NCBI GenBank assembly: GCA_950097015.1
Contig: CATNEN010000010.1
Location: forward strand, 434,001-498,000
DNA length: 64,000 nucleotides
Direction: 5' to 3'
DNA from: Macrostomum hystrix
Lineage: Eukaryota; Animalia; Platyhelminthes
Positions 1 through 64,000 of the stretch are shown piece by piece. A program made the translations under genes and the position numbers. How positions within the stretch are numbered: position 1 is the first letter of the stretch; each line of letters starts with the position of its first letter. The notes beneath the pieces were generated by a model. It was not told the DNA's origin, searched no databases, and saw nothing but the letters and a program-made list of their open reading frames with translations.

Positions 1-1
1 C

Positions 2-586
2 AGCCTGGCCCAGGCAGCGCTGAACTGGGCTGGCAGGCCCCTGCTGCTGCTGGCCGCCATCCTCATGGTGACGCTGGGCATCTACATCAACCATTACGCC
101 ATCGACCACCTGGACGCCCGGGCGCTCTGCTGCGTCCTCGTCTTCATAGGCATCGGCTTCAGCGCGGGCGGCCTGGCCGGACTGGCGGCCAAGCAGGCCA
201 AGCCGAGACGGAAGGCCATGGCCGCCGAGGCCGCCGCCTCCGCCTGCCTCATCGCCATTCCGGCCGTGCGTTCGGCCTGCGAGCCGCCAACGTCCGACCT
301 GGCCACGGTGCTGCCGCTGGCCGCTGCCATCCTGACCCCAGCGCCGATAGTCATCTACGTGGTGGCGCACCGGTTGAAGGGCTGGGTGGCCGGCTTTATC
401 GATAGGCGCAAAGAGAAGCAGAGCCGGCAGTTCAGCATAGTCAGCAGTCTGGCCCGCATGGCCGAGGACGTGGCCGCAGTGTCGGCGCCGCTAGCCATCG
501 AGGAGGCGACCGCGGGCGCGACGGCAGTCAAGGAAGAGACGACGGCCAAGGCGGCCACTGAGAAGCAGAAGGTCACGACTCTCTGA
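2..586 (+). CDS. 3' part of a hydrophobic, probably multi-pass membrane protein; the frame is open from the window edge
   Basis: Frame open from position 2 (SLAQAALNWAGRPLLLLAAILMVTLG...) to TGA at 584-586; GC-rich codon usage against an AT-rich flank; several hydrophobic stretches. No family recognised. Confidence 0.45.
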   Translation, partial: SLAQAALNWAGRPLLLLAAILMVTLGIYINHYAIDHLDARALCCVLVFIGIGFSAGGLAGLAAKQAKPRRKAMAAEAAASACLIAIPAVRSACEPPTSDLATVLPLAAAILTPAPIVIYVVAHRLKGWVAGFIDRRKEKQSRQFSIVSSLARMAEDVAAVSAPLAIEEATAGATAVKEETTAKAATEKQKVTTL

Positions 587-2898
587 CCTGCTTGTTGGAA
601 AACTGCTGCTTCGATGTCCAAGACTGACTGCACCCTCTGGCAGGGCACCCTCAGACAGTTACATTGAGAATGTGTGTGAAAGGGTTTAACCAGAAGTTTT
701 ATTAGATCTTTAACGGCTGTCGATGCCTGCTTTTCATTGATGCTTTGTGATTTTGTGAGATGTTAATACCATGCATATAACACTCACTTATTGTAACGTT
801 ACCACAAATATACTACTCAGTGAAAATAGCATTAGAATATGTTTACACAACTGCTCAAAGTGAATGCTTATCTTTTGATTGATTGTACATTTAATGCATA
901 AATGAAGAATTATATTTGAATTAAATGGTATCCTAACTTACTAAGCTCTATTTAATGAAACTAACAGGATATTCAAAGTGTTTTGCAATGAGCATCATTA
1001 TTTTTAATACAAAAGGTTTCTAGCTTGTATTTTATTTATTGCTATGTGAAAGTTCATAAAAGATATGACACATATGTGGTAATAAAGACAGAAATAAAAT
1101 GATTCTGCATTAAACTTTTAAGAGGCTGTCCTCTGTGAGGAACCAGAAAATATATAACAAATATGAGTTTATGCCTAATAAATGCATTCATTTTTCATTT
1201 ATTCATTCTGAACAGATCCTTCTAAATGCATTCATTCTAAACAGATAAATTAGTTAGGTCTATACAGCTAATAGTGCAATAAAAAATATATATATAACAA
1301 ACACATTGTAGTAATGTCAGAAATGTATTTTGATTAAAAGTTGAGAAAGGAAATAATTTTAATGATATGGATACTTGACAAAGTTATATTTTTGGTTGCT
1401 TTCTCAAAATGTTTGATTCAATATAAAGTACAATTGTCATTTTTGAGACTCTGGAACTTTGCAAACCCGATATTGGCCAAAAAGAGACCAAGAAATTTAT
1501 ATAGAAACCAAAAGCACAAAAAAATGCTAATGTAAAAAAACTAATGTTTTAAAATTACAATTCTCATTCCTAAAGAATCACTGTTTTATTGAAAATAGCT
1601 CATAATTTGAAAAAAAAACAATTTAATATTTCTTAAATGTACAAAATATTTGTAACAAGAAAGTGGAAATGCAAATAGGCCTATAATAATCGCATAGGTA
1701 AGATGCTTATAATTTATTGAGAAAAAGCTAATATTATTTGCTTAATCAATGCCAATGTCAATCAAAGCATCTAAATGTAAACAAGAACTGCTTAGATTAA
1801 CTAGGCTATTAATTATTGCCAAAATTTAATAATAAACAAGTTTCCTTAGAATGTCTACATTATATATTTCACAAATAAATTTGTTCCTCTTTCATTAAAT
1901 AGCTTGATGATTTTAGACTGGTATTAAATTAAAATGTACCCACCAATCTATAAACAAATGCAGAAGTATAGCAATGAAAAATATGGTTATATCCGTAGTG
2001 TGCACTCTTTTGTATGTATAATTTAGACTAAACCATAATGCTAATTTTCATAGCTAGCTACATAATTTGAGCTTAATTGAGCAAACCTACTAAAAATGTT
2101 TGTATCATGCAGCACCATATTGCAATATAAACTTTTATTTTATATTTTTTTTAAAAGTAGCTAAATACTTTTTTAATTAAAAATAACTAGAGTGTTCTGT
2201 CTATATATTTCTGTCAATATAATTTTCTGAATAAATTAGCTTTAAATTTATGTAGTAGCCAGCCACTGCGCAACCCCAAAAACTGCATAATCCTCAGACC
2301 TTGCAAATTTCTAGTAGCAATGTGCAAAAAGCGTACAACTCAATATCAATTTGACTAGAAACAATTAAAATGCTATATATTCTTCTTTTGTTGACATCAC
2401 TTGAATTGGTGTATCCCAACCTGACATGTAGCAGTCCAATGTAAACATTGATTTATTGTAAAAATAGATTTCAGCTGACTTGCATCATAGCCTAATGTCA
2501 CACAAAACTGCAATGGCAGTTACAATGTACAAATGTGCTCTATCACCTGTAATATTTTATATAAGAAAAGGGAAAACATTTTCTGCTTTTTGAAGGTCTC
2601 ATATATTTTTTCTTACCCATCAAAATGACTTTCTGTAAAAAAACATCAGAGTTTACCAGCCAGTCAGTAAAGTTATAAGCCAGCCATATAGCTAGGAGTG
2701 AGCAACCAAACACACTGACAGAGGCCTTTTAATTTTCTGTAATACAAGTTTACTGTTAAGATCATTACTAATTGTATCTACTTTAAGCATAGTAAAAACC
2801 AAGCAACTCATTTTTATTAGAAGTAAAAATAAACAGAAAGAAATATAATCATAAGAAGTAAAAATGTTTTAATGCTTAATTATAGCATTTGATAACAT

Positions 2899-3171
2899 TT
2901 TTATTACACCTGCCCCAATAGGGCCAGATGTGCAGCCAATGCGCATATGAAGACTGCATACAGCTGTTCAGTCCATGGACTGGGGGACGCCACATCCACC
3001 TTCAATTAGGCCTATCCCAACTAATGCTGGTACCAATTTAACAGCTAGGTGAACTGAAGCATTGCAGAGTTAAGTGTCTTGCTAAAGGACACAAATTGTT
3101 TCAGTGGAGTTGGGAATCGAACCCCGACCTTCAAGTCGTGAGTCCGACGCCCTAACCACTAGGCTACAACC
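2899..3171 (-). mobile_element. tRNA-derived SINE, family 1, copy A (full length, with TSD)
   Basis: Minus strand begins GGTTGTAGCCTAGTGG (A box) ... GGTTCGATTCC (B box). Central GTGTCCTTTAGCAAGACACTTAAC...CAGTTCACCTAGCTGTTAAATTGGTACC resembles the CORE-type SINE domain. 10-bp direct repeat TTGATAACAT at 2889-2898 and 3172-3181. Second copy at 61.6 kb. Confidence 0.8.
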
Positions 3172-4399
3172 TTGATAACATATATTTCATTTTTTCACGC
3201 CTAAAGATTTTATAGAGAAACTGTCAAATAGTTATGGCAAAAAACAGTAATGGCAGCATAAAATTTTACCTTTAAGAGCTAATAGATGAGTTGAATCCAT
3301 TACTTTTCAAAAATTTTTTTTCAAATTTTGAAATAAAATTGTTTTGATCCTATAATCAAGCGCAGAACCGCGAGTTAAAAAGCTAATTTCATCACTTAAG
3401 AAACGAATAAAACTACAGTTCTAAGAAAATCACAATATCAAATAGGAACTTAAATCCCGTTTTCGTTAGTCGTTTTCGTTAGTACGTGCTTCATTCGTCG
3501 CAGTATGCTTTTTTATTAGTGATTGTAGATCGTTAGTCAAGATCCACCTTATAAGATCAATTAGAAATGGATCATACTTGTCGACGTCATGTTCTTGTTA
3601 CGCACGTTTCGCTAGCCGCAACCCAGCCGCATCACTTTTTAAAATCACTTGTACCACTTGCAAAATCCGTCTTTTCTAATAGATTTTGACTATATTTATT
3701 TGTACCACACGTTAAACAAGAGACACGTCGGTTTCTTGTTTCGATTACGGATGTGTTTCGTCGTTGGATATTTCGTCCGATATTGATTTATTGTTTACTT
3801 TCGATCGTTTAGTATAATTAGACTTTAGATTAGATATTAGAAAGTCACCAAAAAATTACACACACACAATATATTTATATATATATATAAATACAATAAT
3901 ATACTATTATATTAAAAATATATGTATAATTGAACTGAGTTGAAGAGGAGAGTTATAAGGTGAGACCGCGTATAGTGTGCACTTTAAAGCGAAGAGATAT
4001 GTAATGTGTGTACTACTGCTTTTTTGCTACATGCAAAGCCATTATTATTACGATGTAATTATGATAATATTGTGCTCTGGTAATAAACATGACGTCGAAT
4101 TTAATTAAAAAACGCTATAAGAACTGTTGTAGCGTTTTAATTAATCATTGGTCTTAGCATCATGAATTTATTTCTTGAGATCTTGAGACAAGTAAGACAA
4201 TTGGGAATAGGCGGAAAGTATTAATGAAACTGCATCTCACCTATCTCCAAAAACGGCTTATACACGGTTTATACACCGGTATGATTGCTTAGCTGCAGTC
4301 AGTCAAACAGTTCCTATATCCCATTCTCATTGGCGCCATTGTCTCCATACGACACAACAGTTTGCGACACACCTTCAGTGTCATATGCGCTATGCTACG

Positions 4400-5805
4400 C
4401 AGACCTGCAGCTGTAGCCTGGGTCCGTGAGCGATGGTCCGTGGACATAATTAATTAATAGCGCACTCAGCATGCCTTATTTCCGTCAAGATCGATGAGCA
4501 TCGTGGAATCTCATTGATGTCCTGCGCCGCGAAGTTGTACAACAGGGTGCTGCTGACGCGGCTGCAGCCAGTGCTGGACCAGTTTGTCCGGCAAGAGCAG
4601 AACGGTTTCAGGCCTGGCAGGGGCACAGTGATTCTCGCTCGCATCCACCAATCGGTCGTCTGCATCTTCGTGGACTTCGTGGACTTCGATTCAGTGTCGA
4701 GGCGAGTCATTGCGATCATTCTGCGTGCGTACCATGTGCCTGAGCAGCTGGCAATGGCTGTGATGGCCCTGTACCAGGAAACCAGGGCGGCAGTTGTGAC
4801 GCCAGACGGTCTGTCGGACTTCTTCGACACGTCCTCTGGCGTGCTGCAGGGGGGACACTCTGGCGCCTTTCCTGTTCGTCCTGGTCCTGGACTGGGTGCT
4901 GCGCGTCAGCCTTCCTGATGACTCCGACGGCTTTTTGCTCTGTCGCAGAACAAGTAGACGACATCCCGAGAAGAGGCTCTCCGTACTGGCGTACGCAAAC
5001 GATCTGGCGCTGCTGTCAAGCTCTGCGGAAGGAGCCCAGCGCCTGCTTGACAAGCTGACGGCCGCGGCAGCCGTGGTCAGACTTTCTGTGAACACCAAAA
5101 AGACGATGGTGCTGACCGTCCCAGAAGACCTACCCGCTGAGATCCGCTGTCATGATGTGAGCGGGCAAGCGGCGCTGCTGCCTCGCTGCACGGCGTTCAC
5201 CAACCTCGGCGGTCTAGTACCAAGCGTGCAGGACGACATCGCCCGGCGCAGGGCGCCCGCCTGGGGGGCGTTTCGCTCCCTGCGAATTGTTCTACAGAGC
5301 CCCGCGCTGCCAGACTGGCTGAGGGGGCGTTTGTTTCAAGCCGTCATCGAAACAGTGCTCCTGTACAACGCCCACACATGGACCCTGACTAGCTCGCAGG
5401 AGCGGCAGCTGGAGGCTGCGCATGCTGCACTTCTGCGCGCTGCCTTCGGAGCCCACCACTCGCCGAACCCCACGACCAACATCAGAAACGACGAGCTGTT
5501 GCGCCGGGCCCAGCTCTGCCGGCCAAGCCAGCTACTCCGCACCCGGCGCTTGCAGCTGGCCGGCCACGTCATCCGCGCGGAGCAGCGCTGCCCAGAGTCC
5601 TTGCAGGATGTGCTGTTGCTTTCCCTGCAGGGACCACGGCGGCGCGGCCAGGCGAGAGCACAGCGCTTCGTCGACCTGCTGCTGACTGATGCCGGCATCT
5701 CCGACCCTCGCGGACTGATCCCGCTACGCAAGTCTGCGCTTGCGCGCGCCTTTTGACAGCTCTTTGGCTTCTGCCAGGGTGGCTGTAGTTTGTTGTTGTT
5801 GTTGT
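4400..5805 (+). mobile_element. 5'-truncated, decayed RTE-like non-LTR retrotransposon (RT domain and C-terminus)
   Basis: Motifs AKLYNRVL, QNGFRPGR, VDF-DSV, GVLQG-DTLAPFLF (broken by an extra G in the 4849-4854 G-run) and YAND in place of YADD; 3' (TTG)n tail at 5789-5805. Left boundary approximate. Confidence 0.85.
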
Positions 5806-6377
5806 ATGCCTGATGAAGCAGATACAATCCACTGCTGTGGAAATAGTCCCTTTCACATTGCTCATAAAAAACTGATCCAATCAAAGTACACTACATTGAA
5901 CTAAAAGCAATAAATAATAATAGAAAAATGCTCATTAAATTCTGAAATTGCACTGGCTGAAAGTCATACGGAGATACCATCATTTTAATTTGCATGACCA
6001 AGTAACGCTTTGACATTCGAGCAATTTTTATACTGCTTATTGTTTATTTATAGTAAGCGAGTACATCGGGTAAAAAGATTTCAATAGTTACGGAACACTG
6101 TTTACAATATTAAAGCAATAGAAGCAGTGCTGCCGCGATGTGGCTGCATACGTGATAGATATTGGTCCTCCTGCATACAACGTACCGCGTTGCTCCTGGA
6201 TTGGCCGCATGGCGGTTTCCCGACGGAATTTGATCACGTCCGCGCTATTTCGGCGTGCGATGCCAGGCTGATGAACACGTTGTCGCTGTGCTTCAGCCTC
6301 AGAGATCTCCATCCAGGGCATGTGTCTGAGGATCGGGGAGGGCATTGTTGACGGAGAAGTAGAGAAAAATTTGGAAA

Positions 6378-6687
6378 CAGGCTCAGAATGGTGCGGGCAG
6401 CTCAGGATCAGCGGACGGAATTGGAGCAGAGCAAGCAGGCTCAGAATTGTGCGGGCAGCTCAGGATCAGCGGACGGAATTGGAGCAGAGCAAGCAGGCTC
6501 AGAATGGTGCGGGCAGCTCAGGATCAGGGGACGGAATTGGAGCAGAGCAAGCAGGCTCAGAATGGTGCGGGCAGCTCAGGATCAGGGGACGGAATTGGAG
6601 CAGAACAAGCAGGCTCAGAATGGTGCGGGCAGCTCAGGATCAGGGGACGGAATTGGAGCAGAGCAAGCAGGCTCAGAATGGTGCGGC
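6378..6687. repeat. 58-bp tandem minisatellite, about 5.3 copies
   Basis: CAGGCTCAGAATGGTGCGGG... recurs at 6378, 6436, 6494 and onward. Confidence 0.95.
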
Positions 6688-7032
6688 ATGAGCTCACTGA
6701 GGTTTCCGAAGATGTTCGAATGCCGAAGAATCGATCAAGAGAAGCGCACGTCGGGCTGATTGGTTCCCAGGCGGCACCGGATCGCAGCCATCACGCGGCC
6801 GAATGGCAGCCTGCTGCGCACTTCACACGCATGCCGATGGTCCAGTAACGCAGGCTGCTGGGCTGGTAGAGCTGGTCCCGGCTGAGGCAGTTGGTGCTGA
6901 GGTGCTGAGGTGCTGAGGTGCGCGCATGCGGAACCAGAGCTCAACGAAGGTCTTTGGGGTGCATTGCCTCCGGAACTCGATGGCCGAGCTGACAGCTCCC
7001 TTGGAAAATGTGGGCCACGACTTCCTTGACGA

Positions 7033-7110
7033 TGGGATGGGATGGGATGGGATGGAATGGGATGGGATGGGATGGGATGGGATGGAATGGGATGGGATGG
7101 GATGAGATGG
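7033..7110. repeat. (GGATG/GGAAT)n pentanucleotide microsatellite
   Basis: Directly visible. Confidence 0.95.
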
Positions 7111-7404
7111 GAAGATCCTCACTGAGAAGAAGTCCCAGGCACTCACAACGCAAACTCACTTCTGGCTTGCTGGGGTACAAACCGACATCCGGCATGGAGT
7201 TGTTGCCCCAGGTTCTTGCCAGGGAAACGATCCGGTTGGGCCGTTTGGGGTGAGTGGCAGATCTTGGCCTCGGCCAGGCCGAGGGTAGGACCACGACGAA
7301 GACGTGTCTGCCTTTGGTCCCGTTGCCGCAGGTCATGTGCGTCAGCATACTTGCCGCCTTCGCGGACACTGTCCTCCGGACTGCCATGCCGCTCGTTGTG
7401 CGCG

Positions 7405-8170
7405 TTTGTCAGGTACATGGTGTCAGGACTGCCATACTGATGGTTGTGGGAGTTTGTCAGGTACATGGTGTCAGGACTGCCATACTGATGGTTGTGGGAG
7501 TTTGTCAGGTACATGGTGTCAGGACTGCCATACTGATGGTTGTGGAAGTTTGTCAGGTACATGGTGTCAGGACTGCCATACTGATGGTTGTGGGAGTTTG
7601 TCAGGTACATGGTGTCAGGACTGCCATACTGATGGTTGTGGGAGTTTGTCAGGTACATGGTGTCAGGACTGCCATACTGATGGTTGTGGGAGTTTGTCAG
7701 GTACATGGTGTCAGGACTGCCATACTGATGGTTGTGGAAGTTTGTCAGGTACATGGTGTCAGGACTGCCATACTGATGGTTGTGGAAGTTTGTCAGGTAC
7801 ATGGTGTCAGGACTGCCATACTGATGGTTGTGGAAGTTTGTCAGGTACATGGTGTCAGGACTGCCATACCGATGGTTGTGGGAGTTTGTCAGGTACATGG
7901 TGTCAGGACTGCCATACTGATGGTTGTGGGAGTTTGTCAGGTACATGGTGTCAGGACTGCCATACTGATGGTTGTGGAAGTTTGTCAGGTACATGGTGTC
8001 AGGACTGCCATACTGATGGTTGTGGGAGTTTGTCAGGTACATGGTGTCAGGACTGCCATACTGATGGTTGTGGGAGTTTGTCAGGTACATGGTGTCAGGA
8101 CTGCCATACTGATGGTTGTGGGAGTTTGTCAGGTACATGGTGTCAGGACTGCCATACTGATGGTTGTGGG
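7405..8170. repeat. 48-bp tandem minisatellite, about 16 copies
   Basis: Unit GTTTGTCAGGTACATGGTGTCAGGACTGCCATACTGATGGTTGTGGGA; nearly identical copies, no spacers. Confidence 0.97.
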
Positions 8171-9284
8171 TGTTTGTCCATTGTGGGATGCTTTTAAGTC
8201 CTGGCATTTCCACTGCCTGCTCAGCGTAACTGACGCCACAGATGCGGCCGACGCCCCGGCCGCTTTGAAGCTCCCAGACGGTGCTCGTAGCCACCGCCGA
8301 GGTACCTGCCGGAGGCTGCTACCGATTTCCACTGACTCCGCCTTTCCCTCAGCCAGGCACCAACACCTCCTCGGGACTTCTCACTCCGGCGGCTCGCCGC
8401 TCTGCCGCCCCCGTAGCGAGCGGTGGCAAGATGGTGCGCGCTGCGCCGCGGCTGCTCGTAGAAGCTGCGACGCCGGCGGCTTCGGCCACCCAGCTGACGG
8501 CGGTGGCGGACTACTGTCGGCGGAGTTTCTGCCGGCCATCGGGCTATGAATTGGACAATTTTATGGAGCCATTTTTGAGTCTGAGCGGAAAATGATTATC
8601 CAAGATGGAGAGGCGCCCGTAAAATTGAGAGAAATCACATGGTTAGGAAATCCCACCAACGTAGGCGAAAATTCCCAAAATCCCAAAATCGAGTAATTTG
8701 AATGTCGCGACGCCCCGAGATCGGTGAACTCAAGAAAAACTAATCAAGGGAGCTTTGAGCACTGACCGATCTCTGCGGCTCAGACCAGCCGGCTTGTTTC
8801 CGTTGTCAGCGCCATCCAGCTCGGCCAGGCAACAGGCGATGGCGGCCAGGATCAGGCAGCAGGTGAGCGGGCGCATCTGCGGTGTTGCAGCGGCTGCTGC
8901 AGTGGCTGCCAGCGAACTGCGGCATCATCTCTCCCACCTGTGGGGGTGGGGATGCTAGGGAGGGGGTGGCTGATTGGACGGCCAGTGAGGATGCGAAGGA
9001 CGGGAGATGAGAGTCGCCGCATTAGACGGGGCTCTGCGATCTGGTTTAATCCCCCTGAAGCTGACAGGGGGTTTATCAAGTGAGCCTTTCGGCCACCTGC
9101 CTGGGTTGGTCAGATTACTGTAGTACTGAAACAGAGGACTGTTGTTAGCACCCGCACCTGGCGTCAGTGTGACTGACAGCTGGCCTGCAACTCACAGACT
9201 AGTGGCTATTGGGGGTGACTGACTGCTCAAAGCTCAGAGTAGACTGCTAAGTGTGAATGTCAAAAACTAACGAATTCTCCACCA

Positions 9285-10140
9285 TCTCGTTATTCCCGCA
9301 TCTCATTATTCCCCGCATCTTCATTATTCCCTGCATCTCATTATTCCCTGCATCTCATCATTCCCTGCATCTCATCATTCCCTGCATCTCATCATTCCCT
9401 GCATCTCATCATTCCCTGCATCTCATCATTCCCTGCATCTCATCATTCCCAGCATCTCATCATTCCCTGCATCTCATCATTCCCTGCATCTCATCATTCC
9501 CTGCATCTCATCATTCCCTGCATCTCATCATTCCCTGCATCTCATCATTCCCTGCATCTCATCATTCCCAGCATCTCATCATTCCCTGCATCTCATCATT
9601 ACCTGCATCTCATCATTCCCTGCATCTCATCATTCCCTGCATCTCATCATTCCCTGCATCTCATCATTCCCTGCATCTCATCATTCCCTGCATCTCATCA
9701 TTCCCAGCATCTCATCATTCCCTGCATCTCATCATTACCTGCATCTCATCATTCCCTGCATCTCATCATTCCCTGCATCTCATCATTCCCTGCATCTCAT
9801 CATTCCCTGCATCTCATCATTCCCTGCATCTCATCATTCCCTGCATCTCATCATTCCCAGCATCTCATCATTCCCTGCATCTCATCATTACCTGCATCTC
9901 ATCATTCCCTGCATCTCATCATTACCTGCATCTCATCATTACCTACATCTCATTATTCCCAGCATCTCATATATCCCAGCATCTCATATTTTCCAGCATC
10001 TCATATTTCCCTGCATCTCATATTTTCCAGCATCTCATATTTCCCTGCATCTCATATTTTCCAGCATCTCATATTTCCCTGCATCTCATATTTCCCTGCA
10101 TCTCACATTTCCCTGCATCTCATATTTCCCTGCATCTCAT
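9285..10140. repeat. 17-bp tandem minisatellite, about 50 copies, degenerating to the right
   Basis: Unit CCCTGCATCTCATCATT. Confidence 0.95.
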
Positions 10141-10332
10141 GATTTCGTACACGTCATATTTTCTCATCTGCTTCTTGCCGCTTCCGCATCCCCGTCTGCA
10201 TTCTCTTCAGCCCGCTTCCCATTTTAGCCATAGACGATCGCATATCGAGCGCTGGCCGTTTGCTATTTGATACATTTCCAAGATGCGTGCCGAATCGGTC
10301 ATTAAGCTCAGAAGATCAGAAGTTTTCTAAGA

Positions 10333-10679
10333 ATGTCATCCCCAGTCCGCAGCTGCAAGACTGTCGCATTCGCCCTTCTTGTGCTAGGTGAGTTCTCAAA
10401 ACTTTCAAACTTGAGCTCACCTTTACTCAAATAGTGGAATTTAGGCAGTATAAGAATATAATTGCCTAAGCGCCAAAAATTGTAATGCTATAGGACTGCC
10501 TTCCCCAATAAACTCACTCGAGAACAGCCCTGCTGAGCTGCGGGGCTCTGAGCTGCAGCTCCATCTCACGGTGCTACCCCGTGGGCAGCTCCTGCATCCA
10601 GTGGTGGCAGTGCTGCACCTCCAACTGCGCCTGGGTGGGCGCCTCCAGCTACGGCACCCCCCTTAAGGCCTGTGTCTGA
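10333..10679 (+). CDS. Two-exon secreted cystine-knot (ICK/knottin, conotoxin-like) peptide precursor, 68 aa
   Basis: Exon 1 10333-10387 (ATG...CTAG|GTGAGT, phase 1); exon 2 10528-10679 (AACAG|CC...TGA). Protein MSSPVRSCKTVAFALLVLALLSCGALSCSSISR-CYPVGSSCIQWWQCCTSNCAWVGASSYGTPLKACV*: hydrophobic signal peptide and a C-x6-C-x5-CC-x3-C-x14-C framework. Confidence 0.72.
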
Positions 10680-10849
10680 CCCTGGCTGACGACTCGCGGC
10701 TTACAGCAGTAGCGCTTTACAGCATTTCAGTGGATTCGGCGAATTGTCTTTGAACACCGGAATGTGTTAGCATATGTGTGTACTCATGCAGTTTTCTCAG
10801 GGTGGACTCAGGCATGGATAGGCCGAGTGTGTGGACTGAGGTGGGGAGG

Positions 10850-11215
10850 AGAGGCCTGAGGTGGTTGAGGACTGAGGCCTGAGGTGGTTGTGGTCTTAAG
10901 CCTGAGGTGGTTGTGGTCTGAGGCCTGAGGTGGTTGTGGACTGAGGCCTGAGGTGGTTGTGGTCTGAGGCCTGAGGTGGTTGTGGACTGAGGCCTGAGGT
11001 GGTTGTGGTCTGAGGCCTGAGGTGGTTGTGGACTGAGGCCTGAGGTGGTTGTGGTCTGAGGCCTGAGGTGGTTGTGGACTGAGGCCTGAGGTGGTTGAGG
11101 ACTGAGGCCTGAGGTGGTTGAGGACTGAGGCCTGAGGTGGTTGTGGACTGAGGCCTGAGGTGGTTGTGGACTGAGGTCTGAGGTGGCTGAGGACTGAGGC
11201 CTGAGGTGGTTGTGC
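10850..11215. repeat. 23-bp tandem minisatellite, about 16 copies
   Basis: Unit GAGGCCTGAGGTGGTTGTGGACT. Confidence 0.95.
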
Positions 11216-11592
11216 CTGTCTGTGCGAAGCAAATTTCAATCCAGTATATTTTCATAGATTTCAATTGTTAATATATGTTAACCGCTGTTGGAGTACATCT
11301 GTACGTGAGCATACTGAAGCATACGCCTGGTGATTAAATATACAGTTATTGGTTGCATGAAACTGATTTAGATCGTCTGTTCGCAACCGGCCCGAAATTC
11401 TATTAAATAAAAATAGCTTTTCGTCAAACGGGAGAAAAATCTAACAGTAGGACATAGGCATACAGCGCAATGCCAATTAAGAGCAGAGCATGCGAAATTC
11501 AAAAGTGGAGGTCGATGGCGCTGATCTGGGATAGCAGAATCCGTAGCCAGGTATTGGGTGAGTTGCCACTAGTCATTAGTCAATCAGTGCAA

Positions 11593-14500
11593 TCAAGTCA
11601 TCCGCTGGTTCTCTGGCAGCCACTTCAATGGCACCCACTGCGGCTCCCTGCTCAGCTGATCAGCCAGCTCCACCATATCAGTGAGCAGAGTCTGATAGTC
11701 TGTCAAGTCCACGAACTCGTCAAACAGGTCGCCAAACTCGAATTCCATGCGCTCGCTCTGGCGCGCGATACTGTGGATCTCCTGCGGAGATAAAGTGAGA
11801 GTGAGGCGGGCAGGGTTGGGGGTGAGGCATACAGGGTGTGAGACAGACAGGGGTTGAGGCGGATAGGGAGTGAGGCAGACAGGGAGTGAGGCAGACAGGG
11901 AGTGAGGCAGACAGGGAGTGAGGCAGACAGGGAGTGAGGCGGAAAGGGGGTGAGGCGAGCAGGGTGTGAGGCGGACAGGGTGTGAGTCGGACAGGGGGTG
12001 AGGCGGACAGGGAGTGAGGCGAGCAGGGTGTGAGGCGGACAGGGGGTGAGGCGGACAGGGAGTGAGGCGAGCAGGGTGTGAGGCGGACAGGGTGTGAGGC
12101 GGACAGGGGGTGAGGCGGACAGGGAGTGAGGCGAGCAGGGTGTGAGGCGGACAGGGGGTGAGGCGGACAGGGAGTGAGGCGGACAGGGGGTGAGGCGAGC
12201 AGGGTGTGAGGCGGACAGGGGGTGAGGCGGACAGGGAGTGAGGCGAGCAGGGTGTGAGGCGGACACCTCACCTTGACAATATTGTCAAGACTCAAAGGAA
12301 GCTTCTTATAGCGAATATAACGAGTGTATTTGGGTTAAAGCCGCGCGTGCGAATAAGCCGTGTAGTCACTCTTACGTTTAGCTTGGGGGGGTAAAAGGGG
12401 TGCAACAGTTGAGGCGAAGCTTAGCTTAACGGGACCATAGACAGAAGAAGAAGAGAGAAAGCCGTTAGGGCCGGGCTGCTTTGACACTGCACAACATGTC
12501 TCCCTCCAGTCAAATGAAACAAAACAACGAGCGCATGTGGCTATGTTAGTCTTATCGGGAGGGCAACATATCAACCGTCACAGTGTCAGGGTGTGTATCG
12601 GTCTGGCTGTCGCCGATTTCGGTCACCCCTGCGCGGAACTTGATCTGCCACCGGAGCCGGTGGTGTTGGGGTTTCATTGGGAGGCATGTCTGCCGGCGGC
12701 TCCAGACTTTCGTCCTCGTCGTCCTCAGAAGTGCGTGAAAGCATCGGGGCAATCTGATTGTTGCTTGCCAGACGCAGTTTGTCGTCCGTCAGCAACCAGG
12801 ATGTGTTGCGCCCTTGGGTCATGAGGAACTCTGCGCCTCGGGACGGGGTGTGGTCGGTGGCCTTGTATACGACCTGGTCACCTTGTTGGAAAGCCGAGAC
12901 AACAGGTACGCGAAGTCGTCGACCGAACACGAGCTCAGCCGGTGTCTTTGACCTTGCACCTGACGAGTTGCGGTGGTGAAGCAGAACCTTCTGCAAAAAC
13001 GCAATGAAGTCAGAGTGGGTCAGTCTCTGTGTCCAGGCCTGCAGGGCCCTCTTGACAGTTTGGACTGCTCGCTCGGCCGCACCATTAGATTGTGGCGAGT
13101 AGGGAGGGGTTTCCATCTTTCGGGCGCCGTTGGCATGCAGCCAGGACAGCAGGGCATCAGACGTGAATTCCGGTCCGTTGTCGGAGACCACCACCTCTGG
13201 GACTCCAAATCTCGTGAATACAGTACGTAACGAGCAAATAACCCTGTCTGCCGTCCTGTCGCGGGATGGAAAGGCTTCAATCCATCCGGAATAGGAATCC
13301 ACTACAATGAGAATGTTGCCCACCTCGGGCACGAAGGCCCAGTCCATGTGGATGCGCTGAAATGGAGCATCAGCAGGTGGCCAAGCATCTCGGGACTTCT
13401 GCAGTCGGGGCCGCAGGCTGCTGCATGCAGCACACTGCCACACGAATCGTTCCACGTCGCGCTGCATGCCGGGCCACCAGCAGGACAGCTCCAGGAGGTG
13501 GTAGCTGGCAGAAGTACCGCTATGAGTGTCGTGAATCGCATCGAAGGCCTCTTTCCGGAGACGCGGAGGTATGAATGCGCGCCGGTGCATGTAGAGGAGG
13601 CCGTTCTCGATTGTTAGAGCTGCTGCGTTTCTCTTGAAAGCGGCCTCTGCTTGTGTGCAGTTATGCCAGTCGCCATTGCGTACGCGACGTATGATGCGCT
13701 GTAGCAGTGGATCAGAATCAAGTTCGCTAGCGATCCGTCGAGGATTGATAGTAGGGGATTCAAAGGCAACTGAGTTGATTGCCTCGAATGCGTCGGCCGG
13801 GTCTTGACTGTCATTATCAAACGGCAGACGAGAAAGCGCATCGGCATGCGGAATGCGCGATCCGGGAACGTAGACCACGCTAAAGTCAAATTGCATCAGG
13901 TAAAGGGCCCAGCGACTGATTCTTGCCGATGAACTCATTGGTATGCTGCCACCGAAAAGCCGTAGAAGAGGCTGATGATCCGTCTGTACCGTAAATCGTC
14001 GGCCTTGGAGGTAGTGTTTCAGGCGACAGACGGCCCAGAAGATGGCGAGTGCTTCCCGTTCAATGTTGGAATAGTTAGTCTCGGCCTTGGACAGTGTCCT
14101 AGAGATAAAGATTACAGGGCGTCCTTCCTGGGTAACAACGCCTGCCAACGCTCCTTTAGAGGCATCTGTTGTGAGGGTCACCTCCTTCTCCAGGCTGTAC
14201 GGTTGTACTATTGGTCGTGATGAGATCTCCTTCTTGAGATTCTCGAAAGCGCGAGCACATGCTTCAGACCAGACAAACAGCGTGGATGCCTTGCGCAGTT
14301 CGTTCAATGGGGCGACCTTGGCGGAATAGTCAGGAATCAAGCGGCCGAAGAAATTCACCAGACCGAGAAATTGCTCGATCTCCTTCTTGGTCTTCGGTGT
14401 CGAGATGTGGCGAACTTTGTCCACGAGCTTATCATCGGGCCGAATTCCAGCGGCAGAAATTTCGAATCCAAGGAATGAAATCGAATCGCAAATGCCTGTA

Positions 14501-17500
14501 CATTTGTCTTCATTGACCGTTACCTTTTTTTCGGCCAGGCGCGTTTTGACTGCTTTCAGACGCTTCTGGAGTGCTTCAACGTTCTCAGCATAGACCATGA
14601 TGTCGTCTTGATAGATCAGTAGTCCCTTCAAGTCGGAGAGGATGCTCTCCATTGTGCGTTGAAAAATGAATGAAGCGTTTTTCATGCCCATCTGAAGGCG
14701 TTTGACGCGGTATAGGCCTCGCGAGGTATTGATGATAGAGATGCCTTGGGCGGATTCGTCCAGCTCGATCTGCCAGTAAGCCGACCTCAGATCAATCTTG
14801 GCAAACTTCTTGGCATTCTTTAACTCGCCAAAGAGGTGCTCGATGCTTGGAATAGGGTATGACTCTGGCTTTATTTTGTCGTTCACATGGACCTTGTAAT
14901 CGGCGCACATGCGCAACGTCCCGTCCTTCTTCTTGATCCAGACGACCGGAGAAGCGTTGCTCACAGGACCCTCCACAGGCTCGATGATGCCAAGCTGCTG
15001 CAGCCGGTCCAACTCTGCGTTGACTTGCTTCTCTAGTGCGATTGGAACCGGACGAGCACGGCAGAACTGGGATCGAGCGCCTTCAACCAGCTCCATCTGT
15101 GCCTTGATGCCCTTGATGGTGGGCAGCGTTGTAGCTGCAACTGTGGGGCTCGGAGCTTGAGAGTTGGTGTGAAAGAGAGAGTCGGAATCTAAAAGATCAC
15201 GGCCAAGGAGGCCGAACGGCTTCAAAGACGAAACCACGACGAATTCGGCGGGGTGTAACCTACCCCGCATCTCGACGGTAGAGCACAGCTTGCCGAGAGT
15301 CTTTAGGGTGTGGCCGTCGTAGGCCTCGAGGCGTCGGTGACTCTTTTGCAGTGGGGGCCTGCCCAGAGACTCCCAGATTGTGCTAGAAAGCACGGAGACG
15401 GATGCACCGGTATCCACTTGCATTGGTACCTTGGCGCCGTCTACAAGAAGTGTCTCAGATGCAACTTCGATTGCGTTGACCAGATCAACGTCCATAAGAT
15501 GCAGGATCTTCGAGGGCTCGGGCGTCATCGATGCATCGGATGGAACATCCGCGTGATGTACGGATTTGCTAGTCAGAGCAGAGCGGCATACGGCAGCAAA
15601 GTGGTTGCGCTTGGAGCACTTGGAACAGGTCTTGCCATATGCCGGGCACTTGCCTGCGTGATGGGATCCGCCACAGTACTTGCAGCCCTCGATGCGCTGA
15701 CCATTGGAAGTTGGCCGTCCACCTTTGGAGTAGTGCACCGATTCGTCAGTGGCCGCATTATGTTGGGCTGGCGGCGACAATGGGCCAGCCGGGCCTACCG
15801 GGGGCACCGAGTTACAGGTTTGAACAAACGTGTTGATCTGTTCACAACTTCGAATGAGGTCAACAATCTCCGAGATTGTCTGATCCTTGGTTTGCATTGC
15901 ACCGAGAATGCGCCGTTGATGCTCAGGGTTGTACAGTCCAGAAATGAGAGTAAGCCGCACCAGCTCCTCTGCGGGACTGGCGCAGTCCTTCAGAGAGTCA
16001 AAGGCGCAGTGCGTTGCTGCTTTCCTCAGGCGAGCTAAATAGTCTGCTATCGGCTCAGCAGCTTTCTGACGAATTGAGAAAAAGTCGGTTCTTTCGGCGA
16101 CAATGAGGCGCTTCTGAGGTTGTAAGTAGGACACCAGGGCTGTCTCGATCTCTTGGAAGGTCAGCTTGTCGATCTCCTTCGGAGCGACGAGATGAGTCAG
16201 CTTCTCCAAAGCAGGCAGTCCGCAGGATGCCAAAAAATTGTCTGCGACTTGTCGGGATTCGGTCGAGTCGGTCCACTTCTTGGCGCGGGCCAGAGCATTG
16301 AAGGCCTTGAGCCACATCAGTGCACGGTCAGCATCGCCGAGAAAAAGGTCGCCAAGCCGCGACGCCATTGTGAGGCGGACAGGGAGTGAGGCGAGCAGGG
16401 TGTGAGGCGGACAGGGGGTGAGGCGGACAGGGGGTGAGGCGGACAGGGAGTGAGGCGAGCAGGGTGTGAGGCGGACAGGGGGTGAGGCGGACAGGGAGTG
16501 AGGCGGACAGGGAGTGAGGCGGACAGGGGGTGAGGCGAGCAGGGTGTGAGGCGGACAGGGGGTGAGGCGGACAGGGAGTGAGGCGAGCAGGGTGTGAGGC
16601 GGACAGGGGGTGAGGCGGACAGGGAGTGAGGCGGACAGGGGGTGAGGCGAGCAGGGTGTGAGGCGGACAGGGGGTGAGGCGGACAGGGAGTGAGGCGAGC
16701 AGGGTGTGAGGCGGACAGGGGGTGAGGCGGACAGGGAGTGAGGCGAGCAGGGTGTGAGGCGGACAGGGGGTGAGGCGGACAGGTGTGAGGCGAGCAGGGT
16801 GTGAGGCGGACAGGGAGTGAGGCGAGCAGGGTGTGAGGCGGACAGGGGTTGAGGTGGGGATGAGGCGGGCTGGTGTGACTTACGGAGAGCTGGGGTTGGT
16901 CTCTCTGGCAGAAGGCGCTGTTCTGCCAGAGGCTTGTCCAGGCATCTTCTGCAGGCGGCCGGAAGAATATGGAGAAGGGCCGGAGCAAAGACTTGTGGGC
17001 TCGCAGGAGCTCCAGACCCCTGGGCTGCAGGGGCAGGACACAGACCCTGCCACTGTCGACAATGCTCTCCACGCTTTTAATCTTAAATCCGTAGCTGTAG
17101 CCGCCGGACTTCCAGGTCTCCAGGAACTTGGACTTGTGCTTGAACTTGTGCTTGCTGCAGAACCAATAGTGGACGCCATCCAGCTCCCCCTCTCGCGGTG
17201 GCCTGGTTGTGTGGGCGACGGGCGAAGCGAAGCGCTCTGGGGCGAGCTGGATGAGGCGGAGCAGCAGCTCGTACCTGACCACGCCTGGCGCGCCCAGCAG
17301 CACCAGAGGGCGCGGCCTGTCCGGCAGAGGCTGCAGCACGCCCTGGCGCTCGAAGTCAACCAGTCGGCCTGGATTTCTGGCGCAACTGGAGGACAAGCGG
17401 GGCCCACAGAGCCTCAGTATTGTCCCAGTTCTCCATGCTCAGTATTGTCCCAGCTCCCCAGGCTCAGTATTGTCCCAGTTCTCCATGCTCAGTATTGTCC

Positions 17501-20500
17501 CAGCTCCCCAGGCTCAGTATTGTCCCAGTTCTCCATGCTCAGTATTGTCCCAGTTCCCCATGCTCAGTATTGTCCCAGTTCCCCATGCTCAGTATTGTCC
17601 CAGCTCCCCATGCTCAGTATTGTCCAGCTCCCCATGCTCAGTATTGTCCCAGTTCTCCAGACTCAGTATTGTCCCAGTTCTCCAGGCTCAGTATTGTCCC
17701 AGTTCTCCAGGCTCAGTATTGTCCCAGTTCCCCAGGCTCAGTATTGTCCCAGTTCCCCAGGCTCAGTATTGTCCCAGTTCTCCAGGCTCAGTATTGTCCC
17801 AGTTCCCCAGGCTCAGTATTGTCCCAGTTCTCCATGCTCAGTATTGTCCCAGCTCCCCAGGCTCAGTATTGTCCCAGTTCTCCATGCTCAGTATTGTCCC
17901 AGCTCCCCAGGCTCAGTATTGTCCCAGTTCTCCATGCTCAGTATTGTCCAGTTCCCCATGCTCAGTATTGTCCCAGTTCCCCATGCTCAGTATTGTCCCA
18001 GCTCCCCATGCTCAGTATTGTCCCAGCTCCCCATGCTCAGTATTGTCCCAGTTCTCCAGGCTCAGTATTGTCCCAGTTCTCCAGGCTCAGTATTGTCCCA
18101 GTTCTCCAGGCTCAGTATTGTCCCAGTTCCCCAGGCTCAGTATTGTCCCAGTTCCCCAGGCTCAGTATTGTCCCAGTTCTCCAGGCTCAGTATTGTCCCA
18201 GTTCTCCATGCTCAGTATTGTCCCAGTTCCCCATGCTCAGTATTGTCCCAGTTCCCCATGCTCAGTATTGTCCCAGCTCCCCATGCTCAGTATTGTCCCA
18301 GCTCCCCATGCTCAGTATTGTCCCAGTTCTCCAGGCTCAGTATTGTCCCAGTTCTCCAGGCTCAGTATTGTCCCAGTTCTCCAGGCTCAGTATTGTTCCA
18401 GGTCCCCAGGCTCAGTATTGTCCCAGTTCTCCAGGCTCAGTATTGTCCCAGTTCCCCAGGCTCAGTATTGTCCCAGTTCTCCATGCTCAGTATTGTCCCA
18501 GTTCTCCATGCTCAGTATTGTCCCAGCTCCCCATGCTCAGTATTGTTCCAGTTCCCCAGGCTCAGTATTGTCCCAGTTCTCCAGGCTCAGTATTGTCCCA
18601 GTTCCCCAGGCTCAGTATTGTCCCAGTTCCCAAGGGCTTGCAGCACAGTAGTGTCCTAGTTCCCCAGGGCTTGCAGCACAGTATTGTCCCAGTTCCCAAG
18701 GGCTTGCAGCACAGTAGTGTCCCAGTTCCCCAGGGCTTGCAGCACAGTAGTGTCCCCAGTTCCCCAGGGCTTGCAGCACAGTAGTGTCCCAGTTCCCCAG
18801 GGCTTGCAGCACAGTAGTGTCCCAGTTCCCCAGGGCTTGCAGCACAGTATTGTCCCAGTTCCCCAGGGCTTGCAGCACAGTAGTGTCCCAGTTCCCCAGG
18901 GCTTGCAGCACAGTAGTGTCCTAGTTCCCCAGGGCTTGCAGCACAGTAGTGTCCCAGTTCCCCAGGGCTTGCAGCACAGTAGTGTCCTAGTTCCCCAGGG
19001 CTTGCAGCACAGTAGTGTCCCAGCTCAGTGTATTCTCGCACCTCAAGATGCAGAACAGCAACTCACAAGTTTGGCGAATTCTTGATTTGAAACTCCGGCG
19101 ACGGAAACAAACCGACATCTGTGCATTCACCATTCACTAAGATGCCCTGCCACCAGTCCGAGTCTTCACTCAGCACCTCGATGATGTCACCGCGTTGGAA
19201 AGTCAGCCCGGCCATCTTGCACGGGTGCAGCGGGTCGTCGTGTGGATTGTATTCATATGGAGCCCGAATGAACTGCTGCTGCCGCTGCTGCTGCGAAACA
19301 GACTGACCGTTTTCAGTGCGCCGACGAACTTTGAAGTGCAGCTGGCCTGGCTTGTTCTGTGCGTTTGATGGTTTACATTCCGTATATACTATATACATTC
19401 AGGATATGCTATGTACATTCAGGACATGCTATGTACATTCAGGACATGCTATGTACATTCAGGATATGCTATGTACATTCAGGACATGCTATGTACATTC
19501 AGGATATGCTATGTACATTCAGGACATACTATATACATTCAGGATATGCTATGTACATTCAGGATATGCTATGTACATTCAGGATATGCTATGTACATTC
19601 GGCATGTGCTATGTACATTCGGCATGTGCTATGTACATTCGGCATGTGCTATGTACATTCGGCATGTGCTATGTACAGTCGGGATGTGCTATGTACAGTC
19701 GGGATGTGCTATGTACAGACGGGTTGTGCTATGTACATTCAAGATAGGCACTGTACATCAAGGATAGTTGTGTTGTACTTTTATATGTGTTGTACTTTCA
19801 TTATATAGAAACTAGTATTTGACCGTTGCAGCTAAATATCCCATAGACAATTCGTTCTACCTGTTTGTTTGCGAGGACCGCGTTAAGAGTGTTTGCGGCT
19901 CTAGCTTTCGTGCTAACCCCGGGCTTTGCTATCTACACAAATACATTAGACCACAAGCTATCGCGGCAATACGCAACGATGGCAAGCGCAGTCAAATTCA
20001 GCGACATAATCAAGCAGTACGACGGTGAAGAGGATTTTTCGCGCTGGGCACAGAAGCTCGAACTCGTTGCCAAGCTCCAAAAAGTGAATGACCTGGCTGC
20101 TTTCATCCCACTATTTCTATCGGGAGGTGCGTTCGCCGTGTACCAGGCACTAAACGAGGAAAGCAAGTCGGACTACAAAACTCTGAAAGCGGCTCTTACC
20201 TCAGCGTTCTGCCCAAACAAGTACAAAGCATACGACGAGTTCGTGTCACGCAGGCTCGGCCCCGGGGAGTCCGTGGACGTTTTTCTCGCGGATCTCACGA
20301 GGCTTGCACGCCTAGTGGACGAGATCCCCGGGGAAGAATGGATCAAATGCGCATTCGTCCGCGGGCTTCCAGCAACCGTCAGTCAGCAGCTGATCGCTTC
20401 CTGCTCTCTAAAAGAGCTCGAACTCCATGAACTAGCGGAGAAAGCTAGAAACTTAACGATCAGTCGCGAGTCCTGCTGTGTTGTCTCGAGCGCAGGAAAT

Positions 20501-23500
20501 GCGCGAAGCGCTGGAAAGTTCGCCCCACGCAACAAAGTGATGTCGTGCTACTCGTGCGGCAAGGAGGGCCATGTGAGCAAAGAGTGCATGGAACGCAACC
20601 GAGCGAATCAAGGTTGTTTTGTTTGTGGAAAAGCGGGACATGTGGCTGCTCGATGCCCGCAGCGCGCCGATTTTCAAAAAAACGAGTGATGGAAGCGCGG
20701 AATGTTTGCGCCAACGGGCTTCCTTGTGCACCGGCGCACCTACCATCGTTAAGTGTTCATGTTAATAGTTTGGTCGTTACTGCTTTAGTAGATACTGGTT
20801 GTTCGCGGTCCATCGTTTCTTCACGAGTTACTGGAGTTAAAAAACGTCCCGTTCACGAGAGGGTCACGATGATGAATGGTGACTCAGCAGAATGTGAATG
20901 GGAGGCTGACGTTGCTTTGTCTGTTCGAGGCCACCAATTACCAGTGCTGCGATGTATCGTTATGGACATCCTTCCTGGGTTCGATTTGCTGCTTGGGATG
21001 GATGCTATCAGCCGATTGGGCGGTGTCTCTGTGAAGCGAGATTGCCGCAGTGTCCGCTTCGGTATTGAAGAGCAGTCATTAGCGCTGGAGACTGCTGCGG
21101 TAGCCAAGGCTTTCTCAAAACCAAAGGCGGAGTCACCTGTGAGCTGTCCGGCAGGAGAGGTCGAGTCACCTGTGAGCTGTCCGGCAGGAGAGGTCGAGTC
21201 ACCTGTGAGCTGTCCGGCAGGAGAGGTCGAGTCACCTGTGAGCTGTCCGGCAGGAGAGGTCGAGTCACCTGTGAGCTGTCCGGCAGGAGAGGTCGAGTCA
21301 CCTGTGAGCTGTCCGGCAGAAGAGGTCGAGTCACCTGTGAGCTGTCCGACAGGAGAGGTCGAGTCACCTGTGAGCTGTCCGGCAGGAGAGGTCGAGTCAC
21401 CTGTGAGCTGTCCGGCAGGAGAGGTCGAGTCACCTGTGAGCTGTCCGGCAAGAGGAGCGAGGCTTGCGAAAAATACTTTAACCGAGGCGTGCCTGGTGCT
21501 TGAGGAAAAAGACTTCTCTGCTAAGTTTATCGATGGAGAGTGGACAGTGGCATGGAAGTGGCTGGATGAGGCCCCACTACTGTCAAATACGATAGCTCAA
21601 TACCGAGTCCCACCAGAGGCGGTAGGCGAGTATGAGTCAGAGATAAAAGACTGGATTCAGCGAGGTTGGCTGCTACCGTTCGAAGGTGACAGTGACGGCG
21701 TCATCCCTCTGATGGCAGTGGTGCAGACCAACAAAGCAAAGGTGCGGCCTGTACTCGACTATCGCGAGTTGAACCAGTACGTGTCAAGCCACACCGCCGA
21801 AAGCGTCGTGTGCGGCGCCAAGCTCCGGGCCTGGCGGCGGCTCGGTGAGAATGCGAGTATCATCGACCTGCGGAAGGCCTACCTACAACTGCGATTGGAC
21901 CCCAGTCTCTGGCGCTACCAAGTAGTGAGGTTCAAAGGCCGCCGTTACTGTCTCACCCGGTTAGGATTCGGACTCAACGTGGCGCCAAAAATTATGACGG
22001 CGGTTGTGAACAAAGTCCTGTCGATGGAAGACGACGTGCGTGAGGCCACGGACTCTTACATTGACGACATTATTGTGAACAATAGCAAGATTCCGAATGA
22101 ACGCGTAACTGGGTTGCTTGCCCGGTTCGGGCTAGAAGCCAAGCCTCCTGAGAGCCTCATTGGGGGCCGCGTGCTCGGCCTCCGCGTCTACCGTCGAGAG
22201 GATGGGGTCATTTGCTGGAAACGAGACAATGTCCTCTCTCAGTTGAAAGGTCCAGCAACACGACGGCAACTATTCTCCTGGTGCGGCCAGCTAGTAGGCC
22301 ATTTCCCCGTCGCCGCATGGCTGCGTGTCGCATGCAGCTACTTGAAGCGGGTCACCAGCACAATCGCGTGGGACGCTATCGTCAGCGAGTCTGCCATGCG
22401 GATCGCCCAAGAAATCAGCGAAATGGTCCAGGAACGAGATCCTGTCGCTGGGGTGTGGACCGTTGACGAGACTTCGCGCTGTCGCGTCTGGTGCGACGCC
22501 AGCAGCATCGCCATTGGAGCCGTCATCGAAATTGGTGGCGTAATCGTGGAGGACGCCTCGTGGTTGCGAAAACAAGACGACGCTGCGCACATCAATCTTG
22601 CCGAACTTGAGGCGGTCCTCAAGGGTATCAACCTTGCCCTCGCTTGGGGTACGAGGAAAGTTGAAGTGTTGACTGATTCTGCAACCGTGCACGGCTGGCT
22701 CCAGTCTTTGATTGTCGGCGATAAGCCCGTGCGAGTCAAAGGTTTCGGTGAAGCTCTGGTTCGGAAACGGCTATCATTAATCCGAGACACGGCGTCGGAG
22801 TGCGAGCTCGAGCTACTGACATCGCTGGTGCCATCTTCAGCAAACAAGGCAGACGCACTGACGCGAGTACCGCAACAGTGGCTGCGCCAGCGGCCCTTCT
22901 GTGCAGTGGCGCTGCGCCCCGTTGACATGGATCTCCGTGCGTGCCACGAGAAGCACCACTTCGGGGTGGACAGGACGCTCTACCTGGCCAAACTGTGCTT
23001 CCCTGAACGTGAGGTACTGCGTGAAGAGGTTGAGCGCATCGTTGCAAACTGCATCCGATGCAAGTCCGTAGACCCTGCGCCGATGGTTTGGGACCATGGC
23101 AGACTCGAGGTGGATGCAAACTGGTGGCGCTTGGCCTGCGACGTGACCCACTTTAAGGACGACCGCTATCTGTCCATTGTTGACTGCGGGCCGAGCAGAT
23201 TCTCGCTGTGGCGAAAACTCACCGACGAGCGGACAGCGTCAATTACCGGGATACTCGTGCAGGTGTTCCGAGAGCGGGGCCCTCCCTGGCAGCTGCTTCT
23301 CGACAATTCACCGACCTTCCGCTCCGCTGAGGTCCGTGCGTTTTGTGAGGCTTGGGGAGTGCAGCTCCTCTTCCGTTGCGCTCACCGGCCGTCAGGCAAC
23401 GGAATAGTCGAGCGCAATCATCGGACGATTAAGCGGATGGCAGCCAGAACCGGAAAGGACGTACTGGAAATGGTGTTCTGGTACAACATGGCTCCAAAGG

Positions 23501-26500
23501 ATGGCACTCGCAAGGACAGCGTGCCCAGCAGAATGGTCAGCACCTATGACTGGAAGCCGCCAACTGTGTCTCTCCCTGAGGCCTTGCCTTGGAGACCTTG
23601 GAGGCAAACCCACGCCCCACGCCCACCCTGCCAGTGGGAACAGAAGTGTTTGTTAAACCGCCGGCCGTCAGATGCACCGACGAGTGGCCTAGGGGACGCG
23701 TGACGGGCCAGGGACAAGGGTCTACGGTGGAGGTCGATGGCCTTCCCCGTCACGTAGCTGACGTCCGCCCGGCACCAGACACGCAACCGCAGCCTCCTGG
23801 GGTGGAGCGAGCTGTCGAGCGGGATGCCGAACCACGACGGTCTAATAGGGTGAAGTCGGCGCCGGTCCGTTACGAACCTTGATCTCTTGTGATCCGGAGA
23901 TCAGGGGGTGATGTGTTGTACTTTTATGTGTTGTACTTTCATTATATAGAAACTAGTATTTGACCGTTGCAGCTAAATATCCCATAGACAATTCGTTCTA
24001 CCTGTTTGTTTGCGAGGACCGCGTTAAGAGTGTTTGCGGCTCTAGCTTTCGTGCTAACCCCGGGCTTTGCTATCTACACAAATACATTAGACCACAATAG
24101 TCAGTGTACGCTTGAGTTCTCACCAGAACGAAGGCCAATTGTTCTTGAGTCAGTTCAGCCAGCTCTTTGCCGTCAACAGACAGCAGCCGGTCGCCACGAC
24201 GCAGTTTTCCATCGCTAGCACCTCGGCAAATAACATGAGTGACCTCTAGCTCACTGTTGAGTACCAGCCCCTGCGTTGGGAAAATGACGGAGAAATCAAA
24301 ATCGACGATTTCAGCTGCAATTTTGCTTCAATACTGCAAAATACTGCTGCAGCTGCATTACAAAGCATGGGGAACTGGGACAGCTGCAATTTTGCTTCAT
24401 TTAACACAGCTGCTACAGCTCTCATGTCCATGAGAAATCTCATGGCTATCTCAAGGAATCGCAGCAGGATAGTAGTTGGAATATCGTAGTAAGTCTGCAT
24501 CTGCTGCCCCACTTTCCCTGCATCTCCTGCCCCACCTTCCCTGCATCTCCTGCCCCACCTTCCCTGTATCTCCTGCCCCACCTTCCCTGCATCTCCTTCC
24601 CTACCCTCCCTGCATCTCCTGCCCCACCTTCCCTGCATCTCCTGCCCCACCTTCCCTGCACTGCTGCCCCACCTTCCCTGTATCTCCTGCCCCACCTTCC
24701 CTGCATCTTCTTCCCTACCCTCCCTGAATCTCCTGCCCCACCTTCCCAGCATCTCCTTCCCTACCCTCCCTGCATCTCCTGCCCCACCTTCCCTGCATCT
24801 GCTGCCCCACCTTCCCTGTATCTCCTGCCCCACCTTCCCAGCATCTCTTTCCCTACCCTCCCTGCATCTCCTGCCCCACCTTCCCTGCATCTCCTGCCCC
24901 ACCTTCCCTGCACTGCTGCCCCACCTTCCCTGTATCTCCTGCCCCACCTTCCCTGCATCTCCTTCCCTACCCTCCCTGAATCTGCTGCCCCCCTTCCCTG
25001 CATCTGCTGCCCCACCTTCCCTGCATCTCCTGCCCCACCTTCCCTGCATCTCCTGCCCCACCTTCCCTGCATCTGCTGCCCCACCTTCCCTGCATCTCCT
25101 GCCCCACCTTCCCAGCTCTCCTTCCCTACCCTCCCTGAATCTCCTGCCCCAACTTCCCTGCATCTCCTGCCCCACCTTCCCAGCTCTCCTTCCCTACCCT
25201 CCCTGAATCTCCTGCCCCAACTTCCCTGCATCTCCTGCCCCACCTTCCCTGCATCTCCTTCCCTACCTTCCCTGCATCTCCTACCCCACCTTCCCTGCAT
25301 CTGCTGCCCCACCTTCCCTGCATCTCCTGCCCCACCTTCCCTGATCTCCTTCCCTACCCTCCCTGCATCTGCTGCCCCCCTTCCCTGCATCTGCTGCCCC
25401 ACCTTCCCTGCATCTCCTGCCCCACCTTCCCTGCATCTCCTTCCCTACCCTCCCTGAATCTCCTGCCCCACCTTCCCAGCTCTCCTTCCCTACCCTCTCT
25501 GAATCTCCTGCCCCAACTTCCCTGCATCTCCTGCCCCACCTTCCCTGCATCTCCTTCCCTACCTTCCCTGCATCTCCTGCCCCACCTTCCCTGCATCTCC
25601 TGCCCCACCTTCCCAGCATCTCCTTCCCTACCCTCGCTGAATCTCCTGCACCAACTTCCTTGCATCTCCTTCCCTACCCTCCCTGAATCTCCTGCCCCAA
25701 CTTCCCTGCATCTCCTGCCCCACCTTCCCTGCATCTCCTTCCCTACCTTCCCTGCATCTCCTGCCCCACCTTCCCTGCATCTCCTGCCCCACCTTCCCAG
25801 CATCTCCTTCCCTACCCTCGCTGAATCTCCTGCACCAACTTCCTTGCATCTCCTTCCCTACCCTCCCTGAATCTGCTGCCCCCCTTCCCTGCATCTGCTG
25901 CCCCACCTTCCCTGCATCTCCTGCCCCACCTTCCCTGCATCTGCTGCCCCACCTTCCCTGCATCTCCTTCCCTACCCTCCCTGAATCTCCTGCCCCACCT
26001 TCCCTGCATCTCCTTCCCTACCCTTCCTGAATCTCCTGCCCCACCTTCCCAGCATCTCCTTCCCTACCCTCCCTGCATCTCCTGCCCCACCTTCCCTGCA
26101 TCTGCTGCCCCACCTTCCCTGTATCTCCTGCCCCACCTTCCCTGCATCTCCTTCCCTACCCTCCCTGAATCTCCTGCCCAACCTTCCCTGCATCTCCTTC
26201 CCTACCCTCCCTGAATCTCCTGCCCCAACTTCCCTGCATCTGCTGCCCCACCTTCCCTGCATCTCCTTCCCTACCCTCCCTGAATCTCCTGCCCCACCTT
26301 CCCTGCATCTGCTGCCCCACCTTCCCTGCATCTCCTTCCCTACCCTCCCTGAATCTCCTGCCCTACCGTCCCTGTTCTACCCTCCCTGCATCTGCACCCC
26401 AGTCCTCACCAGTGATCTGTTGTTTGTGTCCTTGTACACCCAGGACGTCCTCGACGCCCTGGATGTCTTCTTCTGCCAGGTCTGGGGCCTCATCAAGCGG

Positions 26501-26566
26501 GCCGTTGGGGTTGACCTCACCGTCATTTCCGCCAGTGACCTTGATGTACTCCAAATCCTGTTCCAT
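11593..26566 (-). CDS. MAGUK p55-subfamily paralog (PDZ-SH3-GK, no L27), diverged tandem duplicate of the MPP5-like gene; apparent +1 frameshift in exon 1
   Basis: Exons 26410-26566 (26526 if the downstream ATG is used), 24124-24270 (PDZ: GLVLNSELEV...LRRGDRLLSVDG), 19067-19356 (SH3: IRAPYEYNPHDDPLHPC...DWWQG), 16884-17376 (GK: RPLVLLGAPG...HTTRPPREGELDGVHYWF) and 11593-11781 (EPQWVPLKWL). All GT-AG; phases 0,0,2,0 match the upstream paralog. Confidence 0.8.
11800..12265. repeat. 16/17-bp minisatellite, left half of an array split by a gypsy element
   Basis: Units such as TGAGGCGGACAGGGAG and TGAGGCGAGCAGGGTG; the same family resumes at 16370. Confidence 0.95.
12283..16368 (-). mobile_element. 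Ty3/gypsy (Mag-like) LTR retrotransposon with one visible (3') LTR of about 214 bp at 12283-12496; 5' LTR absent
   Basis: Single gag-pol ORF; polypurine tract GGAGGGAGA at about 12499-12507 followed by TGTTGTGCAG; PBS-like TGGCGTCGCGG overlapping the ATG at 16368; host minisatellite abuts the PBS directly. Confidence 0.9.
12586..16368 (-). CDS. Gag-Pol polyprotein (gag with Zn knuckles, PR, RT, RNase H, IN), 1260 aa, uninterrupted
   Basis: CKYCGGSH...CSKCSKRNHFAAVC; VDTGAS; YPIP; YQDD; TDAS/EREALA/TDHQPL; HHCC; HMDW, VSDNGPEF, SNGAAERAVQ. Confidence 0.95.
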   Translation of the reverse strand: MASRLGDLFLGDADRALMWLKAFNALARAKKWTDSTESRQVADNFLASCGLPALEKLTHLVAPKEIDKLTFQEIETALVSYLQPQKRLIVAERTDFFSIRQKAAEPIADYLARLRKAATHCAFDSLKDCASPAEELVRLTLISGLYNPEHQRRILGAMQTKDQTISEIVDLIRSCEQINTFVQTCNSVPPVGPAGPLSPPAQHNAATDESVHYSKGGRPTSNGQRIEGCKYCGGSHHAGKCPAYGKTCSKCSKRNHFAAVCRSALTSKSVHHADVPSDASMTPEPSKILHLMDVDLVNAIEVASETLLVDGAKVPMQVDTGASVSVLSSTIWESLGRPPLQKSHRRLEAYDGHTLKTLGKLCSTVEMRGRLHPAEFVVVSSLKPFGLLGRDLLDSDSLFHTNSQAPSPTVAATTLPTIKGIKAQMELVEGARSQFCRARPVPIALEKQVNAELDRLQQLGIIEPVEGPVSNASPVVWIKKKDGTLRMCADYKVHVNDKIKPESYPIPSIEHLFGELKNAKKFAKIDLRSAYWQIELDESAQGISIINTSRGLYRVKRLQMGMKNASFIFQRTMESILSDLKGLLIYQDDIMVYAENVEALQKRLKAVKTRLAEKKVTVNEDKCTGICDSISFLGFEISAAGIRPDDKLVDKVRHISTPKTKKEIEQFLGLVNFFGRLIPDYSAKVAPLNELRKASTLFVWSEACARAFENLKKEISSRPIVQPYSLEKEVTLTTDASKGALAGVVTQEGRPVIFISRTLSKAETNYSNIEREALAIFWAVCRLKHYLQGRRFTVQTDHQPLLRLFGGSIPMSSSARISRWALYLMQFDFSVVYVPGSRIPHADALSRLPFDNDSQDPADAFEAINSVAFESPTINPRRIASELDSDPLLQRIIRRVRNGDWHNCTQAEAAFKRNAAALTIENGLLYMHRRAFIPPRLRKEAFDAIHDTHSGTSASYHLLELSCWWPGMQRDVERFVWQCAACSSLRPRLQKSRDAWPPADAPFQRIHMDWAFVPEVGNILIVVDSYSGWIEAFPSRDRTADRVICSLRTVFTRFGVPEVVVSDNGPEFTSDALLSWLHANGARKMETPPYSPQSNGAAERAVQTVKRALQAWTQRLTHSDFIAFLQKVLLHHRNSSGARSKTPAELVFGRRLRVPVVSAFQQGDQVVYKATDHTPSRGAEFLMTQGRNTSWLLTDDKLRLASNNQIAPMLSRTSEDDEDESLEPPADMPPNETPTPPAPVADQVPRRGDRNRRQPDRYTP
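16370..16850. repeat. 16/17-bp minisatellite, right half of the split array
   Basis: Same units as 11800-12265. Confidence 0.95.
17410..19025. repeat. Compound minisatellite: 25-bp unit (about 17410-18630) grading into a 33-bp derivative
   Basis: CTCAGTATTGTCCCAGTTCTCCATG, then CCCAGTTCCCCAGGGCTTGCAGCACAGTAGTGT. Confidence 0.95.
19385..19740. repeat. 20-bp tandem minisatellite, about 18 copies
   Basis: Unit ATGCTATGTACATTCAGGAT. Confidence 0.95.
19979..20689 (+). CDS. gag: Gag with two CCHC zinc knuckles, 236 aa
   Basis: ATG at 19979; CYSCGKEGHVSKEC and CFVCGKAGHVAARC; TGA at 20687-20689. Confidence 0.9.
   Translation: MASAVKFSDIIKQYDGEEDFSRWAQKLELVAKLQKVNDLAAFIPLFLSGGAFAVYQALNEESKSDYKTLKAALTSAFCPNKYKAYDEFVSRRLGPGESVDVFLADLTRLARLVDEIPGEEWIKCAFVRGLPATVSQQLIASCSLKELELHELAEKARNLTISRESCCVVSSAGNARSAGKFAPRNKVMSCYSCGKEGHVSKECMERNRANQGCFVCGKAGHVAARCPQRADFQKNE
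20680..23882 (+). CDS. pol: Pol (PR-RT-RH-IN) in the -1 frame relative to gag; integrase C-terminal tail frameshifted by a 5-bp duplication
   Basis: LVDTGCS, LDYRELN, YIDD, WCDAS, LTDS, HHCC, CDVT/LLDNSPTF/GNGIVERNH. The integrase tail (EVFVKPP...RYEP*) lies in frame 23589-23882. Confidence 0.9.
21130..21450 (+). repeat. In-frame 33-bp tandem array (ESPVSCPAGEV x about 10) in the PR-RT linker
   Basis: Unit GAGTCACCTGTGAGCTGTCCGGCAGGAGAGGTC. Confidence 0.97.
24500..26390. repeat. About 23-bp C-rich minisatellite filling intron 1 of the MAGUK paralog
   Basis: Units CCCCACCTTCCCTGCATCTCCTG and TTCCCTACCCTCCCTGAATCTCC, interleaved. Confidence 0.95.
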
Positions 26567-27254
26567 CGCAGCTGCTAAGCTGGCTGCGGTAGCCGCTAGA
26601 CCAATTCTGCTGTTCTGCTGTTGCTTTTTGGCGTAGCTTCGAAGCAGCTTTTCGCTTTTGTATTTCTGCTGATGAGCAAGTAAAGCAAAAACTGGGGCTG
26701 AGAAACAACAGCTATTAGTGCCGAGTATAAATGTGCAGAGAAGGGCAGAGCAGAGTCCGTTTTTCGCTATTTTTAGCTCGCGCCAAACTCTGCTAGCGCC
26801 AAATGCAAGACAGTCAGCAGCAGTGCTACCCACGCAAGTGTACAGTCCCCATACAAGCCATAGCCCTGGCACCGCAGAGACTTGTCTAGAATCAGGGACA
26901 CAGTTACAGCCTCAGGGATGCGCAGAAATTCACGCACCAGCTACTCACAGTAGTCTGACATCTGTTCAAGTTTGAGATGCTTAAGAGTGAAAAGATGTTC
27001 CATTTAATAATTGGGCTGGGCTGTGTGATGATAACAAGTCGATTGCGTCTGTTGCAGAGTTCAATATTCGCGGAAACTATGTTGCCCTTCGCGCTTACTA
27101 TCCAAGCACATTGTTCGAAGCTCTCACTTCGACCTAATGACATTATTCAACACTACACCACATAAATCACTGCATTCGACTGAGTCACACTGCGTTTGAG
27201 TCACTGCGGTTGAGCCACATCATGTGCATTACAGATCAAAATTGCGCACGACCA

Positions 27255-28165
27255 AATACACTCACACTACTGACACATACACACACTCACACACTCACAC
27301 ATACACACACTCACAGACTCACACATACACACACTCACACATACACACACTCACACATACACACACTCACACATACACACACTCACACTGACTCACACTC
27401 ACACACTCACAGACACGTACTCACACACACAGAGACACACAATCACACATACACACACTCACACATACACACACTCACACATACACACACACATACACAC
27501 ACTCACACATACACACACTCACACATACACACACTCACACATACACACACTCACACATACACACACTCACACATACACACACTCACACTGACTCACACTC
27601 ACACACTCACAGACACGTACTCACACACACAGAGACACACAATCACACATACACACACTCACACATACACACACTCACACATACACACACTCACACATAC
27701 ACACACTCACACATACACACACTCACACATACACACACTCACACATACACACACACATACACACACTCACACATACACACACTCACACATACACACACAC
27801 ATACACACACACACACATACACACACACATACACACATACACACACACACACATACACAGCAATACTCACACACACACACACTCACACACACACTCACAC
27901 ACACAGCAATACTCACACACACACACACACTCACACACACTCACACACACAGCAATACTCACACACACACACACACTCACACACACTCACACACACAGCA
28001 ATACTCACACACACACACACACAGCAATACTCACACACACACACACACTCACACACACTCACACACACAGCAATACTCACACACTCACACACACAGCAAT
28101 ACTCACACACACACACACTCACACACACAGCAATACTCACACACACACACACTCACACACACTCA
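27255..28165. repeat. Imperfect (CA)n-rich microsatellite with higher-order units
   Basis: Directly visible. Confidence 0.95.
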
Positions 28166-28919
28166 GTACTGATAGCAAATAACGAAGCGCAGGTTGAAGT
28201 CTGCACCGGTCAGGTGGTGAGGCAGCTGATTTCGGAAGTGAAAATTTGGCCCTCAGGCAAAGTTAGGAAGCAAAAGTGTCTCGGCAAAATGGTTCTGATT
28301 GGGCAGAGCCAAGCGGAGTAATTACAGGTCCGTCTATTTTCAAATAAGCAGTGAGAAAAACACTGGAATCCAAGATTCTCCATAATCACAACTGGAACTC
28401 TGCTAGCTCAGATTCTGAATGGTGAAAAATCATCAATTTGGGGTCATTTCGGTAAGCAGATGTGGAATAAGCACACATTGACTGACTATGAAGGCTAGAA
28501 AGCCAGGCCATTGGAATGGGCAGTTTACAGCATTACAGCAATACAGTAACTGGGATTACAGGGCATGCAATACTTATCGAAGTACAAAAAGTGAAAACTG
28601 ATTAATTTAGTCTCTGGTGACACAATTTGATCAGCAGTTTTGGCCAGCCAAAGACAGTGGAAGGGGCGGCAGCCCGCCAGCTGAGGGGCCTGGCAAGCGG
28701 GCGATGGGGCGCGTAATAGTACAGTTGCACTTTTATTTTGGACTCAGAAGATCAAGGATTTCAATCAACAATCCCGGTTTCTATTATCCAATCAGGGATT
28801 TCTATCCCTAATCCCGGGTTCCACCTGCAGATCCCAAATTGTGTACAAATGGTCTGCAGCGGCCCCAGTGCAATGGCAATGGTGCAGACAACAGGAGTGA
28901 ATTCGGTCGAGAGTTCCTC

Positions 28920-31900
28920 TTAAAAGGCGGTGTCCAAGTCCTCGGCCGGGTCAGCATCTGCCAGCAGCCAGGAGGCGGGCACCCACTGGGGCTCGCGCTC
29001 GAGCCGAGACACCTGGCCCAGCAGCTGGTTGTGCGCAGCCGCCAGGTCCGTGTGCACCAGAGCAAAGTCGAACAGGTGGCCGTGGGACTCCTCCATGCTG
29101 CGGCCCAGCTCCACAATGCCGCGCAGCTCCTCGTCCTGGGATGGGCGGGGAGGAGGAGGATGGTGTGACAGATTCCGAGTGACAGATACCAACGTATGAG
29201 GTAGATACTTGTAGAAGATCATGTGCCTGATACGAGAGAGAAGAACCTTTCTGCACCGATGGACAGGCAACCTAACAGGCAGCACCCACAGAGTGACAGG
29301 CAGCACCCACAGAGTGACAGGCAGCACCCACAGAGTGACAGGCAGCACCAACAGAGTGACAGGCAGCACCCACAGAGTGACAGGCAGCACCCACAGAGTG
29401 ACAGGCAGCACCCACAGAGTGACAGGCAGCACCCACAGAGTGACAGGCAGCACCCACAGAGTGACAGGCAGCACCTATAGAGAGAGTCAGGCAGCACATA
29501 AAGAGTGACATACAGCAACCATAGAGTGACAGGCAGTAAACATAGAGTGACAGACAGCAAACATAGAGAGAGACAGGCAGCACATAAAGAGTGACAGGCA
29601 GCAACCATAAAGTGACAGGCAGTAACCATAGAGTGATAGCAGCAGCTCACGGAGGGGTCGGGAGTGTGCTGCGAATTGCCGGCCAGTTTTCGCCGCAGCG
29701 CCCGCAGCCGGTCGGTGCTGGGCTGGCTGACAAACACGGCGTATGGCATGAGGCGGGCCGGGTGGTTTCGCAGGGCCTCAAGGTTCTCGGGCTGCAAGGT
29801 GAGGACGCAGACTTTGCCCTCGCCCACGACCTTCTGGATGCTCTCAACGCTGGTGCCGTACAGGTCGTTTTCAAACTGACCAGTTTCGATGAAAGCACCT
29901 TCGGAGCGCAACCGCTGGAACTCCTGCTTGCTGACGAACCAATAGTCCTTGCCGTCCGCCTCCTCCGGCTTGGCGGCTCGGGTCGTGTGCGGCACCGCCG
30001 AGGCGAAGCGGCTGGGGTCGGACTCGACCAGGCGGACTCGCAGCTCGTGACGACCGACCCCAGGCGGCCCAACCAGGACCAGCGGCCGGCGGCGCAGCGG
30101 CTGTGGCAACAGGCGGGCCTGGCGCTCGTAGAAGGGCCGCCGCTGCGGTGCCTCCACGCTGCGTACAGCAACATGTGATGTTAGAGTATATTTTAGATTA
30201 ATATAACGGTGTCACTAAGCGTGTCGAAAACCCATCAACTGAGAAGCTGAAATACCCCATCAAATGAGGAGCTGAAATATCCAATCAAATGAGAACCTGA
30301 AATATCCCATCAAATGAGAAGTCTTAAATCGGCACATACTGAGACGCCGGCCACAAACAAAGGTGTCGGAGTTTCCCAGAAAGCAATTCTGCCCCTTCTC
30401 ACGTGGCGGGCGAGTAGCCGGACAGTCCAGGGCAGCAGCCAGACGGCTCCTCGTCCTCCTGCGGCTGCAGGCAGATGCTGATGCACTCACGCTGTCGCTG
30501 GAACTCTGGTGAAGGGAAAATCCTTGCCAGGCCGTCCTCCTGACGGTGGCCCTCGCGCCAGCCCTGCCACCAGTTGGGGTCGTCCCGGCTGGCCACGTGG
30601 ATGATGTCGCCTAGGGTGAAGTCCAGGCCCAGGTCCTTGCAGGGGTTGTAGAAGTCCTCCAGAGGGTTGTAGGTGAACAGGGCGCGCAGGGTCAGGCCGT
30701 CAGGGCCAGAGGGCTGCGTGGGCGGCCGGTAGTCCGCAGCCGGCAGGACAAAGAAGGTCAGCTGGCCCGACATCCGTTGCTAGAGGAAAGCAATTTAGGC
30801 CGAATGGGGATTGTGACGCAGGGGATTCAGAACTGATAAAATATTCCCACGCCCCTCGCGGCTCACCAGGATCTCGTAGACCTCGTTGACATTCTTGCCG
30901 CGCAGCTCGATATCGTTGGCCGTCAGAAGCTCGTCGCCTTCACGCAGCAGCCCGGTCTGCTGGCAGATGCCGCCGCAGACGACACGGCTGACCACCACCG
31001 AGTCGCCTTCATTCTTGATTGTCGCACCCTGCGAAGGCCAGGTGAGCGTGGATGATTGCACTTGGGATAACTGCAATGCTCAAATCCTGAAGTGGTGCAT
31101 TGATAAGCATGAACTCACCAGCGGTCGGTTTCCGTCCTTGAACAGCACCACCCGTTTGAACTGAACACCGTCCTCAACAATCAGCTCCTCGAAGCATTGA
31201 AACTGCTGCTGCTGCTGCTGCTGCTGGTGTGGCGGCTGCTGTGCCTGGGAAGACGTCGGTGGAGGCGGTGGAGGTGCTGCATGGCGCGGCTTCTTTTGCT
31301 CCGTTGTCACCGGAGCTGCTGGCTTTGCTTGGGCTGCCGGAGCAGCGGGAGGCTGCAAGGCCGCCAGCGCGAGGTCGTGTGCCTGCAGCAGCGACCGCAG
31401 GTGCGGCCCGGCCAGCAGGCGGCGGAACTCGGCGGCCGATTGCGACATCTCTTTCCTCGAGTTGGACGACGTCGCGACGGTGGCGACCGCTGCATCGGCG
31501 GCTGCGGCCGCACCGATGGCGTCTCGACTAGCTGAGCGTCCTGCCACGACGCGGCCGGCAGCCGCCAGCGCCTGCAGGCGGAGGATGGCGTCAAACCGCG
31601 GCGACTCGGCGAGCGCGGCCAGACAGCCTTCACCCTCGTCGGCGTCAATGTCGATGCCTTCGTCTCGGATGAGTTGCAGGAGGTCGCGAACCTCGTCGCC
31701 GGTGGCCGGTGGCCGAGCAGCTGCAGCCGATGCGGCGACCGCCGCAGCTGTAGCGGCAGCTTCGCTGTGGTCGAAGCCGACATTCTCCTCGCCGATGACG
31801 GAGGCGGCAGCCGGAGCGGCGGCGCCCCGCTTCAGCCGGCGCAGCCGTTCTGACTCACGCAGTGACCTGCGCAGCATCTCCTCCTCATCGTAGCGCTGCT

Positions 31901-32006
31901 TCTTGGCCGCCTGGCTTCGCTGGATCTCCGCTACCAGTCCGCGGGTGTCCAGGGCGTTACCGTTGGTCGAGGCGCCGCCACCGCCGCTAATTATCTGCAT
32001 CTCCAT
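28920..32006 (-). CDS. MPP5: PALS1/MPP5/Stardust-like MAGUK (L27-L27-PDZ-SH3-GK)
   Basis: Exons 31119-32006 (first ATG; frame open to 32387), 30867-31028 (GATIKNEGDSVVVSRVV...LLREGDE), 30403-30779 (SH3), 29651-30158 (GK: RPLVLVGPPGVGRHELR...HTTR) and 28920-29135 (EPQWVPASWL). GT-AG with consistent phases; L27-like LLAGPHLRSLLQAHD. Closely parallels the recalled human MPP5 sequence. Confidence 0.88.
29270..29640. repeat. 21-bp minisatellite in the last MPP5 intron
   Basis: Unit GACAGGCAGCACCCACAGAGT. Confidence 0.93.
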
Positions 32007-32939
32007 GGCAACCGCTTGGCTTGACGGCGACGGAGACAGGCAGAGGAACGACTCTTGTGTGACGTCGCGGGGCACGCCCGGTGCCTTTTGGGCGGGTGGC
32101 TTCTGCTCTGGCTGGGGTGGCTGTGGCTGGCGGGCCAAGTCCAGCAGGGAGGTGAGGGTGGCGCGGCCGAGTCTCCTGACTAGGCTGCTAGCGCTGCCGG
32201 GGTCCACTGCCACATAGCAGGCGCGGGACACTCGCAGCCGGCTGGGCTCTAGCTGCCGCTTGCGGACGTCTAGCGAGAGGCCGCCGTGAGAGCGAACGGA
32301 CTGGGGATGGTTGGCGGGCGGGAAGGCTCCGGTCAGGAATGTTGGATCAGGGGTAGCAGAACTAAGCGGTAATGCTGCAGGTTCCAAGTGCAGTTTTGTT
32401 ACGTGGAAACAGGAAAAACGGAACTGGCTGGAAAGGGCAACAGCGAGCCAAGGCGACTTGGCGATAATTTATTTCCAAGGAAAAGGCTGTCTTAGCACTG
32501 CGAAGCACGAGCACCGAGCCTTAGGGGCCGAGATAGGCGTGAGGGGGGCAGCGCATGGGGCGGCGTGCGCAAAGAAAGCTCTCGAATTGCCCGCAGGTGG
32601 GCTGTGAAATTCGGAGTAGCAAAAGAGAGAAAAGTAGAAAGGAGAGAGGGAGAGCACCTACTGAGTGGTGGGTGAGGGGGTGTGCAGCCGCACAGACAGA
32701 GTGAAGACACAGCGTGCTGGCGCTGGTGGGGGTGGCTGCACTGCGGAGAAAGAGAGGCTCTGCGATTTACGTCAAGCCATGTGGCGCCTGGGCTTCGCAT
32801 TTCACTTGGACCGCGTGCTCGGCCAAGGGGGGCAGGAGAGAGACGGGGTGTAGCCGGCCGGCTTTGGAAGAGTTGGAAATGGCGAAAAGGGCGGGTCCGC
32901 ACCGCCTGTGCAGAGAGCACGAAGGGGTGAGTGAGATCG

Positions 32940-32995
32940 CACAGGCAAACAAGCTGGCCAATGAGCTGAGCATTTTGATTGGTCCGCCATGCTGC
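32940..32995 (-). promoter_or_regulatory. Possible promoter of the MPP5-like gene (paired CCAAT boxes)
   Basis: CCAAT at 32958-32962 and ATTGG at 32978-32982 at a GC-to-AT transition; donor-like GTAGGT near 32661 and acceptor-like sites downstream on the minus strand. Motif-level evidence only. Confidence 0.3.
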
Positions 32996-33242
32996 TCTAC
33001 TGCTTTTTACTATGCCACTCGCCTTGTGAGAATGATTTTATATTACACTCGGGTATTATAGTGCAAATTGTTTAACTTCTATTTAATGATATAAGATATA
33101 AAAAATTGTTACATTTTTGCTCTTGTGGTAAAGTCAAACAAATGCTGGGTAAAATGCGAAGCCATTCAATTAGCTTATTGTAGCTGTTTCATTTGAAGCT
33201 TTATGCAGTTATAAATATTGCTAATCTCTGTAGATGGATTAA

Positions 33243-35777
33243 CCTCCAAAAGTCTGATGGTATGCACTGCTTACCACGTAGACACACCAACTCCAGTCTG
33301 GCCCAGGCAAGCAAATTAGTGTCTATGGCCAAAAATTTTTATCCGTTCCGGTCGTCATGGTAAGCAGGGCTTACCCAAGCATACTCGTATATTCTCCATA
33401 CAACAATATTTTTCCATTTTTGTATTCAAAGACAGGTTGCAGTACGCTTTAGGATATATCGAATTAGGCTATGTGAAAGGTTAAAATATGCTACATAACA
33501 CTGGTTAAATTCTGCTATATTAGACTGGTTGAGTTATAATAATTATTCTGGCAATAGTTTTTTTAAGCTAATTGAAACTGAAAACGTGTTAAAAACGGTT
33601 GAATTTAATTTAGTCTCGCAACAATTCGATAATACTTGTATTAAGTTTTTAACGCTTGCAGTTAATCAATCGGACTGCAACTAGGCGTGCCATTCTTGAA
33701 AGCAGCCTTCCAGGCACAGACCAGGCGCACCTGGGCACTCCGGGCAGCAGTAGATTGTACGCTTGCTGCTTCCAGCTCGATAGCAGACGCGGCACCGCTT
33801 CGTAGGTCTCAGTTGACTCTCGCGAGCCGTTATTTTTGTTGGAAAGTGCGGGCCGATCAGACCGATTGCCTGGACTGCCAGAGTTACAGCAGCCGGTCGC
33901 TTTCTACTCCCTCCAGTGCACTGCACCAATTCGCGAATGCTGGCCTCCAGAAACTTGGAAAAAACCTTCCGCCCGCCACACCGACAGTACACAATCCAAG
34001 CATTCCGAACCATTTGCAGGAACATGTGCAGACCAAGCTTCAGAAACCACTTCGTGGTTTTTCTGCCAGGTTGATGAGGCTGCATGTGACCATCCATTCG
34101 GTCAACGCCGCCCATGCATCGGTTGTAGGTCAATGCAGATCTGCACTTCTGCACGATGGCTTCTCCTCCACCACGGATGATGCGTCTGACTGGCACTCTG
34201 GAAGCCGCCTCCTTCGTATCCAGTAGGTACAGAGTCTTCAGGCCGCTCTCTTTTCTCTCTACTATTTTAGCTACAAGCACGGAGCCGTTGCGCATGAAGC
34301 CAACATCATTCGGTGGCACATTCGACTGTCTGAGTTCAATCGGCACACCACGATCGGACCGGATAGTGCAGGTCAGATTAGTTCCTCGAGTCAGCAAGTA
34401 CTCAGCGAGCCGATAAGAGCCAAACCACTTGTCAACAAATACTCGATAGCCTTTATGCAGGAGATCTCGGCACAGCTCCACGACAATCTTCTCACTAAAA
34501 GACAGGTGGTTTTCTTGTAGATCTTCGTCGAACCCGCGATTCTCCACCGGGGTTGAGTGGACGCGAAAGTTGTAAAGATACCCCGTCTCGGCTTCACAGG
34601 CGCAGTACAGCTTGATGCCGTACTTGGCGCGCTTCGTTGGGATATACTGCTTGAAGCGCAGGCGCCCCTTGTACAGCACCAGTGACTCGTCGATGCTTAT
34701 ATCCTCCTCCGGCATGTAGACATTCATGCACAACTGTCTAAAGATGTCCAGCAAAGGACGGATCTTAAACAACGGATCGCCCGGAGCCGGACCCTGAGCG
34801 CAATCGTAAAAGCGAAGCAGACCGAGCAGCTGCTTGAAGCGATCCCTGATGAGCGCTTCAGGGATTTGAAAGAATGGAGTCGAATAGTAGCTGTCCATGC
34901 ACCAGTACTGGTTCATCTCGGCCTTCTTGTTGCTGCCCATGTAGAGGTACATCCCGATTACCTTCTTTACTTCATTCTTGCTACAATCGATCCATTTCTG
35001 ATAACTCACAGGGAGGTCCTCAGCAGGCGTTGAATGGATTACGGCCTCGGCTCTTCGGTTAGTCCATTTAGCTAAATCGTCAAACAAAGCGTCGGGTAGA
35101 AAGAGGCCAAGAAAAAATGAAGTGGATTGCTCAACATTAACGGGAACTTCGATTCCAGGATTAAGGCCAGGTGTGCCAAGAAACTCTGTTTCACTATCAG
35201 AGACGTCAATCTCAGCGATAGCAGGACGTCATGGCATCTCGTCGGTCGGTTCTTCATCACCTGTCTCCATGACATCAGACGCCTCATCCAAGACAATCGA
35301 TTCCTCATCATCCGACGTCATTAGCTCTTCCATTTGCATATTTAGTTTTAGAGTTATTAAAAAAATCGCTGCTGTCTAATGAACTGTGGTTGATGCTAGC
35401 CTGGCAAGATTGAGCAACTATTGGTACGCGTAGTACATGGGAAGAAGAACAGTTTCTTAACTTGAAGGCGTAGTGAGACAAAAATCGTGACATACACTAC
35501 ATGTAGTATTTTCGATAGCTAACTACTCTATGGTCAAGACCCCAGACCATAGACGGATTTTACAGTGGTATACTGATGCCATTATGTACATTGGTTAGTA
35601 TACACACATGAAGAAATTTTTCTGCTGCTTTTCTCAAGCCCTCTAGACCCATTCCAAAATTCTAGCAGACTGGAATGTCTAAGCCCTCGGCAAAAGCGAG
35701 AGTAGTCTATGGTAAGCTCTGCGTACCATTCCGACCGGAACGGATATGTTGCACAAACTGGATCAGATCAGAAGAGG
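33243..35777 (-). mobile_element. piggyBac DNA transposon, about 2.5 kb
   Basis: TTAA at 33239-33242 and 35778-35781; imperfect terminal IR CCTC-N6-TCTGAT; subterminal IR TATCCGTTCCGGTCG..ATGGTA.GCAG.GCTTACC at about 33340-33376 and 35711-35746; internal transposase. Confidence 0.88.
33681..35339 (-). pseudogene. piggyBac (PGBD4-like) transposase, 552 codons with one in-frame TGA at codon 37
   Basis: ATG at 35339; TGA at 35229-35231 (CCA TGA CGT); catalytic ISIDES, VFVDKWF, GGVDRMD; C-terminal Cys-rich domain CRVC...CCPEC...C...CF..WH. Confidence 0.88.
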
Positions 35778-37585
35778 TTAAAATATTCTTTAGCAAAAAT
35801 ATTGAACAAACACCTTTGCACACAAAAAAATAATTTCCTCACTGAATTACATTTCATCAATGGCCTACATTGAAGAATTTAAACATATAATTATCTTACT
35901 CATATAGAGGATAGTTTGCCAATGCCAACTATAGAACTTAACAATAGGAATAAAAACTCCGGGCTATAGAATTACACATATATTAGACAAAAAACTTCAC
36001 TTTATTTCTTCAATTTCCTGGCTGTTAGGAAAGTAAATTTGATAGTTTTTAACCATTTATTTAAGATCTGAATAAAAAACTTCAGGGGTAATATGTGACA
36101 TTTGATAAAAACTTTAGTGAACCTAAGGCTATATAAATAAAGACATACTATACTGTGTCAATTGTCACTTAAACTTAAAAGCAAAAATAGTATTGGGTTT
36201 TAGCCTTAAGAACCATTTGAATTTATATTTATGAAACCAGATATCTAATAAATAGCTAGGCCTACCTATAACATTTTTAAAATTGATTGTTTAGTGAACA
36301 CTAGTGTACAGGAAAAGGTTGAGGAAAGTGAATAAACCCACTACCACGGTTAAGCATTTTTAGTTGTCATCGAAAAAGTTAACGGCTGCATTGATAGCTT
36401 CGCATAAATAAAAAATTCAAAGAAACAACACTTACTGAAGTAGCTAAATATCGCCCTTCAACATCTTATAGTCAAGAACTTGAAATTAAGTCTAGATGTC
36501 TAGCAATGTACGAGTGTTTAACATGTCAACTTCTGAGTAAGTTTGATTTTCTAACATATCAACCCAGGATTTTTCTAAAAGTGAGCCATTATATATATTT
36601 AGAAAAAAGATTCATTAAGACGATTGGCTGCCTTGACTTGACTTAACAGATATTAGTTGAGACGTGATAGAAATATAAACGTGCTTATTAAAAAATAAAT
36701 ATCCATACTTGTAATTAACTTATTTTAAGAATTTTAGCCAGCATACAACCACCATTTAGTAAACAATTTTACCTATGAATCAACATGCATGCTGCACGCT
36801 TCCTTATGTCTTCCGATTTCTTGGTCGATTCTAATTTTTGAAAGTTTATGCAGATTATAACTAATTCACATTAATTTACTTTGCCAAATTTCAATTTACA
36901 AGCATCTTAACTGTGGCACAATAAAAAAAGTAAGGAAAATAATTTGGCCATAAGAACGCAGCATATTGGTACTTATATTTCACTTAAAAAATAACTAGAT
37001 TATTTAATATTTTTCTGCCAATAGAAAGAAAAAAACTCACGCGCCGAAGGAAAGTGCATGAGTACAAGCCCCATAGTGTGCGAGAAATTCTGTGCGAGTG
37101 TGCGAGTATTTTCTACACGTAATTCTAGGTACTCAATGTTTGTATGTGCTCACTAAATCCCTGTTTAAGGTTAAGCTTCCTTCATCTTAATGGAATTGCT
37201 AAAATTGATCTGAGATCGGCAAAAGACCAGCAACGCAGCTGGTGATTAATTAATTTTTACGGATGAGGTTCGTCTGCCATGTAGCAAACCAAGAGATTGC
37301 ACCATAATGGCTAGCACTCTGAAATGAGACGGCTAGTGAATTATCCACATACTGAAATTGGAGAAGAGCCACTCCACCAGATTCATGGCAGCGATTTAGC
37401 ATGGCCTTGTACAGATATAGAGCTTAAAGGGTCTGGCATTCATTGAAGCTGCCTGCCCTGCTGTGATTTCGATGTCCGTCACTTCACCTGAGTGAGTTCT
37501 GTGGCTTAGGGAAAATTATTCAAATCTGTCCCCAATCCGTGCTGGATGGGCTGTGAGCGAATTCATTATTCAATCCCAGACTTAC

Positions 37586-38600
37586 TGCTACTGCACACTG
37601 CACTAATATGGGTGATGATGCTGAAGTGCACACAGAAATAGAAAAATAACGAGTGCCTGTCTGACCAATGCGCTCCTGCAAAGTTAACGGTGCTAAACAT
37701 TCGATTCCTCACTTTATAACCCTGCTACACTGCATTCCCTGATCCTTCAGAGCATCCCCAACCTTTCAGACCAACCCTTCAGAGCATCCCTGAATGTACA
37801 CTTAGTAAACTCACCATCTCGATCAGCACCATTCTTTGATCATCGTCCGCGCAGCCAACAATGTCCGACATGGGGATGTCGTTGATTGAGAAGACTTCAT
37901 CAAAGCAGCCTTCAATGTAATCGTTGCTGACTCCTGAATGTACGGGATGGACGAAATCAAATAGGAGCATTTTATCCCCCATAAAAATCGATTCTGTAAC
38001 ACTTCGCTTGTCTAGACCCGAACTCAAATAGACATGGACTCATAGACATGGACTCATAGACATGGTCTCAGAGACATGGACTCATAGACATGGACTCATA
38101 GACATGGACTCATAGACATGGACTCATAGACATGGACTCATAGACATGGACTCATAGACATGGACTCATAGACATGGTCTCATAGACATGGTCTCATAGA
38201 CATGGACTCATAGACATGGTCTCAGAGACATGGACTCAGAGACATGGACTCAGAGACTAAGCAGAAGCAGAGTGAACAGGGTGAGCAGTGCTCACCCAGC
38301 AGGCGGCAGCGGTCAGTGACCAGGTCCTGGGCCAGCAAAATCGCGTATCCCGTCAGATCCCGCGCTGCCGAGGCGGCCATGACGACTGGCGGACTCTGGG
38401 GGGTTTTGGTTGGCAGAGATGACGCTCTCACTGATTGTGGCAAGGCAACGGGGATTTGGGATCTGTCTGAAAGCTGCTCACTCTCGCCCTGCCAAGAAGA
38501 AGCGGCTAAGATAAGCTGGAAGCCCGGAGCGGAGGCCAGAGCAGCTCTGACTGGCTGGCCTGATCCCCTCTGCTCCCGGATCCCCAAATCAGCCATTCGT
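37586..38600 (-). CDS. Candidate internal exons of an unrecognised gene (weakly PTB-like)
   Basis: Three phase-compatible exons: one ending at 38296 (G|GTGAG, phase 1; its 5' end not resolved), 37815-38011 (phase 1 to 0, GTGAG) and 37586-37675 (phase 0, GTAAGT). Joined: ...DRCRLLDKRSVTESIFMGDK...IPMSDIVGCADDDQRMVLIEMERIGQTGTRYFSISVC... Start and end not found. Confidence 0.38.
38033..38255. repeat. 14-bp minisatellite
   Basis: Unit CATAGACATGGACT. Confidence 0.95.
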
Positions 38601-38719
38601 GCGTGCGCGCTGGAGCGAGAAGAAAATGGGATTTGGAAATTGGGGAAATGAGGAAGAGAGCCGCCTGCAACCGCTGTATGACCCGCTGATCCTGCAGATG
38701 GGAGAAAATCCATTCTGTA

Positions 38720-39130
38720 TTGCTGTTCTGGGTGTCTGTCTGTCTGTTCTAGTTGTCTGTCTGTTCTTTTTGACTGTCTGTTCTGAGTGTCTGTTCTGTT
38801 TGTCCGCCTGTCTGTTCTAGTTGTCTGTCTGTTTTGGGTGTCTGTCTGTTCAGGGTGTCTGTCTATTCTGGGTGTCTGTCTGTCTGTTTTGGGTGTCTGT
38901 CTGTTCTGGGTGTCTGTCTGTCTGTTCAGGGTGTCTGTCTGTCTGTCTGTTTTGGGTGTCTGTCTGTTCTGGGTGTCTGTCTGTCTGTTTTGGGTGTCTG
39001 TCTGTTCTGGGTGTCTGTCTGTCTGTTCAGGGTGTCTGTCTGTCTGTCTGTTTTGGGTGTCTTTCTGTTCTGGGTGTCTGTCTGTCTGTTCAGGATGTCT
39101 GTCTGTCGGTTTTGGGTGTCTGTCTGTTCC
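38720..39130. repeat. GTCT-rich compound minisatellite
   Basis: GGGTGTCTGTCTGTCTGTT(C/T) units. Confidence 0.92.
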
Positions 39131-39569
39131 ATGCCAGACAGCCATCCTCAGCTGCCACCCGCCCAGTCCCTTCCCGTCTCTCCAGAATTAACCAGCTGGC
39201 GCAGAACAATGCGGCTCAGGATTAGCGGCCAGTTTGCAGAGGACCAGAGAGGCGGAGGGCGGCGCTGAGAGGTCCTGGTTGAAGCAGCTGTTCTGCCCGC
39301 AGCACTCGCCAGACCCGCAATCAGGACAACCGCTCCGGCCCCACTTGACCCAGCCAGTCCGCTCACAGTTAGCAATGCTTAGCGTTTTATTCAATGCACA
39401 CAGGGCTGATCCGTGCACTCCAGAGCCGTGTGGCCATGAAACTGTGGCCGTGTGGCCGTGGCCGCGATGTTGCCATGCAGAGCGCGATTGATTTACAGCC
39501 ATCACTCATAACAGCATGTGCGAACTCGACTCAACTCAACTGAACTTTTAAATCAATGGGCAGGGCGAT

Positions 39570-39790
39570 GAGAGATGCGACAGGGATATGAGAGATGCGA
39601 CAGGGAGATTAGAGATGCGACAGGGAGATTAGAGATGCGACAGGGAGATTAGAGATGCGACAGGGAGATTAGAGATGCGACAGGGAGATTAGAGAAGCGA
39701 CAGGTAGATTAGAGATACGACAGTGGGATGAGAGATAAGACAGTGAGATGAGAGATGTGGCATGGAGATGAGAGATGCGACAGGTAGAGG
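39570..39790. repeat. 20-bp minisatellite
   Basis: Unit GAGATGCGACAGGGAGATTA. Confidence 0.9.
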
Positions 39791-40899
39791 TTAATAGTGG
39801 GTTCGAAGAGGGATATGAGATACTGGGATAATGATGTAGGACCCTCAGACACACATGCAGTTCATTGGGCCGCAAAACTTGTTCTTACAATTCGATCACG
39901 AGGCTGTTTCAAATTTCATCTGGTCAGCGTCTTGGCAGCTCGCAGAACTCGAGCCGCCGCTGCTCAGCCCCTGCTTCCCATTCCGTCCTCGGGCGGGCTC
40001 GAGTTTCTCCTCTCTTTTTCCCAGTCTGGCAGAAATTTCTTCCCGAAAATCTCCCACTCCTGGTCTGTTAGGGGAACGATAAAGACTAGCGCTCCTCCAC
40101 GGGGATCCGGCCTGATTGCCTGTCACTTCAATTGCCGTGCAGGCTGCGGGGCCGGCTCCTGCCTAATGAAAATGAGATTTGCTGCTGCTGCTGCTGCTGT
40201 TGCCACAATGGACTGTCGAGTGTCTGATCCTGGCAGATTCGTGAGGGAGACTGAGCAACCGGCAAGTTCGGCAGAGTTGGAGTGAGTCCAGGGGCGGGGC
40301 TGGGCTGTGTGGCAGGTCCCACCTGCCCGGGACGGATGGGGAGCACTTCATGCACGCATGCCGGTTCTGCTTCAAACTAGTGAACTGACAGATAAAACTG
40401 AATTTCCACCAGCATCAATAATCAATGGTACGTTTATATGCAACCCAACTTGCTTAAGTCCTATCAAATCACAGCTCAAATCCTTCAATTAAAAATTCCC
40501 AAAAAACGCAAAATCCTCATATTGTTTAATCCCGAGTCGTTAAAATTCTAGCTGACCCAGATTTTCATGCCAGTAGAAGCATGGTTTCTTAACTAACAAA
40601 ATGACAAATTGTGCAAATCACATTCGAGCTGAGCTAGCCAGCGGTGGTCTGTAAGGTCTGTGAGTTAAGCAGTGAGTTGAGTTCAGAGAAGCCGACAGTG
40701 GCCAGGAGCCGCAGGTCCCCCGTCCAGTCATTACCGAGGATGGCCGCTGATTAGCGCCATGCAAATTCAATCAGGCGGGCACAGCTGATTGCACTCAGGG
40801 GACAGCCGATGCCTGCTCGACAGAGACTGAGAGCTGTGCTCAGCCATGAGCTGATCAGAACTGGTCCGAAATTTCATGCTCAGACTGTCACCGCACTGG

Positions 40900-41180
40900 C
40901 AGAGCACTCACTACACTCGCAGGGCACTCGCTACACTCGCAGGGCACTCACTACACTCGCAGGGCACTCACTACACTCACAGGGCACTCGCTACACTCGC
41001 AGGGCACTCGCTACACTCGCAGGGCACTCACTACACTCGCAGGGCACTCACTACACTCGCAGGGCACTCACTACACTCGCAGGGCACTCACTACACTCGC
41101 AGGGCACTCACTACACTCGCAGGGCACTCGCTACACTCGCAGGGCACTCACAACACTCGCAGGGCACTCACAACACTCGC
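40900..41180. repeat. 20-bp minisatellite
   Basis: Unit CGCAGGGCACTCACTACACT. Confidence 0.95.
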
Positions 41181-41996
41181 AATAGATCTTGTGATCTTGT
41201 GACTTGTTTGACCGGACTGGCAGTAGCCGCTGTCTATGGTCCAGCCTGAGCTTGATTTAAAGGTCTCGCGGGAGCCAGGCTGAAATACGCGCGCGAATAT
41301 CCATTGAGATTAGACTCAAGCGGAACAGAAACCAGACAGAAATCAGGCTTTTGCTGCTCTGCATAACTTTCCTGTCTGGTGAGTCCACATGACAGTGATA
41401 ATTCCTTAGCTCAGGATGATAAAACATGTCCATCAAGCTGTCATTCACCCGCCGCACTCTCCAGTGGCTCTGCGGCTCGTCTCCGGCTGCCCGTCGATAC
41501 CCCCGAAGCCCGGCAAGCGAGGCATTCACGAGTTCCCAGACGAAAATCAGATCTAGGCGGGTGTACTTTTACGACTATTTTTAATTCAGTCTATTTTAGC
41601 GCTTGTTACTAAAAATTTTTTTTCGTAAAATATGAAAAGATCTGAAAGCTTTACACACAGAGGGCCATTCTATAAAGCTTGTGCTTTTCTAGTTCAAACT
41701 CTGGGACTGAACACTGCCTAGATAGCTGCTAAACATGAGAGGTGTCTCGAAACGAAAGCTTAATACCAACTATGAACCCCACCGTGCACAATCAACTGTG
41801 GCGAGGCCGGGTCGCGAGGTCGCGCGGAAACCATGAACCATCAAGGCTGACATGGGCTGTAAAATATCTGCTGCCAAAACTGGGGATCAGCTCAGCCCAG
41901 TGCAGCGGAGGGACATCAAACAGAGGAAGCGATCCTCATCAGCACTGTTCATGGGAGCAGAATTTTTCTCAGCTAACTGGGATTTATGATGCTGAT

Positions 41997-43285
41997 ACCG
42001 ACATCCGCACTTAATTCCCACCTGACATCCGCACTCAATTCCCTCCTGACATCCGCACTCAATTCCCTCCTGACATCCGCACTCAATTCCCTCCTGACAT
42101 CCGCACTCAATTCCCACCTGACATCCGCACTCAATTCCCCACCTGACAACCGCACTCAATTCCCACCTGACATCCGCACTCAATTCCCACCTGACATCCG
42201 CACTCAATTCCCTCCTGACATCCGCACTCAATTCCCTCCTGACATCCGCACTCAATTCCCACCTGACATCCGCACTCAATTCCCCACCTGACATCCGCAC
42301 TCAATTCCCACCAGACATCCGCACTCAATTCCCACCTGACATCCGCACTCAATTCCCCACCTGACATCCGCACTCAATTCCCAACTGACATCCGCACTCA
42401 ATTCCCACCTGACATCCGCACTCAATTCACACCTGACATCCGCACTCAATTCACACCTGACATCCGCACTCACTTCCCACCTGACATCCGCACTCAATTC
42501 ACACCTGACATCCGCACTCAATTCACACCTGACATCCGCACTCAATTCACACCTGACATCCGCACTCACTTCCCACCTGACATCCGCACTCAATTCCCAC
42601 CTGACATCCGCACTCAATTCCCACCTGACATCCGCACTCAATTCACACCTGACATCCGCACTCAATTCCCCACCTGACATCCGCACTCAATTCCCACCTG
42701 ACATCCGCACTCAATTCCCACCTGACATCCGCACTCAATTCCCCACCTGACATCCGCACTCAATTCCCTAGCCCTCCTGACATCCGCACTAAATTCCCAC
42801 CTGACATCCGCACTCAATTCCCACCTGACATCCGCACTCAATTCCCACCTGACATCCGCAATCAATTCCCACCTGACATCCGCACTCAATTCCCACCTGA
42901 CATCCGCACTCAATTCCCTAGCCCTCCTGATATCCGCACTAAATTCCCACCTCACATCCGCACTCAATTCCCACCTGACATCCGCACTCAATTCCCACCT
43001 GACATCCGCACTCAATTCCCACCTGACATCCGCACTCAATTCCCACCTGACATCCGCACTCAATTCCCACCTGACATCCGCACTCAATTCCCAACTGACA
43101 TCCGCACTCAATTCCCACCTGACATCCGCACTCACTTCCCACCTGACATCCGCACTCAATTCCCACCTGACATCCGCACTCAATTCCCAACTGACATCCT
43201 CACTCAATTCTCACCTGACATCCGCACTCAATTCCCACCTGACATCCGCACTCAATTCCCAACTGACATCCTCACTCAATTCTCA
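41997..43285. repeat. 24/25-bp minisatellite, about 52 copies
   Basis: Unit TGACATCCGCACTCAATTCCCACC. Confidence 0.96.
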
Positions 43286-43649
43286 CCGAGATTCATTCCA
43301 AACAGTAATTTAATTGGCCTAGTCTGTAAAAATATCGAGCGAAACTTCTGCCTTAAGCTACTGAGGCCCTTTACACCTCAAATAGGCCAACAGAGAAGGC
43401 CATTACGAAATTCACAAAAGCCAAATGTGCTCCCTGATTCAAAGCCAAGGAAAATGAACTCGAGACACAATATCCCATCAGTGACAATGTCAGCGAGCAG
43501 AGCCAGTTAATGCGCAGAGCTAGTCAGTCAGCATTCTTCTTCTTTAAGCCTCTCTAATCCAGGGTGCCTCTTAAAGAATTCCGAAGCGCTGTGGATGGAA
43601 TTCAATTTCCCTGCGGCCAGAGCTCCACCCCGACAGCTCAAACCCGACT

Positions 43650-43885
43650 TACTCACACACACTCACACTCACACGCACACACACTCACCCTCACACTCAC
43701 ACGCACACTCACACTCACACGCACACACACACTCACACTCACACACTCACACGCACACTCACACTCACACGCACACACATACACACACACACACACTCAC
43801 ACACACACTCACACACTCACACTCACACACTCACACACACACTCACACTCACACACACACGCACACACACACTCACACACACACT

Positions 43886-43916
<31 letters not shown>

Positions 43917-43985
43917 AGACACTCACACACACACTCACACTCACACACTCACACGCACACTCACACTCACACACACACTCACCCA
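43650..43985. repeat. Imperfect (CA)n microsatellite
   Basis: Directly visible. Confidence 0.95.
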
Positions 43986-44659
43986 ATCTCTAACTGGGCA
44001 GTAGCAGATTGTCGCACCTGGCCTCTCCTTCCTCGGCCAGATCTGGCAGTTTCCGCCACCCAGAGCTGCAGTCAGCCAGCTGAATGCAGGTGGCAAATCT
44101 AATATGGGAGCCCCCGTCCCCAGCCAGCGCAATCAGGCCATCTCGCACCTGACTTAATTAGCACTCGGGCGGGCAAAGTGACGAGTCTGGTTCTGCTCGA
44201 CAGTTCCAGCAGGCATATTTCTTAGTAAGGAATACTTCATTCGCACTTTTAACATTGAGCCATTGCCGGAAATTTCGGGCAGATCTTCAGCTGTTCAGAG
44301 GAATAAAAAAATTAACTTGCACTATTTTCTGCAGAAGTCAGCACAGTGGGCTGCCATAAAATGGCAATTTGATTAGCAATTCGGAGTCGCAAGATATGAA
44401 AACTGGGATTTTTACATCCGGACTCGATCCCGTCATACAAGGACTGCTCCGCTCTGATCGATTCGGCTCTCTGAACACTTTATAAGCTTAATGGTCAAAT
44501 AGCACTACTTATAAAGTAAAAAGTAATATCATCTATATAAGTAGATTAATAATGATATTGTTCATATAATTATTTTTATTTCTATTTGTGTATTCACCAA
44601 CAGCTCGCTGTAAAATACGCTCTACATCTCAAGATAGCAGAATAAACCAGGTTATTCCA

Positions 44660-45535
44660 GGATGGGTTCCAGTCAGCTGACTGTGTGAGGATGGGTTCCA
44701 GTCAGCTGACTGTGATGAGGATGGGTTCCAGTCAGCTGAATGTGTGAGGATGGGTTCCAGTCAGCTGACTGTGTGTGAGGATGGGTTCCAGTCAGCTGAC
44801 TGTGATGAGGATGGGTTCCAGTCAGCTGAATGTGTGAGGATGGGTTCCAGTCAGCTGACTGTGTATGAGGATGGGTTCCAGTCAGCTGACTGTGTGTGAG
44901 GATGGGTTCCAGTCAGCTGACTGTGTATGAGGATGGGTTCCAGTCAGCTGACTGTGTGTGAGGATGGGTTCCAGTCAGCTGACTGTGATGAGGATGGGTT
45001 CCAGTCAGCTGAATGTGTGAGGATGGGTTCCAGTCAGCTGAATGTGTGAGGATGGGTTCCAGTCAGCTGACTGTGTGTGAGGATGGGTTCCAGTCAGCTG
45101 AATGTGTGAGGATGGGTTCCAGTCAGCTGAATGTGTGAGGATGGGTTCCAGTCAGCTGACTGTGTATGAGGATGGGTTCCAGTCAGCTGAATGTGTGAGG
45201 ATGGGTTCCAGTCAGCTGACTGTGTGTGAGGATGGGTTCCAGTCAGCTGACTGTATGAGGATGGGTTCCAGTCAGCTGACTGTGTGTGAGGATGGGTTCC
45301 AGTCAGCTGACTGTATGAGGATGGGTTCCAGTCAGCTGAATGTGTGAGGATGGGTTCCAGTCAGCTGACTGTGTGTGAGGATGGGTTCCAGTCAGCTGAC
45401 TGTATGAGGATGGGTTCCAGTCAGCTGAATGTGTGAGGATGGGTTCCAGTCAGCTGACTGTGTGTGAGGATGGGTTCCAGTCAGCTGAATGTGTATGAGG
45501 ATGGGTTCCAGTCAGCTGAATGTGTGAGAATGGGT
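44660..45535. repeat. 28-31-bp minisatellite, about 30 copies
   Basis: Core GAGGATGGGTTCCAGTCAGCTGA with a variable (TG)n linker. Confidence 0.96.
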
Positions 45536-45581
45536 TCGGTGTATTCTCAAGAGTTCTGATGTGCATGTTCTTGCACGGCAG

Positions 45582-45712
45582 GCGGGAGCTGCGGGCTGCC
45601 GCCTTCACCGCAGTCTGTGCTCAATGCTGACGCCAAGTGCTGCTCAGGCTACTGTCTGCACAGTTCAAATTCTCTAACAAGTCCGGCCGTAGCCTGTGAG
45701 CAGTGTAGTTAA
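45582..45712 (+). other. Candidate Cys-rich (knottin-like) terminal exon
   Basis: Acceptor TTGCACGGCAG| at 45581. Reads ...KCCSGYCLHSSNSLTSPAVACEQCS* (CC-x3-C core). The upstream signal-peptide exon was not securely found. Confidence 0.3.
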
Positions 45713-46150
45713 ATAGCCAAGCCATAGGCAGGTATTTTTTAGATTTTTCGCAATTCTGAAGAACTCCCGCACATTTAACCACTGCTTGGTCATTTGAAAT
45801 CATTTGAAATAACAAGTGAATATCCGTGCATAAACATTAGTTATAATGTGTCTCGTAAATGCTTCATCTCTTTATCTCTCATGCATCGTTTTGTCGTAAT
45901 TACGTTTTTGGCACCTAATCAAATCCTCTTATGGGATATCCCATTATGCCATGTATAGGATCATTTTCCACTGAATGGCTTCATAAAAATTGAGCCGCAG
46001 AAATTAGAATGAAGGCACAGAAACGCACAGCAGTTGATGTCAAGCCCAGCTGACTGGGCCGGGCACAGAACTTGATGAAAGAGCTTCATGCACAAACTAC
46101 AGGTGAAGAAGTGTACTTCGCATTACACGGAGGGGCAAGCAGGAACCGGG

Positions 46151-48383
46151 CTAGTCAGGCGGGCGGGTAAATGCAGAGTCAGGTGCGGGCAGGCAGCTCT
46201 CGGAAATCTCCCACAGCCGGGCGCCGAACTGGTCGGCGATCTGCGCTGTCTCAGCGGGCAGCTCCTGAATGTCCAGCTCGCTGGAAGGGAGAAGAAAATA
46301 GAGGTGATTGATTGACGCAATGATTGATTGAAGGTACAGGTGAAAGTGATTATAGGAATAGTACAGATTGAAGTGAGAAGTGAGGGGTGAAGGGAGGAGT
46401 GAAGGGAGGAGTGAAGGGAGGAGTGAAGGGAGGAGTGAAGGGAGGAGTGAAGGGATGAGTGAAGGGAGGAGTGAATGGAGGATTGAAGTAATGGGTATAT
46501 AGAGAAGTGAAGGGATGGGTTGTGAGGAGGAAGGGAGGATTGTGGGAGAAGTGAAGAGTCCCGGTCATAAAAGCAGGATCAAACTCACTCCACAAGGCAG
46601 CCGGAGCGGCCCTCCATGTCGGGACTGACCACCGCCTTGATCACGGATCCTGCGCCCTGGAACGGCAGCTTGAAGGCCACAAAGTGCCAGAGGCTGAACA
46701 TGTAGCGGGAAATCCGGTACTTCTGATAGCGCATGCTCTGGTAATAGTCCGTGTTCGTGAAGCCCGGGTCCGCCGCGTTCACCGTCACGCTGGAGTCCTC
46801 GGCTGCGGGTTGGGCGGTTTGCAAATTTTAGCGCCTCGCTCAGCTTTTAAGCATTCTCACAGCTCACAGTAACCTGTTCTCACAGCTCACAGTACCCTGT
46901 TCTCACAGCTCACAGTACCCTGTTCTCACAGCTCACAGTACCCTGTTCTCACAGCTCACAGTAACCTGTTCTCACAGCTCACAGTACCCTGTTCTCACAG
47001 CTCACAGTACCCTGTTCTCACAGCTCACATTAACCTGTTCCCACAGCTCACAGTACCCTGTTCTCACAGCTCACAGTACCCTGTTCTCACAGCTCACAGT
47101 ACCCTGTTCTCACAGCTCACAGTAACCTGTTCTCACAGCTCACAGTAACCTGTTCTCACAGCTCACAGTACCCTGTTCTCACAGCTCACAATACCCTGTT
47201 CTCACAGCTCACAGCAGCTGATCTCACAGCTCACAGTAACCTGTTCTCACAGCTCACAGTACCCTGTTCTCACAGCTCACAGCAGCTGATCTCACAGCTC
47301 ACAGCAGCTGATCTCACAGCTCACAGCAGCTGATCTCACAGCTTACAGCAGCTGATCTCACAGCTCACAGCAGCTGAGCGCAGTTCCTCACCAGCCAGCC
47401 TTTTGCTCAGCTCCCGCACGAACATGAGCTGGAAGAGTTTGCTCTGCGCGTGGCTCTTCTCCGGGTCGAAGTTCTGCAGGCTGTTGAGCCGTTGCCAGTC
47501 CACCTCGCCTTTCAGCGCCTTCTTGCAGGTGACAACAACGATGCGCGACTTCGGCGCCAGCCGGTCGTGCTGCAGCATGAGGCGGGTGAGCAGATAGTTG
47601 CTGAGGTAGTTGACGCCCAGGTTGGTCTCCACCCGGTCCACGGTGAGGGTGGGCTTGTCGGACAGCTCCATGACGCCCGCGTTCAGCACCAGGGCGTCCA
47701 CGCGCTTGTCGGCCAGGTCGCCGCGGACAAAGTCCCGCACGGACTCGTGGCTGGCTAGGTCCAGCTCTGCGCAGCTCACCTTGGCGCCCATTGTCCGGTA
47801 GCGAATGTGACCGGCGGCATCGCGGCACTTTGCCAGGTTGCGGCAGGCCATGATGACGGTGGCTCCGCGCCTAGCCAGGTCCTTGGCTGTCGCCAGGCCG
47901 ATGCCGTCCGTGGCGCCCGTCACAACCACCGTGCGGTTCTCCAGCAGCTCCTGGCCGGTGTAGGAGCTGTACCAGTGCGACCTGGCCGCGAGAAATGGTG
48001 ATGTGGATGCCTTCGCAGTGACTTGAAATCACAACCCATATGACCTACTGTCAAAACCCCAACCCCAATGACCCACTATCGAAATTCCAACCCCAATGTC
48101 CCACTATCGTAATCCCAACCCCAATGTCCCACTATCGTAATCCCAACCCCAATGCCCCACTATCGAAATCCCAAACCCAATGTCCCACTGTCCCAACCCC
48201 AACCGACTATAACCCGAACCACTAACCCTAAACGACCCTATTCCCCACCTCCATCTCAAATCCCAAACGCTACGAATCTCACTTTGCGGTGCCCACGACC
48301 AGGTAGCCGATGCCGCCGCCCACAACGCCGAACACGATGCCCTTGTTGATGACGCCCCACAGTCGGAGCACAAAGGCGGACAT
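46151..48383 (-). CDS. RDH11/12/13-like short-chain dehydrogenase/reductase with N-terminal membrane anchor, 344 aa
   Basis: Exons 48283-48383, 47392-47981, 46589-46802, 46151-46280 (phases 2,1,2). TGATDGIG Rossmann motif, [28 protein letters not shown]. Confidence 0.88.
46855..47375. repeat. 23-bp minisatellite filling SDR intron 2
   Basis: Unit CTCACAGCTCACAGTACCCTGTT. Confidence 0.95.
48040..48240. repeat. Degenerate about 27-bp repeat in SDR intron 1
   Basis: AATCCCAACCCCAATGTCCCACTATCG variants. Confidence 0.8.
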
Positions 48384-48764
48384 GCCGAGCAGAGTTGGAT
48401 GTGAAGGAAAGCCAATCAAAGGCACCAAGACTAGCAGCTGGGGTGGGGCGGAATGGCTGGAACGGGCAAGTGTGAGCACTGCGGGCCGGCCTCCCTTCAC
48501 TCAGTATCTTTTGCTGCAGTGCAGCACGGCATATTCTGATAAATTACGCAAGCTTAGGTTCAATGAACAATACAAGAAATACTTATTAACCAGACAGAAT
48601 GAGAAAAAACTTGCTCCACGATTTTACATACTCGTCGAGTGTTTATTTCATTTTTTAATGTCTTTTAGGCAACAAAGGCATGCGAAACCAACTGTACACA
48701 GAAACAAAAACATCCATTTCATCTGTTAAGAACTGAACTAATTGTCAAAACACAGCCGACACAA

Positions 48765-48990
48765 TCTAGCGTCAGATCTGCAGCACAGTCTAGTGTCAGA
48801 TCTGCAGCACAGTCTAGTGTCAGATCTGCAGCACAGTCTAGTGTCAGATCTGCAGCACAGTCTAGTGTCAGATCTGCAGCACAGTCTAGTGTCAGATCTG
48901 CAGCACAGTCTAGTGTCAGATCTGCAGCACAGTCTAGTGTCAGATCTGCAGCACAGTCTAGTGTCAGATCTGCATCACAGTGTAGTGTCA
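48765..48990. repeat. 24-bp minisatellite immediately 3' of the DTD2 stop codon
   Basis: Unit GTCAGATCTGCAGCACAGTCTAGT, about 9 copies. Confidence 0.95.
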
Positions 48991-51116
48991 GAATTCCAAC
49001 ACATGGGAGAACGGGCCGTCCTGGCAGTCAGTGACGAGTCTCTGCGTGGCTCCATAGCGGCCGGCCAGAACGCTGCCTCCGCATTCCTGCAGCTGCTGTC
49101 GGAGCCGGTCCTCCAGCAGAGCGAACAGCTGCCGCCCGCTGTCCTTGTCGATGGTCGAGTGGTACTGGAAGCCACCCGCCTTGACTTTGCCGCCCAATGT
49201 GAAGTGCGGAATCAGCAGAAGGTCGCCGGGCAGGTCGCGGACTGACACGAGCTGCCCGGCCTCCGCAGATGCGGCAGTCAGCAGGCGAAGGCCGCAGACC
49301 TGCTTGGCGATGTCCTCAACTGTGGCCTCGGTGGCACCACGTAGGAAACAAACGAAAACTAGCAGACCGCGACCGATGCTGAGCTCCAGCTGCTGCTGCT
49401 GCTGCTGATCGCCAGCCGCAGGCTCAGGGTCCAGCCGAAGACAAGCTGATCTGCAGCGCTGAATCAAAAGTCTTGCAGCAGCCTGCGCAGTTTGGTCAGG
49501 TGGGGAAGGTGGGGAAGGCAGTGCTGAAGAATCAGGTGGGGAAGGCAGTGCTGAAGAATCAGGTGGGGAAGGCAGTGCTGAAGAATCAGGTGGGGAAGGC
49601 AGCACTGAAGAATCAGGTGGGGAAGGCAGTGCTGAAGAATCAGGTGGGGAAGGCAGCACTGAAGAATCAGGTGGGGAAGGCAGTGCTGAAGAATCAGGTG
49701 GGGAAGGCAGTGCTGAAGAATCAGGTGGGGAAGGCAGTGCTGAAGAATCAGGTGGGGAAGGCAGCACTGAAGAATCAGGTGGGGAAGGCAGCACTGAAGA
49801 ATCAGGTGGGGAAGGCAGCACTGAAGAATCAGGTGGGGAAGGCAGTTCTGAAGAATCAGGTGGGGAAGGCAGTGCTGAAGAATCAGGTGGGGAAGGCAGT
49901 GCTGAAGAATCAGGTGGGGAAGGCAGCACTGAAGAATCAGGTGGGGAAGGCAGTGCTGAAGAACCAGGTGGGGAAGGCAGTGCTGAAGAATCAGGTGGGG
50001 AAGGCAGTGCTGAAGAATCAGGTGGGGAAGGCAGCACTGAAGAATCAGGTGGGGAAGGCAGTGCTGAAGAATCAGGTGGGGAAGGCAGTGCTGAAGAATC
50101 AGGTGGGTAAAATTCGTTGAAAAATTGACGAATGACAAAGACAATCAGAGGCGAATCTAAGTTAGTAAAATGCCAGAACCAGTTTGTATTTGCGTGCCTA
50201 CAGCGACAATAAAACAAAACAATAGTAGAGGTTTGAGTATCAACAGTATAAACATCCAAGAAAACTGAATATAGCTCATAAATAGAAAACAACCACGTTG
50301 CGCTTTAAGAAGTGCGCACAAATGTTATAAAATGTTCTGTCCAATCAATAGAAATTACCAGTTGCTAGGAAACTGCGGCGTTAATGTAAAAATAAGTCAT
50401 AACGCCTTTAACAAAGTGGACTGAGTGAAGCTCGCACACACGCAGCAGCGAAATAACTCAGTGAGACATGGGGCTGTGGCCTTAAAGCTGACACTCGAGG
50501 GGCGGAACAGGGACAGGAACGAAGAAGCGGGATGAAGGTCAGCAGGGGATGCTGAAAGTCAGCAGGGGGATGCTGAAGGTCAGCAGGGGATGCTGAAGGT
50601 CAGCAGGGGATGCTGAAAGTCAGCAGGGGGATGCTGAAGGTCAGCAGGGGATGCTGAAGGTCAGCAGGGGATGTTGAAGGTCAGCAGTGGATGCTGAAGG
50701 TTAGCAGGGGATGCTGAAGGCCAGCAGGGGACGCTGAAGGTCAGCAGGGGATGCTGAAGGCCAGCAGGGGGATGCTGAAGGTTAGCAGGGGATGCTGAAG
50801 GTCAGCAGGGGATGCTGAAGGCCAGCAGGGGGATGCTGAAGGTTAGCAGGGGATGCTGAAGGTCAGCAGGGGATGCTGAAGGTCAGCAGGGGATGCTGAA
50901 GGCCAGCAGGGGGATGCTGAAGGTTAGCAGGGGATGCTGAAGGTTAGCAGGGGATGCTGAAGGCCAGCAGGAGATGTGAGCAACTATGAGGGCTGAGTTG
51001 AGATTCTGTTCGGAGGAGGCAGCGAACGAAGGCACAGTGGGAGCAGTTAGTAGCAGCAGGTGAGACCCACAGCAGCAAGTGCGTACAGCAGCAGCTTCTA
51101 GTGAGTCGCAATCCAT
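48988..51116 (-). CDS. DTD2: D-aminoacyl-tRNA deacylase 2 (ATD)-like, about 174 aa
   Basis: Main exon 48988-49482 ([48 protein letters not shown]) aligns by eye with human DTD2. The proposed first exon 51087-51116 ([10 protein letters not shown]|GTACGC, phase 0) is less certain. Confidence 0.82.
49500..50106. repeat. 27-bp minisatellite, about 22 copies
   Basis: Unit TCAGGTGGGGAAGGCAGTGCTGAAGAA. Confidence 0.96.
50535..50965. repeat. 20-22-bp minisatellite
   Basis: Unit GATGCTGAAGGTCAGCAGGG(G). Confidence 0.95.
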
Positions 51117-51286
51117 TACAATCACCGATCTGCTAGGCTAGAACTAAAGAACTAAGGCAAGGAACTTGTACCAAGTAATGTAAAACGACTCTAAGCAAGG
51201 GTTCCGCGGGAAGGCAGCGACAATTTATTGGGACCAACAAAAGGCCGGTAGCTCATATCACTCGCCAAATTTATTTTTAGCGGTCG

Positions 51287-52145
51287 ATGGAGCTGTCAGT
51301 CTCCTGAAGGGCAGGTGATGGAGCTGTCAGTCTCCCGAAGGGCAGGTGATGGAGCTGTCAGTCTCCTGAAGGGCAGGTGATGGAGCTGTCAGTCTCCCGA
51401 AGGGCAGGTGATGGAGCTGTCAGTCTCCTGAAGGGCAGGTGATGGAGCTGTCAGTCTCCTGAAGGGCAGGTGATGGAGCTGTCAGTCTCCTGAAGGGCAG
51501 GTGATGGAGCTGTCAGTCTCCCGAAGGGCAGGTGATGGAGCTGTCAGTCTCCTGAAGGGCAGGTGATGGAGCTGTCAGTCTCCCGAAGGGCAGGTGATGG
51601 AGCTGTCAGTCTCCTGAAGGGCAGGTGATGGAGCTGTCAGTCTCCTGAAGGGCAGGTGATGGAGCTGTCAGTCTCCCGAAGGGCAGGTGATGGAGCTGTC
51701 AGTCTCCTGAAGGGCAGGTGATGGAGCTGTCAGTCTCCTGAAGGGCAGGTGATGGAGCTGTCAGTCTCCTGAAGGGCAGGTGATGGAGCTGTCAGTCTCC
51801 TGAAGGGCAGGTGATGGAGCTGTCAGTCTCCTGAAGGGCAGGTGATGGAGCTGTCAGTCTCCCGAAGGGCAGGTGATGGAGCTGTCAGTCTCCTGAAGGG
51901 CAGGTGATGGAGCTGTCAGTCTCCTGAAGGGCAGGTGATGGAGCTGTCAGTCTCCCGAAGGGCAGGTGATGGAGCTGTCAGTCTCCTGAAGGGCAGGTGA
52001 TGGAGCTGTCAGTCTCCCGAAGGGCAGGTGATGGAGCTGTCAGTCTCCTGAAGGGCAGGTGATGGAGCTGTCAGTCTCCTGAAGGGCAGGTGATGGAGCT
52101 GTCAGTCTCCTGAAGGGCAGGTGATGGAGCTGTCGGTCTCCTGAA
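51287..52145. repeat. 31-bp minisatellite, about 27 copies
   Basis: Unit GATGGAGCTGTCAGTCTCCTGAAGGGCAGGT. Confidence 0.97.
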
Positions 52146-52216
52146 GGTCAGGGGGTTCTATTCTCCCAAAGCGGGGGCCCGCAGGCGTTGGAGCCCGGCA
52201 GTCACCCAGCCCGGGT

Positions 52217-54564
52217 TCACCGCTCGGCGAAGCGCACGATCATGAAATTGTTGCACCGCTGCAGGCCCAGCTTCTCGTAGAACGGCACCACGGCGTCCTT
52301 GCAGTCCAGGCTGACCTTGTAGATGCCCAGCCGGCGGGCCAGAGCCAGCAGGCAGTCCACCACCAGCTTGCCGAGCTCCCTGCCCCGGTGTGACTCCAGC
52401 ACGGCCACATCCTCGATGTGGCCCCGGCTGCTGCAGCTTCTGATGAACTTCTGCTCACGCAGCAGCGTTGCCGTGGCAACCGGCCGGCCGGCGAGGCTGG
52501 CGTCCTCCACCACCAGCACGTAGTAGGTGTCGGGGCAGGCCCGCATCGAGGCGAAGCGGCGCTCGAAGTCCGACAGGGTCACGTCGCCGATCTCCGTGAG
52601 CTCGCTGAGCAGGCTCATGTAGCCTGCGGGGGAGATGGGATTAGAAGTATCATGCGGGCAAGAATTAGTGCGGAGATTAAGGGCGGAAAAGGATGGAGAT
52701 GAGGGGTTGATTAGGGATTTTTCGGGGGTTAGGAAGTCAATGGATGGGATTAGGGGGATAGGGGTCAGAAAGGATAGATATGAGGAGATCAATTCAACAA
52801 CGCGAACCTCTGTCAAAGTCGCCGCTGCAGAGCGGCCGGAGCCGCAGGTCGCCCATGGCGGCCCACGTGCTGACGGGTGTTCTATACTTCGGGCCGGCCA
52901 GCTGCAGGTCCCGCAGCAGCAGCGGGTCGAACAGCGGCTGGTCCTCGTCGGCAGCCGCAGCGGGATCTGCCAGCTGCGGGGACTCCGACAGGCCGTTGGA
53001 CTGCGAGGCGGGGTTCGCCTGGAACAGCGCGGATAATCTTGAGTCACGCTGAGATCGCACCAATGTCAGAATCAGCTCAAATAAAAAATGCAAGCAAGTC
53101 GTCGATAGTTTACGTCATAATAAATCATAAAAACCTTTTTCTATTAAATATTTCTAATAAATAGTATTTATTTCTTTTTTTGTCATGAACCGCACGTACT
53201 GAAAAGGGAATTAAAAATAATGTTTCTAAGGATTACGAACTAGACATTCTGTAAACATAGTAGGAAAAAGTTTGATTTCAGGAATTTTTTAGATCAGAGC
53301 TCTGTGTAAAGAAGTCTTTTTGCAGTCTCAAATAGCACAACCCAGTAACAAATCAGACGGGCTACACTGGGGCTTTCTGGGTCTGCGGTGTACATTGGGT
53401 GTGAGGTCTGTGATGAAGGAGTGTACATTGGGTGTGAAGTCTGTGGTGAAGGAGTGTACATTGGGTGTGAGGTCTGTGGTGAAGGAGTGTACATTGGGTG
53501 TAAGGTCTGTGGTGAAGGAGTGTACATTGGGTGTGAGGTCTGTGGTGAAGGAGTGTACCTTGGGTGTAAGGTCTGTGGTGAAGGAGTGTACATTGGGTGT
53601 GAGGTCTGTGGTGAAGGAGTGTACCTTGGGTGTGAAGTCTGTGGTGAAGGAGTGTACATTGGGTGTGAGGTCTGTGGTGAAGGAGTGTACATTGGGTGTA
53701 AGGTCTGTGGTGAAGGAGTGTACCTTGGGTGTGAGGTCTGTGGTGAAGGAGTGTACCTTGGGTGTGAAGTCTGTGGTGAAGGAGTGTACATTGGGTGTGA
53801 GGTCTGTGGTGAAGGAGTGTACATTGGGTGTGAGGTCTGTGGTGAAGGAGTGTACATTGGGTGTGAGGTCTGTGGTGAAGGAGTGTACCTTGGGTGTGAA
53901 GTCTGTGGTGAAGGAGTGTACATTGGGTGTGAGGTCTGTGGTGAAGGAGTGTACATTGGGTGTGAGGTCTGTGGTGAAGGAGTGTACATTGGGTGTGAGG
54001 TCTGTGGTGAAGGAGTGTACATTGGGTGTGAGGTCTGTGGTGAAGGAGTGTACATTGGGTGTGAGGTCTGTGGTGAAGGAGTGTACATTGGGTGTGAGGT
54101 CTGTGGTGAAGGAGTGTACATTGGGTGTGAGGTCTGTGGTGAAGGAGTGTACATTGTGTGTAGGGTCTATTGTGAGGGAGTGTACATTGTGTGTGAGGTC
54201 TGCGGTAAGCGGGTGTACATTGTGTGTGAGGTATGTGGGCAGGGGTGTACATTGTGTGTGAGGTATGTGGGCAGGGGTGTACATTGTGTGTGAGGTATGT
54301 GGGCAGGGGTGTACATTGTGTGTGAGGTATGTGGGCAGGGGTGTACATTGTGTGTGAGGTATGTGGGCAGGGGTGTACATTGTGTGTGAGGTATGTGGGC
54401 AGGGGTGTACATTGTGTGTGAGGTATGTGGGCAGGGGTGTACATTGTGTGTGAGGTATGTGGGCAGGGGTGTACATTGTGTGTGAGGTATGTGGGCAGGG
54501 GTGTACATTGTGTGTGAGGTATGTGGGCAGGGGTGTACGTTGGGGTGTGCGGAGTGGCTGTCAT
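52217..54564 (-). CDS. GNPNAT1: Glucosamine-6-phosphate N-acetyltransferase
   Basis: Secure exons: 52217-52623, and one ending at 52808 (G|GTTCG) with acceptor at 53018 or 53037. [63 protein letters not shown] match human GNPNAT1. First exon 54539-54564 (MTATPHTP, phase 2) is tentative. Confidence 0.85.
53388..54540. repeat. Compound minisatellite: 33-bp unit changing to a 32-bp variant near 54150
   Basis: GTGTACATTGGGTGTGAGGTCTGTGGTGAAGGA, then GTGTACATTGTGTGTGAGGTATGTGGGCAGGG. Confidence 0.96.
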
Positions 54565-54931
54565 GTCATGCTGAAAATAATAAATTTATGACTGTGCGTT
54601 GAAAAGAAGCCAATGCTACGCAAATGCTCGAATGCTCCCTCAAGACATGGAAATTTCCTGCGAATCCGGACTCGCTGCAGCCGGCACAAGCGCAGTCTCA
54701 CAGCCTCGTAAAAATTGATTTCAAGAAAGCGAGAGGAGAGTCGTGCAACATCGCGCAAACGATATTAAATAATAGATGAGTGGCGAACAAGCCATGATCG
54801 GCTACTGAGTAATAAGTACAACTAATGAAAAACTACGAAACAGTGTTAAAATACAAGTTTCGAATGAGATTGGCAAAGTTGAAATCCTTTGCCCCGCAAA
54901 CACTGGGTCATCAGTCCGCATGCCTTCAGTG

Positions 54932-56657
54932 TCAGTCCGTCTGCTCCCGCACCACGAAGGAGGCCCAGCCGGGCGCCCGCTCGAAGCCGTTGCGGCCGTT
55001 CCTGTAGTCCTCCCTGGCCTGCTGCAGCTCGGCCCGGCTGCACATCACGAAGGGGCCCCACTGCTCCACCGGCTCTCCGAGCGGCCGGCCGGCGATCAGC
55101 ACGAAGCGGCAGGGGGCGGCGGCGCCCTTGACGGCCGCCACGCGGAGGGCCGGGCCAGACTGGTCCAGCAGCAGCGTCTCGTGCGCTTCGCCGACCACCG
55201 AGGCCCCGGCGGTGCCGAACTCAGCGCGGCCGCTGAGCACGAACACGAAGGCGTTCCAGGCTGGTGGCAGCGGCTGAGTGAAATCCTCGGCGCCTAAGGA
55301 TTAGTAATGGCGAATTCTATACAATATCCTCAGCACTGAATGATACTGCGATAAGGTATCCCAATCTAGCCCCAACTCTATACACTAGACAATTTTCCCT
55401 AACTCCTTAACTTCTTAATGCTCCTTAACTATTTCTGAGCCAGCAATATCTTGCCACAATTGCATCCATTTCAATCTGTTGAATTATCCGAATTTCAATC
55501 TTTACCCCCTCTAAAATATAGCGGTTGCATTTCTACCAGCCTACTGCCCAAGAGAGCCCAAGTAGCATGTTTGAATCGCAAGTGCTCCGTCTCACCTGGC
55601 TGCACAGTCACATCCAGGTAGATGGTCGGAGTGCGCGTGAACACGGGCGACTTGGCGCCAAGGGATTCACCAGCGATGACGCGGACTGAGACTCCGCCTC
55701 GGCTGACATTTGGAATGTCCGCTGCGCGAAGGTCCTGTCAATATGGTGCGGTATTGGAGTCTTAAAGAGAATGCCAGGTCAGCGCAGAGGAAAGGAAGCT
55801 GAGAGGGGGTGGGTGGCAGAGCGGTTAACGCGTTTGCCTCTCGCACCAATGTCCCTGAACTCGATTACGCGGCGAAGCCACATAAATTAGGGCGCAGCCG
55901 CCGAGACATGGCTTGGGGGCTTGTCGTCTAATTTACGCCCTTGAGGGCCAACCTCCAAGGCACAGTGAAAGTGTACACTGCCTGAAGAAGAGAAGTCAGG
56001 GCAGATGTACACATCTGTGTGCGTGTGTGCTCAGGAGTCAGCGAAAGGGGCAGAATTGACTCCTCGCTGGCTGGAGGTCTAGTGTTACCGATAACGATAT
56101 GTCATTGCCTGAAACCCTCATAAAATCAGCTGCTGAGGGGCAGGTGAGCAGCTGAGGGGCAGGTGAGCAGCTGAGGGGCAGGTGAGCAGCAGAGGGGCAG
56201 GTGAGCAGCTGAGGGGCAGGTGAGCAGCTGAGGGGCAGGTGAGCAGCAGAGGGGCAGGTGAGCAGCTCACCTGGTAGGCGGGCTCGCACATCTTGTCGGC
56301 GCGTGGCAGGTTGACCCAGAGCTGGAGGCCGCGGCACTCGGCCTGGCCGTGCGGCATCTCGCAGTGCAGAATGCCCCTGCCGGCCGTCATCCACTGCAGG
56401 TCGCCTGGCCCGATGACGCCTGCGTTGCCAAGGAAATCTTCGTGACGCACGGCGCCCTCCAACACGTAGGTGACGGTCTCGAAGCCGCGGTGCGGATGGT
56501 CGGGGAAGCCGGCTGGCGCGGAGCCGCGGAACTCGTCCAGCAGGAGGAACGGGTCGAGGCGGGGTGCCTCCGGCCGGCCGATGCTGCGGCGCACGCGGGC
56601 GCCGACGCCCTCGTCCTGCTCGATGCCCGGCAGCTTCTGCGTGACGCGGCGGGACAT
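54932..56657 (-). CDS. PIR: Pirin (bicupin), 295 aa
   Basis: Exons 56271-56657, 55596-55734, 54932-55293 (phases 0,1). EGVGARVRRSIG, LDPFLLLDEF, GFPDHPHRGFETVTY, WMTAGRGILHCE (metal ligands H, H, H, E), GPFVM. Confidence 0.95.
55808..55990 (+). mobile_element. tRNA-derived SINE, family 2, copy A (in pirin intron 1)
   Basis: A-box-like TGGCAGAGCGG and degenerate B box GAACTCGATTAC; roughly 80% identity by eye over about 110 bp to the inverted copy at 59254-59385. Confidence 0.65.
56130..56270. repeat. 19-bp minisatellite starting at the pirin intron 1 donor
   Basis: Unit GCTGAGGGGCAGGTGAGCA. Confidence 0.93.
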
Positions 56658-56914
56658 TTTGCTCGATCGATTTGCTTAGAGTCAGTTGCTAGGCGGCCTG
56701 CTTGATCGAAGCTGGATATTTCCAGGAAGCTGAAATCAAATCGATTTGGAAAATTTGTCTTGCAGTTGGGGTCCGTCTGGTTCGCCATTATAAGGGCCGC
56801 TTTGTTCTCTAACTGTTAGTGACTTTCTGTGCTCCCGTTAACTGGGCCTTTTTTGAATTGCTAAATCATGAAAACAAGCCCGGTGAAGAAAAAAAAGTTT
56901 CTGAAGGAGCCTTT

Positions 56915-57350
56915 GATTGGTCAGCAAATATGTGAATGTCTGATCAGCAGTGTGATTGGTCAGCAAATATGTGAATGTCTGATCAGCAGTGTGATTGGTC
57001 AGCAAATATGTGAATGTCTGATCAGCAGTGTGATTGGTCAGCAAATATGTGAATGTCTGATCAGCAGTGTGATTGGTCAGCAAATATGTGAATGTCTGAT
57101 CAGCAGTGTGATTGGTCAGCAAATATGTGAATGTCTGATCAGCAGTGTGATTGGTCAGCAAATATGTGAATGTCTGATCAGCAGCGTGATTGGTCAGCAA
57201 ATATGTGAATGTCTGATCAGCAGCGTGATTGGTCAGCAAATATGTGAATGTCTGATCAGCAGCGTGATTGGTCAGCAAATATGTGAATGTCTGATCAGCA
57301 GCGTGATTGGTCAGCAAATATGTGAATGTCTGATCAGCAGTGTGATTGGT
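56915..57350. repeat. 39-bp minisatellite, about 11 copies
   Basis: Unit TGATTGGTCAGCAAATATGTGAATGTCTGATCAGCAGTG. Confidence 0.96.
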
Positions 57351-57797
57351 CACAAAAGCCGAATAACAGAGTAACAAAACTAACAGTTGCAAAGCATTGA
57401 ACTTGTAAAACTTGTGTTCGTAATTCTTGAGCAGTGAAACAAAATCCCTGACTTAAAAACAAATGAGTTGATTTAAAGAAAGAAAACAAAAATATTCGCT
57501 TTTTTTGCCGCACAGCAGCCGCTTCCAGTGGCTGGAGAGCGTACGAATCAGAGCCCGCACTGCTCTGAACAGATATTTGTCGCAAAAATGTTTATTAAAT
57601 AAACAACACAACGAAGAAAAAATTATGAAACAAATGATTAATTCACACAGAACCACAATAAAAATATCCAATAAAAATACGCAATTGCAGGAAAAGGTAT
57701 TCAATTCAAGCAAGCAACCAAAGAGTGTCTCAGCTGCTAGTAAATTAACTAAGCAATTACTGCACGGAAGCCGCTTGTTTTGGTCAGTGAAAGCTCA

Positions 57798-59159
57798 TCA
57801 ACACCTGGCAGACGAATTCACCTTACTGGCGCCCATGCGACATCGATGCCTAGCGAGATAGGAAGAGCTTTTAAATCGCCTGCCGCAGCTGGAGCAACAG
57901 AATGGCATCTGGTCAGTGTGCAGCAGCATGTGCCTGCTAATGCCGCTGTGAAAACGAAATCTCTTGCCGCACACTTTGCACGAGTAAGGCTTCGCACCAG
58001 TGTGCACTCTGAGGTGAGTGACGAGGGCGCCCGCAAATGAGCATTTGTAGTCGCACAGTTTGCACTCGAATGGCTTCTCACCGGAGTGAACTCTGAGGTG
58101 TTGCTTGAGTATGCATCGATCTGTGCACTTGAAGTCGCACACATTGCAGTAGTGCAGCTTCTCACCAGTGTGCAGCTTGCTGTGCCTGCCGAGGTCGCTA
58201 GACTGCCTGTACCTTTTGCCGCAGATCCTGCAAGCGAAGGGCTTCTCACCCGTGTGCACTCTCATGTGAGTTTTGAGGTTCCCAGACTGACTAAATCTTC
58301 TTCCGCACACCTTGCAGAGGAAAGGCCGCTCGCCGCTGTGCACCTGGGCATGCGATGAGCTCTTGAATCTCTCGCCGCAGATATTGCACAAGTAAGGCCT
58401 GTCGCCGGTGTGCACTTTCCCGTGCACAGCAAGTGAGCTTCTGTCTCGGAACTTTTTGCCGCACTCGGTGCACTCAAACGGCTTCTCATCGGAGTGAGTG
58501 CGGATGTGTTTGGCGAGATGGTAAGCGGAAGCAAAGCCTTTGCCGCATTGCTGACATTGGGCAGGCCTATCTTTGTAGTGCACAGTTCTGATGTGGAATC
58601 TGACAGTGGACATTATGTGAAACCGTCTGTCGCAGATGCTACACTGGTACGGCCGCTCGCCACTGTGAATACGCTTGTGCACATTAAGGTGCCCCTTCTG
58701 AGCAAAAGCTCTGCCGCACTGCAGACACTTGTGCGGCTTCTCCTCTCTGTGCTCATCCGCTATCTGAGTGCTCAGAGGGTGCCTCTCGCCAGTTTGCGAC
58801 CTCTTGCGAAGCTTGAAATGACTGATCAAGGCGAATCTATTGCCGCGGTGCTCGCATGAGTAGCCCTTCTTATCCGCAGTGTCGGCAGCTCCGCCTGAAC
58901 TAACACTCAAATCACTCGGCGAATCCCTGTCAGGATCACAGATGATCCGTACACCATCGATCACTAGCTGCTCGGGCATCATTGCTGACTCATCCGGAGA
59001 CTCCTGCCGCTCCGCTGCCGCTGTGCCTTCCGAACTGGTCTCCGGCCCACCTGATTCGCGGCCAAGTCCGTGCGACTCCGCGTGGCGTAGGTAACCCGCT
59101 AGGCGGCGCTTGCTGAACCGCCTTGGGCAGACGGGGCAGGAAATGGACCTCTGCTGCAT
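57798..59159 (-). CDS. Krueppel-type multi-C2H2 zinc-finger protein (about 11 tandem fingers plus degenerate N-terminal fingers)
   Basis: Repeated CxxC...HxxxH with HTGEKPF linkers; ATG at 59159 directly after an acceptor-like TTGCAG; single exon. Confidence 0.9.
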   Translation of the reverse strand: MQQRSISCPVCPRRFSKRRLAGYLRHAESHGLGRESGGPETSSEGTAAAERQESPDESAMMPEQLVIDGVRIICDPDRDSPSDLSVSSGGAADTADKKGYSCEHRGNRFALISHFKLRKRSQTGERHPLSTQIADEHREEKPHKCLQCGRAFAQKGHLNVHKRIHSGERPYQCSICDRRFHIMSTVRFHIRTVHYKDRPAQCQQCGKGFASAYHLAKHIRTHSDEKPFECTECGKKFRDRSSLAVHGKVHTGDRPYLCNICGERFKSSSHAQVHSGERPFLCKVCGRRFSQSGNLKTHMRVHTGEKPFACRICGKRYRQSSDLGRHSKLHTGEKLHYCNVCDFKCTDRCILKQHLRVHSGEKPFECKLCDYKCSFAGALVTHLRVHTGAKPYSCKVCGKRFRFHSGISRHMLLHTDQMPFCCSSCGRRFKSSSYLARHRCRMGASKVNSSARC

Positions 59160-59253
59160 CTGCAAGGCAGCACACGCATCTCAATAGCTTGCGAGATCAA
59201 TTACAGATGCATTGATTGGGCTAAGAATGAGGCCAGACATCGCCCGTAAGGTA

Positions 59254-59385
59254 AAGGGTGTAAATTGCACGACAAGCCCCTAAGCCTTCTCTCCGCGGCT
59301 GCGTCCCAATTTGATGTGGCCTCGCTGCGGAATCGAGCTCAGGGACCTTGGTGTGAGAGGCGAACGCATTCTGCAACCGACCCCC
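59254..59385 (-). mobile_element. tRNA-derived SINE, family 2, copy B (partial)
   Basis: Reverse complement aligns to 55808-55945: ...GCCTCTCACACCAAGGTCCCTGAGCTCGATTCCGCAGCGAGGCCACAT...GGGGCTTGTCGT...AATTTACACCCTT. Confidence 0.62.
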
Positions 59386-59862
59386 ATTCGAGGATAATGT
59401 TCGATTCTAAAAATTGGGTCCTATCGTATATTATACGTCGTGCACTTACAAATTCAAAATAAATTATGCTTTAAAACGAGTGGCTGCAGGGCCTAGCGAG
59501 AGCACAGCTCGGACGCTGTTGAATTTATTTTCAGACAGTCAATAGGAATTGAGGAATGTGCACGAAAGTGATGGATGAGCTGAAATCTAAGCTATATAAA
59601 CACATAAAATGTGCAATAACGAATCAGGAATAAACAGGAATAAACTAAGGCACTGGTAGGCGCAGTCGCTAAGCAGAGAATAAACTACTTGCAAAATTGG
59701 ATTAAAATCGAATTATTTATTCCAACTTTGTCTAAGCAATACACAATATGAGCTGACAGAACAGTTTAGAATGTGGAATAAAATGAAGTAGAATAGAGGA
59801 GAATAAAATGAAACTTATAGGCGAATCTGTTTTAAATCAAGGCAAAACTGAATCAGCATCAA

Positions 59863-60625
59863 TGTGTGTGCGTGTGTGTGTGAGAGTGTGTGTGTGAGTG
59901 TGTGTGTGTGTGAGAGTGTGTGTGAGAGTGTGTGTGTGAGAGTGAGTGTGAGAGTGAGTGTGTGTGTGAGTGTGTGTGCGTGTGTGTGTGAGAGTGTGTG
60001 TGTGTGAGAGTGTGTGAGTGTGTGTGCGTGTGTGTGCGTGTGTGTGTGCGTGTGTGCGTGTGTGTGTGAGTGTGTGTGTGAGAGTGAGTGTGAGAGTGAG
60101 TGTGTGTGTGAGTGTGTGTGCGTGTGTGTGTGAGAGTGTGTGTGTGTGAGAGTGTGTGAGTGTGTGTGCGTGTGTGTGTGCGTGTGTGTGTGAGTGTGTG
60201 TGTGAGAGTGTGTGTGTGTGTGAGAGTGTGTGTGTGTGAGAGTGTGTGTGTGTGAGAGTGTGTGTGTGTGAGAGTGTGTGTGTGTGAGAGTGTGTGTGTG
60301 TGAGAGTGTGTGTGTGTGAGAGTGTGTGTGTGTGAGAGTGTGTGTGTGTGAGAGTGTGTGTGTGCGTGTGTGTGTGAGTGTGTGTGTGAGAGTGAGTGTG
60401 AGTGTGTGTGTGAGAGTGTGTGTGAGAGTGAGTGTGTGTGTGTGTGAGTGAGTGTGTGTGAGAGTGTGTGTGTGAGTGTGAGTGTGTGTGAGTGAGTGTG
60501 TGTGTGTGTGTGAGTGAGTGTGTGTGAGTGAGTGTGAGTGTGAGTGTGTGTGAGTGTGTGTGAGTGTGTGTGAGTGAGTGTGAGTGTGTGAGAGTGTGTG
60601 CGAGTGTGAGTGTGCGTGTGTGTAA
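59863..60625. repeat. Imperfect (GT)n microsatellite
   Basis: Directly visible. Confidence 0.97.
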
Positions 60626-60754
60626 CAGCCAGCCAGGTGTCAGTCGTTGACAGCAGTAAAAAGTAAAAAGCTTAAGAGCTAATCACTTGATCATGGATAT
60701 TTAGAGACGCTAGGGATAAAGCACTATCACCGTCGGTTTGAAGCTATTCGACGA

Positions 60755-63700
60755 TCACGTGACCGGCAGGATGCGGCGCGCAGCGAGGCATCGCCGAAGC
60801 CACCCGACGGTGCCCACAACGGGTCCGGGCGTTGTGCCATCCTCCTCATCGTCTTCTGCGGCATCGTCAGGCCGCACCAAATGCGTAGCGTCGGCTGCAT
60901 CGTCGACAACGTCGCCGTCGTAAGCGTAGATCAAGCGTTCGAGCTCGCGACGATCGGCCTGAGGCACACCGCTAGCGAAGAATATCCGCGCCGACTTTAA
61001 GGCGTCTGGCAGCTGCAGCCGCTGTCGCTTAGGTGGCGACGCCTCCGCCGCGTCCGCCACCGCCTTCTTGCCGAGCGGCCCGGATTTTCCTGCCTTCGAC
61101 GGCGGCGGCGGCGCCGCGTCTTCGTCGTCGTCCTCACTGCATGCAGCGTCCTCGTCCGCGTCTTCGTCTCCGTCGTCGGCGCCGGTGAATCGCTTTGACT
61201 CCGCTGCGAGTTTGAGCAGCCGGGCCAGGTTGGTGGCCTCCCGCCAGGTCTTGTCGTCGCGCACCTTCGTGACGCGTGGAAACCGGATGCCGACGCCGCC
61301 GGCCGTGTGCTGCGACGAGTGGGAGAACTCGGCGCCGGTGATCTCCCAAACCGGGGAGGCCTTCGGGTCGCGCACCAGACAGTCGGGCAGGAGGCCGCTG
61401 CTGCAGCGCAGCCAGCTCGGCGGGTTGCGGCGGTCGCACCTGAAGAATTGATTTTGGTCACGTGACCATATTTAAGACAAAAAAGCGATCACGTGACCTC
61501 TCATTTAACCTTCCGAGGATCTAACTAGCTTCACATGGTCAAGAATAATATTAATAATAAATGATTACACCTGCCACAATCCGGACAGATGTGCAGCCGA
61601 CAGCACAGTCACGGCTATTGAGTGGCACATCTGAAGGCTGCTTATGCTAATCAGTCCATGGACTGGGGGGACGCCACACCCGCACCATCAGTTACCACAG
61701 TTGATGCTATTTAGTGGAGTCGGGAATCGAACCCCCGATCGTTAAGTCGTGAGCCCGCCGCCCTAACCGCTAGGCTACAACCCATTATATGGCACGCACT
61801 TGACCCAGTCGATGCTCTTCTGCAGTTTGGCCACCGTGGCATCGTCGAAGCCGTTGCCACATTTGCAGACGGTCCGCCAGGCGCCTTCGCCATCGTGACA
61901 GCCCATGAGAAAGACGGACAGCTGGCCGCCTTTGCTGCCCGTGCCATAGTAGCCACCCAGCACCACCAAGTCAGCGGAGTCGGCCATGGCGCCGTCGTGC
62001 AGGTAGTCCTTCTTCATCTTCAGCCAGTGCCGCTTGCCGGGTTCGTACACGCCGTCCAGCGACTTCAGCACCAGGCCTTCGAGGCCTTCGTTAAAGACGC
62101 GCTTTAAAAGGCGCTCAAGCGGAGCCGGACTGCGAATCAGCTCCGCCTCGGACAGGTGAACTCGGTGCTTCACCTCCTTCATGCTGCGCTCCAGCACCTG
62201 GGATTCGATCCAGGAGTGACAGAGTGAGGAGTGATGGAATTTTGTGAACTACAAGCACTCATCTACCTTAGAGTTGCCGAGCAATATTAAGCTAAGCTAC
62301 AAGAGCACTTTACCAACATAAAAGTACAAGAGCGTTTACTTCGCGTCTCTCCTTGAGCGGCCGCAGCATGAGGTTGTCGTTATTGAACTGCAGACAGTCG
62401 AACACAAACAGGCACACCGTGGCGTCCTTGAACGCTTCCTTCTTGTGCCGGCCGAGGGTGCCGAAAGGCAGCGGCTTGTCAGTCTTGGTGTCCATCAGCA
62501 GCACCTCGGTGTCCACAATGAGATTGTCACCGCTGGGAAATGCGCGCGGAATAAACTCCTTGAGGTGAGCGACCTGCGGCGGGAAGATGATGGGATTTTA
62601 GTGGTGTGGAATTTCGATAATCACAATTAAAAAGGATTTTAGGCCTGAGATTCGACATTACGGACTCAACTGAAAATGAAGATATATTTTATTAGCTTTA
62701 GGCCCTAGAATGTGGATAGTGGGATAAGTGGATAGTGGGATAAGTGGATAGTGGGATAAGTGGATAGTGGGATAAGTGGATAGTGGGATAAGTGGATAGT
62801 GGGATAAGTGGATAGTGGGATAAGTGGAAAGTGGGATAAATGGAAAGTGGGATAAGTGGAAAGTGGGATAAGTGGATAGTGGGATAAGTGGATAGTGGGA
62901 TAAGTGGAAAGTGGGATAAATGGAAAGTGGGATAAATGGAAAGTGGGATAAGTTTGGATAGTGGGATTTGGAGTGAAATGGAGGGATCTGAGAGGGGTCG
63001 AGGAACTAGAATGGGGGACAATGGGATTTAGTGGGATTTTAATGAGAATAGGGTACTTCGAGGGGGGATAGTGGCTTCTCAAAAGCAATGTGGTGTAAAT
63101 ATATTACGGAAGGGATTCGAGAATTCTTGATAATCAAAGACTGCGGCTTAATATAGATATTTTACTAAATGCTTTTTCGCGAAAACTTTTTGGGATATGC
63201 TCCGTTTCGGAATGCGGCCGTGAGTGCTCCGTACTCACCTTGTGAGGCTGCACGGGCTTCAGGGAGCGGCTGAAATATGAGAACTGCTGGCCCTGCTTGT
63301 GCACCTGCACCCGCTCGCCGTCGTATTTGATTTCAGCGTAGAAGCCGTTGGGACAGCGGCGCATGGCCTGCAGAGTTGAGAGCGAGAGAAAACTCTGGCG
63401 TCACGTGAATGGAAGAATTTGGGACAGTGCGCGATGATGTGTAGTGGGATTATGGATACTGGGGATAATGAGGTGGGATTATGGATACTGGGGATAATGA
63501 GGTGGGATTATGGATACTGGGGATAATGAGGGTGGGATTTGGATACTGGGGATAATGAGGTGGGATTATGGATACTGGGGATAATGAGGTGGGATTTGGA
63601 TACTGGGGATGATGAGGGTGGGATTTGGATACTGGGGATAATGAGGGTGGGATTTGGATACTGGGGATGATGAGGTGGGATTATGGATACTGGGGATAAT

Positions 63701-64000
63701 GAGGGTGGGTTTTGGATACTGGGGATGATGAGGGTGGGGATGATAGGATATTTAGATAATATCTCATTGATATGGGACAGGACTGCCAACCTGTTCCACG
63801 GAGCGACATGCCTCGGCCAGCATTGGCAGCACAGGGGTCATGAGGGCGGCTCGCACGCTGAGGTTGCGTTTCACAGGGCTGGCCTTGGCGGCCAGGGCGC
63901 GCCAGAGAACGTCGTGCAGATTTCTGGAGGCCTGGTAGGCAGCGTAAGCGTTGGGGTCGATGGCGTCCAGGATGTGCTTGGCGCCGGCGTTCATGCGCAG
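60755..64000 (-). CDS. LIG3: DNA ligase III, 3' part (adenylation, OB-fold and BRCT domains); continues beyond the window
   Basis: Exons 63791-64000, 63239-63367 (EIKYDGER), 62340-62573, 61800-62197 (EGLEGLVLK, HWLKMKKDY), 60755-61439 (VWEITGAEFS, IRFPRV, BRCT-like tail). All GT-AG with consistent phases; follows human LIG3 closely. Confidence 0.96.
61565..61782 (-). mobile_element. tRNA-derived SINE, family 1, copy B (internally shorter), in the last LIG3 intron
   Basis: Same head GGTTGTAGCCTAG.GGTTAGGGCG...GGTTCGATTCCC.ACTCCA and tail CAGTCCATGGACTG...CTGCACATCTG...GGCAGGTGTAAT as copy A; lacks the central segment; no TSD seen. Confidence 0.78.
62715..62960. repeat. 16-bp minisatellite in a LIG3 intron
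   Basis: Unit GTGGATAGTGGGATAA. Confidence 0.95.
63440..63745. repeat. About 30-32-bp minisatellite in a LIG3 intron
   Basis: GGATTATGGATACTGGGGGATAATGAGGTG variants. Confidence 0.93.

Follow-up and report, generated by a model that had tools for sequence, protein, structure and literature searches.

Textbooks and recent surveys, including one from 2019 that recognizes no others (PMC6317226), give LTR elements three types of primer, namely the 3' end of a tRNA, a self-primer, and a half-tRNA produced by cleavage at the anticodon. The half-tRNA primers of Drosophila copia, yeast Ty5, and plant Osser/Bianca are 5' tRNA pieces, and the sites that they bind abut the 5' LTR (PMC6317226; PMC5371799). 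These primers end in the anticodon stem/loop at about nucleotide (nt) 39, pair through internal tRNA bases, and are usually derived from initiator tRNA-Met. In Tf1/sushi elements, the RNA that pairs is also a 5' end, in this case that of the element's own transcript. The primer is 11 nt long, and for Tf1 it is known to be released by RNase H, which cuts between bases 11 and 12 of the 5'-terminal RNA paired to the primer-binding site (PBS) (PMC7175516). The canonical PBS, which begins with TGG and is complementary to a tRNA 3' end, has its primer source in the host tRNA pool, is located immediately downstream of U5, and tracks the sequence of the host tRNA. Some retroviruses use the 3' end of tRNA-Phe. 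Large screens test only 12 nt of tRNA 3' ends (PMC13524379), and because screens are limited to tRNA 3' ends (PMC6317226, PMC13524379), elements such as the one described here would be scored as having no site.

The window, which is the whole stretch of 64,000 nt from Macrostomum hystrix analyzed here, contains an LTR retrotransposon of 4.3 kb on the plus strand at 19769 to 24096. The 5' LTR (187 bp, TGTG...ACA; 19769 to 19955) and the 3' LTR (185 bp; 23912 to 24096) are near-identical and differ by a 2-bp indel, the 176 nt that lie downstream of it being 99% identical. The element has TG..CA ends, and the same 5 bases, ATAGT, stand outside both LTRs as a target-site duplication (19764 to 19768 and 24097 to 24101). 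The end of the 5' LTR is thereby fixed, as had been argued in an earlier note made from this DNA. The 5' LTR carries TATATAG at 19803 to 19809. The gag frame encodes 236 aa with two CCHC zinc knuckles (19979 to 20689, with its ATG at 19979) and is overlapped by a 1052-aa pol open frame, which is shifted to the -1 frame with respect to gag (20545 to 23703). The domain order in pol is protease, RT, DUF7047 (PF23088), RNase H, and integrase, with an in-frame tandem repeat of 9.8 copies of 33 nt (ESPVSCPAGEV; 21130 to 21454) between protease and RT. The RNase H domain lies approximately at 22477 to 22887. A polypurine tract, GGAGATCAGGGGGTGA, abuts the 3' LTR at 23896 to 23911; its core, ATCA(G/A)GGGGTG, is also present in the Hydra element described below and in locus L086, with a looser form, ATCAGGGAGGGGTG, in locus L089. 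With its LTRs, target-site duplication, gag-pol, and polypurine tract, and with about 16 host copies that are 97 to 100% identical, this is an intact and recently active element.

The 5' LTR terminus reads ...GACCACA and is followed directly, with no spacer, by AGCTATCGCGGC at 19956 to 19967. The sequence statements of the earlier note proved correct throughout, including this position and the absence of TGG from the junction. A canonical 3'-end PBS was considered and rejected: no TGG occurs until 24 nt from the LTR, where it is part of the sequence around the gag start codon, and the relatives have no TGG at the junction. We propose that the 12 bases that follow the 5' LTR are, with good probability, a PBS for the 5'-terminal 12 nt of the host cytoplasmic tRNA-Phe(GAA), which, once cut behind U12, would serve as the primer for the minus strand.

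The reverse complement of the site, GCCGCGATAGCT, is the exact start of host tRNA-Phe(GAA) genes (12/12). The 220-Mb host assembly contains it 67 times, compared to 17 times for the reversed control, and in 3 of the first 30 places (L001, L019, and L020) ARAGORN predicted a tRNA-Phe(GAA) whose first base coincides with that of the 12-mer. A pattern search in which the acceptor positions were left free identified four host tRNA-Phe(GAA) genes, three of which were typed by ARAGORN, and all four start with GCCGCGATAGCT. No host tRNA-Phe gene with the usual animal GCCGAAA or another acceptor variant was found with this pattern in the host assembly. The earlier note had recognized in the reverse complement the form of tRNA nt 1 to 12 and had called for a search for a host tRNA with this start; that tRNA is present as tRNA-Phe(GAA), and the 12-mer is identical to the start of all four genes. 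We estimate that a chance 12-mer match at one site has a probability of about 3 in a million (about 50 distinct tRNA starts among 4^12 12-mers).

Pairing would take in the complete 5' strand of the acceptor stem, followed by U8 and A9 and by the D-stem bases G10-C11-U12, but not the 3' CCA end. The genomic leaders before tRNA-Phe +1 (..CAA) do not lengthen the pairing, and C13 of the tRNA faces the last A of the LTR, indicating that the complementarity starts precisely at nt 1 of the mature tRNA and stops precisely at nt 12. Pairing to tRNA nt 13 was seen in none of ten curated elements. Two other sequence contexts were examined and set aside. A 15-mer, ACAAGCTAGGGTGGC, which is present 10 times in the host genome, was suspected to be a second site of this type, but its complement is not the start of any host tRNA. 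The other multicopy context of the 12-mer (L003 and similar loci) belongs to the pol frame of another, unrelated LTR element, where the 12-mer is a chance occurrence.

The window element therefore differs from the half-tRNA systems in that it would pair with tRNA nt 1 to 12 only, with an end in the D stem, in that the tRNA is tRNA-Phe, and in its protease-RT-RNase H-integrase order. Its site is not complementary to an internal tRNA stretch ending in the anticodon stem/loop. With Tf1/sushi it shares the pairing of a 5' RNA end, over 12 nt rather than 11 nt, but the partner in the window family would be a host tRNA, with no complement in the LTR, and not the element's own transcript. Compared to the canonical PBS, the window element has no TGG and would use the opposite end of the tRNA, while the host tRNA source and the position directly after U5 are the same.

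We additionally examined the conservation of the site within the host genome. The site is carried by the approximately 16 full copies of the window family. ACA followed by AGCTATCGCGGC is present in all copies of 99 to 100% identity and in a copy of 93% identity, and one change was found in a copy of 95% identity. Because the family is young, conservation within it says little on its own. However, a second host family, which is about 77% identical in pol, has the same ACA and 12-mer in its copies on contigs 8 and 34 (C8 and C34). In the LTR and leader, the contig-8 copy and the window element are too different to align, and the blastn match begins at the last three bases of the LTR, indicating that the 12-mer was held constant while both flanks diverged. 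Thus, the question raised in the earlier note of whether the 12-mer is kept among family copies can be answered positively, both for the roughly 16 copies and at about 77% identity in the second family.

Pol relatives were detected in the hundreds at 46 to 72% identity, mostly on contigs of about 4 kb. A copy from Hydra vulgaris has identical 202-bp LTRs, a GAACC duplication, and a junction that reads ...ATTACA followed by AGCTATTTCGGC. A copy from the leafhopper Macrosteles quadrilineatus, in which the 3' LTR is shorter than the 5' LTR, reads ...AATTACA followed by AGCTATTTCGGC. The complement of AGCTATTTCGGC is GCCGAAATAGCT, with which tRNA-Phe usually starts in animals; a host-tRNA match was read directly for the window host only. 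A published Drosophila tRNA-Phe 5' probe, GCTCTCCCAACTGAGCTATTTCGGC, indicates that insect tRNA-Phe starts with GCCGAAATAGCT (PMC7038984). Contigs of further relatives gave AGCTATATCGGC, AGCTATCTAGGC, AGCTATCCGGCC, and again AGCTATCGCGGC. No tRNA genes were found on the relatives' contigs examined.

Metagenome contigs were scanned with a pol alignment, since the gag alignment was too diverged for the locus search, yielding 80 loci, and a gag profile placed 58 gag starts. A matching 12-mer was present within 140 nt upstream of 55 of the 58 gag starts, nearly always directly after CA, compared to a chance expectation for the search motif of about 7% of 140-nt stretches. The most frequent primers (tRNA nt 1 to 12) deduced from these sites were GCCGAAATAGCT (14 gag starts), GCCGCGATAGCT (10), GCCGTGATAGCT (9), and GCCTAGATAGCT (8). 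They were followed by GCCGAGGTAGCT (3), by GCCCGGATAGCT, GCCTCGGTAGCG, and CGCGTGATAGCT (2 each), and by GCCCGGCTAGCT, GCCGTAATAGCT, and GCCGTGTTAGCT (1 each), while TGCGCGATAGCT, with one base missing, and CCGATGATAGCT, with one extra base, were each found at a single gag start. In a wider scan, further loci showed the 12-mer elsewhere on the contig, and three more loci gave GCCGGGATAGCT. The acceptor-strand variants among the primers included GCCGAAA, GCCGCGA, GCCGTGA, GCCTAGA, GCCGAGG, GCCCGGA, GCCCGGC, and others. We take GCCCGGATAGCT and GCCCGGCTAGCT to be shaped like animal tRNA-Lys starts, and GCCTCGGTAGCG is shaped like the start of another tRNA.

In a profile of 61 unique junctions, the information was near maximal for ACA and the 12 bases and fell to background at positions -4 and +13, with the qualification that the search demanded [A/C]GCTA, which makes profile positions 1 to 5 partly circular. 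The only variable positions were PBS 6 to 9, which correspond to tRNA nt 4 to 7 in the acceptor stem. The covariation that the earlier note had proposed as a test was thus observed, with the Hydra and leafhopper sites being complements of GCCGAAATAGCT and the metagenome sites varying at acceptor-stem positions only. As judged from these alignments, the same putative PBS layout marks the whole family of DUF7047-containing gag-pol elements of about 4 kb, and changes in the site go along with changes in the acceptor stem of the tRNA.

These observations are consistent with the following course of priming. The tRNA-Phe, either whole or as a 5' piece, would anneal to the PBS, probably aided by the zinc-knuckle Gag. 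Because U12 pairs with the first base after U5, the primer 3' end would have to be U12, which calls for a cut of the tRNA between U12 and C13. The new 3'-OH would then prime minus-strand strong-stop DNA, with an RNA head of the 12 ribonucleotides GCCGCGAUAGCU. Plus-strand strong-stop synthesis would later copy the 12 RNA bases and run off the 5' end of the tRNA. Since the primer would in this way be copied into DNA in each cycle, we propose that the site is fixed at 12 nt and kept equal to the host tRNA. We know of no tRNA cut after nt 12. In a folded tRNA, nt 1 to 12 lie buried within the acceptor and D stems, which counts against this reading. Extra pairing with the tRNA in U5 or in the leader, like the second contact of Ty1 and Ty3, was sought in the ten curated elements, and nothing was found in eight of them; only L086 and L089 have such a sequence (AACTGAGCT and ACTGAGCT, respectively), which is complementary to tRNA nt 9 to 17. 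By analogy with Tf1, we infer that the simplest agent of the cut would be the RNase H encoded by the element, acting where the RNA:RNA duplex ends. The suggestion of the earlier note that a very short 5' tRNA fragment ending in the D stem may act as the primer is supported by the host tRNA-Phe match, the conservation of the site, its covariation, and the lack of a self-primer.

The main alternative concerns the cutting step alone and leaves the pairing unchanged. The host itself could supply a preformed 5' tRNA fragment as the primer, either a short tRF-5 or a 5' half, and a host nuclease could trim its unpaired 3' tail back to the edge of the duplex, so that the element's RNase H would not be needed. 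5' tRNA fragments do occur in animals; however, the known short ones end in the D loop at about 14 to 16 nt, not at nt 12. Copia-type elements use a precut 5' tRNA piece (PMC6317226; PMC5371799), and for copia and Ty5 this demonstrates that cut 5' tRNA pieces can prime. The exact 12-nt limit seen family-wide, however, suits a cut that is measured by the duplex better than a host processing site, and we therefore consider a host-made fragment rather unlikely, although it deserves to be taken seriously. A role in something other than priming is improbable. The 12-mer could serve as a tRNA-binding or regulatory site, for the packaging of tRNA-Phe, for control by host 5' fragments, or for gag translation, with priming achieved by other means, and its distance of 0 to 20 nt from the gag ATG in most elements makes a function in translation or silencing conceivable. 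On the other hand, the 12-mer always adjoins the terminal CA of the LTR, which is the position that defines a PBS, and neither a TGG-type site nor a self-primer is present to take over priming. The sharp edge at tRNA nt 1 is also what is expected from a primer that is copied to its 5' end.

Tf1-type self-priming, in which the start of the element's own transcript would fold back on the site and be cut to give the primer, appears very improbable. The LTR of the window element and that of the second family each contain a match to the primer of 9/12 (GCGGCTCTAGCT, 19895 to 19906, and GCAGCGATAGAC, L026, respectively), with a shuffle P value of about 0.03 each. However, these two weak matches occupy different LTR positions, and one is mismatched at the 3' end that is needed for priming. 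The other eight curated LTRs match at only 6 to 8 of 12 positions, which is the chance level, and the RNA of the window U5-PBS-leader region folds no better than shuffled sequences (z = 0.32). Moreover, the site tracks the host tRNA and not the LTR. The earlier note had judged that self-priming does not fit, as the LTR holds no copy of GCCGCGATAGCT, and had asked whether the element's own transcript gives a better match. With a best match of 9/12 in the window LTR and a range of 6 to 9 of 12 over the ten LTRs, that judgment stands, and the match is not above chance in eight of the ten elements, the exceptions being the two 9/12 matches. Finally, the 12-mer could resemble a tRNA start by coincidence and have no function. 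-UAGCU is common at tRNA nt 8 to 12, and a loose likeness is therefore easy to find. A match of 12/12 to every host tRNA-Phe gene found, the retention of the 12-mer where its flanks cannot be aligned, and the covariation in other hosts leave coincidence with a negligible probability.

Priming by the 5' end of tRNA-Phe would thus be a variety of tRNA-fragment priming, with the putative nt 1 to 12 site present family-wide and a host match verified directly in one case. No description of such a site was found in open-access full text, including searches with the literal site sequences, although an older report is possible. The literature matches to the site sequence itself were only primers or Northern probes, including the Drosophila tRNA-Phe 5' probe. 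If the proposal is true, the 5' end of a host tRNA would join the three listed types as a fourth and would pose a question of enzymology, namely, what cuts the tRNA after nt 12. A whole family would then have its primer site overlooked by annotation pipelines that test tRNA 3' ends alone. A common origin with Tf1 self-priming would also be hinted at by the nearly equal length of the primers and by the 5'-end geometry. A broader version of the proposal is offered tentatively, with slightly less than even confidence. In this version, the 12 5'-terminal nt of a host tRNA, mostly tRNA-Phe, measured from the 5' end and cut by the element's RNase H, would constitute a fourth kind of LTR-element primer that marks a widespread, unnamed lineage of small animal and aquatic retroelements and forms a mechanistic bridge between tRNA priming and Tf1 self-priming. 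Because the site has the same sense as the 3' acceptor strand of the tRNA, it would be a target for 5' and not 3' tRNA fragments, which bears on host silencing.

The protease-RT-RNase H-integrase order of Ty3/gypsy elements (Metaviridae) is present in the window element, but from its protein sequence the family does not appear to be a typical member of that group. In Pfam searches, the RVT_1 score was below the cutoff and the RT_RNaseH models gave no match, with DUF7047 and RVT_3 matching instead, the latter at the RNase H domain. DUF7047 sits between RT and RNase H, and approximately 130 residues, DUF7047 included, separate the RT palm from RNase H. The best sequence matches among solved structures (PDB) were retroviral integrases and foamy-virus RT, with Ty3 absent, and in a language-model search retroviral Pol clusters ranked next after the element's own cluster. 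The Odin retrotransposons and lokiretroviruses are likewise animal gag-pol LTR elements that by crude measures look nearer to retroviruses than to Ty3/gypsy (PMC9040795). Compared by description, however, Odin elements have been reported only from sea anemones and have a dual RNase H (a tether and a new RNase H) and an RT that is sister to that of lokiretroviruses (PMC9040795). The Odin paper makes no mention of primer sites (PMC9040795).

The structure predicted for the RNase H domain had a mean pLDDT of 88 and matched RNase H folds. By fold, the model was closest to solved type-1 RNases H from archaea or bacteria, and the RNases H of Ty3 and foamy virus ranked somewhat lower. Some type-1 RNases H of the archaeal group cut double-stranded RNA, and the archaeal-type fold of the model might therefore be a link to the cutting of a double-stranded RNA, which we regard as a lead only. 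The RNase H domain ends in NKADxLTR, a motif common in retrotransposons.

The host assembly (G000) carries tRNA-Phe genes at C1:773108, C7:4814838, C7:4819323 and C35:779299. The host tRNA departs from the human and fly tRNA-Phe sequence at no more than two acceptor pairs, 5-68 and 6-67, which are C-G and G-C instead of A-U. The site variant that matches these host acceptor pairs is common to several of the metagenome relatives of the element. The base that follows the 12-mer (position +13 of the primer-binding site) is A in 37 of 61 junctions, which could be due to the short leader before the ATG or to an untemplated A added when copying reaches the end of the primer. Elsewhere in the host genome, GCCGCGATAGCT lies within the pol frame (750 aa, containing matches to RVT_1 and to an integrase zinc domain) of another multi-copy LTR element, at L003-L007, L009, L010 and similar loci. 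Given this location inside a coding frame, the occurrences at all these loci were rejected as chance, and such pol-frame copies inflate the genome count of the 12-mer.

In two relatives from metagenome contigs, a stretch of U5 (AACTGAGCT/ACTGAGCT), located 13 nt before the primer-binding site in L086 and 47 nt before it in L089, is complementary to nt 9-17 of tRNA-Phe. The complement of nt 9-17 was not found in the other 8 of the 10 curated elements. The U5 stretch may be a second tRNA contact or the relic of a longer site. A tRNA-like stretch (GGCTCGGTGGCTCAGTGG...GGTTCAATCC) is also present in the U3 part of the LTR of a relative represented by L089 and L090, approximately 270 nt before the primer-binding site, and GGTCCGTGGTTCGAACCG occurs in the long leader of another relative (L139). 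ARAGORN called no tRNA at the L089/L090 LTR stretch or in the L139 leader. On the metagenome contigs of L086, L089, L092, L107 and L108 the order is pol-LTR-gag-pol-LTR-gag, and only one LTR separates each unit from the next. Such contigs could represent tandem arrays or circle junctions, or the assembly may have run through the repeat.

The nearest solved proteins to the pol product (window 20545-23700) by sequence are retroviral integrases and the foamy-virus reverse transcriptase, rather than Ty3, and its RNase H is by fold nearest to archaeal type 1 RNase H. The element may belong to a deep lineage of its own, formed by its family. Between protease and reverse transcriptase, pol contains an in-frame repeat of 9.8 copies of a 33-nt unit (ESPVSCPAGEV; window 21130-21454). 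The alignment lengths of genomic copies of the element differ by multiples of 33, indicating that the repeat copy number varies. In the second host family, this position of pol is occupied by a different repeat.

The element and the minisatellite that precedes it are enclosed in a GT..AG intron (window 19361-24123, minus strand) of a minus-strand host gene. Position 19360 is joined directly to 24124 in contigs from four public runs, and this junction looks like the spliced mRNA of the gene. The minisatellite (window 19374-19766) consists of 19.6 copies of a 20-nt unit and ends a few bases before the target site of the element. Many further arrays of this kind are found elsewhere in the window.
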